DNA of 63,112 nt, the filler included, from Perkinsus chesapeaki ATCC PRA-425 (taxonomy: Eukaryota; Protista; Perkinsozoa): assembly GCA_013115145.1 (NCBI GenBank). It is 7 parts of 7 records of this genome, joined end to end, with 100 filler letters (N's around TTAATTAATTAA, not from the genome) between each part and the next. Parts side by side here need not be neighbours in the genome. Positions count along the whole stretch, not along the records: positions 3,278 to 19,908 come from JAAPAO010000702.1; 6 more parts are not named here. One strand, given 5' to 3'. The translations under genes and the position numbers were made by a program. Below, in pieces: positions 1 through 63,112 of the stretch. Below the pieces are notes generated by a model, which did no database searches, had not been told where the DNA came from, and saw nothing but the letters and a program-made list of their open reading frames with translations. Numbering within the stretch: position 1 is the stretch's first letter; the number at the start of each line of letters is the position of its first letter.

Positions 1-2
1 AC

Positions 3-317
3 GAAATTGCCTTCACATTTTCTCCGGAGTCTCTAAAAGCAGTGGCCTCTGCGGTGTCTCTGCTTTTTATTGCCGCAGGGTTTGGCTTATCTGCGGTTCT
101 GTTCGGTCTCTGTGCTCCGTGGCTGCCAGATTTCGACCCCCGAGATCCGTCAGAAGTCTCCCACAAGGGAAGCCATTATGAATACTTCTATTTGGTCCTA
201 ATTGCTTTATGTTCAATAGGAGCTGCTGCATGTTTGGCGTTAATTCCTTACTTCAAGCGAGTTAGTGAAGCCAAACATCAGATTGAGGTTGATAAAACAA
301 CTAACGAAAAAGCCTAG
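3..317 (+). CDS. 3' end of a POT/PTR-family proton-dependent oligopeptide transporter (5'-truncated by window edge)
   Basis: Open frame from nt 3: EIAFTFSPESLKAVASAVSLLFIAAGFGLSAVLF...YEYFYLVLIALCSIGAAAC, the pattern of the last POT helices; a POT N-terminal half follows 1.8 kb downstream on the same strand. Confidence 0.75.
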   Translation, partial: EIAFTFSPESLKAVASAVSLLFIAAGFGLSAVLFGLCAPWLPDFDPRDPSEVSHKGSHYEYFYLVLIALCSIGAAACLALIPYFKRVSEAKHQIEVDKTTNEKA

Positions 318-2099
318 GTCGGAATATACCCAGGGAGCTTGTGCCCTGGGAGAATGTCTTTATGTTAGTCTTGTGAAACATCCTGACTTATTGAACGCTT
401 GGTACACATGCTCAGGAAACAGTTTTTCAACGTCACCCCAGCATCGTTGTGCTCAGTTTCTCTAATTCATTGGCAGAGGCATGGTGGGAGAAGCTCTTTA
501 AAGAACACGGGCTCTCTCATGATGAGCCTCATCAGATGAGGGCCTTAGGGGAAGATCGCCGGGTGGCCCAGGAAGACGACTCTGTCACCTTGAAAGTTCA
601 TACCTATTTTGAGCCGGAGAAACGCACTACGAAAGGCAGAGGGAGAACGTGAGAGCGCATCGCCGTTTATGGCACTCACTTGGGTCGCAGCCGACGGCCG
701 TGGTACGTGAATCTGCAGCGAGAGTCGCATCCCCCTGTTACACGATAGTCCCGCCACGACTGGCGCGAGGTTCTCTCGACACTGAATGTCGGACACTCAA
801 CACTCGGCAATAATCGGTCGGATCGGTATCCCTGGAGAGAATTTTCTGCGCGTGTCATCACGCCACCCACTCATATTGCACGCGTGCGTCAAAAGCGTTC
901 ATTTACCAAGAAGTTCTTTTCTGTTCTTAAGCTTGTTAAAAAGTCTACCGGAAGGCTCAGTTCAATAATCACAATAGCGACACTCCGGGACTACGTCGTC
1001 TTTAAGGGGTGACCCTTTAGAGTCAACAAACCGTGGATAATTGCGTCGATCATTCAAACATCAACTATTTCCAAAACCTATTCGTTTTTGAAGCAATTAA
1101 TGGACCTACCACACGTCTCCTGGGTGCCCAACAGCCAAGTACCCCAAGCAGGATGCGTCACGCAAAACGCACTGGATAGAACCCATGATAGGCTGCCCTA
1201 TTGCGGCATTGGCGATGACTTTTCGCGCTCCACTTTGGCTCACCGCTTGATCACCTACACTGTAGATTACTGTCAGTTATTGTAGGCAATATGATGCTTA
1301 TGTACCAACTATTCGCTGCCACTTAGCTCACGAGCCCACCGACAAATAAGAGTGTATCACACGCACTACTAGTAGGTGACGCCAACACCTCCACTGCCTT
1401 TGAAATACCTCCAGATGTCCGCTGTGACAGCTCGGTTCAACAAGACAATCACGTCCAACTAGGCCAGTGGTCTGTAACCAGTGAACGTGGGAGTGGCACA
1501 CAATCTTTGCTGGTTGAATGCTACAAGCTGGCAAGTTCATCTGGTCAACAAACAGCAATACCTCAAATATGCCGCTGCAAAGCACTATTTCGGGGACAGA
1601 AAGTCGGTGACAGGCTCGATACAGAGGGTTGATTGCGACCGAAATGGGGTGAATGCATTTCGTATACTTTACAGGTAAGCATGAGCAAAAGCCGCTGTCA
1701 CCGATATTACCTTAGGGGATAAAATCTTGGAAATGTGCGTGATTTTCCACATGACCTGCAAAAGGGAATTTTATCCCCAAAAGAGGGTTTCCGGGTGTAC
1801 CGGAATTTAAGGAAGTCGTGTAGACCCTACACTGTAGAGTTCTTTGGCATTCAATGGCTTCGGTTTTCGGCCTAATCGCGCACGCTAGGCTTCCTGCAGT
1901 GCAGGACCTGCATACATAGTATATACATACTATACAGTATATTATGTACCATGCTCAGGCAACCATTCCCCTTTCCTTGCGTCGAAATCCAGAAATGGCT
2001 TGCTCCCGCATAACGAGGCTTTCGTGAAAGGAATTCACTGCTTCAAAGTCTGAAGTTCAGACTTTTGACTGTGCTTTCTAGTTGTATCCTTTAACTTGA

Positions 2100-3177
2100 A
2101 TGCCACCTAAGCGAGACTCCCTCTCGTGGACCGACTCATCTGGTAATGTGTACCATTACTACCAGAGGCCGATGATGAACGCTGTTATCTTCATACTCTT
2201 CCAAGAGTTTGGGGAACGTCTAGCACTCTATGCCATAGTCCCCAATGCTCAGGCCTTCCTGAAGGAGTACCTCGGTTACACTGACGTTCAAGCTAACTCA
2301 TACATTGGCGCCTTCCAGGCAATACTTTATGTAACTCCTTTGATGGCGGCTGCATTGGCCGACAGTCTGCTGGGAATTTATGCTACGATTATGTCATTTT
2401 CACTTCTCTATTTTGCCGGACTTTTTTTGCTCTTTCTTTCTACCATCAAAACCATCAGTAGTCCATGGATGGTTCATCTACCTCTACTTGTTATGATCAC
2501 CCTTGGTGGAGGTGCCATCAAGGCATGTGTGAATGTGATGGGAGCACAACAGTTCCATCCTGAGTATCATAAGGAAGGCATCACAACTTACTATACAATG
2601 TATTATGGCGCTATCAATGTTGGAGGTTTGATAGGATCTATTGCCTCTCCAATTGTTATCCAAGAGACCAATTTTACAGTCGCGCTCATTATCCCGCTGG
2701 TGGCTTTTGGTGCGGCAACGGCTTCAGTGCTCATCGGGGGTTTGCTTGGTCGATTTGTAAGAGCAAAACCTCAGGGATCTGTCGTCCTCGAGATTTTACG
2801 GGTGATGCTTTCGGCTGTTAAGAAATGTTCATTGGAGAGAAATAAGAAATCTCATGGTGGCCATTATGATGACGGATTTATAGAAGACGTGAAGGCTTTG
2901 CTGCGATTGGTTCCGTTATTCTGCCTCATTATCCCATTTATGATCGCATATAACAACATCCTTACGGCTTATCTCACACAGGCTCAAAAAATGGACAGAA
3001 GGACATTCAATTTTGAGATACCTGCCTCACTTACGGTGAACGTCGATCCCATCGCGGTGGTCATCACTTCCTTGCTCGTCAGCTCACTTCTCTATCCAAT
3101 GCTCAAGAAGCGCGGTATAGTTATCCCAGTTCTGGTCAGATGCTTCATTGGCAGTATCTTGGGTATCGTATCATTAG
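2100..3177 (+). CDS. POT/PTR-family oligopeptide transporter, intronless over the visible part, 3'-truncated at contig end
   Basis: ExxERxxxY-type motif (QEFGERLALYA), GGGAIKACVNVMGAQQF, YYGAINVGGLIG, QAQKMDR, multiple TM helices. The 'LIN' ending in the ORF track comes from the linker. Confidence 0.93.
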
Positions 3178-3278
3178 NNNNNNNNNNNNNNNNNNNNNNN
3201 NNNNNNNNNNNNNNNNNNNNNTTAATTAATTAANNNNNNNNNNNNNNNNNNNNNNNNNNNNNNNNNNNNNNNNNNNNG
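3178..3278. other. Artificial contig linker (Ns + TTAATTAATTAA + Ns)
   Basis: Same design recurs at 19909-20008, 28560-28659, 48639-48738, 58927-59026 and 61241-61340; the 12-mer puts stops in all six frames. Confidence 0.98.
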
Positions 3279-4494
3279 AGTAAAGGATCAGGATCAAATA
3301 TCACGGATCGAGATCAAGGATCATGGATCTAGCGCAAGCATTTCGGATCACGTTTGATTTGGCTCAGACAAGAAGATCGCTGAGTGATCCAGATCATCGG
3401 CTCGATCCATGGATTAGGATCCGCATACCGGCCCAGGGCGAAGCTGGTGCGAGCCCAGAGGGGGGTCCTATGGGAGGCCGAAGGGCCGAATAATAGGTAT
3501 CCCTATTGGCGCGGCGGGGTTCGGAAGACAAGGGGCACCCATTGTCAGGTGTTGTTCTCTGAGTGGAACACGCCAAAAAGGACGAGGCGCTTCCTGTGGC
3601 AATGTATTCCTCACAGGAGTGAAACGCGCCTATAATCACCAGTGAGAAAAAACGATTTACCCCTACCCACACTCCCGTGCCTTTGGCATTTCAATTTTCT
3701 ACTAAGTTCACTGTTAGCTTAATGTTATACGTAGAACTCATAATGTATAACTGGGACACTGGTTACTGTCATCACTCCACTGAAAAGGTTATCAACTATA
3801 TTACTGAAAGGAAATACACTTAGTGTTCCCAGTGTAGCACGACGACGACAGCAGACTTTCATTATTAATTCATATCATCAATGACCAGCATGATTATGAT
3901 ATGTGATTAAGATTATTTGCTGCTGCTGGCTTAGCTAATAGTTATTATTATGATTGGGATGTAATCAATGATATACAAGGTGATAAGCAATCTAAAGGGG
4001 GTCTAAAGTTTGATATAGTGTACGTAAAAACAATAATTATTGGGTTTGCCCTGGGCGGTAATGTAGAGCGGACAAAAGTTCGGAACTTAGGTGGCGACGG
4101 AGGCTATCCGAAATATCACTATGCGAGTAACAGCAGCAGCAGCTATACAATAAGGATAATCACCGACTAAGCTTATTAAAGAACATATAAACAGTGAGAA
4201 ACTAGTGACGTTAAAGAAATACTGAGGATATAGAACAGAACAATACTACTGTATGATTAATGTCGATGTTGTTGTTGTTATTATTATAACAACTGTTGTT
4301 ATTATTATTAATAACTCAACATTATAATAAACTCTTGGAGCCTATCTTACTGAGCACCACAAGCCGAAGTTCTTATTATTATTATACAATGATTATTATT
4401 TACTCTCTGTTACCCGTACTGCTGCTGTTAATAAATATTATTAACAGTTGTTAGCATATTAATAATCTTTGTATTATAATAATATTAATAATAT

Positions 4495-5473
4495 TTACCA
4501 TTGATCAGCACTAGCTGCAGCCCAATCACCACCAGTAGCACCAGTCCATTCTTCACCTTCCTCATAATAAGGAGCAGCAGTACCAGCAGCACCGCCGCCA
4601 GCAGCATTACCAGTAGTATCATCATTAGCAGCACCACCAGTAGTCTCAATCATAGTATTCTTTGATGCTTCATATGCAGCAGCTTCAGCAGCCATACGTT
4701 CTTGACGTTCAATCTCCTCAGGATCTCTCCAAAAGAATGAGTCAACCATAACTTCCCATTCAACACCACGAGCTATCTTACCACGTAGCATTAATACTTC
4801 ACGTGCAAGAAGATAATAAAGAAGTGCAATGCTCTCTTTACCCTTATTATTACAAGGAATAGCGATATCAACAAAATCCAATGGAGAGTCGGTATCACAT
4901 AAAGCGATAACAGGGATATTAGCATAAGCAGCTTCCTTAATGGCTTGAGAATCAGTACGAGGATCAGTAACAATCAATAAACGAGGCTCAGAGTACTTAG
5001 GGGTAATCTGATTAGTTAAAGAACCAGGAGTCCAACGTCCAGCAACAGCAGTAGCACCAATAAAGTTAGCCAACTTTAATACAGCACGTGAACCATAAGG
5101 ACGCTGTGATACAACCATAATATCTTTAGGATTCTCAATAGTAACCATAACACGGGCAGCAATCATAAGCTTTTCCCAAGTCTTACCTAATAAAATAATA
5201 GACTACTATTATTGATGTTAACACTATTATTACCCAAGTTAATAAGGTTAATACCATCTTTATTACGCTTAAAGACATAACGTTTCATACGATAATCAAG
5301 ATTACGAGTACCAAGATGAGTCTAATAATAATATTAAATGATGATGCTATAGTAGGAATTGTTAATATTATTATTACACTGCAAACTAACATTTTCTGAA
5401 TATCCTGCTCCTTCTGTGAAGTTGGATTATAGACGGCTGCTGCTGCTGCTTGAGTGGCAGTGGTATCAGCCAT
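4495..5473 (-). CDS. RPSA: 40S ribosomal protein SA (uS2), 3 exons: 5473-5378, 5321-5234, 5186-4495
   Basis: Spliced product ...DIQKMLVCS|[30 protein letters not shown]|[11 protein letters not shown]...[11 protein letters not shown]...[10 protein letters not shown]; GT-AG introns of 56 and 47 nt keep the frame. Confidence 0.98.
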
Positions 5474-5674
5474 GTTGTATTAATATCCAAGAAACAACGG
5501 CTAAACAAGAAGAACAGTACATCATCAATAAGGGGGGGGTACCTCTGCGCGGACGCCCTAAACACACATTAATCGATTAACTAATCGACCATTCTAAATA
5601 CACGCTAATTTAGAGTATATCAAGATTTACCAAGATTGCAAGATTTACAACATATACATCTTATCTATACTATT

Positions 5675-5943
5675 TCAAAGGTATTATTATTATATAACAC
5701 ATGACATATTTAATGTTAATATTTANNNNNNNNNNNNNNNNNNNNNNNNNNNNNNNNNNNNNNNNNNNNNNNNNNNNNNNNNNNNNNNNNNNNNNNNNNN
5801 NNNNNNNNNNNNNNNNNNNTATTAATAAAGGTATTATTATTATATAACACATGACATATTTAATGTTAATATTAATAAAGGTATTATTATTATATAACAC
5901 ATGACATATTTAATGTTAATATTAATAAAGGTATTATTATTAT
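5675..5943. repeat. 50-bp minisatellite spanning an N gap (5726-5819)
   Basis: Unit attaataaaggtattattattatataacacatgacatatttaatgttaat repeats exactly at 5821 and 5871, with partial copies on both sides of the gap. Confidence 0.93.
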
Positions 5944-5961
5944 AATCATCCACTTACCGTA

Positions 5962-7045
5962 GAAGTAAACACAAACTTGTATTTCTTCTCGGATGGATCA
6001 GTCATAGATAAAGGTAACGTGTCCTCTGCCAAGACTGGAGCAGGCACGATCCTCTATGCTCCAGAGAAACCACTAGGTTTTAAGGGACGTGCATATTACA
6101 CAGGAGAATAAACCAACATAGCTGCTCAATGTGAACTAGTTGGATGAGTTGAACGATCGCTGGTCTGGGCCAACGAAATCGCTAGAACACGGGTGGATCT
6201 CAAAAACCTATATATCTGCCTAGACTCGCAGGCCGCACTCCGAGCAATACAGAATGCCCTACACAATTCTGATTGCACTGAACTTACCCTGGATATTGTG
6301 AAGCAGACACACAAATGGCTGGTGGGTGGGTGCGTGGACACTGTTGACACATTGACAATGAGCTCAGTGATATATTCGTAGAGGGGAGGTGAAGAACCCC
6401 ATCCCACGACAGGTGTTAGGAAATCCCTATCCTTCACGAAACATGAGGTAACTTGCCTGGCGGAAACAGAGTAACAGTCTTCTCGCAGTCTCCTCCAGAA
6501 TAGGCCTAGGCCTCGTTGGGCGTACTACCCAATTGGGAAAGAAGCTGGCAGTGAAGACGCTTGAATGGAATAGTCGAAGAAGATAGGCATCTCTTTGATT
6601 TCCTTACATTACACAGCAATACAAAAGGATATAAACAATGAGACACTGTAAGGATTACAGACAAGAAGATATGGCTCATTTCTTCTGGTGTCCGTCAGTG
6701 AAACTTACAATAGAACTCAAAGAATAAATATGGATAGACAAAAAGTTTACTCGTCCCCTATCTGGAGAGCGCATGCTCATCCGTGACTCCATTGTTGGAG
6801 AAGGTAGAGGACTCTACAGAGTGCGACGATTCCTCAGGAGAGCTACCCCAGTATGGGGAGAACCAAGAATGGAAAAGAGTGGTGTGGACCCACTGCTGCA
6901 TCCTGGACCGCAGTAAAGGTAAAGTTGAAACTATCACGGTTGGTATAAACAGTAAACGGATGTGAGATCTATATACGAATGGCATCGTGTACGCTGCCGG
7001 AGGCCACACACCCATACTGCCTAGCAGGAGATGCTGTGCCTCCAG
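5962..7045 (+). pseudogene. Decayed non-LTR retrotransposon fragment (RNase H domain plus degenerate 3' part)
   Basis: One frame from 5962 reads LYFFSDGS...GAGTIL...E*TNIAAQCELVG*...YICLDSQAALRAIQN: the three RNase H acidic motifs (DGS, EL, DSQAAL) with in-frame stops, in a higher-GC block inside AT-rich DNA. Confidence 0.85.
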
Positions 7046-7535
7046 ATAAATAATATAAAAATATAATCATTAACTATAACACTTAAGTGACACTTGTTAC
7101 TCTAATTGGTTTGAGAAATTATTAAAATGATGATATGAGAGTATGGTATGCTGATGCTTTTACTAGTAGTATATTCTGTATAACGAGATAATATACTTCA
7201 ACAACACAATAGTGTATTTATTAAGTAGTAAACTGCTATTAATATTAATATCGCATAAACTGATTATGATTATCATAATTACTATTAAGGATATATCCTA
7301 ATAGTAATACATAAAGGGGCAGGCATCATCAGCAATAACAATAATAACACTATTAGCAGCATCACCATCAATATGGAGGAGGAGGAGTATCATCTTCACC
7401 AACACCACCATCACTACTACGACCAGTCTTATATGCAGTCAAAAACGATAATAGTTATTGTAGCTGCTGTATTATAATCACTAATACTCCCATCTTGATG
7501 ATGATCATCTTATCGTTGTTGTTATTGTAGTATTA

Positions 7536-8193
7536 TTACTCAGAGTATAATAATACACCAGCAATAAGAATAACCAATATAGCCTGAATAATAATAATAT
7601 CATCTGTAATATTAAATATTAATACTTACCAAGAATTCTAAGAAACCCATACCGATAAGAGTATAAGTGAATAGATCTTCTTTCATACTGGGATTTCTAG
7701 CAATACCAACAACTAATGCAGCAAATAACTGACCAATGCCCTGAGCACAACCACCAACAGCAACAACAGCAATAGCAGCACCAAGAACAGATGTACCTAT
7801 TATAAATATCATTATTGACAATATCATTAATACTGATATATAATATGCACTAACCTGCACATCTAATCTGTTGTTGATTATTATTAAATGTACTTGGAAT
7901 ATTACGATATACACTTGATAATAGAGAGGTATCTGATTAATAAGTGATATATTCATATAATATATATTACTATTACTATTTGATGATGATGATGATTTAA
8001 CCATCATATTAGGGGCGGATCTAGTACTAGTAGTAGAATACCCACATTTACTAGTATTTGACATCATACTCGTGAAACGATTTAATACAACAGATGATGA
8101 GCCAGCAGCAGTATTAAGGAATAAACGAGTAGCCGATGGTATCATCATACGACTGGTGCTGACGAGGGTGGTATTATTACGGAACATCATCAT
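7536..8193 (-). CDS. atp9: Nuclear-encoded mitochondrial ATP synthase subunit c with long presequence, multi-exon; last exon 7583-7536
   Basis: AIAVVAVGGCAQGIGQLFAALVVGIARNPSMKEDLFTYTLIGMGFLEFL|AILVILIAGVLLYSE*; Ser/Thr/Arg-rich N-terminal targeting peptide. Confidence 0.95.
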
Positions 8194-8406
8194 ACCGCTA
8201 AAATATAATAATACATAATATTATAGATATAACAATAATAATACCTGTTCATATTGTTGATGTTGTTATTGAGGGTAGAAAAAAGGGGGGAGGAGGAGGA
8301 GCAATAGAGAGGATGCTACTACCAACTACAAACAATAACAAGTAGTAGCTTAAGCAGCGTAGACCTAGAACAACAACAAATAACAAATAACAACAAATAA
8401 TACAAA

Positions 8407-8448
8407 TGCATGAAAATTGCATGACAACAGAAAATTCCTAAATGCATG
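8407..8448. promoter_or_regulatory. Three TGCATG motifs in the divergent atp9/MIF4G intergenic region
   Basis: TGCATG at 8407-8412, 8418-8423 and 8443-8448, between ATGs at 8193(-) and 8519(+). Confidence 0.45.
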
Positions 8449-8518
8449 TAAGATTTGCTGCACTTGTTGTTCGCGTACTTGCTCTTTATCTTCTCTTTAT
8501 AGTGCGACCGTAACCGTT

Positions 8519-9334
8519 ATGGTTAATCTCTACTATTGCATTAAATACTGTATTATATTAATAATGTTATCATTATTATGGTGGTATTATGATATTACAT
8601 TAGAGATAATTGCATTATTATTATTTATTTATGGTTATTATATATCATCATTTAATATATCATCATCAATGAATATAACAAATAATAATACCGGCATTCA
8701 TGTTGATGATATACATAAAATATCTGATAATAAAATTATAATACATTATAAGACATCATATAATAGAAGTAAATTATTAAATAAGTTTATTAATAATAAT
8801 ATGTTAGATAAAATTAAGTCAATGGATGATGATAATACTAAAAAGTGGCGTATATTAATTAATAAATTAAATTATAATAACATTGATATAATAACGAATA
8901 ATATATTAAATATAAATGATAAAGATTATAATAAATTAATATATTTAATATTTCAAGCAGCAATTAGAACCAATAATTCATCACGATTATACATAGATTT
9001 AATAATAAATCTAATCGATTATAATGATGATTATAATGATGATATATATAATAATATCAATAATATATGTAATAATATTTACGATGATTATATAATTAAT
9101 CCACCTAATTATGATAATATGAATGATATTAGTGATAAAGATGATAATATAAATAGATTAAAATCCCGTACAATATCATTCTTAAAATTTGTTGGTGGTC
9201 TATATGCATCAGGATTGTTAATAAAAGATGATATAATATATAAATGGGTTATTACTGATAAATTTGGTGGTAATAATAATATTAGATATAATGAATATGT
9301 ATGTTGCATAATAGATGGTATTGTTGATTATTGT

Positions 9335-9365
<31 letters not shown>

Positions 9366-9568
9366 TAAATAATGGTGATACTATCATATATATAATTGAC
9401 TTATTAAAAAATAATATGGATAATAATATAACAATTAGAGATAAATGTCTTATAAACAATATGTTAGATAAATATAATAATCTAATATTTAATAGTAGAG
9501 TATATGATAATAATAATTCAGAAGAAAGTAGAAAAATAATACGTTTAACAGGCGTAAGAGGATGTTAA
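8519..9568 (+). CDS. MIF4G-domain (eIF4G-middle-like) protein with N-terminal hydrophobic segment, Asn-rich, intronless
   Basis: YLIFQAAIRTNNSSRLYIDLI and KSRTISFLKFVGGLY resemble MIF4G helices (LIFEKA...; KRR.LG.IKFIGELY); pyrimidine tract ending TATAG just before ATG 8519. Confidence 0.6.
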
Positions 9569-9700
9569 ATGACATCATCATGATCGTTATTGTTAACATC
9601 AAGTTGATTATTATTAATAATAATATATGCATGTTATTGTTGTTATTACTACCATCATATCTATTGTGTTATTATAGTCGTATTAATATTATTAATAGTT

Positions 9701-12700
9701 ATGTGTTTTATACAATATGAAAGTTTGTTATTGATATCAATTATTGGTAATATTTTAATATCGGGCCGCATAAATAATAATATTAATTCGTTATATAGTA
9801 AGGTATATAAATATTATATTAATAATAATAATAATGAATTATGGTATAAAAAGGGTATTAAATGTGATAATAATATTATTATAAATATATTAAAATATGA
9901 TGGTAAAGATGATATTAATTTGGATAATAATGAGAATAATAATGAATGTAATATTGCTGTTATTGATGATTATTTAAATAATATCAATAATCCATCATTC
10001 GATATAACATTCTATACAAATTCTTATTTTACTAAACCTTATTACAATAATGATAAGACTATTATACCACCATTTAGAGGTAGTATTAAATATAATAACA
10101 ACGATTATGATGATGATGATGATGATAGTAGTAATGATAATATAATATATCATTTTGATAATAATATATACAATGAAAAGCCATTAACATACCTATTGAC
10201 TCATAAAAATAGGCTATTATCTGCTTTATTTATTGATTATAATAATGACAATGACAATGTTATTATTAATGATGCTATCAAAGCATTAGGAAGGAGTAAT
10301 GTATATTTTATTGATAATAATATAATTAATAAAACAAGAATTATTAAAGATGGTGTTAATAATTACGTATTTACTATAATATATTATAATAATAATGGCA
10401 GACTAAATGATGATACATTATTATTTGGTGATATATTATCGTATCCATCGTATATAATATTAAAAGCTTTAGAATATCATACAATACCAATAATACAATC
10501 TAGAGATACTAAATTTTGGATACCACTTGGCATTAAAGCAGAAGATGCATTATGGAGAATAACAGGAGGATTCAACTATACACAAGCAATACCATTCTTA
10601 TTAAATTTAATAAATGGTGATGCTGGTTATCATGATTATAATAGTAACAATGATGATTATGATGATAGTACTAGTAGTAAAATGAATGATATAATAATGT
10701 ATAGATATTTAAATTTAAGATATTTACAAGATTCATTTATATATAATTATGGTATACCACCAGAATCAAGATTATATATAACATCATGCATATTATGTAA
10801 ACATAAACTATTAATACAACAACAGCAACAACAACAACAAGAACAACAACAGCAACAACAACAACAACAGCAAGAACAACAACAACAGCAACAACAACAA
10901 CAGCAAGAACAACAACAACAACAAGAACAACAACAGCAAGAACAACAACAGCAAGAACAACAACAACAACAACAGCAAGAACAACAACAGCAAGAACAAC
11001 AACAGCAAGAACAACAAGAACAAGATGACGATGATTCTGCTTCAGTGGTAGTAGCAGATGCTAAGGATCTGATGTATGGTAATAGTGGTGGTGGTGATGA
11101 TGATAAAGTGGGGATGGCTAGGGATGGTTATATATTCGTTGGTATATTTAGTAAAGTAGATAATTATGAATTACGTAAAGCGATACGTAATACATGGTTA
11201 AATGATATAATATCAAATAAATATAGTGTAAATGATAATATTATGTGATAATAATAAATGGGTTATAATAATATTATTATTAGGTCTATAAATTCTTTAT
11301 TGGTACTAAATTCAATGATAATAATAATAATAGCAACAACAACAACAACACTGTAAATATTAATAAGGAGGATGATAATGATGATGATGATAATGATGAT
11401 ATAAGTTCATCATCATCATCATATGAACATAGGTTCTATAATGATATTATAGAATTGGATGTAAAAGAATCATACAGGAATATAACCTTAAAGAGTATCT
11501 TAATGTAGTAGTAGTAGTGGGTGGGTGGAGGGGTGGAGGGGGTTAATATGATTATTATTATTATTAGGTATAAGTGGATTATTGATAATAATAAATTATT
11601 ATATAATAATAAGATAATATATTTTATGAGAGTTGATGATGATATATATTTAAGACCATTACCAATAATTGAACAATTAATTTATAATACTATACCAGTT
11701 AGATATTGGTGGGGATCATTTGCATATTTAAGCTCAGTATCACGCAATATTAGTAATATTAAAGAATATAATACATATAAACAATATCCATATAATATTA
11801 ACACATTTCCATTATATACAAGAGGTATATTATATGTAATAACAATTGATATTATTGATGAGATAATAAATACAATAAATAATAATATTATTACATTACA
11901 ACAACAACAACAACAACAACAACAAGAAGAAGAAGAAGAACAAGGAAATGATAATATTTATGAACTACTACCTCACCCCGATGATGTTGCATTAGGATAT
12001 TTAATGTAATTATTATTATATTTAATACATCATCATCAGCAGCAGCAGCAGCTTATTATTATTACAGTCATACGCGTCATCTACGTACAACAACGAGGCG
12101 CGCTTCTTGACAATGTTCGATTCATATCTCAAATATAACTTAGAGTTTTCGCTTAATTCATCCGCTATATACCTTAGAAATGTCTCTTATCATCATGGGA
12201 TCCAAGTTGCCGAATCCGAACACCCAAAAAACTATTTGCGTTTTCATGCCCCACGCTTTGGCTGCTGACCCATCTCGTTTGATTACTCCTTTGCTGCTGT
12301 ATCCATGTACCCCACGATATTAGAGTATTCATGAGGAATGGAGGTATACTCGATTAGATTATCGTAGGATTATCGACCAGGACAGTCAGCCTCACTCTGA
12401 ATGACAGTCTCAATGTTTATCATTTTTGTGCTTCAAGTCACTTAAACAGAAGCTACCGGAATCATCTAAAAGTCTTAGAAAAAGAGAGCAACTTAGAGCA
12501 GCAGCATCATCATCATCAATGGTACTTGGTGAATAAGAGGAGGGGACACTCCTAGCTATTGCAACTATACTTGTGAATAAGAGGACTGGACACTCCTAGC
12601 TATTGCAACTATACTTGTGAATAAGAGGAGGGGACACTCCTAGCTATTGCAACTATACTTGTGAATAAGAGGAGGGGACACTCCTAGCTATCGCAACTAT

Positions 12701-13456
12701 ACTTGTGAATAAGAGGAGGGGACACTCCTAGCTATTGCAACTATACTTGTGAATAAGAGGAGGGGACACTCCTAGCTATTGCAACTATACTTGTGAATAA
12801 GAGGAGGGGACACTCCTAGCTATTGCAACTATACTTGTGAATAAGAGGAGGGGACACTCCTAGCCATTGCAACTATACTTGTGCCTTGTTCATATTCGAC
12901 CCCTACCCTTAGAAACCCAATGTATCCCAAATACTCCAATGCTACTGTGTCTCTGTTCAGTGGTGCTTAGTGAGCCGGCAGCCGCGGGGCATGAAAAGGC
13001 GCGCAGAGGCTCGAAAACGCAAATAGTTTTTTGGGTGTTCGGATTCGGCAACTTGGATCCCATGATGATACGAGACATTTCTAAGGTATATAGCGGATGA
13101 ATTAAGCGAAAACTCTAAGTTATACTTGAGATATGAATCGAACATTGTCAAGAAGCGCGCCTCGTTGTTGTACGTAGATGACGCGTATGACTGTACGACT
13201 TAGATATTTATTAATATCAAACAGAAGTAATCATATTATTATTGATGATAAAGATGAGAATAGAATATCATTAAATCCATATTGTTATCATAAATTCTCA
13301 CAATTACATAATAATAGAACATGGGCAATACACCATGTAACAGCATCACAAATTAATTGTATGTGGAATATTGATAATAATAATAATAGAGGAAGAAGAA
13401 GATTAATACGGCGGAATGGATATCCAAATCTTTGCCCATGTAATACTATATCTTGA
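9701..13456 (+). CDS. Glycosyltransferase: exostosin/GT47-like N-terminal region, poly-Q linker, GT31 beta-1,3-galactosyltransferase domain; last intron (12006-13203) holds a TIR element
   Basis: GT31 motifs FVGIFS...ELRKAIRNTW, VYKFFIG, DIIELDVKESYRNITLK, FMRVDDDIY, FPLYTRGILYV, PDDVALG, last exon AIHHVTASQINCMW. N-terminal LKALEYHTIPII...FWIPL only loosely matches GT47. Confidence 0.8.
10814..11022 (+). repeat. CAA/CAG/GAA trinucleotide tract encoding poly-Q/E linker
   Basis: About 70 codons of Q/E between the two predicted domains. Confidence 0.95.
12065..13193. mobile_element. Non-autonomous Tc1/mariner-type element, 1129 bp, long TIRs, TA target duplication
   Basis: TA|CAGTCATACGCG...CGCGTATGACTG|TA. 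TIRs 12065-12252 and 12986-13193 differ by 2 substitutions and one 20-bp indel. No transposase ORF. Confidence 0.93.
12529..12880. repeat. 8 x 44-bp tandem array inside the TIR element
   Basis: Unit gtgaataagaggaggggacactcctagctattgcaactatactt starts at 12529, 12573, 12617, 12661, 12705, 12749, 12793, 12837. Confidence 0.97.
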
Positions 13457-13643
13457 TAGTCCTTTTATTATTATAAAATAATAATATTATGTATTAGGTG
13501 TTAAGCAGCAACAACAACAAGATAATAATAATAATGATGATGATTGGGATTCAGGTTATGAAAGATATGTCCCATAATTATAATATGATAACTTTAATGT
13601 TGATTATTATTATCATCATGTTTATTAATATTGTAATTGTCGT

Positions 13644-13681
<38 letters not shown>

Positions 13682-13748
13682 GAACCTTATTATTATCATG
13701 TTATCATTATTAGGGTTTATGTTACGTAGTCACTCTCATTATTAGTTT

Positions 13749-14847
13749 ATGGAATTATTAATGGAAACAACAACAACAACAACAATTCAACAACAAACTC
13801 AAACTCATAATAATGAGAATGATGATATATCCTTAAATATTTCACTACTAGGAACTACTGAGAGAAATAGAATATCAACAGTAACAACATCATCATCATC
13901 ATCAGGAGAGGTGAGTAGTAGTAATAATAATAAAGAATATGATAATGCTTATGCTGTGGCTGCTAATGGTAATACTGACGGCGGCGGCGGCGGTGGCGGC
14001 AATGATGATGATGATGCTGCACTAACTAACATACATGAGACATTACTTAAAATATTAGTAATAATAATTATTATATCATATAGCATCATCAGTATTAGTA
14101 ATTACCTATTATTATTTATATTTAGAATATGTGTGATAAAGTTGATAATATTATGGTAGTACAAGACGATAGTAGTAGTAGTAGTAAAAAGGATAAGAAA
14201 AAGAATAAGAAAAGGAAGAAGAATCATAATAATAATTATTATAACGATGATGATGATAGTAATAAAAGTAATAATAGAACAATTTGTGAAATTTTATCTT
14301 TATCTATGGAATATTATTCAGAGGATGGTGATGATGATGATATGAATAAAGGTGGTGATGGTGATGATGAGGATAGTAAGTATAATAATAATGGTGGTGA
14401 TGGTGATGGTTGTTATTTATCCGATTATCTTATAAATATTATTAATCAATTAAATAGGTTAAAAGAAGAAGGCTATGTATTAAAAAATAATAATAAAATA
14501 CCTATTAATGAGTCATCGACATCAACAACAAGAAGCAGAGAAGGTGGTGGTGCTGGAAATGATTTGACAATATCATCATCAAAATATGATAATAATGAGA
14601 AGGACGATGATGCAGCAGATGATATTATGTGTTATGTACCAGAAGATGTTGTGATATCAATATTTAGATGCGCTGAATCAGGAAGTTATGAACAAATAAA
14701 AGAAAGCGTAATATGAATAATATAATTATAAATTATTATTAATATTATTAGATTAATAATCACATTAATGATCTACGTAACTCACGTGATAGGCTCGGTG
14801 ATCAAGAAATGTTAATAAATGAGTTTAAAAAAGAACTATTAAAATAA
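13749..14847 (+). CDS. Hypothetical low-complexity protein, about 3 exons; start uncertain
   Basis: Exons join in frame (ETLLKIL|NMCDKVD...EQIKES|INNHIND...KELLK*); no recognisable domain. Confidence 0.5.
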
Positions 14848-14977
14848 TACAATACAAACAATAATATTTATTAATAATCATAATATTGTGTTATAATCTT
14901 TAATATATATAACAACAACAACAAGACCAGAAAGAAGGGTATGTGAAACGTTTTTATAATTATTTTTAATATCATCA

Positions 14978-16515
14978 TCATGCAATATAGTTAATATTAT
15001 TATTAATAATAGCATCAGTTATTGTCTCAATTAATAATGGTTTATTACCCCGAGGTACTTGTTGTTTAATATTATATCTATTAAAAAATTAATATTTATT
15101 ATTGTATATTATTATTAATACCTTATAATGTTCTTTAATTCATCAACACGTAATTTACTTAATTTAGTGCGCAATGTCGTTATATCATTTCGTAACAATA
15201 ATAATGATGATATTATATTATTATACCATCTTTTATTATTATCATATTCCTTATTTAATGATGATGTATGTGTGTGCGGTGGCGGCGGCCGCGGCAACAA
15301 TGATAATTTAATACCATTATTATTAAGTGGTATATTAATAGTTAATGATTCTTTAGAATAACCAGCTGAATTGAATGATGTTACATATACAATCATTCTA
15401 TCATAATAAAAGAACTTTGAGAATCTATTAATAACAACAACAACAACGTCGTCATCGTCATCCTATTAGTATTACCTTGCATCATCTTCTGATATAACAA
15501 TCCATGGATCACTACTATCAACAACACTTCCGACTGGATACCTCTCATCATTCAACTTATCTGGTAATTGAAGAAATACGTAATATTTATCAATTTTATT
15601 ATTATTATTATCGAGTGGTGGTGATGTCCAATGTATCTATATTAATATATTATAAATTATTACTCATAATAACATTATTACTTCAATTGTCCTTTTACCA
15701 CTTTTACTTTTACATATTTTATATATATCATTATCATACATTGATATTATTGGTGTTGGCGGTCTCTTTACAGTTTTACATTCGAGTAAACTTTCACACT
15801 AACAACAACAACAAATAATAATAATAATAATAACAACAACAACCACCATCGTAATCCAACATGAACTAATAATTATTATTATTATTATTATTACTACCTT
15901 CTTTTTAGCATCATTAACCTTTTGTACTGCATCACTTAATAATGTAATCATATTATTATTATTATCTTTATTATTTTTCCAATTCACTGGTGCTTTATCT
16001 GGGTGTAATATTAATATTAATTTGGCCCATCTCTTTTTAACATCTAATAATAAAAACTACAACAACAATAATAAGATGTAAGTATTAATAATAAAGAGCA
16101 TCATACTACTACTACCTGTGATAGTGATAACATTATTATCATTATTATCTAATCCTAATGTTGCAAATGGGCAATGTGTATTATTTAATGCTTGATGCAC
16201 AATTTTACCAAAATCACAATTAGTATCATAATCATAATAACTTGTACCATCATGTGATGTTGCAGCAGCAGCAGGATCAGGAGCAGCAGTATTATTATAA
16301 ACATTACTTCCTCTACCTTCTTCTTTCTGTTGCTGTTGTTGTTGATTATATAATTTAATTGTTGTCTCAAGCTGATAATAATAATTATTGTTATCACAAA
16401 GCGGTCCCATCAACACCACCACCATTGTTATTACTTCCCTTTTAGCGTGCCTTATCGCATTTATAGCATTCTCATCTTTCACTATTTTTAATAATTTAAT
16501 AAACGATTTACCCAA
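14978..16515 (-). CDS. J-domain (DnaJ) protein with C-terminal SAP domain (3' exons)
   Basis: PFATLGL...DVKKRWAKLILILHPDKAPVNW...LSDAVQKVNDAKK (HPD motif near 16000); C-terminus LSKLRVDELKNIIR|YNIKQQVPRGNKPLLIETITDA (SAP pattern); TGA at 14978. Confidence 0.75.
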
Positions 16516-16576
16516 ATCTGATTATTAAGTTTATTATTAATAATAATAACAAGCCTCAGCTTAATTATTACTTTCA

Positions 16577-16928
16577 ATGCTTGCATCTTGCATCACCATT
16601 TCATTATTATCATTATTCTTACTGCTGCTACACTCCATCATTCCACCACCACCACCATCTCCTTCTCCTCGTCTATTATTATTGTTGTTATTTAATGATT
16701 TCAATGTGAATAATTTCCATGGATTGCTCTTTGCTAATTCTATTATTTTCTTACTATTATTTAATATTAATATCGGTAGATATGGTAGGGTTGTTATATC
16801 ATCAACATCATCATCAACATCATCATTGTTCTTGTCTTCATTCTCACTTTTATTATTATTACATTCCTGATAGTAATAATAATAATATGAATAATTATCA
16901 GGTATTATTATAGTGAGCGTAGTAGTAG

Positions 16929-16962
<34 letters not shown>

Positions 16963-19803
16963 AAAGTTGTTATTACTTTATGTTGTGGTAATGTTAAACT
17001 ATCCCTACTTCTTCTTGTTCTTGGTGTTATTGTTGTTGTTGATATTATTCCTTTTAATAGTTTATTACGATATTTATTATTATTAACTATTGAATTATTA
17101 TAATAATTATTATAATAATTATCATTATTACATTCATTATCATTTTCTATATTATAATCCATTTTACCAGTATATAACCAATATAATCTATTAATGATAA
17201 TAATAATAATAAGTATATTTATATATTATTACTCTTTATTATTCATAGCCCATATTGAGTCAACTATTGATGATATCAATTCTGATTTTTCAATAATATT
17301 ATTATTACTAATACCGATTCGTTGGCATAAATATTTAACCTACTACTAATAATAGTATCCTATTTATTATTATATTAATAATACACATAATACACTACTA
17401 CTCCTATTAATAATACACATAATACACTACTACTCCTATTAATAATACACATAATACACTACTACTCCTATTAATAATNNNNNNNNNNNNNNNNNNNNNN
17501 NNNNNNNNNNNNNNNNNNNNNNNNNNNNNNNNNNNNNNNNNNNNNNNNNNNNNNNNNNNNNNNNNNNNNNNNNNNNATATTCATTATTCTATTATTATTA
17601 TTACTGTGGATATGTTGAGTATTCTTCTACCTTCCATATATAACCATTCTTTATTAATATAACTATAATCATTATCATTATTATCTATCCTCCTCTTTGT
17701 AGTCTTATTATTATTATTATCATGATGATGATTATCGTTTATTGTAACACCTTCAGTATCAACTTTATTCTTCTTAATAATATTATATCCTTCATTATCA
17801 TTATCATCATCTTCTTTTTCATCTTCTCTCATTCTTTTTTTATTATTAGTTATATTATTAATAGATGAAGATATAATATATAGTGCGGTGTTAACATCAT
17901 TTGCCGTTATAATAAAATTATTATTATCATTTAATGTTAATAATGGTGTATTATTACTACTACTCATAACTCCCCCTCCTCCTACTCCAATAAGGAGCTT
18001 ATTTAAAGGATGCACATACTTAGTGTTAAATTGCTCAATTAACATATCATTATTAACATTCATATTATTATCATTATTAACTATATTCTTCATAATATAA
18101 CGTACCTTATAATATTATTAATATTCATTATAATAACTATTATTATTATTACCAATAATACTACTGGACTGATATTTATAGGCTTATTAGGTACCTGCTG
18201 CTGCTCTTTAATATTCCTTATCTTCTTCATCATGTCATCATCATCAGCATTATCATCATCATTTATAACCATAATAATTAAATATTATTATTAACTATTG
18301 AAAAGTGTGTTTAATATTACTACTACCAATAACAAACAATAGTGACATAATAAGAAACAATATTAACTTATGATGTTCCTCTCATTATTATCCTACAGTA
18401 TTATTATTATTATTATTATTGTGTTGTTGTAGTTGTTGAAGGGGTTGTTGCCCATACAGCTGATTTAGGAATATGCTCAGTTACTTTCCAATCAATAACT
18501 TCATCTCTTAGTGTTGCTATATTATCATTTCTATCAACTAAATATCTGATAATAATAATAATAAGGATCAATAGTATCAATTATATTACTACTACTTACT
18601 CAAATGATTCATAATTATCATTAGCGTTACTATTAACATTATATGCTATATCAATACATTTATATAACCAATTACCTGATATATATATACAATAATAATA
18701 TATCATTATTATTAGTACTAATCTTATCCATGGTTTTATAATTATTATTATTTGATAATAATCTTAATAATGTTAATCTTAATATATCTATTTGATAATA
18801 ATCAGTACTATCATAATCATTTGATGATGATGATGAATATGATGACATGATATTGATATCCATACCAATACGATCTATAACATGATCAATCATCCAATCT
18901 AAAAAATAATAAAGGATACACCACAGTCATGTTGTTCTATTACAATATTATTAATATACATATTATTACTTTTTAAACCATCAACTTTAATTAAAGTTCT
19001 CATTGTATTACTATTATATATTGCATATATTCCATATTTATTATTGTTAATAGTATCAGCTAATCTATTACCATGTTTCTCTATTAATGTATATAAATCA
19101 TATGATATATTCCAATTACTATATTCAATATCTTTATTATAATTATCAATATCATTATTTAATTCCTTAATCTTATTTCGTGTTAATCCAATATCCTCCA
19201 TTATATTAATAGATCTTGTATTACCTATTATTACTATTAATATTTATATCCATATATTATTACCACCTTTATTGCCTTCTCTTATTAATATATCATTATT
19301 ATTTAAAGCTCTATCATTTAACTGTGATTCAGCTTCTGTTAATTCATTTATTCTATATGATCTAATAATAATATTTAATAATACAGATTGCAACAACTAA
19401 CACATATTATTATTATAATTATTATTATTACAATTCTCCTTGTATTATTTTAGTCTGTTGTTGAGTTTTAAATGTAAATATACCAACAATAATAGTAATA
19501 ATAAATAATATAATAATCAACTGAATAATAATACAAATATATATAATACTATAATATTATTATTACCTTATTTGATGGTAAATATGAATTATTTTTATTA
19601 TTCGTGTTGTAATTATGATTACTATCTTCATGTTTTAAATCTGCACTATTATTATTAATAGTAGTATTATGAAGTGTATTCACGCTTGATGATGAAGATG
19701 AAGGTAATGATTTCCTAACCATATTATTCAAAAACAATAACAGTAGTAGTAATAATAGAGAGTAAACCCCACATAAACGCGACGCCGCCGTGTCGGCCAA
19801 CAT
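16577..19803 (-). CDS. Upstream coding exons, probably the 5' part of the J/SAP gene or a separate hypothetical gene; structure unresolved
   Basis: Series of minus-strand Asn-rich ORF segments separated by GT-AG micro-introns; candidate ATG at 19803 next to a GC-rich upstream island; N gap at 17479-17576. Confidence 0.45.
17378..17478. repeat. 32-bp minisatellite running into an N gap
   Basis: ctcctatta recurs at 17401, 17433, 17465 (period 32). Confidence 0.9.
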
Positions 19804-20072
19804 CGCCACCGTACGGGCCCAACGTATGTCACTTTCGGGCCCAACGTATGTCATACCAAAAAAGGTGGTTTAGACGAAGAAAAACGCGGGCCTTCGGCCC
19901 GCTATAGTNNNNNNNNNNNNNNNNNNNNNNNNNNNNNNNNNNNNNNNNNNNNTTAATTAATTAANNNNNNNNNNNNNNNNNNNNNNNNNNNNNNNNNNNN
20001 NNNNNNNNTAACTGATGTCACGACGGAGCGAAGTAAAGCACGTTTCGCAACTTTCCCACTTCCATCTCCGAG

Positions 20073-22284
20073 ATGGAACAGCGGCGCTTAAGCGGTGGTA
20101 TTATGTTATCAGGATATGGAAGGAGTATTATTATTGGTATATTATTTGGTATAATAAGTAGTATAATAATATTATTATTATACATATCATATTATATACC
20201 AAATAATGGTATAACTAATAATGGTTATAATAACATACATATTAATATACATTATATGTTTGTTAAGAAAGATGTTACATGTAGTTATATTAGGAATGTT
20301 ATTAAAATAATATATAATAATATAAGTGGACCTAATATATGTTATAACTATTGTAAAAATATATATAATTGTGAAGCATTTATATTTATTAATAATACAT
20401 TATGTGAATTATATGATGGTGAATGTCCGTATCCAATGTCCAAATCATTATCATTAAATAAATATAATTATGGTTATTTATATAGAAGTAATAATTATAT
20501 AATAATAATATATATTATTAATAGGAGTTGATGGACCTAATAGATCTATTAATGGTATTGTATTATACTGTCCATGTAAGCATTGTAAACCATCTAAATG
20601 TTTTAGGTAATAATGAAGATAATGGTCGCTTTATTATTAACATTATTATTTAGTCTACCCGATAGAGATTGTATTATATCATATAATAAACCTTATATTG
20701 ATATTGTATATACATGGGTCAATTATAGTGATATTAGATGGCAGAGTAAATGGGGTCATAATAAGGACGGTAAACGAGGATTGGGTTTAGGTAATAATAT
20801 TATTATTCAAATATTAATGATAATAATAGGATGGCAAAATTGGATAACATCATCATCACTTAAAAATACTTTCCAGGAATTACGTTGGGCAATGAGGGGA
20901 TTACAATATAATGGTAATAATACAATTATATTAGATAGGTAAAGCAAGAGCAGCAATAGGAGCAGCAGCAGCAGGCTTTGGCTACGTACAACAATAACTG
21001 TTAGCGTTGTCATCTTGGCAATAATATCCTCCATCCCTCCTACTGCCAACTCAGCTATGGCGGAGGCGGGGGCATCATTATCCTGCTCCTGCTGCTGTAT
21101 TAATATGTTAATAATAGGTGCTTTAAAACGATATGGAGGTATTATTGATAATATATATATTGTTTATGCCGATGATACTAATGATGAACCTAATTATTTA
21201 TATAATAATAAAACATTAGGTATTAATATGATTGGACATTCTATTATATTAGATAATATAACATATCCTGGTATATTACCATGTAATAATAGGGTTACTA
21301 TTAGATTATCAACTAATAATATACCTAATATAACTAATTGGTATATATTAATGGATGATGATATATTTTTATCATCTAAATTTAATATAAATAAATTATG
21401 GAATAATAAAAATACAATACCATATATTGGTTATATGGATACATCATCATCAACGTCATCATCAACGTCATCATCAACGTCAGTCAGCAATAAAAGGGTA
21501 TGCAACAATAATAAGATGAGTAGATATGATAAATCATTATGTAATGGTGATAAAATAATAAGACAATATTTTGGTATAAATAAAAGTAAAGGTGAAGTGG
21601 ATCATATACCAATATGGGTTAATAAATGCATGTAACAATAATATTAATAAATAAAATAATAATACATATTATTAGATATAATATAGCATCATCAACGGTA
21701 TTTAATGATACATGGTATAATACCATGACACCAGTTATTAATAAAAATAATATACAATGGAATAGTTTTAATAATAATTTATTATATTATCTAGGTTTAC
21801 TTGATTTAAAAGAAGAAGTATCATCCTTAAAGTAGTAATAATAATATAAAGGTATTTATCAGTAATAATATATTATTAGTTTTAAATATGAAATACATTC
21901 TAATATACCTACACTATGTCAACAAGTACGGAAAGGGGATACAACTAATAACATGATATTAAATAATCCAATATTAGTAATAATAAATTAAATGGATAAT
22001 TATTAATAATCGCATAAATAGGCGCAATCAATGTTTAATAATTTACTATATAATAATTATCAATGGTCTAATATACAGGGACCTGGTTATTCCGATGAAT
22101 ATCCTAAATGTGATGAATTTAGGAAAATGGCATTTAATAATTTAATAAAGGTAATAATAAGAATACAATATACAGTAATATTGTTAAATAGGCATTTCCT
22201 AATAAATCTATATTTGAAATTGATGATTTCACCATTAGCATGTACATCGTTATTTATTGCGTTTATTTATCATTGTTATTATAA
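20073..22284 (+). CDS. Stealth-family (hexose-1-phosphate transferase) protein with N-terminal TM anchor and PAN/apple-like domain, multi-exon
   Basis: CR1 PYIDIVYTWVNYSDIRWQ; CR2 ELRWAMRGLQY and NIPNITNWYILMDDDIF; CR3 HIPIWVNKC; CR4 AFPNKSIFE; Cys pattern CYNYCKNIYNCEAFIFINNTLCELY. Confidence 0.85.
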
Positions 22285-22319
22285 TGTCCTCTTAGTAATA
22301 TCTTTTATTAGCAGTAGTA

Positions 22320-23430
22320 ATGCCGGTATCATCAACAACATCTAATAATAATATTATTATTACTGCAGATGAAGCTATAAAGGCTGGTAGTGAATATCAG
22401 AAGGCAGTGTTAAAGGAAGGAAGATCTGATAATAATAAAGTGGTTAGAGATGTTTATGTCGATGCATCTTGGTATTTACCAAATATTAATAGAGATCCTG
22501 ATATGGATTATAAAATGAGAAGGATTGTTGGTAGTGTTAGATTTGATATTGATAAAATACGTGATACATCAAATGATTATGTTAAATCATTACCACATAT
22601 GGTACCAAAACCACAAGTTATGGAAAAATGGTTAAAAGATAATAAAGTAATAATTAGTAGTAATAATAATAGTTATTGTTGTTGTTATTAGATTAACCCA
22701 AATAAAGATAGATTGATAGTATATACCCATCCTGGTAGTTGTGGTGGTCCTAGAGTTTGGTGGTTATTTAATTTATATGGTTTTAATACTGTATATTTAC
22801 AAGGTGGTTTAATAGCATGGGAAGCAGCTGATGGACCTGTTGAATGGGGATGGGATGATAATAATAATAATGTGGAGGACAATAGTAGTAATGATGATGA
22901 TATTGGAAATATGGAGTTAATAGATATTGATAAAGTTAATAAAGCCATGGATGAATATATTGCTACTAAAGATTATATATATAATAATTTAAATAATATA
23001 ACGATATATGATGGTAGATCAAATGATAGGTTTAATGGTATTACACCTGAACCTAGAGAAGGCCTTTTATCGGGGCATATACCAGGGTCCATTAATATAC
23101 CATATACACATTTATTACAACCTAATGATCCAACATCATTTAATATGGATATTATTAATAATATTAATAATGATAATGATGATGTAATTCAAAATATGTT
23201 ATCATCATCATCATCTAATGAAGATAAGATATTTACATGTGGTAGTGGTGTATCTGCCGCAGTATTATTATTGGCTAATAGGATAGCTAATAATAATAAA
23301 TCATTAAAAGGGATTAAATTGTAATAATAATTAAATATTAATAAATATCTATTATTATAGATACGATGGTAGCTGGGCTGAATGGGGTAATCCTAATAGT
23401 AATATGCCAGTTGAAACTAATAATAACTAA
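22320..23430 (+). CDS. MPST: 3-mercaptopyruvate/thiosulfate sulfurtransferase (two-domain rhodanese), 3 exons
   Basis: VDASWYLP, SLPHMVP, RVWWLF, DGRSNDRF, GHIPGSINIPY, active-site TCGSGVSA, YDGSWAEWG. Confidence 0.95.
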
Positions 23431-23496
23431 CGATAACAAATATGTGTTTCTTTAACTTATATTGTGTTTAATACTAGTATACAACATAATGTAATA

Positions 23497-24837
23497 TTAT
23501 TGAGACTTAATTATATCAATAAGAATATCAGGACGATTAGTACCTACAAATTATATATAATAATATTTAATAATAAATATTACATATAACATCAACAATA
23601 CAACTGTCATTTATTATCATATTATTTATAAATGACGTTAATACTTCTTTATTATCATCTCTGTAATGTCCATTTAATGGTATCTGAATACAGTATATAT
23701 ATTGATTACTATATAATATTAATACAGTGGGAAACCATATCATAACCTTCAAACCAGCCTTTTTAGCTATATTAATATCATCTATATTAATACCTATTGA
23801 CATTATTAATACCTATATAATGTTTATTACTACTCTCATAACATAAATTAACACTATCACCATTAATATAATTATAACCATCATCAGTAAACCATGTAAT
23901 AAAATTATCAGGTGTTTGGCATCTTATCTTATTATCTATATTATATAATATATAATATAGATGTTATTATAATATTACTATTATTATCTAATATAGTTTC
24001 ATTATATAATATACCTATTGGTATTAATGGTCTATTATCTCTAACATATTTTAATATATTTTTATTAAATGATGATATTCTTATTATAACATTATTATCG
24101 TTTAATATTGTATATTTATCAATGACCTTTAATATTATGTCAGTTCTATCATTAATTGATAACATCCTGATGAATCTTGAACATTATAATTACCGACATA
24201 TACAATATTACTTATCTTTAATGCTATTATTTAAAGGTGACGATGATGATGATGATGGTGGTGGTGGTGGTGGTTCTTTTATTTCAATATTAATAGCATG
24301 TAATATATTATTATTTATTAATTTATATAATATGTCATCTAATTTAGGTATAGTATGTCCATTACCAATATCAATACATTTAACCTGTTTTATCTATATT
24401 CACCATTAACCATTATAATAATACTTTAATGCTACAGTAGTATTAAAATAGTATTACTACTTCATCCCATCTTTTATATTCAATTCCTCCTCCTCCTCCT
24501 TCTCCGCCACCATCATCATTAAACCACCATTCTGGACCATGGCTAACGACAGCTATACCATCATAAGTAACTACTATTTAATAGTACTAATAATTAAACT
24601 AAGATATAATATTATTATAACAACCTCTAGCATCTAATTCAACGCTTAATGGTATATTAAGGTCATGATCTTTATTAAATATATCACTTATAACATTAAC
24701 CTACTAATACATTATTGTGTTATTAATATATAAGCTATTATTACAGCTTCTATTGTATTCAAATATGGGCTTAAATCACCACATATACGATGAGCTTGTA
24801 CTTCAATAATATGACCACCGACATCATCATTTAACAT
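23497..24837 (-). CDS. Glycerophosphodiester phosphodiesterase (GDPD family), multi-exon
   Basis: EVQAHRICGDLSPYLNTIEA, SVELDAR|VTYDGIAVVSHG, RISSFN, VDVIC|TNRPD. Confidence 0.88.
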
Positions 24838-25074
24838 AATCCCTTTTAAACAAGAGACATATTGAATAATCTCATTAAAACAGTCAATTGCACCTTTTTA
24901 ATTCAATTCATATTTGAAAAATAATAATTTGGACTAGCCGTCGGGCGAACGAAATTGAAGTTAGTGTTCTCGTTATGGAACTTGAATAAGTTGGATCTAA
25001 ATAGGCTATGAAGGAGGGGAAGTATATCGGCGGCGCCGCCGCTTGTTTTAACTTTATTAGTTTTATTGTTGTTA

Positions 25075-26040
25075 ATGACGATAAGGCTGTTATTATTAAG
25101 TATAGTAATAGTATTATCTGTTAATATATCAATTATTGAGGGTAAAGTAGATAATGATATACTAACTTGTGGCAGTGCTATTAAACTTAATTCATTCAAT
25201 GATGATGATCGTCATGATGTAATAATATGTATATAGTATCATTATTATTATCATTAGAATTAGGATTATTATTATATACGTTCGAGTGGTATATCTTGGG
25301 GCTCTGGATCGGGACAACAAATAGTTACAGTAAGAGAAGAGGAAGGAGGAAAAGATAATAGTAATAATCAATATAATTGATAATAATAATGATAATATAG
25401 ATAATAATGAATTATATTGGTTAATAGAAGGTGGTGGTAGTAGTACTGCTGCTGCTCATTGTAAAAGTGGTGATTATATTAAATGTGGTTCAATGATACG
25501 TTTAAAACACATAAACACTGGTAAATATCTACATAGTCATAAGTAATAATAATAATAATCTATATTATCAATATTATTATTAGAGATAAATCTAATCTAT
25601 CTGGTCAACAAGAAGTTACTGGTTATGATGGTATTGATGATGGCGATGATTGGATAATAGTATGTGTAGATGATGGTGTGGATAATAATAATAGTGGATA
25701 TTGGATGATGAATAAACCTATAAAATTAAAACATAATAATACTAGTAATAATATATATATGTATTATATATATTATTGATTATAATTATTAGATAAGTAT
25801 TTAACATCATCATCTAAATATGTGTATCATGAAGGTAATTGCCCAGGATGTCCCATTATTGGTGATAGGGAGATATCATGTGTCGATAATAATAATAATA
25901 AAGATACACAATGGTCAGTAGTAAGAGGTATGATAATAACATCATCAAGAACAGCAGCTTTGATGAATGAAATAGATAATGAAGAAGTTAAAAAGAAAGG
26001 TGAAGGGGATGAAGGGAGTAGAAGTGATGATGAGTTATAA
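25075..26040 (+). CDS. SDF2: Stromal cell-derived factor 2-like ER protein (3 MIR domains), multi-exon
   Basis: Signal peptide, LTCGSAIKL, WGSGSGQQIVT, IKCGSMIRLKHINTGKYLHSH, SGQQEVTGY, C-terminal DDEL retention-like signal. Confidence 0.92.
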
Positions 26041-26190
26041 AAGAAGGCTCGTTGTTTTTGATGGTGTGTGTTGGTGCTGCTGCTGTTTTAATAATAATAC
26101 TAATCAGCAGCACCAGCTGCCATTACTCGTTTTTATAAAAATATTGGTGTGGTGTTTTATAGTAGTATTATTATTAATAATAGGGTCATA

Positions 26191-27546
26191 ATGGTAATAA
26201 TATCATCATCATTATATGATAATAATAATACATTAACTGATGATAGTAATAATAATACACTAACTGATGATGATAATGATGTATATTATTCATGTATAAC
26301 TACTCATCATAATAATAAACAACCATATCCGGTGATAATACCGCAACATAAGGGAGATACTAATAGTGATATAAATGATAATGATAATGATGATGTTATA
26401 ATAAATAATGGGGTAAATAATGGGGTAAATGATGGGGTAAATAATGGGATAAATAATGGGATAAATAATGGGATAAATAATGGGGTAAATAATGGGGTAA
26501 ATGATGGGGTAAATGATGGGGTAAATGATGGGGTAAATGATGGGGTAAATGATGGGGTAAATGATGGGGTAAATAATGATGATAATTGTGTATTTGTAAC
26601 ATGTGAATCTTCGTCTAGTTTACGTGATGAAACATCAGTAATATTAAATGATAATAATAAAAGGTATAGTAATAAAGAAGACATATTAATTAATGATGGA
26701 ATACACATGCATACAGAGGTTTCATTCACACCACCATTACCGTATATACCATATAATAATAAAGTACTATCATCGTACTTAATTAATAATAATAAAGTAA
26801 TAATAGTATTATCTTTAGTATACTTGTAAGTTGTTGTTACAATTATTAGTTACGTTTTACCGTAGAAGAGTGGTTAAATGATCCATTTATTATTTATCGT
26901 TGTCATTATGATAATAATAATAATATAAAATGGTATAAAGATCCATTTAATAAATGGAGAAGAAGTGATAATCATCATCTTTCCACCGGTGATACTGGTT
27001 GTGATGATAATATATTATTATGGTATAAAGATATAACATGGATCAATGTAATCAAATGATTTATTATACCATATACACTGCGCACAAACAAAACTTTATC
27101 AAGTTGCGTTATTTTAGGATTTAGGAACAATTAAGGTATGCTAATCAATGAATACCTCGGGTATAAGTTCCCTATGCATAACAAGTATACCATGTCATTT
27201 ATTAATGAAAGGATCAGCTTTGCGCACATTTTTAAGATGTGATTGCTAAGAATATGTTGCGCAGATTTTGAACGACTTCCTTGTTTCTCAATACTGACAA
27301 GAAGTTTGGCTTCGAAACTTCGATGGTATACTTGTTATGCATAGGTAACTTATACCCGAGGTATTCATTGATTAGCATACCTTAGTTGTTCCTAAATCCT
27401 AAAATAACGCAACTTGATAAAGTTTTGTTTGTGCGCAGTGTAATGGATCATCATCATCATCATAGGATCCATTTTACCCGCATTGGTTACCTATAATAAT
27501 AAGAAGGGTTAACTACAGTAATGAATCGATATGGCGGCAAAAATAA
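26191..27546 (+). CDS. Hypothetical protein with (N/D)G(V/I)N tetrapeptide repeats and Trp-rich C-terminal region; MITE in last intron (27048-27465)
   Basis: Exons splice in frame (...WYKDITWIN|DPFYPHWLP...WRQK*); start uncertain. Confidence 0.6.
26405..26577 (+). repeat. 12-bp coding tandem repeat (aatgatggggta / aataatgggata)
   Basis: About 14 copies encoding NDGV/NNGI. Confidence 0.92.
27076..27440. mobile_element. 365-bp MITE with 118-bp TIRs and TA target duplication (Tc1/mariner-type)
   Basis: TA|CACTGCGCACAAAC...GTTTGTGCGCAGTG|TA; TIRs 27076-27193 and 27323-27440 with 2 mismatches. Confidence 0.95.
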
Positions 27547-27758
27547 TATCAATTAGTTAATAATATCTGATAAATAATAATATCTAGTATTATTATCATG
27601 CAGAATAGTACTACTATTATTATTAATTGTTGTAACAATTGTATTGTTAATAATATTATTATTATTGAGTTCTTGTTCTTGTTCTTGTGACGTATTGATG
27701 TAATTAATAATATTGTAATAATATAATAGTTGTTGTTATTATTATTATTATTTTAATA

Positions 27759-28338
27759 ATGTCGTCGTCATCGTCCACTGATAACAATAATAATGATGAT
27801 GATAGTAGTAGTAGTATTAGTAATAGTAAATGGTGGTTTATAGATAGTAAAGCTAGGAACCATTTAAGAGGACCATATACAGTATCACAGATGGGTGTAC
27901 TATTTGATGTTGGTACATTAATGGATACAACACAGGTATAGACTAATGCTGCTGCTGCTGCTGATGCTGCTGCTGATGCTGCTGCTGCTGCTGATGCTGC
28001 TGCTGCTGACGGTTGTTAATAGGTATGGAAAGCACCTGATGGTGGTGAATGGAGATCATTTAAACAAGCAAATGATTTAATAAAAGATATGGAGGATATT
28101 CCAATTACAATAACAACAACGACGACGACGACGACAGCAGAAGTAGATGGTGATAATAATAATAAACGGTTACCATTGGATAAAGTAATTTATTAATATT
28201 ATTATAATAATGATATTTATAATAAAATATTAATAATAGATACCATCAAATGAGATTAGACAATGTAAATCGTGTATAACTGCACAAAGGGACGGTGGTT
28301 ATTGTGATTTGACATACTTCTGGGATAGACCAAATAAA
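27759..28338 (+). CDS. GYF_2 (DUF4339)-type domain protein, 5' exons only (cut by contig end)
   Basis: KWWFIDSKARNHLRGPYTVSQMGVLFDVGTLMDTTQ|VWKAPDGGEWRSFKQANDL fits W.Y...GP.S...L..L...G.I...T.VW..G...W. Confidence 0.75.
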
Positions 28339-28485
28339 GTAATACTATGCTGGTGATAGTAGTATTATTATAAGGAGTAGTAGTATAAGGAGCAGTAGTA
28401 GTATAAGGAGTAGTATTATAATGAGTAGTATTATTATAAGGAGCAGCAGTAGTAGTAGTATTATTATTATTATTATTATTATAAG

Positions 28486-28489
<4 letters not shown>

Positions 28490-28559
<70 letters not shown>
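28490..28559. repeat. (AGT)n microsatellite at contig end
   Basis: Direct reading. Confidence 0.95.
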
Positions 28560-28659
28560 NNNNNNNNNNNNNNNNNNNNNNNNNNNNNNNNNNNNNNNNN
28601 NNNTTAATTAATTAANNNNNNNNNNNNNNNNNNNNNNNNNNNNNNNNNNNNNNNNNNNN

Positions 28660-29868
28660 TAGTATCAACTAAGCCTACCTTACACCTTACATCTTACGAA
28701 GACTTGAGTTCTCACACAGAGCAACAAGAACAGCCTCTAATGTGGATAATAAGTTGAGTTAATATGGGGTCTTTAGTTGTTGTTGTTTATTATTATGAAA
28801 TCATCGACATTATGTTATTCATTAACACCTTGTTATAATAATGCTGAAGGTGCTGTTATGTTAGAAGATAGTATTGAATTTTATCCAACGCCAAGAGTAA
28901 TAATAAATAATATATATTATTAATATAGTATTAATAGACACCATCATCATTATATACAAACAATAATAATAAATTATCAATATTAAATAATTGTATAAAT
29001 AATACAACATTTGAGCTTAAAGCATTTAGTGTAAGAGCAACTACTGGTTATCCACCATTAAAGGATAAAAGAAACAAGAAAAGTAGATTACCTAGTCCAA
29101 TGGTAATAATAATATCTTAACCATTTCCAATAGTAATAGGTACAAAGTAATTGTCCAGTAATACATGTTGAATTATGTATTGATGATAATATAACAGAAT
29201 CGGGTAGAAGTCTTATGACTAGATGTATCGGTGAAGGTCCCGATATTATAACAGCATCATCATCAGCGCTTAGCAAAGAGTATTAATAATTATTATATAA
29301 TAATATATCTTCATCAGATACTTTTATAATGAATATGCTATTAATATTATAAGATTAGAGCAACATTCATCTTCTAGTGGATATAGTATATCATCATCCG
29401 ACCATGACTACGACTACCATGACAATGATGACCGCACTCCACCTTATAGTAGAACAGTACATAAAGCTGTTATTGTATTGGTGATAATAATATATTAAGG
29501 GTTGGTGGGGGTGTTGTTATAATACTTATTAGGGTGTTCGAGGATATAATACTATTGTTACTGGCTATGGTAGAACATCATCACAGAGTAAAACTGTTGG
29601 TATATTAAGAGCACTATGTGATGGTGTTAAACAATTAATAATGATAACTAAACCCAACAATAATAATAGATCAATAAATGTAATTATTATATAGGATTTA
29701 ATTATTACTAAGTATTATTATCAGATATTCAATAATAAATCATTATCAACTAGAGTTGCCACATCAACAACAACATTAACACAAAGTATAGATCATATCC
29801 AAGATAATCATGATGATAAACTGCCGTTATTTAAGAAATTAATTAATTTAATAAGATGTAGCGTCTAA
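28660..29868 (+). CDS. 3' exons of a hypothetical protein (5'-truncated)
   Basis: Plus-strand coding-like segments separated by GT-AG micro-introns; DITIVTGYGR is weakly Smr-like. Confidence 0.4.
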
Positions 29869-30027
29869 TCACCAATGGTGATTATTATATATTCTTATAT
29901 ATAAATAATCCCATATAGGGATGATCTTCATAATACATCTTGTTGTGTTTCATACTTTTGGAGGGCATCAGGCAGCATCAGTATCAACATCAGGCTTACT
30001 TGCTGCTTTAGATAATCCTTAATAATA

Positions 30028-30597
30028 ATGTCTGCTACTACCAATCCAATTGTATATTTTGATATAACTATTGGTGGTGTACCAAATGGGCGTATAACAT
30101 TTGAATTATTTGCTGATGTTGTACCTAAAACTGCTGAGAATTTTAGATGTCTATGTACTGGTGAAAAAGGTATTGGTAAAAGTGGTAAAGCATTATGTTA
30201 TAAAGGGTCATCATTTCATAGAATAATAAAAGAGTTTATGTGTCAAGGTGGTGATTTTACTGCTGGTAATGGTACTGGTGGTGAATCTATATATGGTGGT
30301 AAATTTAATGATGAAAGCTTTAAGATACACCACAGTGGCCCGGGCGATTTGTCAATGGCTAATGCTGGACGAAATACTAATGGTAGTCAGTTCTTTATAA
30401 CAACTATAAAGTGTAGTTGGTTGGATGGTAAACATGTTGTATTCGGTAAAGTAAGTAGTATTAAATAATAATAATTCATATTGTATTATTAGGTTAAAGA
30501 TGGTATGGATGTAGTTAAGAAAATGGAGTCAGTTGGATCATCATCAGGGAAAACATCTAAACCAGTTGTTATTGCTGATTGTGGTCAGTTAGCTTAA
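30028..30597 (+). CDS. PPIA: Cyclophilin A-type peptidyl-prolyl isomerase, 2 exons (30028-30450, 30493-30597)
   Basis: [58 protein letters not shown]|VKDGMDVV. Confidence 0.98.
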
Positions 30598-30680
30598 TCC
30601 ACCTCGATGGTGCCGCTGTTTCAATTGTTGTTATTTAATAATATTGTTGTGTATTATAATAATAGTATAACACAGATATA

Positions 30681-31561
30681 ATGATATCAATATTTATTAA
30701 TAGCAATAATACACCATCAACTGGACGAGGAGGGGCGTGTATATTATTCAAAAATCCAGTTAAAAAGCTTAGTGGTAGTAATAATATATATAATAATATA
30801 TAATATATTGAAATAGGTACATTAGTTATATTAAATATATTATTATTTATATTTATAATAATAGGTGTAATACTAGGCCAGATAAAAGCTGAAAGCTGTG
30901 AAGAAGCATTATCAGCATATTTAACTATATTAGGCCTCTTCGCTTTGATTCAGTCATTCATATTTCTGTAATATATTAATAATAATATATGCTTATATGC
31001 AGTTTATATAGTTATATTGGTATTAATGAATATGGTACCGATATTATGTGGTTAATAATATTATTAATATTATTTATAAGTAGTATGATACAGTTTATTA
31101 TATTATCTTGGGGTGCATTAATTATATCTAAAAATATAGGATTATTAGGAGTATATCAATGTATTAAATGTGCTAATCCATTAGTAATAATAATATTATT
31201 ATAAACAAAATCTAAGTATTAGACTAATGAGCCTAGAGAAGGTTATAAATGTATACCTAATGATAATTGTATGACATGGATCAGGACAACATCTGTAAGT
31301 ATTAGTAGGTTGTGATAGTGTTGTTATTATTATAATTATTATCAGTATTGTCCACCATTTGAAGAGAGTACAATAGTATGTGAATTAGACTTATTATGTT
31401 CTAAAATATCACCGTATTTGTTCTGGTTTTCAACTATTATAACATTATTATATATGCCTTTAATGGCTACTACTGCTTATATATTATTTGGTACATTAAT
31501 ACCATCATTAATAATACAATATAAACATCATATAGAACAACAACAACAACAACAACATTAA
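30681..31561 (+). CDS. Hypothetical multi-pass membrane protein with Cys-rich loop, multi-exon
   Basis: Hydrophobic exons (AYLTILGLFALIQSFIF; IMWLIILLILFISSMIQFIILSWGALII; YLFWFSTIITLLY) and a Cys-rich segment. Confidence 0.55.
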
Positions 31562-31641
31562 CAAAGATAAGATGATATCTATTATCGGGTATACGTTATG
31601 TTATAATATTAGCATCATTATTATTAGTTATTGTTATTATT

Positions 31642-32942
31642 ATGGCACAATCAGTAGGCAGCTTAGGTGTATTAACATCTGAATCTGAGAATGTATTCTT
31701 ATCAAATGGATTATCAATAGGTATACGAAAGGATGGCAGGGTAGTAATAATAATAATGAATAGTAGTTATTGTTATTATTATAGGACTCTCATGATAGAA
31801 GGCCAATAAATATAAGATGTAATACGATAATTGGAGCTAATGCTAGTGCTACGTTAAAGGGTTGTGATAATACTACTAGTATTATAGTTGGGATAAAAGT
31901 AATAATATATCGAATAAATATAATAATTATTATTATTAGGCTGATATAACAATATATAATAATAACAAGAAGAATGAATTAATACAGCTAAGTATTGAAT
32001 GTATTCCAGATGAAGCGAAAGGTAGTAATAATAATATTGTTATTATATATATAATATGTATTAGAAGAAACATTACAATTAAAAAGGGCATTAGAAGTAT
32101 TAATAATTAATCAATTACCAGAAGAATGTCTAATAATAGATAATATAGATGAATCATCATCATTTGCTTGGTAGTACTGTGTTATTATTACTATGCTTGT
32201 GATTATGTTGATTATGATGTGTATTCAGGTGTATATCAATAGATATACTTATTAATGGTGTAATATATCCATCAATAATAGAAGAAACATCTTTAGCAAT
32301 TATAGCTGCATTTAATAGGTAATAATAATGTTGGTAGTAGTAGTATGAAGAATATTAATAATGAATAATTTAGTTTATCCTTACCAAGAATATCTATAGT
32401 ACCACCATTAGAGGAAGGGGAGAAATCAAGTATTGATATAATTGATGATAATGGTAGTAGTAATAATAATAATTATGTTATGTGATGATTGGATATGTTG
32501 TTATTCTTATAGGTTATGATATAAGTATATTAAAAGATTCAATACCAGTATGTGTAGTTAGCGGTATTAATGGTACGAGAATGATAGTAGATATAACAAA
32601 TGATGAGGGTTTATGTTGTAAAGGTAATAATAGTAATAATAATAATTAATAATAATATGAAGTGAATTAAGGGTAATGATTAGGTATATTAGCAGTTGGA
32701 GTTAATAATAAAGGATGTGTTATTAGTTTATGGAAGTGGCAAAGAAGAACTAATGATTTAGATGAAGAGAGAGAAGTATCATCATCATCATCAATGGATC
32801 CACATGTAGATATTATATTAATATCTATTGTTATTATTATTATTAGTTATTACCTGAAATATTAATACGTTCTCAAGATGAGGCTAATAATCTATTCAAA
32901 GCTCTCAATGAGGTATCTAGCAGAGTATCATCATCATCATAG
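31642..32942 (+). CDS. RRP42: Exosome complex RNase PH-like subunit, most similar to Rrp42/EXOSC7, multi-exon
   Basis: SESENVFLSNGLSIGIRKDGR, ANASATL, IPVCVVSGINGTRMIVDITNDEGLCCK, LAVGVNNKGCVISLWK. Confidence 0.75.
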
Positions 32943-33090
32943 ATACTCACTACCATCAATAACAGCGCCATCATCGTCATCACTTAACGTCATCATCATC
33001 ATCTTGGTTTCCATGACTATTACTGTTGTATTATTCTGTAGTATCAGTTATCATTATAATTAATTACAGTATTAATTGATTAGCATTACA

Positions 33091-36000
33091 ATGGTCCCTC
33101 CTCCTCCCCCTACTTCAACAAGACGATCTAAACGATTATCAAATAAGGATGAGGATGAGGATGATGATGATGTAGTAGTAGATAGTAAAGAAGTTAGTAT
33201 GACAATAGATGATAGTAATAAATTAAGAGATAAGCTGGGATTAAGGAAACTGGATATAAATAATGATAATAATGTAATAATAGGGTAATAATAGGTAATA
33301 TATAATTATTAGGCACCTGAGGGTAGCTCTGAGAAGCCTAAGTTATTATATGATATGAATAATGAAGATGATTATAATGCTAAGGATGCTATTAGAAAAA
33401 GAAGGGATAAGAGGGTATTAAATAGATATTATATAGTCCATTAATACATAGCAGTTGCTACTGCTGATGCTGATGCTGGTGTTGTATCAGATACATGATA
33501 CACTTATAAGTGGTGAAACATTAGGTCATAATAAAGAAGGAAATAGTAGTAGTACAGTATCTGAATGGATTCAAAAAAGTATTAATAATAATTATAATTA
33601 ATAGTAATTTATAGTAAATTAGGTAGAAAGGAGCAAGATGGGGTTAATGATAATAGAGAGAGGGAAGAGGAGGAGCAGCAGGCACTGGCAAAGAAGTCAC
33701 GTAAAAGGAAACTAGATGATAATATTAAAATGAAAGTTGCACATAATGTTGAGGATTTAAAGGAAGGTGATTATGGTGGTGTCGAGAGGCAGGGGGCAGA
33801 GGGGAGGGGGGAGAGGGGTATTATAGGATTTAGTAATTCCCAACCAATAGGTGATACAATATTAACAATGAAAGATAAACCTATATTAGCGTGTGGCACA
33901 GATGATGAAGATGATGACATAGTAAGAACTTAGTAATGATGATAGTTATGGTGGTGATGGGATTATTAATAGGTGTTGGAAGAGGTAGGGGGAGCACATT
34001 CATTGGCACAAAAAGATAAAGAAGATTTATGGAAGAAAGAAAAAGAAAGAAGTAATAATAATATATAGTAATAATTGGTATAATGATATTAATAATAATA
34101 GAATCATGGGATCCAGCGGCTCATTGGGATAATGATGATAATGATGGTATATTGGACAAGTAATAATTGTGAGTAATATAATAATATTGTTAATACATAT
34201 AATAGATATACAACAATTGAAGATAGAGCTAAAGCAGATGCGAGAAGGAGAGGGTTTACTATAGCAGTTAGAGGAGACGATGATACTGGGGAACAGACAT
34301 TACAAGCCGAACTGACAGAAGATGTCGAAGCTAGGTTAAAACAGATTACAGAAGATAATAAAAGAAGATCAATGATGCAATCAAGTAGTAATAATAATAG
34401 TAATAATAATGATATTAATATTAGTTACAACTGTTGGTGGTGGTTGGGATACTGGTGGTTTACATATACAATCAGATGTTATGGATAGTAAAGATGCTAC
34501 TAAGTTTATTAGAAGAAGAAATAAGGAGGTAATATAAGAGTAATTGGGTTATTATTATAGTAGTAGTATTGATGATTATTATTATAACTAATAGGCAAGA
34601 AAGGCTATGAGAAGGTTACATAAACATAATACAGAAAAGGAGAATGATGATGATGGTGGTAGCGGTGATATAGTCATACCTCCACCTAAGAGAACACTTA
34701 ATGAAGATGAAGATGATCTACAAGATGGTGAAGAAGATCAAGAACTTTATAGGCAACTTGAACGTCAAAAACTGGTCGAAGAAAAGGTAGTATTAAAGAA
34801 GGGTGATGATGGTGATGGTGGCGGTTACAGGGTTAGGCATTATCTTTTATCCGATCCATAATACACAATAGTTAGCTTATCTTGGTAGTGTTGTTGTTAC
34901 TATCAGATTAAAGCGAGATCATTGGTTAAAGAAGAGCCTTTAGATGACACTAATAATAATGATGGCGGTAATAATATTATTATTATTATTTATTATTATT
35001 ATTATTTATTATTATTTATTATTATTTATTATTATTATTAGCATCATCATCAAGTAATATAATAGACTTAGATAATGGTGCTTCATATTTACACACACAT
35101 TTGATTGATGAAGACAAGGTAATATAGCAATACCAAGTATTGAATATTAATAGTATTAATAATAGATTAAAGATGAAACAACAATGGGAGACAACGATGG
35201 TGGTGGTAGTTACGATGATGATCATCCTAGTGGTGATGGTGGTGGTAAATTGATGAGTAGGGCATCGGAGTTCTGTGCATCAATTCAAACAGCAGTGGAG
35301 TTAAAGAAAGCACAAAAGGATGAAGAATATGGGGCTAGAAAAGCATATAGAGAATCAAGAAGGAGAATGTTAAAAGGGGCTACTAGAAACAGGGGAAATA
35401 CTGGTGATATAAAGTAATAAAGGCGGGGGAAATAATAATGATAACTATTAAATACAAGTTGTTGAAGAAAATGCTATTATTAGTGATAATAAGGAGGATA
35501 ATGTAGAAGAAGATCGGGAAAGTGATAATATTGATGATGATATGATGTCAGCATCATATCATAATCATGACGAAGAAGAGGAAGAAGAAGAGGAGGTAGT
35601 ATTTTTAGTATTATTACTAGGCCTTCGTGACGAAGTGGCGGAGCTCGCCCATCTGTTAGTTTGCTCATTGTTAGTTCGCCATCGCTCCCCTAGTGCTTTG
35701 GAGATGCGAGTGAGTGATCAAATCGCGCGGAAACGATTTAGAGAAGAAGTCGTGGGTTCGAACCCCACAGGCTGCATTTTTCCGTCAGAAAATGCTTTTG
35801 CGCTTTCACTCGACACACGGGGTAGCTTTCCAAAAATTACAAATTTTCTAGGCATCCCCAGATGAAGGGGAGTCTTTTCGCCTATAGATCATCAGCTAGT
35901 TTGCTCTGGTCAACGAGAAATTATTCGCACGCACGCACGCACGCACGGCGAAATGACCCATTTCCAGATAATAAGCTCCGCTCGCTTCGCTCGCTCCGCA

Positions 36001-36680
36001 ATTAGTGATACGTGGTGGTGGTGGTGTTGTACCTGTTATTATTATTAGTTTAATGCTAGAAATGAGGCAATGAAAGATGATAAAGTAGATGATGGTGCGG
36101 CCTGTGCTATAAAATACTTTGCCGAAAGAGGCATGATGTCATCGGGTGATCAAGATTCATTTAACTCATAGTAATAATAATAATAATGACAATAATAATA
36201 TTGGTATCAGTGATCCGGGTAAACGTCCAATGACAAGTGGAGAGGATGAGTTAAGGATAGATCATAGAGATGAATTTGGCAGAGTACAAAGTGCTAAAGA
36301 GGCCTTCAGGTAGTAGTATTAGTATTATTTATAATGATTATGGTTATGGTTATGGTTTAGGACTATGTCATGGAGATTTCATGGTAAAGGGCCACATTGG
36401 AAGAATGTTGAAAGAAGAGTTAATAGGATTCAAAATGATGTTAAAAGAAGACAAGAAGTAATATTAATAATTATATTATTATAATAATAATGGTGCTGGT
36501 TGTTGTTGTTGTTATAGACATCACAAGTGGCACCAACACTAAGAGCACTCGAGAGAGTGCAGAAGAAAGAAGGGAACTCGTAATAATGATAATAATATTA
36601 ATAATTAGTATTTATTACTATTCAGATATATGCTTTTGACTGGTAATACAGCTGGCAATAGCAATCAAAGAAGAGGTTGA
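33091..36680 (+). CDS. SART1: U4/U6.U5 tri-snRNP protein SART1/Snu66, multi-exon; Helitron-like insert in intron 35596-36048
   Basis: HIND motif SMTIDDSNKLRDKLGLRKL, TILTMKDKPIL, ASEFC, DHRDEFGRVQSAKEAFR|TMSWRFHGKGP. Confidence 0.93.
35617..36008 (-). mobile_element. 392-bp non-autonomous Helitron-like element
   Basis: Minus strand: A|TC-ACTAATTGCGGAGCGAGCGAAGCGAGC ... GCCACTTCGTCACGAAGGC-CTAG|T, i.e. 5' TC, subterminal hairpin, 3' CTAG, A|T target, no TSD. Removing it leaves a 61-nt intron. Confidence 0.75.
35749..35781 (+). tRNA. tRNA 3' half only (T-arm, acceptor 3' strand, discriminator) followed by T5; not a complete tRNA gene
   Basis: GTGGG-TTCGAAC-CCCAC T-arm, then AGGCTGC-A and TTTTT; no matching 5' acceptor strand (GCAGCCT) seen nearby. 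Confidence 0.6.
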
Positions 36681-36888
36681 TTAACGTTACATGGTCTGCT
36701 GGTGTATTATTATTATCAATATGATGATGTTATCATCCATCAGTAATAATGATATTATCATCATCATCATCATCTTAATGTTTATTACTATTATTATTAC
36801 TGCCTTTCCACTATAATCATTATTGTTAATGTTGTTGTTAATTATATAATTGGTTAATAACCTTGTAACCAGTTTACCAAGTTTAATA

Positions 36889-39348
36889 ATGACTCGTAGT
36901 AGTAGTAGTATTATTACCATACTTGTTAAATCTATTGGTACTATATGTGGTATATTGGCTATTATATTGATAATAGGTGGTATACTTATCAAGACATTAT
37001 TTTATAATATACTTATTGATGGTATTGATAAAATGCGTTATATAGATAATACAATTGATATGGAAGGTGAATGTTCAAATCTATTAATAGGTGATTTAAC
37101 CTGTTATGGTTTAACATATAAAGCATGGTTAATGAGTTCTAATGATTTAAGAGATATATGTTTACAGGATACTGAACCCAATAATAAAGCTTTAAAAGCA
37201 TGGAGTGGTTGGTGTGATGATGATGATGATGAAGATGATGGTGGCAGTAGGTGTATAAAGGAAGATATGTGTCGTTACGGTATACCATATACTTATTATC
37301 CATATAATATCACTAATCCTAAAGATATACTAATTGGGTATAAACCAATAGTTGAAGAATTAGAACCAATAGAATTAGCAAAGAGTGTTGAGAAAGTTAG
37401 TGATTCAATAAATATTGATTTATGGAATAATGAAGGTATAGCTGAGTGGGATGAGATAAATACATTTAAACCAGCTAATAATGATGATAATGATTATATT
37501 AATAATAGAATGTCTGAGAAGGTTTATGTACCAAATATTGCATTATTTGGTACAATGAGTGTTAGTGGTCAAGATTTTATACCAATGGACACAATGGAGA
37601 CAATTGGTTTATTTAATATCATACAAAGTACAGTAAAGATGATATCCGATGCTATTGATAATAATACACCTACATCTATACAAACAATTATATTATCACA
37701 CTTTATAACATCACAGAATGCATCCAAAATGCAATATTTCCATTCATCATTATCCCTTTTATTAGGCCCTTTAGCTGGTCTTAATGGAGAATTATCTTTA
37801 AAAGGTTTAGGACCGTATTTTACAGCTAATCTACAAAATGGAAATATGATTGCTGCTAGCGTACCACCTACTATTATGGGTTCTGAATTATCAGCTTATA
37901 TGTTTAAATGTGTATCATTACATGATATTAATACAGAAAGTTGTATATATGATAATACTAATAATGATGATATAATTAAAAAGGATAATATTGATAATAC
38001 ATTCTCAGACACATCTAAAGAACGTATATGGAGATATATTTATGATACCAATTTTACTGATCAAACAGCATCTATGATTGGATTACTTATGTTACAATCT
38101 CAGTTAACCAATTCTGAGTTTACTTCATTTTTTAATCATATTAATTATGCACGTACCTACGCATTATCTAATTATCAACCATTGAGGCATCTTCTTTGGG
38201 ATGTTACAAATCCAAATAGTATTGAGTATGATGCTGATTACGAATATTATCCAAGATTCATAAGAATGACTGTTGGACAATTATTAGGTTATGAAGGTGA
38301 ATATTTCTTCGATAAGGTGACGCAAACCCCGATATCATTATCAACTGCTGGTACAACAAGAATAAGTTCAACAAGGCAATATATATCAAGTAAATATGGT
38401 GATAAAGGATTATTCTATTATACACAATATAATAATAAAGAATATGCTTGTACGTATGATAAAGATTGTATGCAACAAACGAGTTTTATAAATAATATGA
38501 CATGTGATATTGATATTAATGGATGTAATCCAACATTAGCTCATGGTTATAGTATACGTTATATACCAGGAACATTAAATAAGAAGGCTGATAATGAGGC
38601 TAATTATTATTATCATAAAGAGGGTGCTCAAGTAACAATATTTGTACCAGATATATTTAATCGTGTTCTATTTGATAACAATGAGACAGATATGGATTGG
38701 GATGGTTTAAAAGTTGATCGTTGGACTTTAAGTGATGTAACATTTAGAGTTGAAAATTGTAATGGAGAGAATCCATTATATAGTGCTGGTATTGATTGTA
38801 AATCACCTTATGTAACAGCTGATGTTGGTTATTATTTTTCACCTAATCCAACGTTAATAAAGTTACCATTATATGCTTCATTACCGCATTTCGCGGATAC
38901 TGGTAAAATGAGCTCTATTAAAGATAATTATTATCCAGGTGATGGTAGAATTGAAGTAATTGAATGTAGTGTTCATGAAACTTGTAAAGGTGGTGGTAAT
39001 CGTAATTTTATAAGTGAGATTTGGACAGAACCCATAACGGGTATGCTTATGTATGGTACTCAAAAGCTTCAGTTTAATTCATATTTTACACCAATTTCAA
39101 ATGTATCAAATGGTGATATTACTGAAGAAGTTTTACTTCCTTTGGTTTGGGTTGATAAGAATATGAAAGCATGGCCATTTCAAGTTGATGAAGCTAAAGT
39201 TATTCAAAAAGGAGTTGCCTTATTCAGTATACTGGGTATCATCCTAATTATTATTGGTGTCATTATTGGTATAGGTGCTGGTTTATTATTAAGAATGGGA
39301 ATAAAAAAGAATAAAGAAAATGCTGTGGGTCGAGTAGGACCTATTTAA
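36889..39348 (+). CDS. CD36/SCARB/LIMP-2-family scavenger receptor, intronless, N- and C-terminal TM helices
   Basis: YYPYNITNPKDILIGYKPIVEELEP, LPLYASLPHF, EPITGMLMYGTQKLQFN, LLPLVWV; two terminal hydrophobic helices. Confidence 0.9.
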   Translation: MTRSSSSIITILVKSIGTICGILAIILIIGGILIKTLFYNILIDGIDKMRYIDNTIDMEGECSNLLIGDLTCYGLTYKAWLMSSNDLRDICLQDTEPNNKALKAWSGWCDDDDDEDDGGSRCIKEDMCRYGIPYTYYPYNITNPKDILIGYKPIVEELEPIELAKSVEKVSDSINIDLWNNEGIAEWDEINTFKPANNDDNDYINNRMSEKVYVPNIALFGTMSVSGQDFIPMDTMETIGLFNIIQSTVKMISDAIDNNTPTSIQTIILSHFITSQNASKMQYFHSSLSLLLGPLAGLNGELSLKGLGPYFTANLQNGNMIAASVPPTIMGSELSAYMFKCVSLHDINTESCIYDNTNNDDIIKKDNIDNTFSDTSKERIWRYIYDTNFTDQTASMIGLLMLQSQLTNSEFTSFFNHINYARTYALSNYQPLRHLLWDVTNPNSIEYDADYEYYPRFIRMTVGQLLGYEGEYFFDKVTQTPISLSTAGTTRISSTRQYISSKYGDKGLFYYTQYNNKEYACTYDKDCMQQTSFINNMTCDIDINGCNPTLAHGYSIRYIPGTLNKKADNEANYYYHKEGAQVTIFVPDIFNRVLFDNNETDMDWDGLKVDRWTLSDVTFRVENCNGENPLYSAGIDCKSPYVTADVGYYFSPNPTLIKLPLYASLPHFADTGKMSSIKDNYYPGDGRIEVIECSVHETCKGGGNRNFISEIWTEPITGMLMYGTQKLQFNSYFTPISNVSNGDITEEVLLPLVWVDKNMKAWPFQVDEAKVIQKGVALFSILGIILIIIGVIIGIGAGLLLRMGIKKNKENAVGRVGPI

Positions 39349-39589
39349 ACATGATATTACACGTATTAATGATGTGAATTTATTGTTGTATGAATATTGT
39401 TGATTTAACTACCAAGTAAGCTACATCTCTCGAGAGAGAGCAGTTGGTAGAAGTGCCCTTAAATCACACCGACATCAAGATATTCAACCATTATCAATAA
39501 TGCACTTTATGACATAACACAACAATGTATTTAGACGATACTAAAAGGTGAAAGTTAGAATCAAGAAGACGTTGGTAAATTACGTATTA

Positions 39590-42500
39590 TTATTGTTGAG
39601 CGGTCGTATAAAGATTGTAATAAACACCTCTTTTGGCTAAAAGCTCATCATGATTCCCTTCTTCAACAGCTCGTCCTTCAGATATAACTATTATCTTATC
39701 AGCTTTCTTAATAGTTGATAATCGATGTGCAATAATGATACTCGTTGGTTTATCATTTGTTGTTGATGTTGATGAGGTTAAATCATCAATTGCTTTTTGT
39801 ACTATGGTTTCTGATGCCGAATCTAATGCTGATGTGGCCTCATCTAACATTATTAGCCTAAAAGGATTGGTTAATAATGATAACAATAATAATAATAATC
39901 ATATTACTTTGGATGTCTAATAAGTGCTCTTGCAATAGCAACTCTTTGTTTTTGGCCACCAGATAATAGACCACCTCGAGGCCCCAATGGGGCATCCCAA
40001 TGAACTTTATTTCCAGCAAAGTCACTCATACCTGCCTTATTAGCAACATCTATCATAACTTCCCTTGGAATATCACTAGGAGATCTAAAAGAATATACTA
40101 TTATTGTGGTCGAGTATGTTAATATTATTATTACCCATATCGAACATTATCTTCTAAAGTTAAATTAAATAGGACTGGTTCCTGTGAGACTAAACCACAT
40201 TGTGATCTCCACCATGATATATTAATATCATTTATATTGCAACCCTCAACAGATATCTAAATACAACAATAATCAATAACAACAACAACAACTACTAATA
40301 TTTACCGATCCATTATCAACATCATAAAATCGCTGTAATAATGAGAATACTGTACTTTTACCACCACCACTTGGACCTACCAATGCTATTGTCTTACCAG
40401 CTGGGATATTAATGGTAAGATTATTTAATATCTAAAGATAAATTATATATAATAAAGATACTAGTAATAACACCACTTACTGGAACTTGTGGTCTATTTG
40501 GATACGTAAAAGATACATTATTAAATGATATACTAATATTACTCTTCTCGTTACTATTATTATCAGGCTATAAATTAATAATAACTACTTATATATATAT
40601 TAATTATATTACTTTATTATTATTATTAGATGATAATAATAAACTATTCATTCTTCCCTCTATATTAGATAATGGATCACATTTACTTTCATAATCAAGT
40701 AGTTGAAATATATCATGTGCAGCTGTACGAGCTTCTTTAATATCTTTCATAAATGCTAATGCTTGACCAACTCCCATAGCAGATAAGAACACTCCCATTA
40801 AAGATTGCATCATTTTATCAAATGATAAACCATCATTATCAATAAGTGTTGCACCATACCAAAACCCTAATGCCAATGCACTTAATGTTATTAAACTAGA
40901 TAAACCATAGACAAATCCACTAATAACAGCCTCTTTGCTCTCTTTTTTAACTGATTTCATTATTAACATTTGAAATCTGATAATATCAATAATATATATA
41001 TTATTATATATAATATTTCTTACAAATCTCTTGTTCTTATTTCAGCTGTGAGTGCTCTTAATGTCCTTAAATTCTGTACCGATTCTGATATTATCTGATT
41101 AGCTTGACCATAACTATCTTCCTTATTTGATGATCCAATACCATCACCACTAATCATCATATCAATAGCACCTATAATGAATAACTTCCATTATTACCAT
41201 TGATTACCTATTCATATTAATACCTGATAATGCCACTAAAGGTAATGTTGCCAACATAACCGCAGCCAACTTTGGTGATGCACTAAATGATACTATAATA
41301 CCACCTACTGCTGTTGATGTTAATTGAGCAAATATACCTAAAAAATATCTAAATATAACTCATCCTCTTGCTGCTGCTGCTGCTGCTGCTGTTTATATTA
41401 AATATTATAATAATACTACCAAGTTGCGTTCCAGTCAATACATTCAACTTTAATGCATATGTCCCAAGGGTTGCAGTTAATCGACCTGGGGCATGCTCTG
41501 GCTCATCAAAATAAGGTATTTCCTAACAATAATAATTATGAATATTAATTATACTATTATTGAATAGCACTACCAGACGTAATATCTTTTCATAACACAT
41601 ACTTCGTACTCTACTAGTTAGATGCTCACCAATATAAGCAAATCCCCAGAATTGTAATATATTACCAATAGTTACACCGATAGCAACTCCAAGGAAGCTG
41701 ACAACGATAAATACGAGTAAGAGGAAGAAGATTTATAATATTTATTTTACCCTAAACTAGTAGCAACTATACCATTCATAAGGGTACTAGTATCTGGTTG
41801 AAACAAATACCCAAGTGCTTTAGATAATAATAATGCTTCTAATGGCATAGCTAAACCAGATAATACAGATCCAATTATAGATGGTATATAATAGATACTT
41901 TCCGGTTTAGATAATGATAATAAACGTATCCATGGAACCTATTATTATAATATCATAATCAGCACTAACATTAATAATAATATTTATATTATTATCTACT
42001 TTATACGTTTTAGATATCCGCTCAACACGTAGCTTCTCTGCCGCATCATCAGCATCATCATACATTGAAGATGATGTAAAACGGGTAATATTTGCTGTTT
42101 TCATATCAGGTCTCTTAACTTCATTATTAATAGAACATGACTTAACCATCAACGGTACATTAGCAGTTCCATCAACAACTCTTGAATGGTAATGGTGGTG
42201 ATGGTTATTGTTGATATTTGATGATTTACTACAACAATTAACATCATCATCATAATCATCATCAGTAGCAGCGTCTTGAGCTGATACCAATGAATAATAT
42301 TCCCCATTGCTTTTACCTATGTTATTATTATTATTGATTACCATGGTTATTATATTACTACTTATTAGATAATTATGTTTTCCGTATTCAACTATTTTAC
42401 CATGTTTCATAACATATATAATATCTGAGTTTCGTACAGTTGACAGCCTATGCGCTATTGATATTGTAGTTCTTAATTGAGATGTCCTTTGTAAACTAAT

Positions 42501-44890
42501 AATAATAATAAGTATAATTTATATATATATATACCTATCAATAGTTGATTGTACCATTTTTTCACTTTCATTATCTAAAGCAGATGTAGCTTCATCCAAC
42601 AATAGTATCTAATAACAGCAGCAGCAGCAGTCTCCTCCTCCTTCCACTACATACCACATATCACCATTACTATTACCTGTGGATTCCTTAATAATGCCCT
42701 AGCTATCGCAATCCTTTGCTTTTGACCACCAGATATTTGACTATTACCATTTGATGAACCACAATAAGTATCATAACCATTTGGTAGAGATGATATAAAT
42801 TTATGGACCTATTATTATAAATACAAAGCAATACTACTACTAATGCTAGCAATAGTAGTAGGTATAATAATTAGTAATAGTAATACATTAGCTCTTTCGC
42901 AAGCTTCCTTTATCTCTTTATCAGTTGGCATATTATCATTATTAATACCATATGTTAAATTATTACGTATAGATGTAGCAAAGAGTATTGGCTCTTGACC
43001 AACATACCTACTACGTACAATAACTATAATGATGATGATAACTATGGATTAATATTACCCAAATAAACATCTTATTGAAGATGGATTACCATTGTTAATA
43101 TTACGATAATCAATATCATTAAGTGTTACCATACCTCTATTAGGATCATAAAACCTTTCTAATAAAGCTAATACAGTACCTAATAATAATAATACAATAT
43201 ATAATAAACAATAGTAATACTATATTAATATTAATTATTACTTTTCCCTGATCCACTCTCTCCAACAAACGCTACCTTCATACCACGTTTAATGGTAAAT
43301 GAGATATTATCCAATACCTAATAATAATATTAATAATAAATAATATAATAATAATACTAATACCATAACATCTGGCCGGGAAGGATAACAAAAGGATACC
43401 CCTGTAAAAGTTAATGTATTAAACTGCTTAATTATTGTTTGTATATTAGTGTGCTGTGATATTAGTTGTTCTTGTTGGTCGTGTTTATTTGGTAATATAG
43501 GTGTTTCAATATTAGGTTTAATATTATCAATAACATCATATATATCATTAGCAGATGCCATACCTATCTGGAATACTTGTATGGGAGGCATTGCTTGACC
43601 CAGTCCAAATGTAGCTAAAAGATAGGAGTAGGTGGTGGTGGTTATAATAATAACTACTACTTATTACCAAACAATACAGAGAAGAATACAGTTAATATAT
43701 CCCCACCATTATAAGGTAGACCAGTCCATGTATTAATAGTACCATCTTCAACTAATGTACCACCATACCTATTAATAATAATTATACATAACAACAACAA
43801 CTATATATTACCAAAAAGTTAATGCATATGTACCATAAACTGCGCCAAAAGTGATACCAAGTGATATACCAGTATAAAGTCCACCTTTAATACCACCTAA
43901 TAATAACAATATATATAATAATAATATCAATATTACCTTTTCTAGCTTCAGCTAGTGCTGAGTTATATCTATCTAACTCTTTGCTTTGTGTACCAAAAGC
44001 CGTTACTGTTTTAATACAACTTAACGCTTCCTCAGCACATGCTCCTGCTTTTGCATACGATGTTTGAGATATCTTAGATGATTTAGTTAATGCAACACCC
44101 ATCATTGCTGATGATAATATAACAACTGGCATAGCTGCTAACATAACTAAACATACTTGCCAACCTCTTATAAATCCAATTGCTAAACCAGATATAAACA
44201 TAGATATATTCATAATACATAAACCAACTCTAAACCCTAACGCTTGCTGAACCTACGCATCATTATTATTATTAACAATCATCATCATCACTGCACTACT
44301 TTAGTAACATCTTCAGTCATACGGGTTGGTAATTCTGCAGGACTTATTCCATCAAACCAAGATACATCTTGTGATAATACTAAATATGGATATTAATATT
44401 ATTAATATTATCATTTACCAGCTTCAAAGTATCTTATCCTTATACGGGTAGCTTGGATACTTGATGTTGCTGTAAATATAGAATGCCAACTCCAAGAGAA
44501 TAATAATGAAGCGATACCGATATAGACCTAAAACAGCAGTAACAGCAGAAAGAATAATAATAGTATTGATACTAGTACTACTACCATGTATAGACACTGT
44601 GTAGATACAACTTGTACAACACTGTCACTAGTAGGATTACCAAGATCAGCTAATAATAATATCATTGTTGATGATGTTACTTCTGCTTCTTACCTAATGT
44701 ATCTCCGAATACATAAGAGAATAATGGGAATGCACATCCATGTAATATACCACATAATACAGCAAAACCTATTATTATTAATAATACCAATAATAATTAT
44801 TACTACTACATATTAATAATAACTCATATTTAGTAGCGTACCGATATAACTTAAGGTAGCTTACCATAAAGAAGAAGGAAACACACTAAT
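39590..44890 (-). CDS. ABCB: Full-length ABCB (MDR/P-glycoprotein) transporter, many exons; 5' end unresolved
   Basis: NBD1 [33 protein letters not shown]; NBD2 [42 protein letters not shown]; two TMDs; N-terminal LYRYA motif. Confidence 0.95.
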
Positions 44891-44894
44891 AATA

Positions 44895-45206
44895 AATAAT
44901 ACAGCAGCAGCACCAAGAGCAGCATTGTTAAAGTAGCTAGTAGTAGATATATAATACAGCAGCAGCAAGAGCAGCATTGTNNNNNNNNNNNNNNNNNNNN
45001 NNNNNNNNNNNNNNNNNNNNNNNNNNNNNNNNNNNNNNNNNNNNNNNNNNNNNNNNNNNNNNNNNNNNNNNNNNNNNNCTTAAAGTAGCTAGTAGTAGAT
45101 ATATAATACACAGCAGCAGCAAGAGCAGCATTGTTAAAGTAGCTAGTAGTAGATATATAATACAGCAGCAGCACCAAGAGCAGCATTGTTAAAGTAGCTA
45201 GTAGTA
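44895..45206. repeat. ~51-55-bp minisatellite spanning N gap 44981-45078
   Basis: Unit aaagtagctagtagtagatatataatacagcagcagc(acc)aagagcagcattgtt on both sides of the gap. Confidence 0.9.
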
Positions 45207-45627
45207 TATCTACTACTAGGCTAGTAGTACTAGCTTGGATGACCAAGCTAAACCGTGTCATACATTATTATTATCATTCTAGAGATGAGCCACCGACTTG
45301 GCTAAGGGCAGTCCACCAAGCATGGCGTGGCTGCGGACGTCCCTCCATGGTTAGTTAGCATGGTACGACGGTCAGGGTTTCGAGTGATCACGACAAAACA
45401 ACAAAAGATGGCTAATGAGGCTACTCATGGCATCCTAGTAAGGGTGATGCCTGAATCATACAAGCCAGCTGCTCCCTTGCTACCCGTACCACAAGGATAA
45501 AGGGTAGACAGCAGCAGCAGCAGCAGGAGGAGGAGGAGCACAACGCAGTGGTATAGCAGTAGTGGCAGTCTGCTACTCATACTTCGAATACTAGTAGGAT
45601 AAAGCAGGAGTTATTATACAACACTGC

Positions 45628-45880
45628 GCCGTAATACAATAGTCTTAGCAACAACAACTAAGGTCTGCTGGCCGTAATACAATAGTCTTAGCAACAACAA
45701 CNNNNNNNNNNNNNNNNNNNNNNNNNNNNNNNNNNNNNNNNNNNNNNNNNNNNNNNNNNNNNNNNNNNNNNNNNNNNNNNNNNNNNNNNNNNNNNNNNNG
45801 GCCGTAATACAATAGTCTTAGCAACAACAACTAAGGTCTGCTGGCCGTAATACAATAGTCTTAGCAACAACAACTAAGGT
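45628..45880. repeat. 43-bp minisatellite spanning N gap 45702-45799
   Basis: gccgtaatacaatagtcttagcaacaacaactaaggtctgctg at 45628, 45671, 45801, 45844. Confidence 0.93.
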
Positions 45881-46074
45881 GGTGGTGGTGGTTGTTGTTG
45901 ATGTCAAAGGTAATGATTTAAATCCTGATTTAAACACCAAAGATTATATCATTACTATTATTATAGATAACAGTGTTGTTGTTGTTGATGATGATGATGA
46001 TGATGATGATGATGTTATAATACATAAACTATACAGATAACATTATATTAACGGCTTCAGTTAATGATACTAGT

Positions 46075-48520
46075 TTATAATAATAATGATGATGATGACG
46101 ATGATGATGATTTCATACCGTCTTCTTCATTACTTATCGATAATTCTACCTCGACACCGTAATGATCAGATAATTGTGTAAATGCGAATTCCTAATAGAC
46201 TGATGATAATAATAATGTTGATATTACTACGAAATATTACTTGCAATGGATCATGAGAAGGTTGTGATACATGTGAATATAATCGCCCTCCTCCTACTAC
46301 TCCTCTACGCTGTGTTAAATGAAAACTATTAACTTGTGCTGATTTAACACTAACACCAGCCGCAGCAGCAGCAGCCGCCATCCCCCTTCTTGCTGTTGTT
46401 TGGTCATCATCATCTTTATCATCACGGTCTGATTATGATGATGATGATGTATTATTATTATATTCAATATTATCACTATTACCTATTATATGATGTGACG
46501 GAGCAGGTGGTGGAAAGTAAAATATATAATCAAGTGATTGATTAGTTTGCTCACCATGACCAGACCAATCAACTGGATCTGTTAATGCTCTTTCTGACGG
46601 TACAAAACCCCCTAATAAAGAATAGTTATCCAGGTATTTCCCATACTTTTACAGAATATATTATTACTACCATTATATTCCAGGGCACCTGTAGTAGATG
46701 ATCTAGATGTAACATGAAAATCAGCTGATGCATATGTAACTGGATGTTCACCAAGTTGTTGAAACAATACATCTTCGGTTACACCAATATCTTCAAGTTT
46801 ACTTTTTATCAACTTATATCTAATATTATACATAAATAACAGCATTTATACATCATTACTCATCAGAATCATCAACAGAATCGTGTGGACCAGTACGGGC
46901 ATTACAGTTAAAGTCACCAACTAATATAATCGGATATTTCCTAATCCTAATAGGAATTGATGATCTTTCAAGAGAAGGTGAATGAAGAGACTCGCTAAAT
47001 AAATACAATTGAACCAATAAGCTTATCCTTAATATTATTATTACCTATCATCATGATTATATGATACTTTACCAATAACCTAATAATAACATAATTTACA
47101 ACCAACATTAACAATGTTGTTATTACCTCTTGTAGAGGTGGTCTATTAATTGGTGAATCGGTTGTGCTAGCAGCAGAGCTAATACATACACATATATTCT
47201 TTACAATATCTATTATTATTACCTTCCATAACTATTCATTTTAGGTCGTCGTGGTGGTGGTGGTCTACTTTGATTAATAGTATCATCGATAATTCCTGTT
47301 GTATCTCCTTCTGTGGTGATGTCTTCTTCACTTGTACATTTTTTAATAAAATTTATTAACTCATCAATTTGACTTTGGCGTACTCTAGCAGCAACCTCAC
47401 CAGCTTTATCTAATAATATTAATTATCAATAATTATATTACCACAATTACCAGAATAACTAGCTTGTAGATGTGTTGAGAATAAATGTATAAAAACTCCT
47501 GGCGATGGATTTAATAATGCATATAATGCACCTACTACTATTGATAACCACAACAGTGATCATCTACCCCATCTATAATTAATACTACCTTTAGCTGCAA
47601 GTTGATCGGAGAATACTCCTGGTTGATATACAGTAGCACGTGACCGTACTATCCGTAAACGTGATAATATAATACCTATAATATTACTAATCCTTATCCA
47701 TATCTTATATAATCTTATTACATCCCCCATCAACTAGAAAGCCCGATGATCTCCTTTGTGGTGATGTAACCTTCCATCTAAAGCCCATACGTCTGGCACG
47801 TGAAATAAGCCTTTTACGTCTACCAGAGAAAGCACCAAACATCTCCTAAATAATAGTAAATTATATATCATCTTTAATATTATATAAATATTACTTGAAG
47901 GCATACAACATGATATCGTTGAAGATAAAATTTAGTAAATTCTTCAAGTCTTTGATCTTTATAATCATCATCTACATTATGAGTAAATCTAGGAGCTGGT
48001 GGTCTAATAAATATATTATACCTGCTATCATTAATATTAATAATATATTTATATTATATTACGAAAGTATCCTAATATTATTAACTATAGCAGGGCATGC
48101 TTCATGAAATGCTTCTAATTCATCAATATCTTCATCAATATCAGGTTCTTCACCGATAACATTAGACCATCCTGAATAATAATAATAATATTAAATAAAG
48201 ATTATTACCATATGGTAAACATCGACACATAGATTGTTTTACAATACCACTAAAACCCAATCGATTCACTATCAAATCCATAATAGAAAACAACTGCTAC
48301 TAGAGACATCCGAAACATCATACGCCTATCCATCGAAAGGCCAAGGTTCGATCCCGGGACATGTCATTATTAATTATTCAATTTTTAATATAGATGTACG
48401 CATACCCATATCATGGCCTTTATTAAATCTAAGTTAATATTATGGCTAACGTATACGGTGCTTCAACAGATAATGCTTTTAGAGGGTATGGTTCGGATAC
48501 TTCTTTAAGAGCTAAAGTAA
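46075..48520 (-). CDS. Endonuclease/exonuclease/phosphatase (EEP) protein, neutral sphingomyelinase-like, multi-exon; start uncertain
   Basis: DGG...ILSRLRI, SDQLAAKG, IHLFSTHLQA, RVRQSQIDEL, IILVGDFN, SLDYIF, terminal SDHYGV. Confidence 0.82.
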
Positions 48521-51500
48521 TAATAATATTTATAATAATTAATATTTATTATTAGTTTAATAATAATTGTGGGCGTGCGTAGGTTCTAGAGGATTCTTGA
48601 GAACTTGGCTCCTCTCGAGTTATCTTAGTTTTACACGCNNNNNNNNNNNNNNNNNNNNNNNNNNNNNNNNNNNNNNNNNNNNTTAATTAATTAANNNNNN
48701 NNNNNNNNNNNNNNNNNNNNNNNNNNNNNNNNNNNNNNACAGCTTTGCACTTCTTCGCCCAATTAATTAGATTCTGTCGCGTAGTGACTTGAGCGCTATC
48801 ATAACAAATAACATGTGATATCCTCAGTCCCGGCGAACTTCGGACTTCCACTGTCGAATACCTTATGAATACATAACATACATAACATACTCTACCTAGC
48901 TGCTGCCATCTGCTCACGCTCGGCCACCTAGAGCTCTGACTAGACGCTTGGTTTCCTCAAAGATATCCTTGTGCTTATCTGTCACCATCGCAGATACTCC
49001 AGTGAATCTAATCAAACAACTCTAATCTTTCACATATCCATCGATGAAATGGTTCCACATTGACCGCTCGTCGACCAAAAATTACCAAGCAAACCTTTTG
49101 AAGCCCGTACCAACCAAGAACCTCTCGAACACCTTATTTAGCATCATCTACTCTAAATGCATCCCTTTGAGTCACGGACTCTCAGTCGTCCCATTCAACG
49201 AAACCACATTTCTAGCGGGACATTCCAAGAAGATGTCACGCTTTCCCCTCATCAAGTGCCTTGCGCGCATCATCATTCTGCGCTGAGACTTAGCTCTCCA
49301 ACGACCCTATTTCCATAGGTTCACGTGACAGGGGGTAGGATTCCCTATATGATCTCACCGTGGAAGTGGTAGCCGAGACGAACACGGCTTATAGAGAACG
49401 CTCGAGTTCACCGGCAAAATCCTTTGTGATTCCGCGCATGCCAGAACCTTCGAAGATACCAGTAGTAACGCACTGTGAAGAATATTAAACCTACCCATCG
49501 CGCGGACACTTGCAGACTTTCAGGGGAAGCATTTGGCGGAGCTGAAGTGCCGTCCTCGAGAACGTACGCGAACACGCTACCTAACGGATCAAAAATGGAC
49601 TTGATAAAATTAAGAATTAATTTTTCAGCGCGAACCCGCTACCGTGCGAGGGCAAGCAGTTCCCATAACGGAAGATGACCACCAGCAGGGGAGAAGCGAC
49701 TCGAGATATACTTAATATCTGGACAGCTGGTACGCATCATTGTGCATTTCCGTCACTCAAGGGCCCCCTAATAAAAAGACTAGAAGAATTATTACTTTCG
49801 CAAAAAACGTGAAAAACTATCTTAGAATCCAGATTTTTTCCCAGTAGAGCTGTGGGATATTATATGCAGCGCAACGCCACATTTGCGACATACAAATCGC
49901 ATTGTAAAGAAAAACTTGCCGGAGTTATACTGTAGCTCTAACATAGTCGAGAGATTCTTACTTGTCCCAAATCCTGTAAGAGTTTCAAGACTCGCTCCAT
50001 GGCTTTTCAGTTGCATTGCCACTGCACGCTCCTTGCCACTGTCTGTGAATCCCAGGACAACCTAACGTACATCACAGAAAAATCTTCCGAGTGCGCACCA
50101 TTCTATCTTACAATATTCTTGCCAGTAAAGATACCTTCTCGACGGCTTCCGCCTTCTCTCATTCGACCTTCCCTCACGTGTTGAATCGCCGGTAGTGAAG
50201 CGGAGTCCAATCCTAAGCCGGCCGTCGAGTCGCCTATCGACAAGCCACTTCGACCGGCCACCGCTCGGGTGCCCTGGCAAGCATTGATGACATTCCTTTC
50301 GACAGGGCATGTGCTTGAAAGAGAGGATGGTTCCCTATTTCATTCACTCCTTGAGATTCCGCTCCGTAATTCGAATTATGTAATAGTTTGTGACGGCTGT
50401 CTCCTCTTTTCGTCTCATATTGTGTCGAAAGGTTGCACCACTATCTCGTTGGGTAGTAAGCGATCGTGATGAAGGGGATGATGAATGCGACAGTGCATCA
50501 ACTTGATACTATCAAGTGCCACAATTACACGCCTGCGATGATCAGATAGGTGAAAGTCATTTATACAAAAGTGGAAAAATATACCAAAAAACAAGGAATT
50601 AATGCAACAGTCAGTTACACTATTCAGTTGAAGTAACGTGAATAAACACACAGTGACTATTAACAAGGACAAACCTTACTCCGGTATGCCGGTAAGTAAG
50701 ACCAGTACGACTCCGTTTCACTTGTCGAGATGGGCCACGTCTCATCGATGATGCTTGACTAGCTGCAGGGGCACCAGAACGACTGAAAGGAATGATGTAA
50801 AGAGAACACACTTCATACCGCAAACACGAATTGGTGAAAATTCCGGTTGGGGCGCCGCCTCGATAGAAAACATTTACCCTCTGCCTCGTAAGACCAAAAC
50901 CAATGTCATCGTCAGGCATTAAATAGAACAACCGAACTAGAAGCGTTAGGGAATTGGTAAAGTCAAGTATTCAGAAAATTTCATAGAGGTTTTTGCAGGC
51001 CGCGAGTAGATCTAACTCTGTGTCAAAAAATATGCAAGTGGCTGCCCAAAAATTACGGCAAGGAAAATTTTGAAAAAATCAGCTGGTTTTACTAATATCG
51101 ACGCTCAGTGAAATTTGGCGCCCTGAGAGACCTGTAATGGTCTGGCAGATCAGACAGATGTGGACAGACAGTCACCGTGTCACTCTTCAGGAGATGGAAA
51201 ATGCGAGGAAGACTAACTAAAGTTCCAACGGCAATATTAAGTACACCAATTCAGAAGCTTTAAAATAAAACTTCATCCGCTCTAACAAGTGCAGAAGAAC
51301 TCGACGTGAAGTCGCAATGGGAAGACGTTCAGGAGTAAGAAGAAGCTCACCTAGTTTGAGATGGCTCCAGAGTGGCTGAAGTTGCCGACCGCTTCAATCG
51401 TATTTTCACGGACTCTACTCTATAGTGGAGTATCTAACAAACTGAACCTCCAGCACATCCGAGCGGCCAGGAAGACTCCCACTGAGGGTTACCTCCCAAC

Positions 51501-53079
51501 CATTCACAGTCACGCCTGCTTCGGCCAGATGGTCTAACCAGTCCGCATGGACTTTCAGGGGCAATAGGTGCGAGCTCTCGGAAGGGAGTGTTGACTCTGA
51601 ACTCGACGAGACCTGGAAAAATAGAGCCTATATTAGCAGTAGCAGTAGTGCAATCCGAAATTTGCATGCTTGAACAAGAGAAAATATGGCCAATGGCTTA
51701 GCCATACTTCGTAATGCAGCCACTATGGCTGCATTCCCGTAGTGGTAGCGACCTCCACAACACTCAAGAGTAAATATGGGTAACTAGATGGGTACGGGGC
51801 TGCTCATAATAGACGGAATGGGCCTTCCCATTTGGAGGTAAAAAATTGCGCCCAGTTTTGCTGAAATTTCTCGAAGTGTCACGCGCCTAATCAATCAACA
51901 AAACTGTTGATACGTTGATATAAAAGCAAGAACCTTCGGAACATCCACTCTCACTTTAACAAGCTCATATTCTCTAAATCGGTCATTGGGGAATAGAATT
52001 ATACGAGCAGATGGCTCTGGGTTTCCAGCAGAGGTACCCTCAAAGAGATCATCACACGTCAACATACCACAGCTCCAACACAACCGACGATATCTGAGGA
52101 AACCCGCGTTCGAACCCCAGGAGAGGTATTCCCACATGTTCATGCGTGCAAATCTCATACCGCTCTCGCCACAAATCGTCTAACATTTTATCATGGTACT
52201 TTCGTTATTTGCTACATAGTCGAGTTCTTCTGAAGAATTTTCCTTCATTGAAAATTCTGCTTGGAACTCGGAACCTTTTCATAATGTTATTGAGGTTAAT
52301 GTACAGCATACGATGTTATACTACTCACTAAAGGTTTGATGGATTGGAGACTTTTATTTACATTGCAATAAAGATTAACTTAACGACACAGTGGAGCTGA
52401 TCTAACTTACAACACGCTTATTAACATTATTCATTTGCCTGATATAACACTCATTACAGAATGCTACTTTACATCAGAAGCAAACATCAGGTTAAAATCT
52501 CAAAGCGGTTCCCGTGCAGAATGCCTGCCATCCAGCCGAGTGGGAATGTGTTCCCCTGGGATCGAAAAATGCTCCGAATGTGGAGGAGATAAACGGGGAA
52601 AATTTTCACAAAAATGTGTCCCCAGCCAAATAAAGAAACATCAAGTGCATTTTTTCTGGGTCTAACAGCTTGTGTTTCACTCTGACTCCTCGGACATGAT
52701 TCAAACAAGGCCGCCTAAAACCCGTACACCTCCCAAACCCGACCATCGTCATTCGTTTGCTTCGGCTAATTCACATAGCAATATGCTTACTTCTCATAAC
52801 TTCCATCTTTCTCTTTCTTCAACGGTTCTAAACACACCAGTTCTCCTTCAAAGCGAGGACATGCTGGGAGGCAAGTGGAATCTGGCACCACCTGAAAGAT
52901 GAAACCGGCATTTGGAGAAGATACACCATCGTTTCGCGCTTAAAATAGGCCTAAGATTCGATTCCGTATAATGTGGTACCGCCGAACTCAACGTCGACAT
53001 CATCAATACTTGCTATAATATCAATGCTATTACCACTGCTGTGTTTCAATACTAGTACCATAAAGAATTCTGTGGCACA

Positions 53080-53530
53080 TTATAACATACAAATAAGCAA
53101 GACATGGGAAAAACCGAATTTCGCCACGAAAATAACGATCGCTGTTCCTTTTTCACTAGAAGCTTTCCTCCTAGAAATCTTTTTAGTACGCAGGGCACGC
53201 TTCAAGCTCACCTTCGTTTCCTTTAAAATCTCCCTCATCGATTTCGGTTTGAACTCTCCCTCTACCGGAACCGTTCGGCCCTCTCCAACGCATTTCTCAA
53301 TCCACGCAGTCGGCGCAATGAGCACACCTCGTCTGGTAGCCTCCTAACGTTGAGCAAATGTAAGATTCTACAAGACATGCAAGATTTCCTACCTCTAGGG
53401 CAGTCTCATCAAAAGCATCGTCAATAACTGCAACATCGCATCTTTCCAATGAGGACTCAACGCTTGCCGCTCCGTTGGCCATCGCCAAACTTTTGAAACT
53501 GCCGGAAGATACCTTTGAGGTGTTCTTGGA
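53080..53530 (-). CDS. BRCT-domain-like exons of a multi-exon gene that may extend to lower coordinates
   Basis: Removing the 49-nt GT-AG intron 53392-53344 gives MANGAASVESSLERCDVAVIDDAFDETALE|EATRRGVLIAPTAWIEKCVGEGRTVP, a BRCT-like pattern (W..C). Confidence 0.55.
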
Positions 53531-54805
53531 ATTTTCCTACTGCGCAAGAGATCCTGTGGATGTTCCAAGAAAGCAGAAGCGCATCCCTTGAAAAACCTGA
53601 GCGAGAAAAATCCGAAATTTTCCGGGAAATTTTCCCACCTTTAAATCATATTTGTTCTCATCTTGTGGAATCCCTTTCAGTTTCCAACATTCTTCGATGA
53701 ATCCCGGCCTGACACGTCGGAAAATTTTCGGAAAAAAATCGGGAAATTTTCTGCCCTACAGTTTCAAGGAGCTTTTCAGTTCGTGTGCAGCCATCCGATA
53801 CTTTGCATTCTTAAGATCGGCGTTGGAGCAGATTAACATATCCAACTGAATAACATCAACAAGGATCGATTAACGAATGTTAAGATAGGGCAAGAATTAG
53901 GAACATCTTTCCGACTGCCTCAGATGAACTTTGCCATCGGCTCACCAAAAGCTACCAGTGAGCTCTGAGCCCAATGGACAGGATGTTTCGGCTAGTAAGG
54001 GAAAGACATACGGGTCGATTCTTGGTTAGGGTATACGGGAATTGGACTTGAACTCTCAACAATGACTCAACGTCGAATTCCTGCGCGCCTGGAAATTACG
54101 GGAATACAAATGACAAAAGGAAAAATGGCTCCTAGAGTTGGCAACCAAATAATACTCCAAACTCTATTTAGTTTTATACACTTCACAAGAAAAATCTCAA
54201 ATCGATTCCATTTTTCATCACCGAGCAACACTACAGTCATTGCCAGACAAAAAAACTTACGATTTACAAAACTTCAGACAAGGGCCGCAATCATCGTGAT
54301 AAATTTTCTTCAATGATTTTAAATCTATTATTCATATCAAAACTTCTCACATTTTCAGGCAGCTCTCGTCGGTCATACGCTCCCATCCAACCAATCAACT
54401 TGGTTATATTCTCACGTTGCGCCAACACCAGACCTGTACACGACACCTGAACACGAGCAACAAAGTATCTGGTCACTCTTATCCGAGGCGGAGAGTCATC
54501 ACTGGGCAGCGCTCACCGTCATTCCCTGCAAAATGTCATCATAAATAACATCAATATTTGGTCGTGGCTCGCCTACTGACTCTGAAGATGGATTGAGAAA
54601 CTGAAAATAATAATACGTGGTAAACGGCAAAACAAAAGACCACATTGAAATTCATTATTAAGATCCTAGTGGTTTTTAAACTGACCTTTTAAGTTCACTA
54701 ATGTCTGCAATAATATTGCTGCTACATGTTCGTTCAATTTTGGTAAAATCTAGTGATTCGCCCAACTTAGGTGACAAATCCTCCCATCCCCCCGAACTGC
54801 CCCGT

Positions 54806-55186
54806 TCAAGATAATCCAGTCCAGTCAAATACAATTTGGCAAAGAGCCCTCATTAGACAATTTGAAGAATTTTCGAACATCACAATGATCGCATATTCTT
54901 CCACCTTAGCAGCATTTTCTGAACAAACGCATTTCCGTGACATTATAGAAATGCCCGAACTGTCCCGTTCAAGATACCCCAACTGCTTGTCTCTCACCTT
55001 CTCCCAATAAGGCTTTCCGACAACCCTCCTCCTCCTCTTCCTCCCCTCATCTTCCTCAACCAACTCTACCGCATGCTGGAAATGTTGCCCGGAAAATTTA
55101 TGAAATACGAAAATTTTCGCTCTCTCAAACGGGACCATAAATTTTTCATCTGGAGTTGGCGGCGAATATGAGAACCAGACTTCCAT
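54806..55186 (-). CDS. Hypothetical protein (first exon probably 55186-54998)
   Basis: 126-codon ORF behind a pyrimidine tract ending CGCAG; strong donor after PYWEK|gtgaga; downstream exons unresolved. Confidence 0.35.
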   Translation of the reverse strand: MEVWFSYSPPTPDEKFMVPFERAKIFVFHKFSGQHFQHAVELVEEDEGRKRRRRVVGKPYWEKVRDKQLGYLERDSSGISIMSRKCVCSENAAKVEEYAIIVMFENSSNCLMRALCQIVFDWTGLS

Positions 55187-55414
55187 TCAACAACTGCGAG
55201 AAAACCAACTCTCCAAAACTACTTTTCTACGCGAGTTCTCTGAAAAAATTATTTTCCAAGAAAATTCCCGATTTTTTCCCGGAAATTCTGACAAGAACTG
55301 TTCCCTAAAAATCCTTGGATGTATTTTCCATCCATTATTATCTTGCAATCTTGCATTTCCTCAACGCATCCCACTCGGTGACTAACAAACGCAAAAAACT
55401 TTGAATTGGAAATA

Positions 55415-56430
55415 TCAACTTTTATTTTCTTCCACTTTTCGACGTTTTCTCGCATCTTCCAATCGTTTCTTCATAGCTTCTCTTCGGCCGACCGGGTGGG
55501 GCACTAAAATGGGCGAATTATTCCGAATCCGTGATAAATCTACCCATAATAAAACGCTTACTTTCATCTTCACGCCTCAATCGCGCTTGAGCTGCTTCTG
55601 CTTCAGCATGGAACGCGTCTGCTGCTTCTCTGTCTTCCGGTAAGTTGTAAGTCCTACGGAGCGCGCCACTAAATTCCTCCCAATAAATTATTTGCTCCAA
55701 TTTTCCATATTGATGAATTCAAAAGCCGGTCTCACAAGAAATGCAAAAACGATTCCCCCTTACAAAAGACTTACCTCTCAAACACCTGCCTTATCCCACC
55801 GTCATTGCCTTGGACTTCCTCAGAAGGCAAATTTGATGATGAAGAAGGTGGGGAGGAAAATCTGATAGAAAAAGCGTAAAAACCTCTCCCAGACGTGAGA
55901 ACTGTTCTCAAGCGGTAATTCTGATCTACACAGGAAAGCTTGGAATAATCAGTTTGAGTAATATTTAAGTTACATTAATAAATAATAAATGTCGAGTTGT
56001 AGTGCTTCAAAATGCAAGTCGATATTGCTCTTATTAACAACTTTCTAAACCGCATTAAAGGCTTTAATTTAAAGCTAATATCTTCACCAAGTCCGTAATG
56101 CACGGTTTAAGCTAAGATACTCCTACCTTTCAGTTTCACTTTGCCATGCATCCATCATTTTAACTTTATCACCAAAGTTAACTAGTCTATTGCCGGTATC
56201 CTCACCTCCTCCCATAGTCGCTGCTGATTGCATCATCTTTTCATACAGCGACGCTTTCTCTTCTAACTTCCTAAAGGGCCAACCTCACCAAAACATCTTT
56301 AAGAAAGTTAGACAATCGAGACACTATCTGCCTCCTTACGCTCACAAGCTGAGCCAAAAAGTATCTTTTCGTTTCATTCGATGCCATGAAACGCTCACCA
56401 ATCAACAGTTGATAACTACCGAGCAGATGA
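55415..56430 (-). CDS. CCDC174/DUF4078-like coiled-coil protein, multi-exon; some junctions unresolved
   Basis: Exon 56270-56127 KLEEKASLYEKM...RLVNFGDK; further exons FSSPPSS...RQVFE|SGALRRTY...ARLRREDE and REAMKKRLEDARKRRKVEENKS*. One junction could not be put in phase. Confidence 0.5.
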
Positions 56431-58192
56431 GCAATTTTATGATATTGCGTACGCCTAAACCTATTAAAAGAGTGTGCAACCATCTATGATCCGATAATAT
56501 TCACTGGCGGCAAGTTGCCTATAATACAGAAGATGCTACTACCATGTGGCTCCTTATCATCCTAGACGACGACCCAACAGAAATAGCTTTAGAAATGTGG
56601 ACACGTATCCTCACCAACTTGACCATTGATGAATATCTTTTCATTTCCCCCCAAAAAAGTTCCGATGAAATCACTCCAACTCCTACGAGTTCGGCCAGGA
56701 AGCCGTTGCCAAGTTCATTATTTTAATACCAAATTTCCTCCAAATCCCGCCCCCCTAGTACTTCCTCACAGTCTCACTTCTATCCTCATCCTCAGTACTT
56801 CTGGCGTGTTTTCTAGATAACTTTGATTCTTTTTTCAATGGTCGTGCTGCCATACCATCATTCTTTTTACGTCTACTGGCATCCGATTCGCCATCATCAA
56901 TCATGGCCTAACCAAAAAACAATCAACTTCAGCGCATTTTTCAAACACAGATATCGGGTTTCGGTCTTGACTATGCAGAATAACAATCAAAAAGTGACGA
57001 GTAAACAGTTTACACGACATGCCCAGCAATGATTTCCCGGAAAGATACTCCAACGGTTGCTTTATCGCACCGTGAAGGATTCTTTGTGAGATTGCACGCT
57101 ATTTAGCATCTCCGAGATCCATTTGTGTAGTTTGCATTGCGACGCGACATTGATTTCCTTCTTCGGGCCAGATTGACGTCCGTCAGTGACAGTCACTAAA
57201 TTACCATGATTCCCCTCGCCACGGACGGTTGAGCAAAATACTGTATGTTGCTCTTTGGAGGGATACTGTTTGTTGAAGAGCCAACTAATCAATATTAGCC
57301 ATCTTATTGCATCATCTCATTGTTAAAAACTAAATCAGTAATATTAATGTTGCAATATTATATAATAACAGCTGATGCCTTTTTGTCGTGTGTTGACTTA
57401 TTAACATGTCAGCGTATGGTCAGTACTAGCACTATCCACATCCTTGGACGTGTGTTAGGGGGCCCCCCTGTGGGTACATAATAAATGGACATTAAGGTCG
57501 TACTGTTTGCTCTAGCTGCAGTATTGATCCGCAAATTGATAGAACTTATTTCTATCAATTTTCATACCAGCTCATCCTGTGCGTCCGACACACAATAAGA
57601 GTAATTGTATATTATTATAGCAAATGCTCCCCCACTTTAAAGACTGCAGAGCGAGCCATAACCATCACACCTTCGTGCCCCTCGGTGAAACAATATAAAG
57701 ATAATAACATCTATTAACACGTACAAACGATATTTTGTCGTTAAATTTCCCCGCTGGGAATAAAATGCTCATTAGTTCGCATGCCCCCAAATGACGTACT
57801 AGTTGTTCCATACCGCTCCCTCCGCTACCACCTTAAGAATGTTGATATCCTGTTTCCCCGAGCCACCATAGGCCTTTGAAAGATCAACCCTTTCAGCCTT
57901 CTTTGGTATTAATGCCGATTCGGTTAGCCACCCGAGAGACATTCAATTACTTCTACAAGATCCTGTGGAAAATGAAAAAGTCCCGAACATTAAGAAAGAG
58001 CTTAGAAATGTGCAAGGAAGCTCACATTGCTCTCCGCTAGGGTTGGGAGTGTAACCATTTGTTTCTTGGATTTCTGCTCCTTGCCAGATCCAACCTTCTC
58101 CTCAGAGAATCTTGGTAATCTTGCAGATCTTGCATTCTCTCAACGCAACAGCGCATTTTCCATTTTTGTTTTACCGATCGTCATCTTTTACA

Positions 58193-58393
58193 ATGCGATT
58201 ACTCATCACATTCATCATCGTGGCTTTATCACATACAAAGAGACCTCCACGCCACGCTGCTTTACGGAGAAGGTCCAATGGTCAACGACATTTAAGACGA
58301 CTGTTAGCGAGGGAGGATAAACATGATAGAAAAATGGAAAGAATACAAAGACGCGACAGAATGAAAAATGATGAGTTGTTCATGACGGATTAA
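58193..58393 (+). CDS. 66-aa putative secreted Arg-rich peptide
   Basis: MRLLITFIIVALSHT signal-like start after a pyrimidine tract; basic then charged body; single exon. Confidence 0.4.
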   Translation: MRLLITFIIVALSHTKRPPRHAALRRRSNGQRHLRRLLAREDKHDRKMERIQRRDRMKNDELFMTD

Positions 58394-58773
58394 TAATCCT
58401 GAATCAGGATTGCTGTTGATGAGATTAGATTGAGTATATTAGTTCTGGCAATGTTGAAGTATATAATACACAACAGCTACGGCAAAGTAGATAATAATGA
58501 GTTATCAGGGGACAGCTGCTGCCATCACACAACAACGCAGTATTATGATAATTCCGCATCGGTATCACTGTTGTTGCTATTGATGAGATTGAGTCGAGTG
58601 TGTTAGTTATGACAATGTTAAAGTACATGATACGCGACATAAACGCAACAGCTTCAGTGCGAAAAAGGTAGATATTAATAACTTATTAGGAGATAGTTGC
58701 AATCACACAACAACGCAGTGTTATAATAATACCACCGCCGTTTCACCGGATAACAACAGTGCCTCTCCCAACA

Positions 58774-58805
58774 CCGGCACCTGTGGAACTTTCCACAGGT
58801 GCCGG
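58774..58805. repeat. Perfect 15-bp inverted repeat with 2-nt spacer
   Basis: ccggcacctgtggaa-ct-ttccacaggtgccgg. Confidence 0.95.
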
Positions 58806-60304
58806 CGCTGTGTTTCCTTTCCGGCGATCGCCCTATACAATTGGGTCTGACATCTCTAGCCCCACAGGCTCACCCCGCACAGACCAGAGCAAGGCAAGTC
58901 ATAGTCTGGATCCCCACAGCTTCACTNNNNNNNNNNNNNNNNNNNNNNNNNNNNNNNNNNNNNNNNNNNNTTAATTAATTAANNNNNNNNNNNNNNNNNN
59001 NNNNNNNNNNNNNNNNNNNNNNNNNNGGGTTCCTTCCTTCTCATCATCTTAGTTTTTTACCCTCGTATACTTGTCTACTTTCGTTGTAAATCTTAACATG
59101 GTTACGGTGGTTGATGGCTGGCAGGCTTATGAGCAGAGAGAGGTGGATCGGCGCCGCCGATCGGCGGCTGGTGGAGAGTAATTTCTGAGTGGATGATTGA
59201 TCATTTTAATTGTGTACTATTGTATTTTCTCGTAATCTCGCAATAAATATTGAAATAATACATTGTACTATTATTTGGGAGTTCATAAGACTATCACTTT
59301 ACTATTTCTGACTACTGTTCATTTGTGGATTTATTGAGCATCAGGCTGCTATCTCGAGTGGTTGTGTGTATTAACTAGCAGTAGTAGTAGTAGATCAGTG
59401 GCTATTTTCTCATGTGAGATCGACTGTGGAATATCTTCGATTCGTTTAGAGCAATAGTTCACTGGGGTCCTCCCCAAGCTAGCTACCGGTAGTCTCTGAC
59501 GCGCAAGTACTTTTGCCCTGGTCTGGTACATTATATTTGGGCTTTAACGCTGTGGCTATTATTTACCACGCGTGGTTGACGTCCAGTCACTCTATATGAC
59601 AGGACAAAGGTTCGCCAGTCCCGCCCTTCCGCTGGGCAAACACAAAGCGGATTGAACTTTGATGACTTTGACGACTAACCTTTGGGACTGAGGCTCCGTC
59701 TGGTACTAGCTAGTGTCAACTACTTAGTCTGGACAATGAGCTATCACATGCCATACTCTGAAGCCGCGAGGCAAGACGAGTATGTAGGAACCTCTGGTAC
59801 TTCTCCCATCCTATGGCCCCTACCGCAGGGTAACCTATTGCGGTATTGGACATCGCTAACATTGTGCATATATTCGGGATGGAGGCCCCAGCTACTTCTG
59901 GTTTACTTTACCTGTACCAGGGCACTGGAAAAGCGTGGAGGGGGTGAAAGTTTCTAGCTTGTAAGGAGTTTGGGCTGATGCCGAGTTGAAGTGCAATGTT
60001 CTCGCACTTTGACTACGATGTTGGTCAGCAAAGCCTGTCATTCTCCAACGACTTTGCTTTAGAGAACTCGTTTCGTGATATTTCACTTCGAATAGCCTAC
60101 TTTTGGCAATGTCGCTGATCTTCTATGACTGTTAGCTTTACATTAATTGTGACCGCGGTCTGTATGTCTCTTCCAATCTACTACGAACTAATTCGAGGCC
60201 GGTGGGGTGTAGCGAAGCGTAACCCCCATCCGGCCGACCCCCTCATGTAATAAATTGAACCCTTTCTTCCTTTTTGCTATACATGTCGCTATGCACTATT
60301 AATC

Positions 60305-60590
60305 ATGGATCTTTATCGATTAGCTGTTGTGTTGATTACTCTTTATTCAATTAGCATTCCTGTTAGTTTATTAATGACCTACAGGTAAAGTAGCTTCTCT
60401 GATCATCAAACACAACTAGAGGAGTTCTTACAACAAGTAGTCAGGTGAGATAGTCTTGTGCGTACCGTTAGACTAATATTGTATAACTGGTTGTCTTTCA
60501 GTTTCATAGCGTTTACATCTACTGAGAAGATGCCTAGTATAATATCTCTTGCTGATGATACTACCACTGATGGATACACATACAAGGTAA
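60305..60590 (+). CDS. Possible first exons of a secreted or membrane protein
   Basis: MDLYRLAVVLITLYSISIPVSLLMTYR|gtaaag, further donors gtgaga and gtaagt; no complete model. Confidence 0.3.
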
Positions 60591-61499
60591 GTGTATTAGG
60601 CTTAGTGAGCGGAGCGACATTTTGGATTTATATACAATACACCAGCTGCTTTGTATTATTTTCACAACTTAAATCGTACTCATTACTAACAGGTCGTAAG
60701 CTCTGAATCTCGCGTTTTCCGAATCTCATGTTCTTATCAATACTACCCGCAAGGTATCTAGTATGATCGATCCACTTGAAACTCAATACATTTACACATT
60801 ATCTCATCCTAATAATATACGCGTCTCAAATATCAATCATCTTTAATTCAACTATAAAGTAGTGAGATCGTTTATAGTTAGTATAATCCTAGATCCAATC
60901 TCAATAGTGATATCTCCTCAATAGTGATACAACACGAATGGCAATATTACAACACTCCAATAATACACATCGCTTAAGTAGTAGCAGCTCGCGTCCAGGG
61001 TTAACTAAGCATCGTGTTCCGAAGATCTCATTTACCATTTCCCGCTATTTGCCGTGTCTCGTTAACATTAATAACACAGTATAGCTCAATGCGCTTATCA
61101 GTTATGTGAATCACTGATATTTGAAACGTGAATCTCTTTCGGTTGCATGTGAAATTATTTAGTTATAGTTGTTGTTGTTGACTTTACCCATGTCAATTCT
61201 GAGTCCCAATGACAGCACCGCATTGGAGGAGGTTATGGAGNNNNNNNNNNNNNNNNNNNNNNNNNNNNNNNNNNNNNNNNNNNNTTAATTAATTAANNNN
61301 NNNNNNNNNNNNNNNNNNNNNNNNNNNNNNNNNNNNNNNNAATGTTTGAGGTTAATAGAAAGCGGTAGTAGGCTGTTCTCCCCGCGAGACTCGGAGTCTC
61401 AGACTCCCGCTGCAATAGTCCTATCAAACCTGAGATGTCTACTGTAGTGAGAGGAGGTTCATCGCTATCACACCTTCTACATGCCTGTCGACTGACTCT

Positions 61500-63112
61500 G
61501 CCTTATCCTCGCCTCGATGTCCACCAAGAAGGGAACTTGACCGATACTGGAATGAACTCCTCCGAAGGGAGTTGGGACAGTGGCCCTCTTGAAGGTAGAT
61601 CTGCGGGGTTCAAGGCCGAGGGTACATGCGCCACAAAAACGTGGAATATGTTCAACTCCGAGAGCCTCAACCAGAAATCTGAGACTGCCTGACCGAGCGA
61701 GGTGGAGCTGCTGGAGCCTCTGAATATGAGGGACTCTCAAGTCGTGTTGTCTGTAAAGAGCAGAACCGGTCTGTTCCCAACCCAAAACCTGAAGGACTCT
61801 AGTGCACTGGCCGCTGCTACGAGCTCCAGCAAATTGAGATGATGCTGGCTCTTCCCCAGCTTCGAGGATCCCTGCAGTTTGGGCATGTCGAATTGTGGTG
61901 GTGCCCCAAAGTAGGTTTCGCTTGTAATTAGCCGAGGTGAAGAGTTGGAGTAGTAACGTCGGAGCGTGGTTGATGAGCGTCTGGTCGATGCTGAGGCCCA
62001 ATGATTTGCGCGTGATCAGACGGGCTGGGGCCCTGCCAAGTCTTCCAAAGAACGCTTCGCACGCGAAGTTCAGGCGGCCTGAGAATTTGGAGTCGATAAT
62101 AGTTTGCTTGTTCATGGCCATTTTAAGGTCTTGTATAAGACGGTCTTTTCGGGTTGGGGTCAGAGAAACTTCACACACGCCGTTGACCAAATTGACTCGT
62201 AGTCCGAGTAGGTCGTTCTCCCCGGCCGGCATGATGGGCATGGTGCTTAATCCTCGCACCGGTGATGTCATTAATGAGGTGGAATAGTTCCATGGCGGAC
62301 TGGATGCACTCTTGTTTTTCTATGGGAAAGAAATCATCCATATAGGCGAAGAAGTTGCAGAGTCCCAAGCACCTCACCAAATGGCAGTGAAACTCTGATA
62401 TGCGCAAATATGCGCTGATACTTCCAATGGCTCCGAAGGGGCACACCCTGGGCATTGTTACCATGGTTTTTCCGTCAATGGTGCGGTACATTCCTGCTGC
62501 CCTCTCCGCGTCCTTGCAGAGGATCGGAAGTTGTCTGAATGCCGCTTGACGGTCTATGCGGGCCAGTTGCATAGGGCCTGTTGGAGACTGTAGTTCCGAC
62601 ATTAGGCACGCCACGCGCGCCGGTCTTGGCATTTGCACTTTATGAAGTGTGCTCGTGGCCTGATTGAAAGTCTTACCGGCTACTTTGAAAGAGTAGTTTG
62701 GTATTAATCCGGACCTTGTCTCCTTGATCCACACCAAATAGGGGTGACACAAACTTGATGAAATCCGGGGTGCCATTGATGTGGTAGTGGCTGACCGATC
62801 TGCCGCTTTCCGTTTCTGATAGTATATCTTCCTCCACGGCTGCTAGCAGACGCTCTTCGTCACCGGTCTCACAGAGATAGTTCTGTACTTTCTCGAGGTG
62901 AGATTGATCAGCGACTAGGTCTTCTGGTGACAACCGAGCTCTTCTGGGCTTCTTTAGAGGCGGCAATAGGCCCCCGCTGCTTACTGTTCCCGTTATGGGG
63001 AAGCCGGGCGATAGATGCTGCACAAGGTCCACGTCGCGATGGTTGGTGAGCTCCATCAAGGCGCTGATGTGGTGTAATTTCCAGTGGGGTGCCGCTGTGT
63101 GGACTTGTGTTG
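61500..63112 (-). mobile_element. Decayed DIRS/Ngaro-like retroelement pol (RT + RNase H), cut by window end
   Basis: RT: SPLFGVDQGDKVR, RIDRQAAFRQLPI, CPFGAIGSISAY, AYMDDFF; connector KDRLIQDL...SGRLNFACEAFFGRLGRA; RNase H in another frame: HLNLLELVAAASAL...LLFTDNTT*...FWLRL...HVPSALNPADLPSR. At least three frame changes and one stop. Confidence 0.88.

Follow-up and report, generated by a model that had tools for sequence, protein, structure and literature searches.

The window (the whole 63,112-nucleotide stretch of Perkinsus chesapeaki DNA that we analysed) carries, in the part derived from JAAPAO010000702.1, a beta-1,3-galactosyltransferase-like gene whose third intron harbours a 1,129-bp element with long terminal inverted repeats (TIRs). 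The features of the locus, with the basis of each assignment, are the following:

11568-12005, plus strand: upstream exon, ending ...PDDVALGYL (PF01762 Galactosyl_T; P. olseni protein P0043)
12006-13203, plus strand: host intron 3, phase 2, GTAATT...CTTAG, 1,198 nt (frame reasoning)
12063-12064, no strand: left TA, putative target-site duplication copy 1 (sequence; family-wide TA flanks)
12065-12250, plus strand: left TIR, tip CAGTCATACGCGTCATCTACGTACAACAACGAGGCGCGCTTCTTGACAA (arm alignment; homology to other TIR loci)
12065-12067, plus strand: look-alike 3' splice site, the terminal CAG right after TTATTATTATTA (sequence; use putative)
12251-12522, no strand: left unique interior, non-coding (colinear with element C3294 at 71-81%; no transposase similarity)
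12523-12883, no strand: tandem array of 8.2 x 44 bp, confined to this copy (single unit in C3294)
12884-13007, no strand: right unique interior, non-coding (within an 81% match to C3294)
13008-13193, minus strand: right TIR (arm alignment)
13194-13195, no strand: right TA, putative target-site duplication copy 2 (sequence)
13204-13456, plus strand: downstream exon, (I)YLLISNRSNHIIIDDKDENRISLNPYC...WAIHHVTASQINCMWN, stop at 13454-13456 (ORF frame; in frame with the upstream exon)

The upstream exon matched the Galactosyl_T profile PF01762 (E 5e-9, profile positions 79-169 of 195). The homolog of the gene is P. olseni protein P0043, which is similarly low in complexity and whose gene model ends before the junction. 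The downstream exon alone gave no Pfam match, and we infer the exon junction 12005/13204 from the reading frames and the Pfam match of the upstream exon; a second candidate acceptor AG, also in frame, is present at 13223-13224. Removing the element and one TA leaves 12006-12064 (59 nt) and 13196-13203 (8 nt), that is an intron of 67 nt, and 10 nt separate the last base of the element (13193) from the exon start at 13204. The sequence-only reading of this locus had arrived at both figures and its arithmetic was correct. The two other introns of the gene measure 56 and 63 nt and end in ATTATTATTAG. Since the splice sites and the 67 nt lie outside the element, the intron would have existed before the insertion, and the locus is consistent with an element sitting in a short pre-existing intron of a beta-1,3-galactosyltransferase-like gene.

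The element itself (12065-13193) was confirmed as a long-TIR element with nearly identical arms. A repeat search placed the arms at 12063-12250 and 13008-13195; with the TA flanks counted in, each is 188 nt long, and complementarity is 98%. A separate alignment counted from the tips found 179 of 181 nt identical, with mismatches at positions 69 and 123; beyond the first 181 nt the similarity fades, reaching about position 210. Tandem repeats are absent from the arms, the sole array being central and not inverted. No ORF inside the element exceeds 77 aa or resembles the family transposase, in line with the earlier claim that no transposase is encoded. G+C content is 43.3% in the element vs 26.0% in the 2 kb on either side. 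TA is found at both flanks, as throughout the family; as neither an empty-site nor an allelic copy of the insertion was found in the P. chesapeaki assembly, we infer the duplication of the TA, which had been taken as given, from these family-wide flanks.

Upon splicing the element presumably leaves with the intron, though its terminal CAG might serve as a rival acceptor. If the CAG at 12065-12067 were used, the intron would shrink to 62 nt and the transposon would be read as exon up to a stop after 14 codons within the element, yielding a truncated galactosyltransferase allele. The insertion indeed creates TTATTATTATTACAG at 12053-12067 in a gene with ATTATTATTAG at the end of its other introns; at 13202-13203 the true acceptor now lies behind a G+C-rich TIR, 1.1 kb from the tract, and an intron of 1,198 nt is unusual for a gene with introns of 56-63 nt. 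However, in the predicted fold of the intron RNA the TIRs pair as a stem of ~190 bp (MFE -555.8 kcal/mol). This duplex would bury the CAG and bring the tract beside the original acceptor, an arrangement in favour of normal splicing, and the downstream ORF remains open to 13456. We regard use of the CAG as possible but unlikely. An improbable extension of normal splicing is that the arm duplex (~180 bp) itself loops out the transposon and rejoins the TTATTATTATTA tract to the original acceptor, allowing a gene with 56-67-nt introns to splice one of 1.2 kb; the same duplex could feed a dsRNA/small-RNA or SOS-splicing-like pathway. Were this true, long-TIR elements would be tolerated, even favoured, in short introns.

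The interior of the element is colinear with that of one other element, C3294, at 71-87% identity, and the 81% match spans the last array unit through to the right arm. Similarity between the interior and the transposase gene was not detected, and on this sequence comparison the interior does not descend from that gene by deletion. The closest other copy being 71-87% identical, with no sibling above 90% and none exceeding 87%, recent mobility is not supported by any close sibling copy; the youth that had been claimed for the insertion is plausible but unproven, the assembly also containing no empty-site allele.

The tandem array at 12523-12883 has a period of 44, 8.2 copies, 97% matches and zero indels, and thus bears out the eight 44-bp units first read from the sequence. 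The AGGAG-n6-CTCCT stem ascribed to each of them is present in seven of the eight full units, unit 2 having AGGAC. A search of the 41.7-Mb assembly with a 37-mer of the unit (up to 3 mismatches) returned eight matches, every one inside this array. Apart from the array and a lone version in C3294, the 44-bp unit was found nowhere else in the P. chesapeaki assembly, and an exact unit search of metagenome contigs gave 0 matches. C3294 possesses a single unit that is bracketed by 6-bp direct repeats (ATACTT...ATACTT) and has a weaker stem (AGGAG/CTTCT). Because the unit is single in C3294 and absent from the rest of the assembly, the array is, as judged from these copies, a private expansion by slippage or unequal exchange. 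The sequence-only reading had itself taken confinement of the 44-mer to this copy as the mark of local slippage, and confinement is what we found.

The single-unit hairpin did not fold significantly better than shuffles on the two strands (z-scores -1.85 and -0.64), and two adjoining units did so with a z-score of -2.97. A two-unit fold better than shuffles is what tandem repeats that contain a palindrome generally show. A search of Rfam gave sub-threshold chance matches and no family at threshold. One might argue that the array is a selected functional module carried by the element, a hairpin or binding platform or a small-RNA source, as its units are almost invariant, the stem is largely kept and the two-unit fold exceeds shuffles. 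We consider this very improbable: the array occurs in one genome copy, its closest relative has one unit with an altered stem, the single-unit fold is non-significant on either strand, Rfam offers no family, and recent expansion yields near-identical units without selection. Very probably, array and 5-bp stem arose as by-products and do not act as a functional module. The proposed protein-binding platform is not supported, given a single-copy array and a hairpin no better than shuffles, and neither is the proposed satellite seed spread by the element, given the confinement of the array to one copy and the single unit of C3294.

The TIRs define a family of which the assembly contains at least 21 termini, with the tip TA-CAGTACGCGTCATCTAGAACGCGCGCTTCTTGACAA in common. 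The conserved tip 36-mer gave 21 matches at up to 3 mismatches and its reversed control 0, and about 19 further TIR loci matched the TIR of the element at 73-87% identity in the assembly search. Of the 18 termini inspected, 16 have a TA before their CAGT tip, and the copies C58, C833 and C3366 are TA-flanked on either side. C833 (2.28 kb) and C58 (1.78 kb) carry family tips and broken transposase remnants; both are internally deleted and lack the catalytic core, and TIR positions 34-173 of the element match them at 73-76%. The sole near-complete transposase, C2885, is frameshifted, 62% identical and flanked by other TIRs. The other family copies carry transposase remnants or are solo TIRs in ordinary DNA, with partner arms of the 13 apparently solo TIRs sought within 1.5 kb. 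An exact family-tip search of metagenome contigs gave 0 matches. Tc1-like elements of the IR-DR subgroup have two direct-repeat binding sites in each long inverted repeat; when outer and inner TIR were aligned to look for them, the alignment was no better than shuffles in the element, C833, C58 and C3294, and C3366, a related element, alone reached significance.

The tips of the 12065-13193 copy deviate from the conserved 36-mer by private insertions in both arms. An autonomous partner with the same ends had been suggested as a check; related protein-coding copies do exist, but their tips are CAGTACGCG and not the CAGTCATACG of the element, and none is intact. No intact autonomous copy with the ends of the element was found among the 3,544 contigs of the assembly, where absence is weak evidence. 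The same enzyme may not recognise the variant tips.

Two further readings were weighed. In the first, which we find barely credible, the element is an introner-type transposon whose insertion itself created the intron. It makes up 94% of the intron, and Perkinsus is related to dinoflagellates and Syndiniales, for which TIR-bearing intron-generating elements have been described (PMC7789003, PMC9860276, PMC12130899, bioRxiv 10.1101/2020.10.14.339549). Yet both splice sites are outside the element (GT at 12006, 59 nt upstream; AG at 13202-3, 8 nt downstream), its removal leaves an intron of the size and style of the gene's others, and the other family copies are, as noted, carriers of transposase remnants or solo TIRs in ordinary DNA. 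The least credible reading is an assembly artefact in which an A+T-rich contig, foreign or contaminant in origin, wrongly received a Perkinsus repeat of normal G+C: the 43% G+C element does lie between 26% flanks in a genome otherwise of 44-50% G+C, with A+T-rich, poly-N/poly-Q genes atypical for Perkinsus, but the junctions are exact (TA-CAGT...ACTG-TA), excision restores a well-formed short in-frame intron, the same contig begins G+C-normal, the best homolog of the host gene is the P. olseni protein, and the flanks of C833 and C2885 are likewise A+T-rich.

Direct Pfam, PDB-sequence and DDE_3 genome scans gave no DDE match for the transposase, so we classified it through a collection of homologs and a fold search. 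The longest homolog, C2885, aligns to proteins of Perkinsus marinus, P. olseni and P. chesapeaki at 55-98% identity. The relatives of the transposase being from Perkinsus, a dictyostelid origin and the thug/DDT elements, at first suggested by the A+T-rich, poly-N/Q surroundings, were dropped; a literature search for those elements came up empty. An alignment of 15 members shows D168, D269 and E388 to be fully or almost fully conserved, and a spacer of ~118 residues separates the second D from the E. Nine of the 15 homologs match PF13358 DDE_3, covering the last catalytic motif only, and four match HTH_33; the HTH_23, HTH_33 and HTH_28 matches are all below the Pfam cut-offs (E 6e-5 to 7e-2). 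The structure model of the transposase is mediocre (mean pLDDT 55), and its best fold matches are the Metnase transposase domain (Z 8.6, 184 aligned), Mos1 (Z 8.3/8.2) and Sleeping Beauty (Z 6.2). Judged by the DDE_3 and sub-cut-off HTH matches in its relatives and a predicted core nearest to Metnase, Mos1 and Sleeping Beauty, the family belongs to the IS630-Tc1-mariner superfamily, and 12065-13193 is a non-autonomous member. Gene prediction has fused transposase fragments into host gene models, one example being P0016, in which a transposase piece is joined to a cathepsin-like peptidase.

Taken together, the locus very probably represents a non-autonomous Perkinsus element of the IS630-Tc1-mariner type in a 67-nt galactosyltransferase intron, with a copy-private array expansion that, like its stem, is a by-product and not a module. 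In this scenario the element would have inserted at a TA of an originally 67-nt intron of the P. chesapeaki gene. With the protein-coding family members it would have only the ~190-bp terminal inverted repeats in common, and its movement would need a transposase supplied in trans that, by analogy to Tc1/mariner, binds the ends, cuts at CAGT and integrates anew at TA. The non-coding interior is common to this copy and C3294. After divergence, the ATACTT-bracketed 44-bp stretch may have been duplicated by replication slippage or unequal exchange to give eight units in one copy.

The value of the locus lies mainly in annotation, as it defines a Tc1/mariner-type ("cut-and-paste") family of the shellfish parasite Perkinsus with tips TA-CAGTACGCG... 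and arms of ~200 bp; it reveals neither a new kind of element nor a new function. The D-to-E spacer of the family transposase is unusually long, and the Pfam DDE_3 model misses the enzyme. Moreover, the birth of a minisatellite inside a transposon can be followed here, as the sister element still preserves the single-copy precursor together with the microhomology around it.

Long-TIR non-autonomous elements of the IS630-Tc1-mariner superfamily include Tc3, Minos, S and Sleeping Beauty-type elements as well as MITE-like derivatives. The Perkinsus element resembles Tc1/mariner elements in its TA target, its CAGT-starting termini, its inverted repeats of ~190-200 bp and its putative dependence on an enzyme in trans, and the family transposase does so in its putative N-terminal HTH motifs (sub-cut-off) and a DDE core with a predicted fold nearest to Metnase, Mos1 and Sleeping Beauty. 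It differs in that the family transposase spaces the second D from the E by ~118 and not 34-41 residues, that Pfam DDE_3 scores no direct match and that IR-DR repeats are not evident in the element. Unlike a classical MITE in the strict sense (below ~800 bp, many near-identical copies), the element measures 1.1 kb and has a single close copy, and unlike FB-type foldback elements, whose arms consist of tandem subrepeats, it confines its repeats to the centre.

Tandem repeats carried or seeded by transposons have been described for Tetris in Drosophila virilis (PMC4079207) and reviewed as a route from transposable element to satellite (PMC6947457, PMC9659126, PMC12628747). The Perkinsus array is similar in being a short-unit array within a TIR element, made from the element's own sequence. 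The known arrays, in contrast, are multi-copy and/or form long arrays of their own, whereas this one occurs once, with eight units, beside a sister with one. Introners occur in dinoflagellates, Syndiniales and other eukaryotes (PMC9860276, PMC12130899, PMC7789003). The present element shares with them a myzozoan host and the structure of a TIR-bearing, TSD-flanked non-coding DNA element that constitutes almost a whole spliceosomal intron, but here both splice sites, with 67 nt of intron, are external to the element. Finally, in SOS splicing, which is described in C. elegans and human cells for exonic elements, pairing of inverted repeats triggers removal of DNA transposons from mRNAs (PMC12779559). 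Like these substrates, the element transcript is predicted to form a perfectly paired TIR duplex of ~180 bp; unlike the exonic elements of that report, the Perkinsus element would already be excised by ordinary removal of the host intron.

Positions 12065-13193 are a real, well-delimited non-autonomous Tc1/mariner-type element inside a pre-existing short intron, and the element carries a minisatellite private to this copy. Its value lies in annotation and in a small splice-site question. The relevant features of the window are:

11228-11283: host intron, 56 nt, fixed by comparison with P0043, the P. olseni Galactosyl_T homolog of the host gene
11505-11567: host intron, 63 nt, fixed in the same way
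11568-12005: upstream exon, Galactosyl_T PF01762 (E 5e-9), ending ...PDDVALGYL
12063-12250 and 13008-13195: inverted arms, 98% complementary over 188 nt with the flanking TA counted in (repeat finding)
12523-12883: tandem array, 44-bp unit x 8.2, 97% matches, no indels (Tandem Repeats Finder)

In our own alignment, 179/181 nt of the arms are identical from the CAGT tips, after which similarity fades to about position 210. This bears out the near-identical long TIRs described in the sequence-only reading, as do the 8.2 copies for its eight 44-bp units, with AGGAG-n6-CTCCT in seven of the eight full ones. It had also stated that no transposase is encoded; indeed, no ORF within the element exceeds 77 aa, and its interior showed no similarity to transposase at the protein or DNA level. 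Judged by its sequence, the window copy is not a deletion derivative of a transposase-coding element. G+C is 43.3% in the element versus 26.0% in its flanks.

Searching the 41.7-Mb P. chesapeaki assembly with the left arm gave about 19 further loci of 73-87% identity. Those that were lined up all start CAGTACGCGTCATCTAGAACGCGCGCTTCTTGACAA, with TA before the tip in 16/18, and the 36-mer family tip occurs 21 times at <=3 mismatches (reversed control, 0), which bears on the TIR copy number proposed for checking. Complete elements include:

contig C58: 1.78 kb, arms 199 nt, 99%, TA on both sides
contig C833: 2.28 kb, arms 202 nt, 96%, TA on both sides

Two family tips also face each other 216 bp apart at G000:C136:68794-69009, a miniature tip-to-tip derivative, and on C263 a pair pointing the same way is spaced by 173 bp (2545 and 2718). 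Against the conserved tip, the window copy carries insertions, CAT after CAGT and CGTACAACAACGAG in place of the others' GAAC, which are the same in left and right arm. The two differences between its arms suggest a young copy, and its array units differ by only four substitutions. To this extent the proposed young insertion is plausible, but the assembly contains no sibling copy above 87% identity and no empty allele. Arm-to-arm conversion or an unsampled subfamily can also be the source of the private indels common to both arms. Unlike the window copy, the C833/C58/C2914/C2823 subgroup, whose copies are 96-98% alike, looks more recently active.

The interior is colinear with that of one other element, on C3294, at 71-87% identity. 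Matching blocks (element positions, then C3294 positions) are:

79-173 and 78-169
192-276 and 229-307
326-427 and 690-785
767-1096 and 1290-1601

The C3294 interior is longer by about 880 bp. The two elements hold a common non-coding cargo between family-type arms. The right tip of the C3294 element (L028, G000:C3294:10931-12551; CAGTTGTACGCATGCGTTGATCTTCCCTCCGCGCGCGCC...) is strongly diverged from its left tip; over 200 nt its two arms agree at 79%, with inner parts 96-99% alike, and the contig stops 3 nt past the right tip.

All eight array units align to a single C3294 site, positions 1290-1337, which reads ATACTTGGTGCATAGGAGGGGACACTTCTAGCTACTCTAACT/ATACTT/CCTTT, that is, one unit between 6-bp direct repeats, with a weakened "stem" (AGGAG/CTTCT). 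Window unit 1 retains the ancestral ACTTGGTG and units 2-8 open with ATACTTGTG, its downstream counterpart, the pattern that exchange between the two flanking repeats should leave. We infer that the array is a private, recent expansion by slippage or unequal exchange. The ideas that it is a satellite seed or a binding platform are refuted within this assembly by the sequence-only reading's own test, the 44-mer occurring only at this array: we found no other copy in the whole assembly (132-nt query; 37-mer at <=3 mismatches), and an exact scan of metagenome contigs gave 0. Folding of the single-unit hairpin did not significantly exceed that of shuffles (+ strand z -1.85, - strand z -0.64), and Rfam gave no match at threshold. 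Two further minisatellites in the window are perfect (100%), one of 50 bp x 2.5 (5820-5944) and one of 32 bp x 3.3 (17373-17478), so recent tandem duplication is common in the region and not special to the transposon.

Splicing from GT at 12006 to AG at 13202-3 would keep the frame, with an ORF open to 13456; an alternative in-frame acceptor AG lies at 13223-4. The proposed junction 12005/13204 was set by frame logic, with exons handled separately. As had been calculated, removing the element and one TA leaves 67 nt, in line with the neighbouring 56- and 63-nt introns. ATTATTATTAG closes both of these; the 63-nt one shares its TTAAT/GTA donor and its phase with the element-bearing third intron. 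The insertion sets the element's own CAG (12065-67) directly after TTATTATTATTA, a point absent from the sequence-only reading, and this CAG could in principle serve as acceptor instead of the original one, with a stop after 14 codons. However, the predicted intron RNA fold (MFE -555.8 kcal/mol) buries it within a roughly 190-bp stem that brings the tract and the original acceptor side by side. The element's CAG is an acceptor look-alike; the element presumably leaves with the intron at the original acceptor, though this CAG may compete with it.

The element's context is A+T-rich, with poly-N/poly-Q ORFs, features that hinted at a social amoeba, an origin that proved wrong. Twenty sampled contigs have 38-52% G+C and the genome is otherwise 44-50%, whereas C3174 (window 3278-19908) has about 35-43% over 3278-7300, where a ribosomal protein SA-like ORF lies at 4495-5166, and then 19-29% over all that follows (at least 11 kb), a part rich in ORFs with poly-N, poly-Q and poly-D runs and in short introns that are themselves A+T-rich. 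The best homolog of the host gene, from P. olseni, is a Galactosyl_T protein of similarly low complexity. This homolog, the Perkinsus relatives of the transposase and the contig's G+C-normal start at about 40%, which falls off after about 5 kb, rule out a contaminant and place the stretch in the Perkinsus genome; P. chesapeaki seems to have sharply A+T-rich gene islands. A+T-rich flanks also occur at C833 and C2885. By eye, the ORF at 7612-8193 (-) in this stretch has a long N-terminal extension rich in Ser and Asn, after which it closes with sequence typical of ATP synthase subunit c (proteolipid; ...GAAIAVVAVGGCAQGIGQLFAALVVGIARNPSMKEDLFTYTLIGMGFLEF); we presume a nuclear gene whose product has a mitochondrial presequence.

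An autonomous partner was found only in pieces. C833 and C58, elements with family tips, have ORFs that cover the N- and C-terminal portions of a single protein. Homologs of it at other loci of the genome are up to 550-560 aa long, but the middle is missing in C833 and C2886 and retained only in C2885, behind a frameshift. The C2885 locus (L032, G000:C2885:8779-12405) is the most complete superfamily transposase in the genome (one frameshift; ORFs 165-869 and 658-2340); its sole detectable inverted repeats, 27 nt, are unrelated to the CAGTACGCG family, and the second arm falls within the 3' end of the ORF. The C833 ORF matches protein P0016 at 224/230 residues, agreeing at every one past the first seven aligned positions. 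This public P. chesapeaki gene model (792 aa; element L027, G000:C833:11726-14005) joins a Peptidase_C1/Inhibitor_I29 protein to a C-terminal transposase remnant, probably an annotation artefact from an unmasked element.

Pfam gave only sub-threshold HTH_23 and HTH_33 on the family proteins, a DDE_3 model scan of the genome did not pick them up, and a PDB sequence search found no match. Of 42 collected homologs, the closest belong to Perkinsus marinus, P. olseni and P. chesapeaki, and those further off bear PF13358 or PF13592, or the name Tc1-like transposase. Aligning 15 members showed full or almost full conservation of D168/E169, D269 and E388; DDE_3, which spans only the last motif, matches 9/15 members and HTH_33 4/15. 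Compared with 48,161 representative chains, the AlphaFold2 model (mean pLDDT 55; residues 240-385 at 74-95) came closest to the transposase domain of Metnase (Z 8.6, rmsd 3.9, 184 aligned), followed by Mos1 (Z 8.3, 8.2) and then Sleeping Beauty (Z 6.2); the top Foldseek row was Mos1, weakly (E 0.15), and the ESM Atlas neighbours were DDE_3 clusters. Homologs with their conserved residues, predicted fold, TA target and CAGT tips together place the family in the IS630-Tc1-mariner superfamily; the spacer that separates its second D from the E is unusually long, at about 118 residues.
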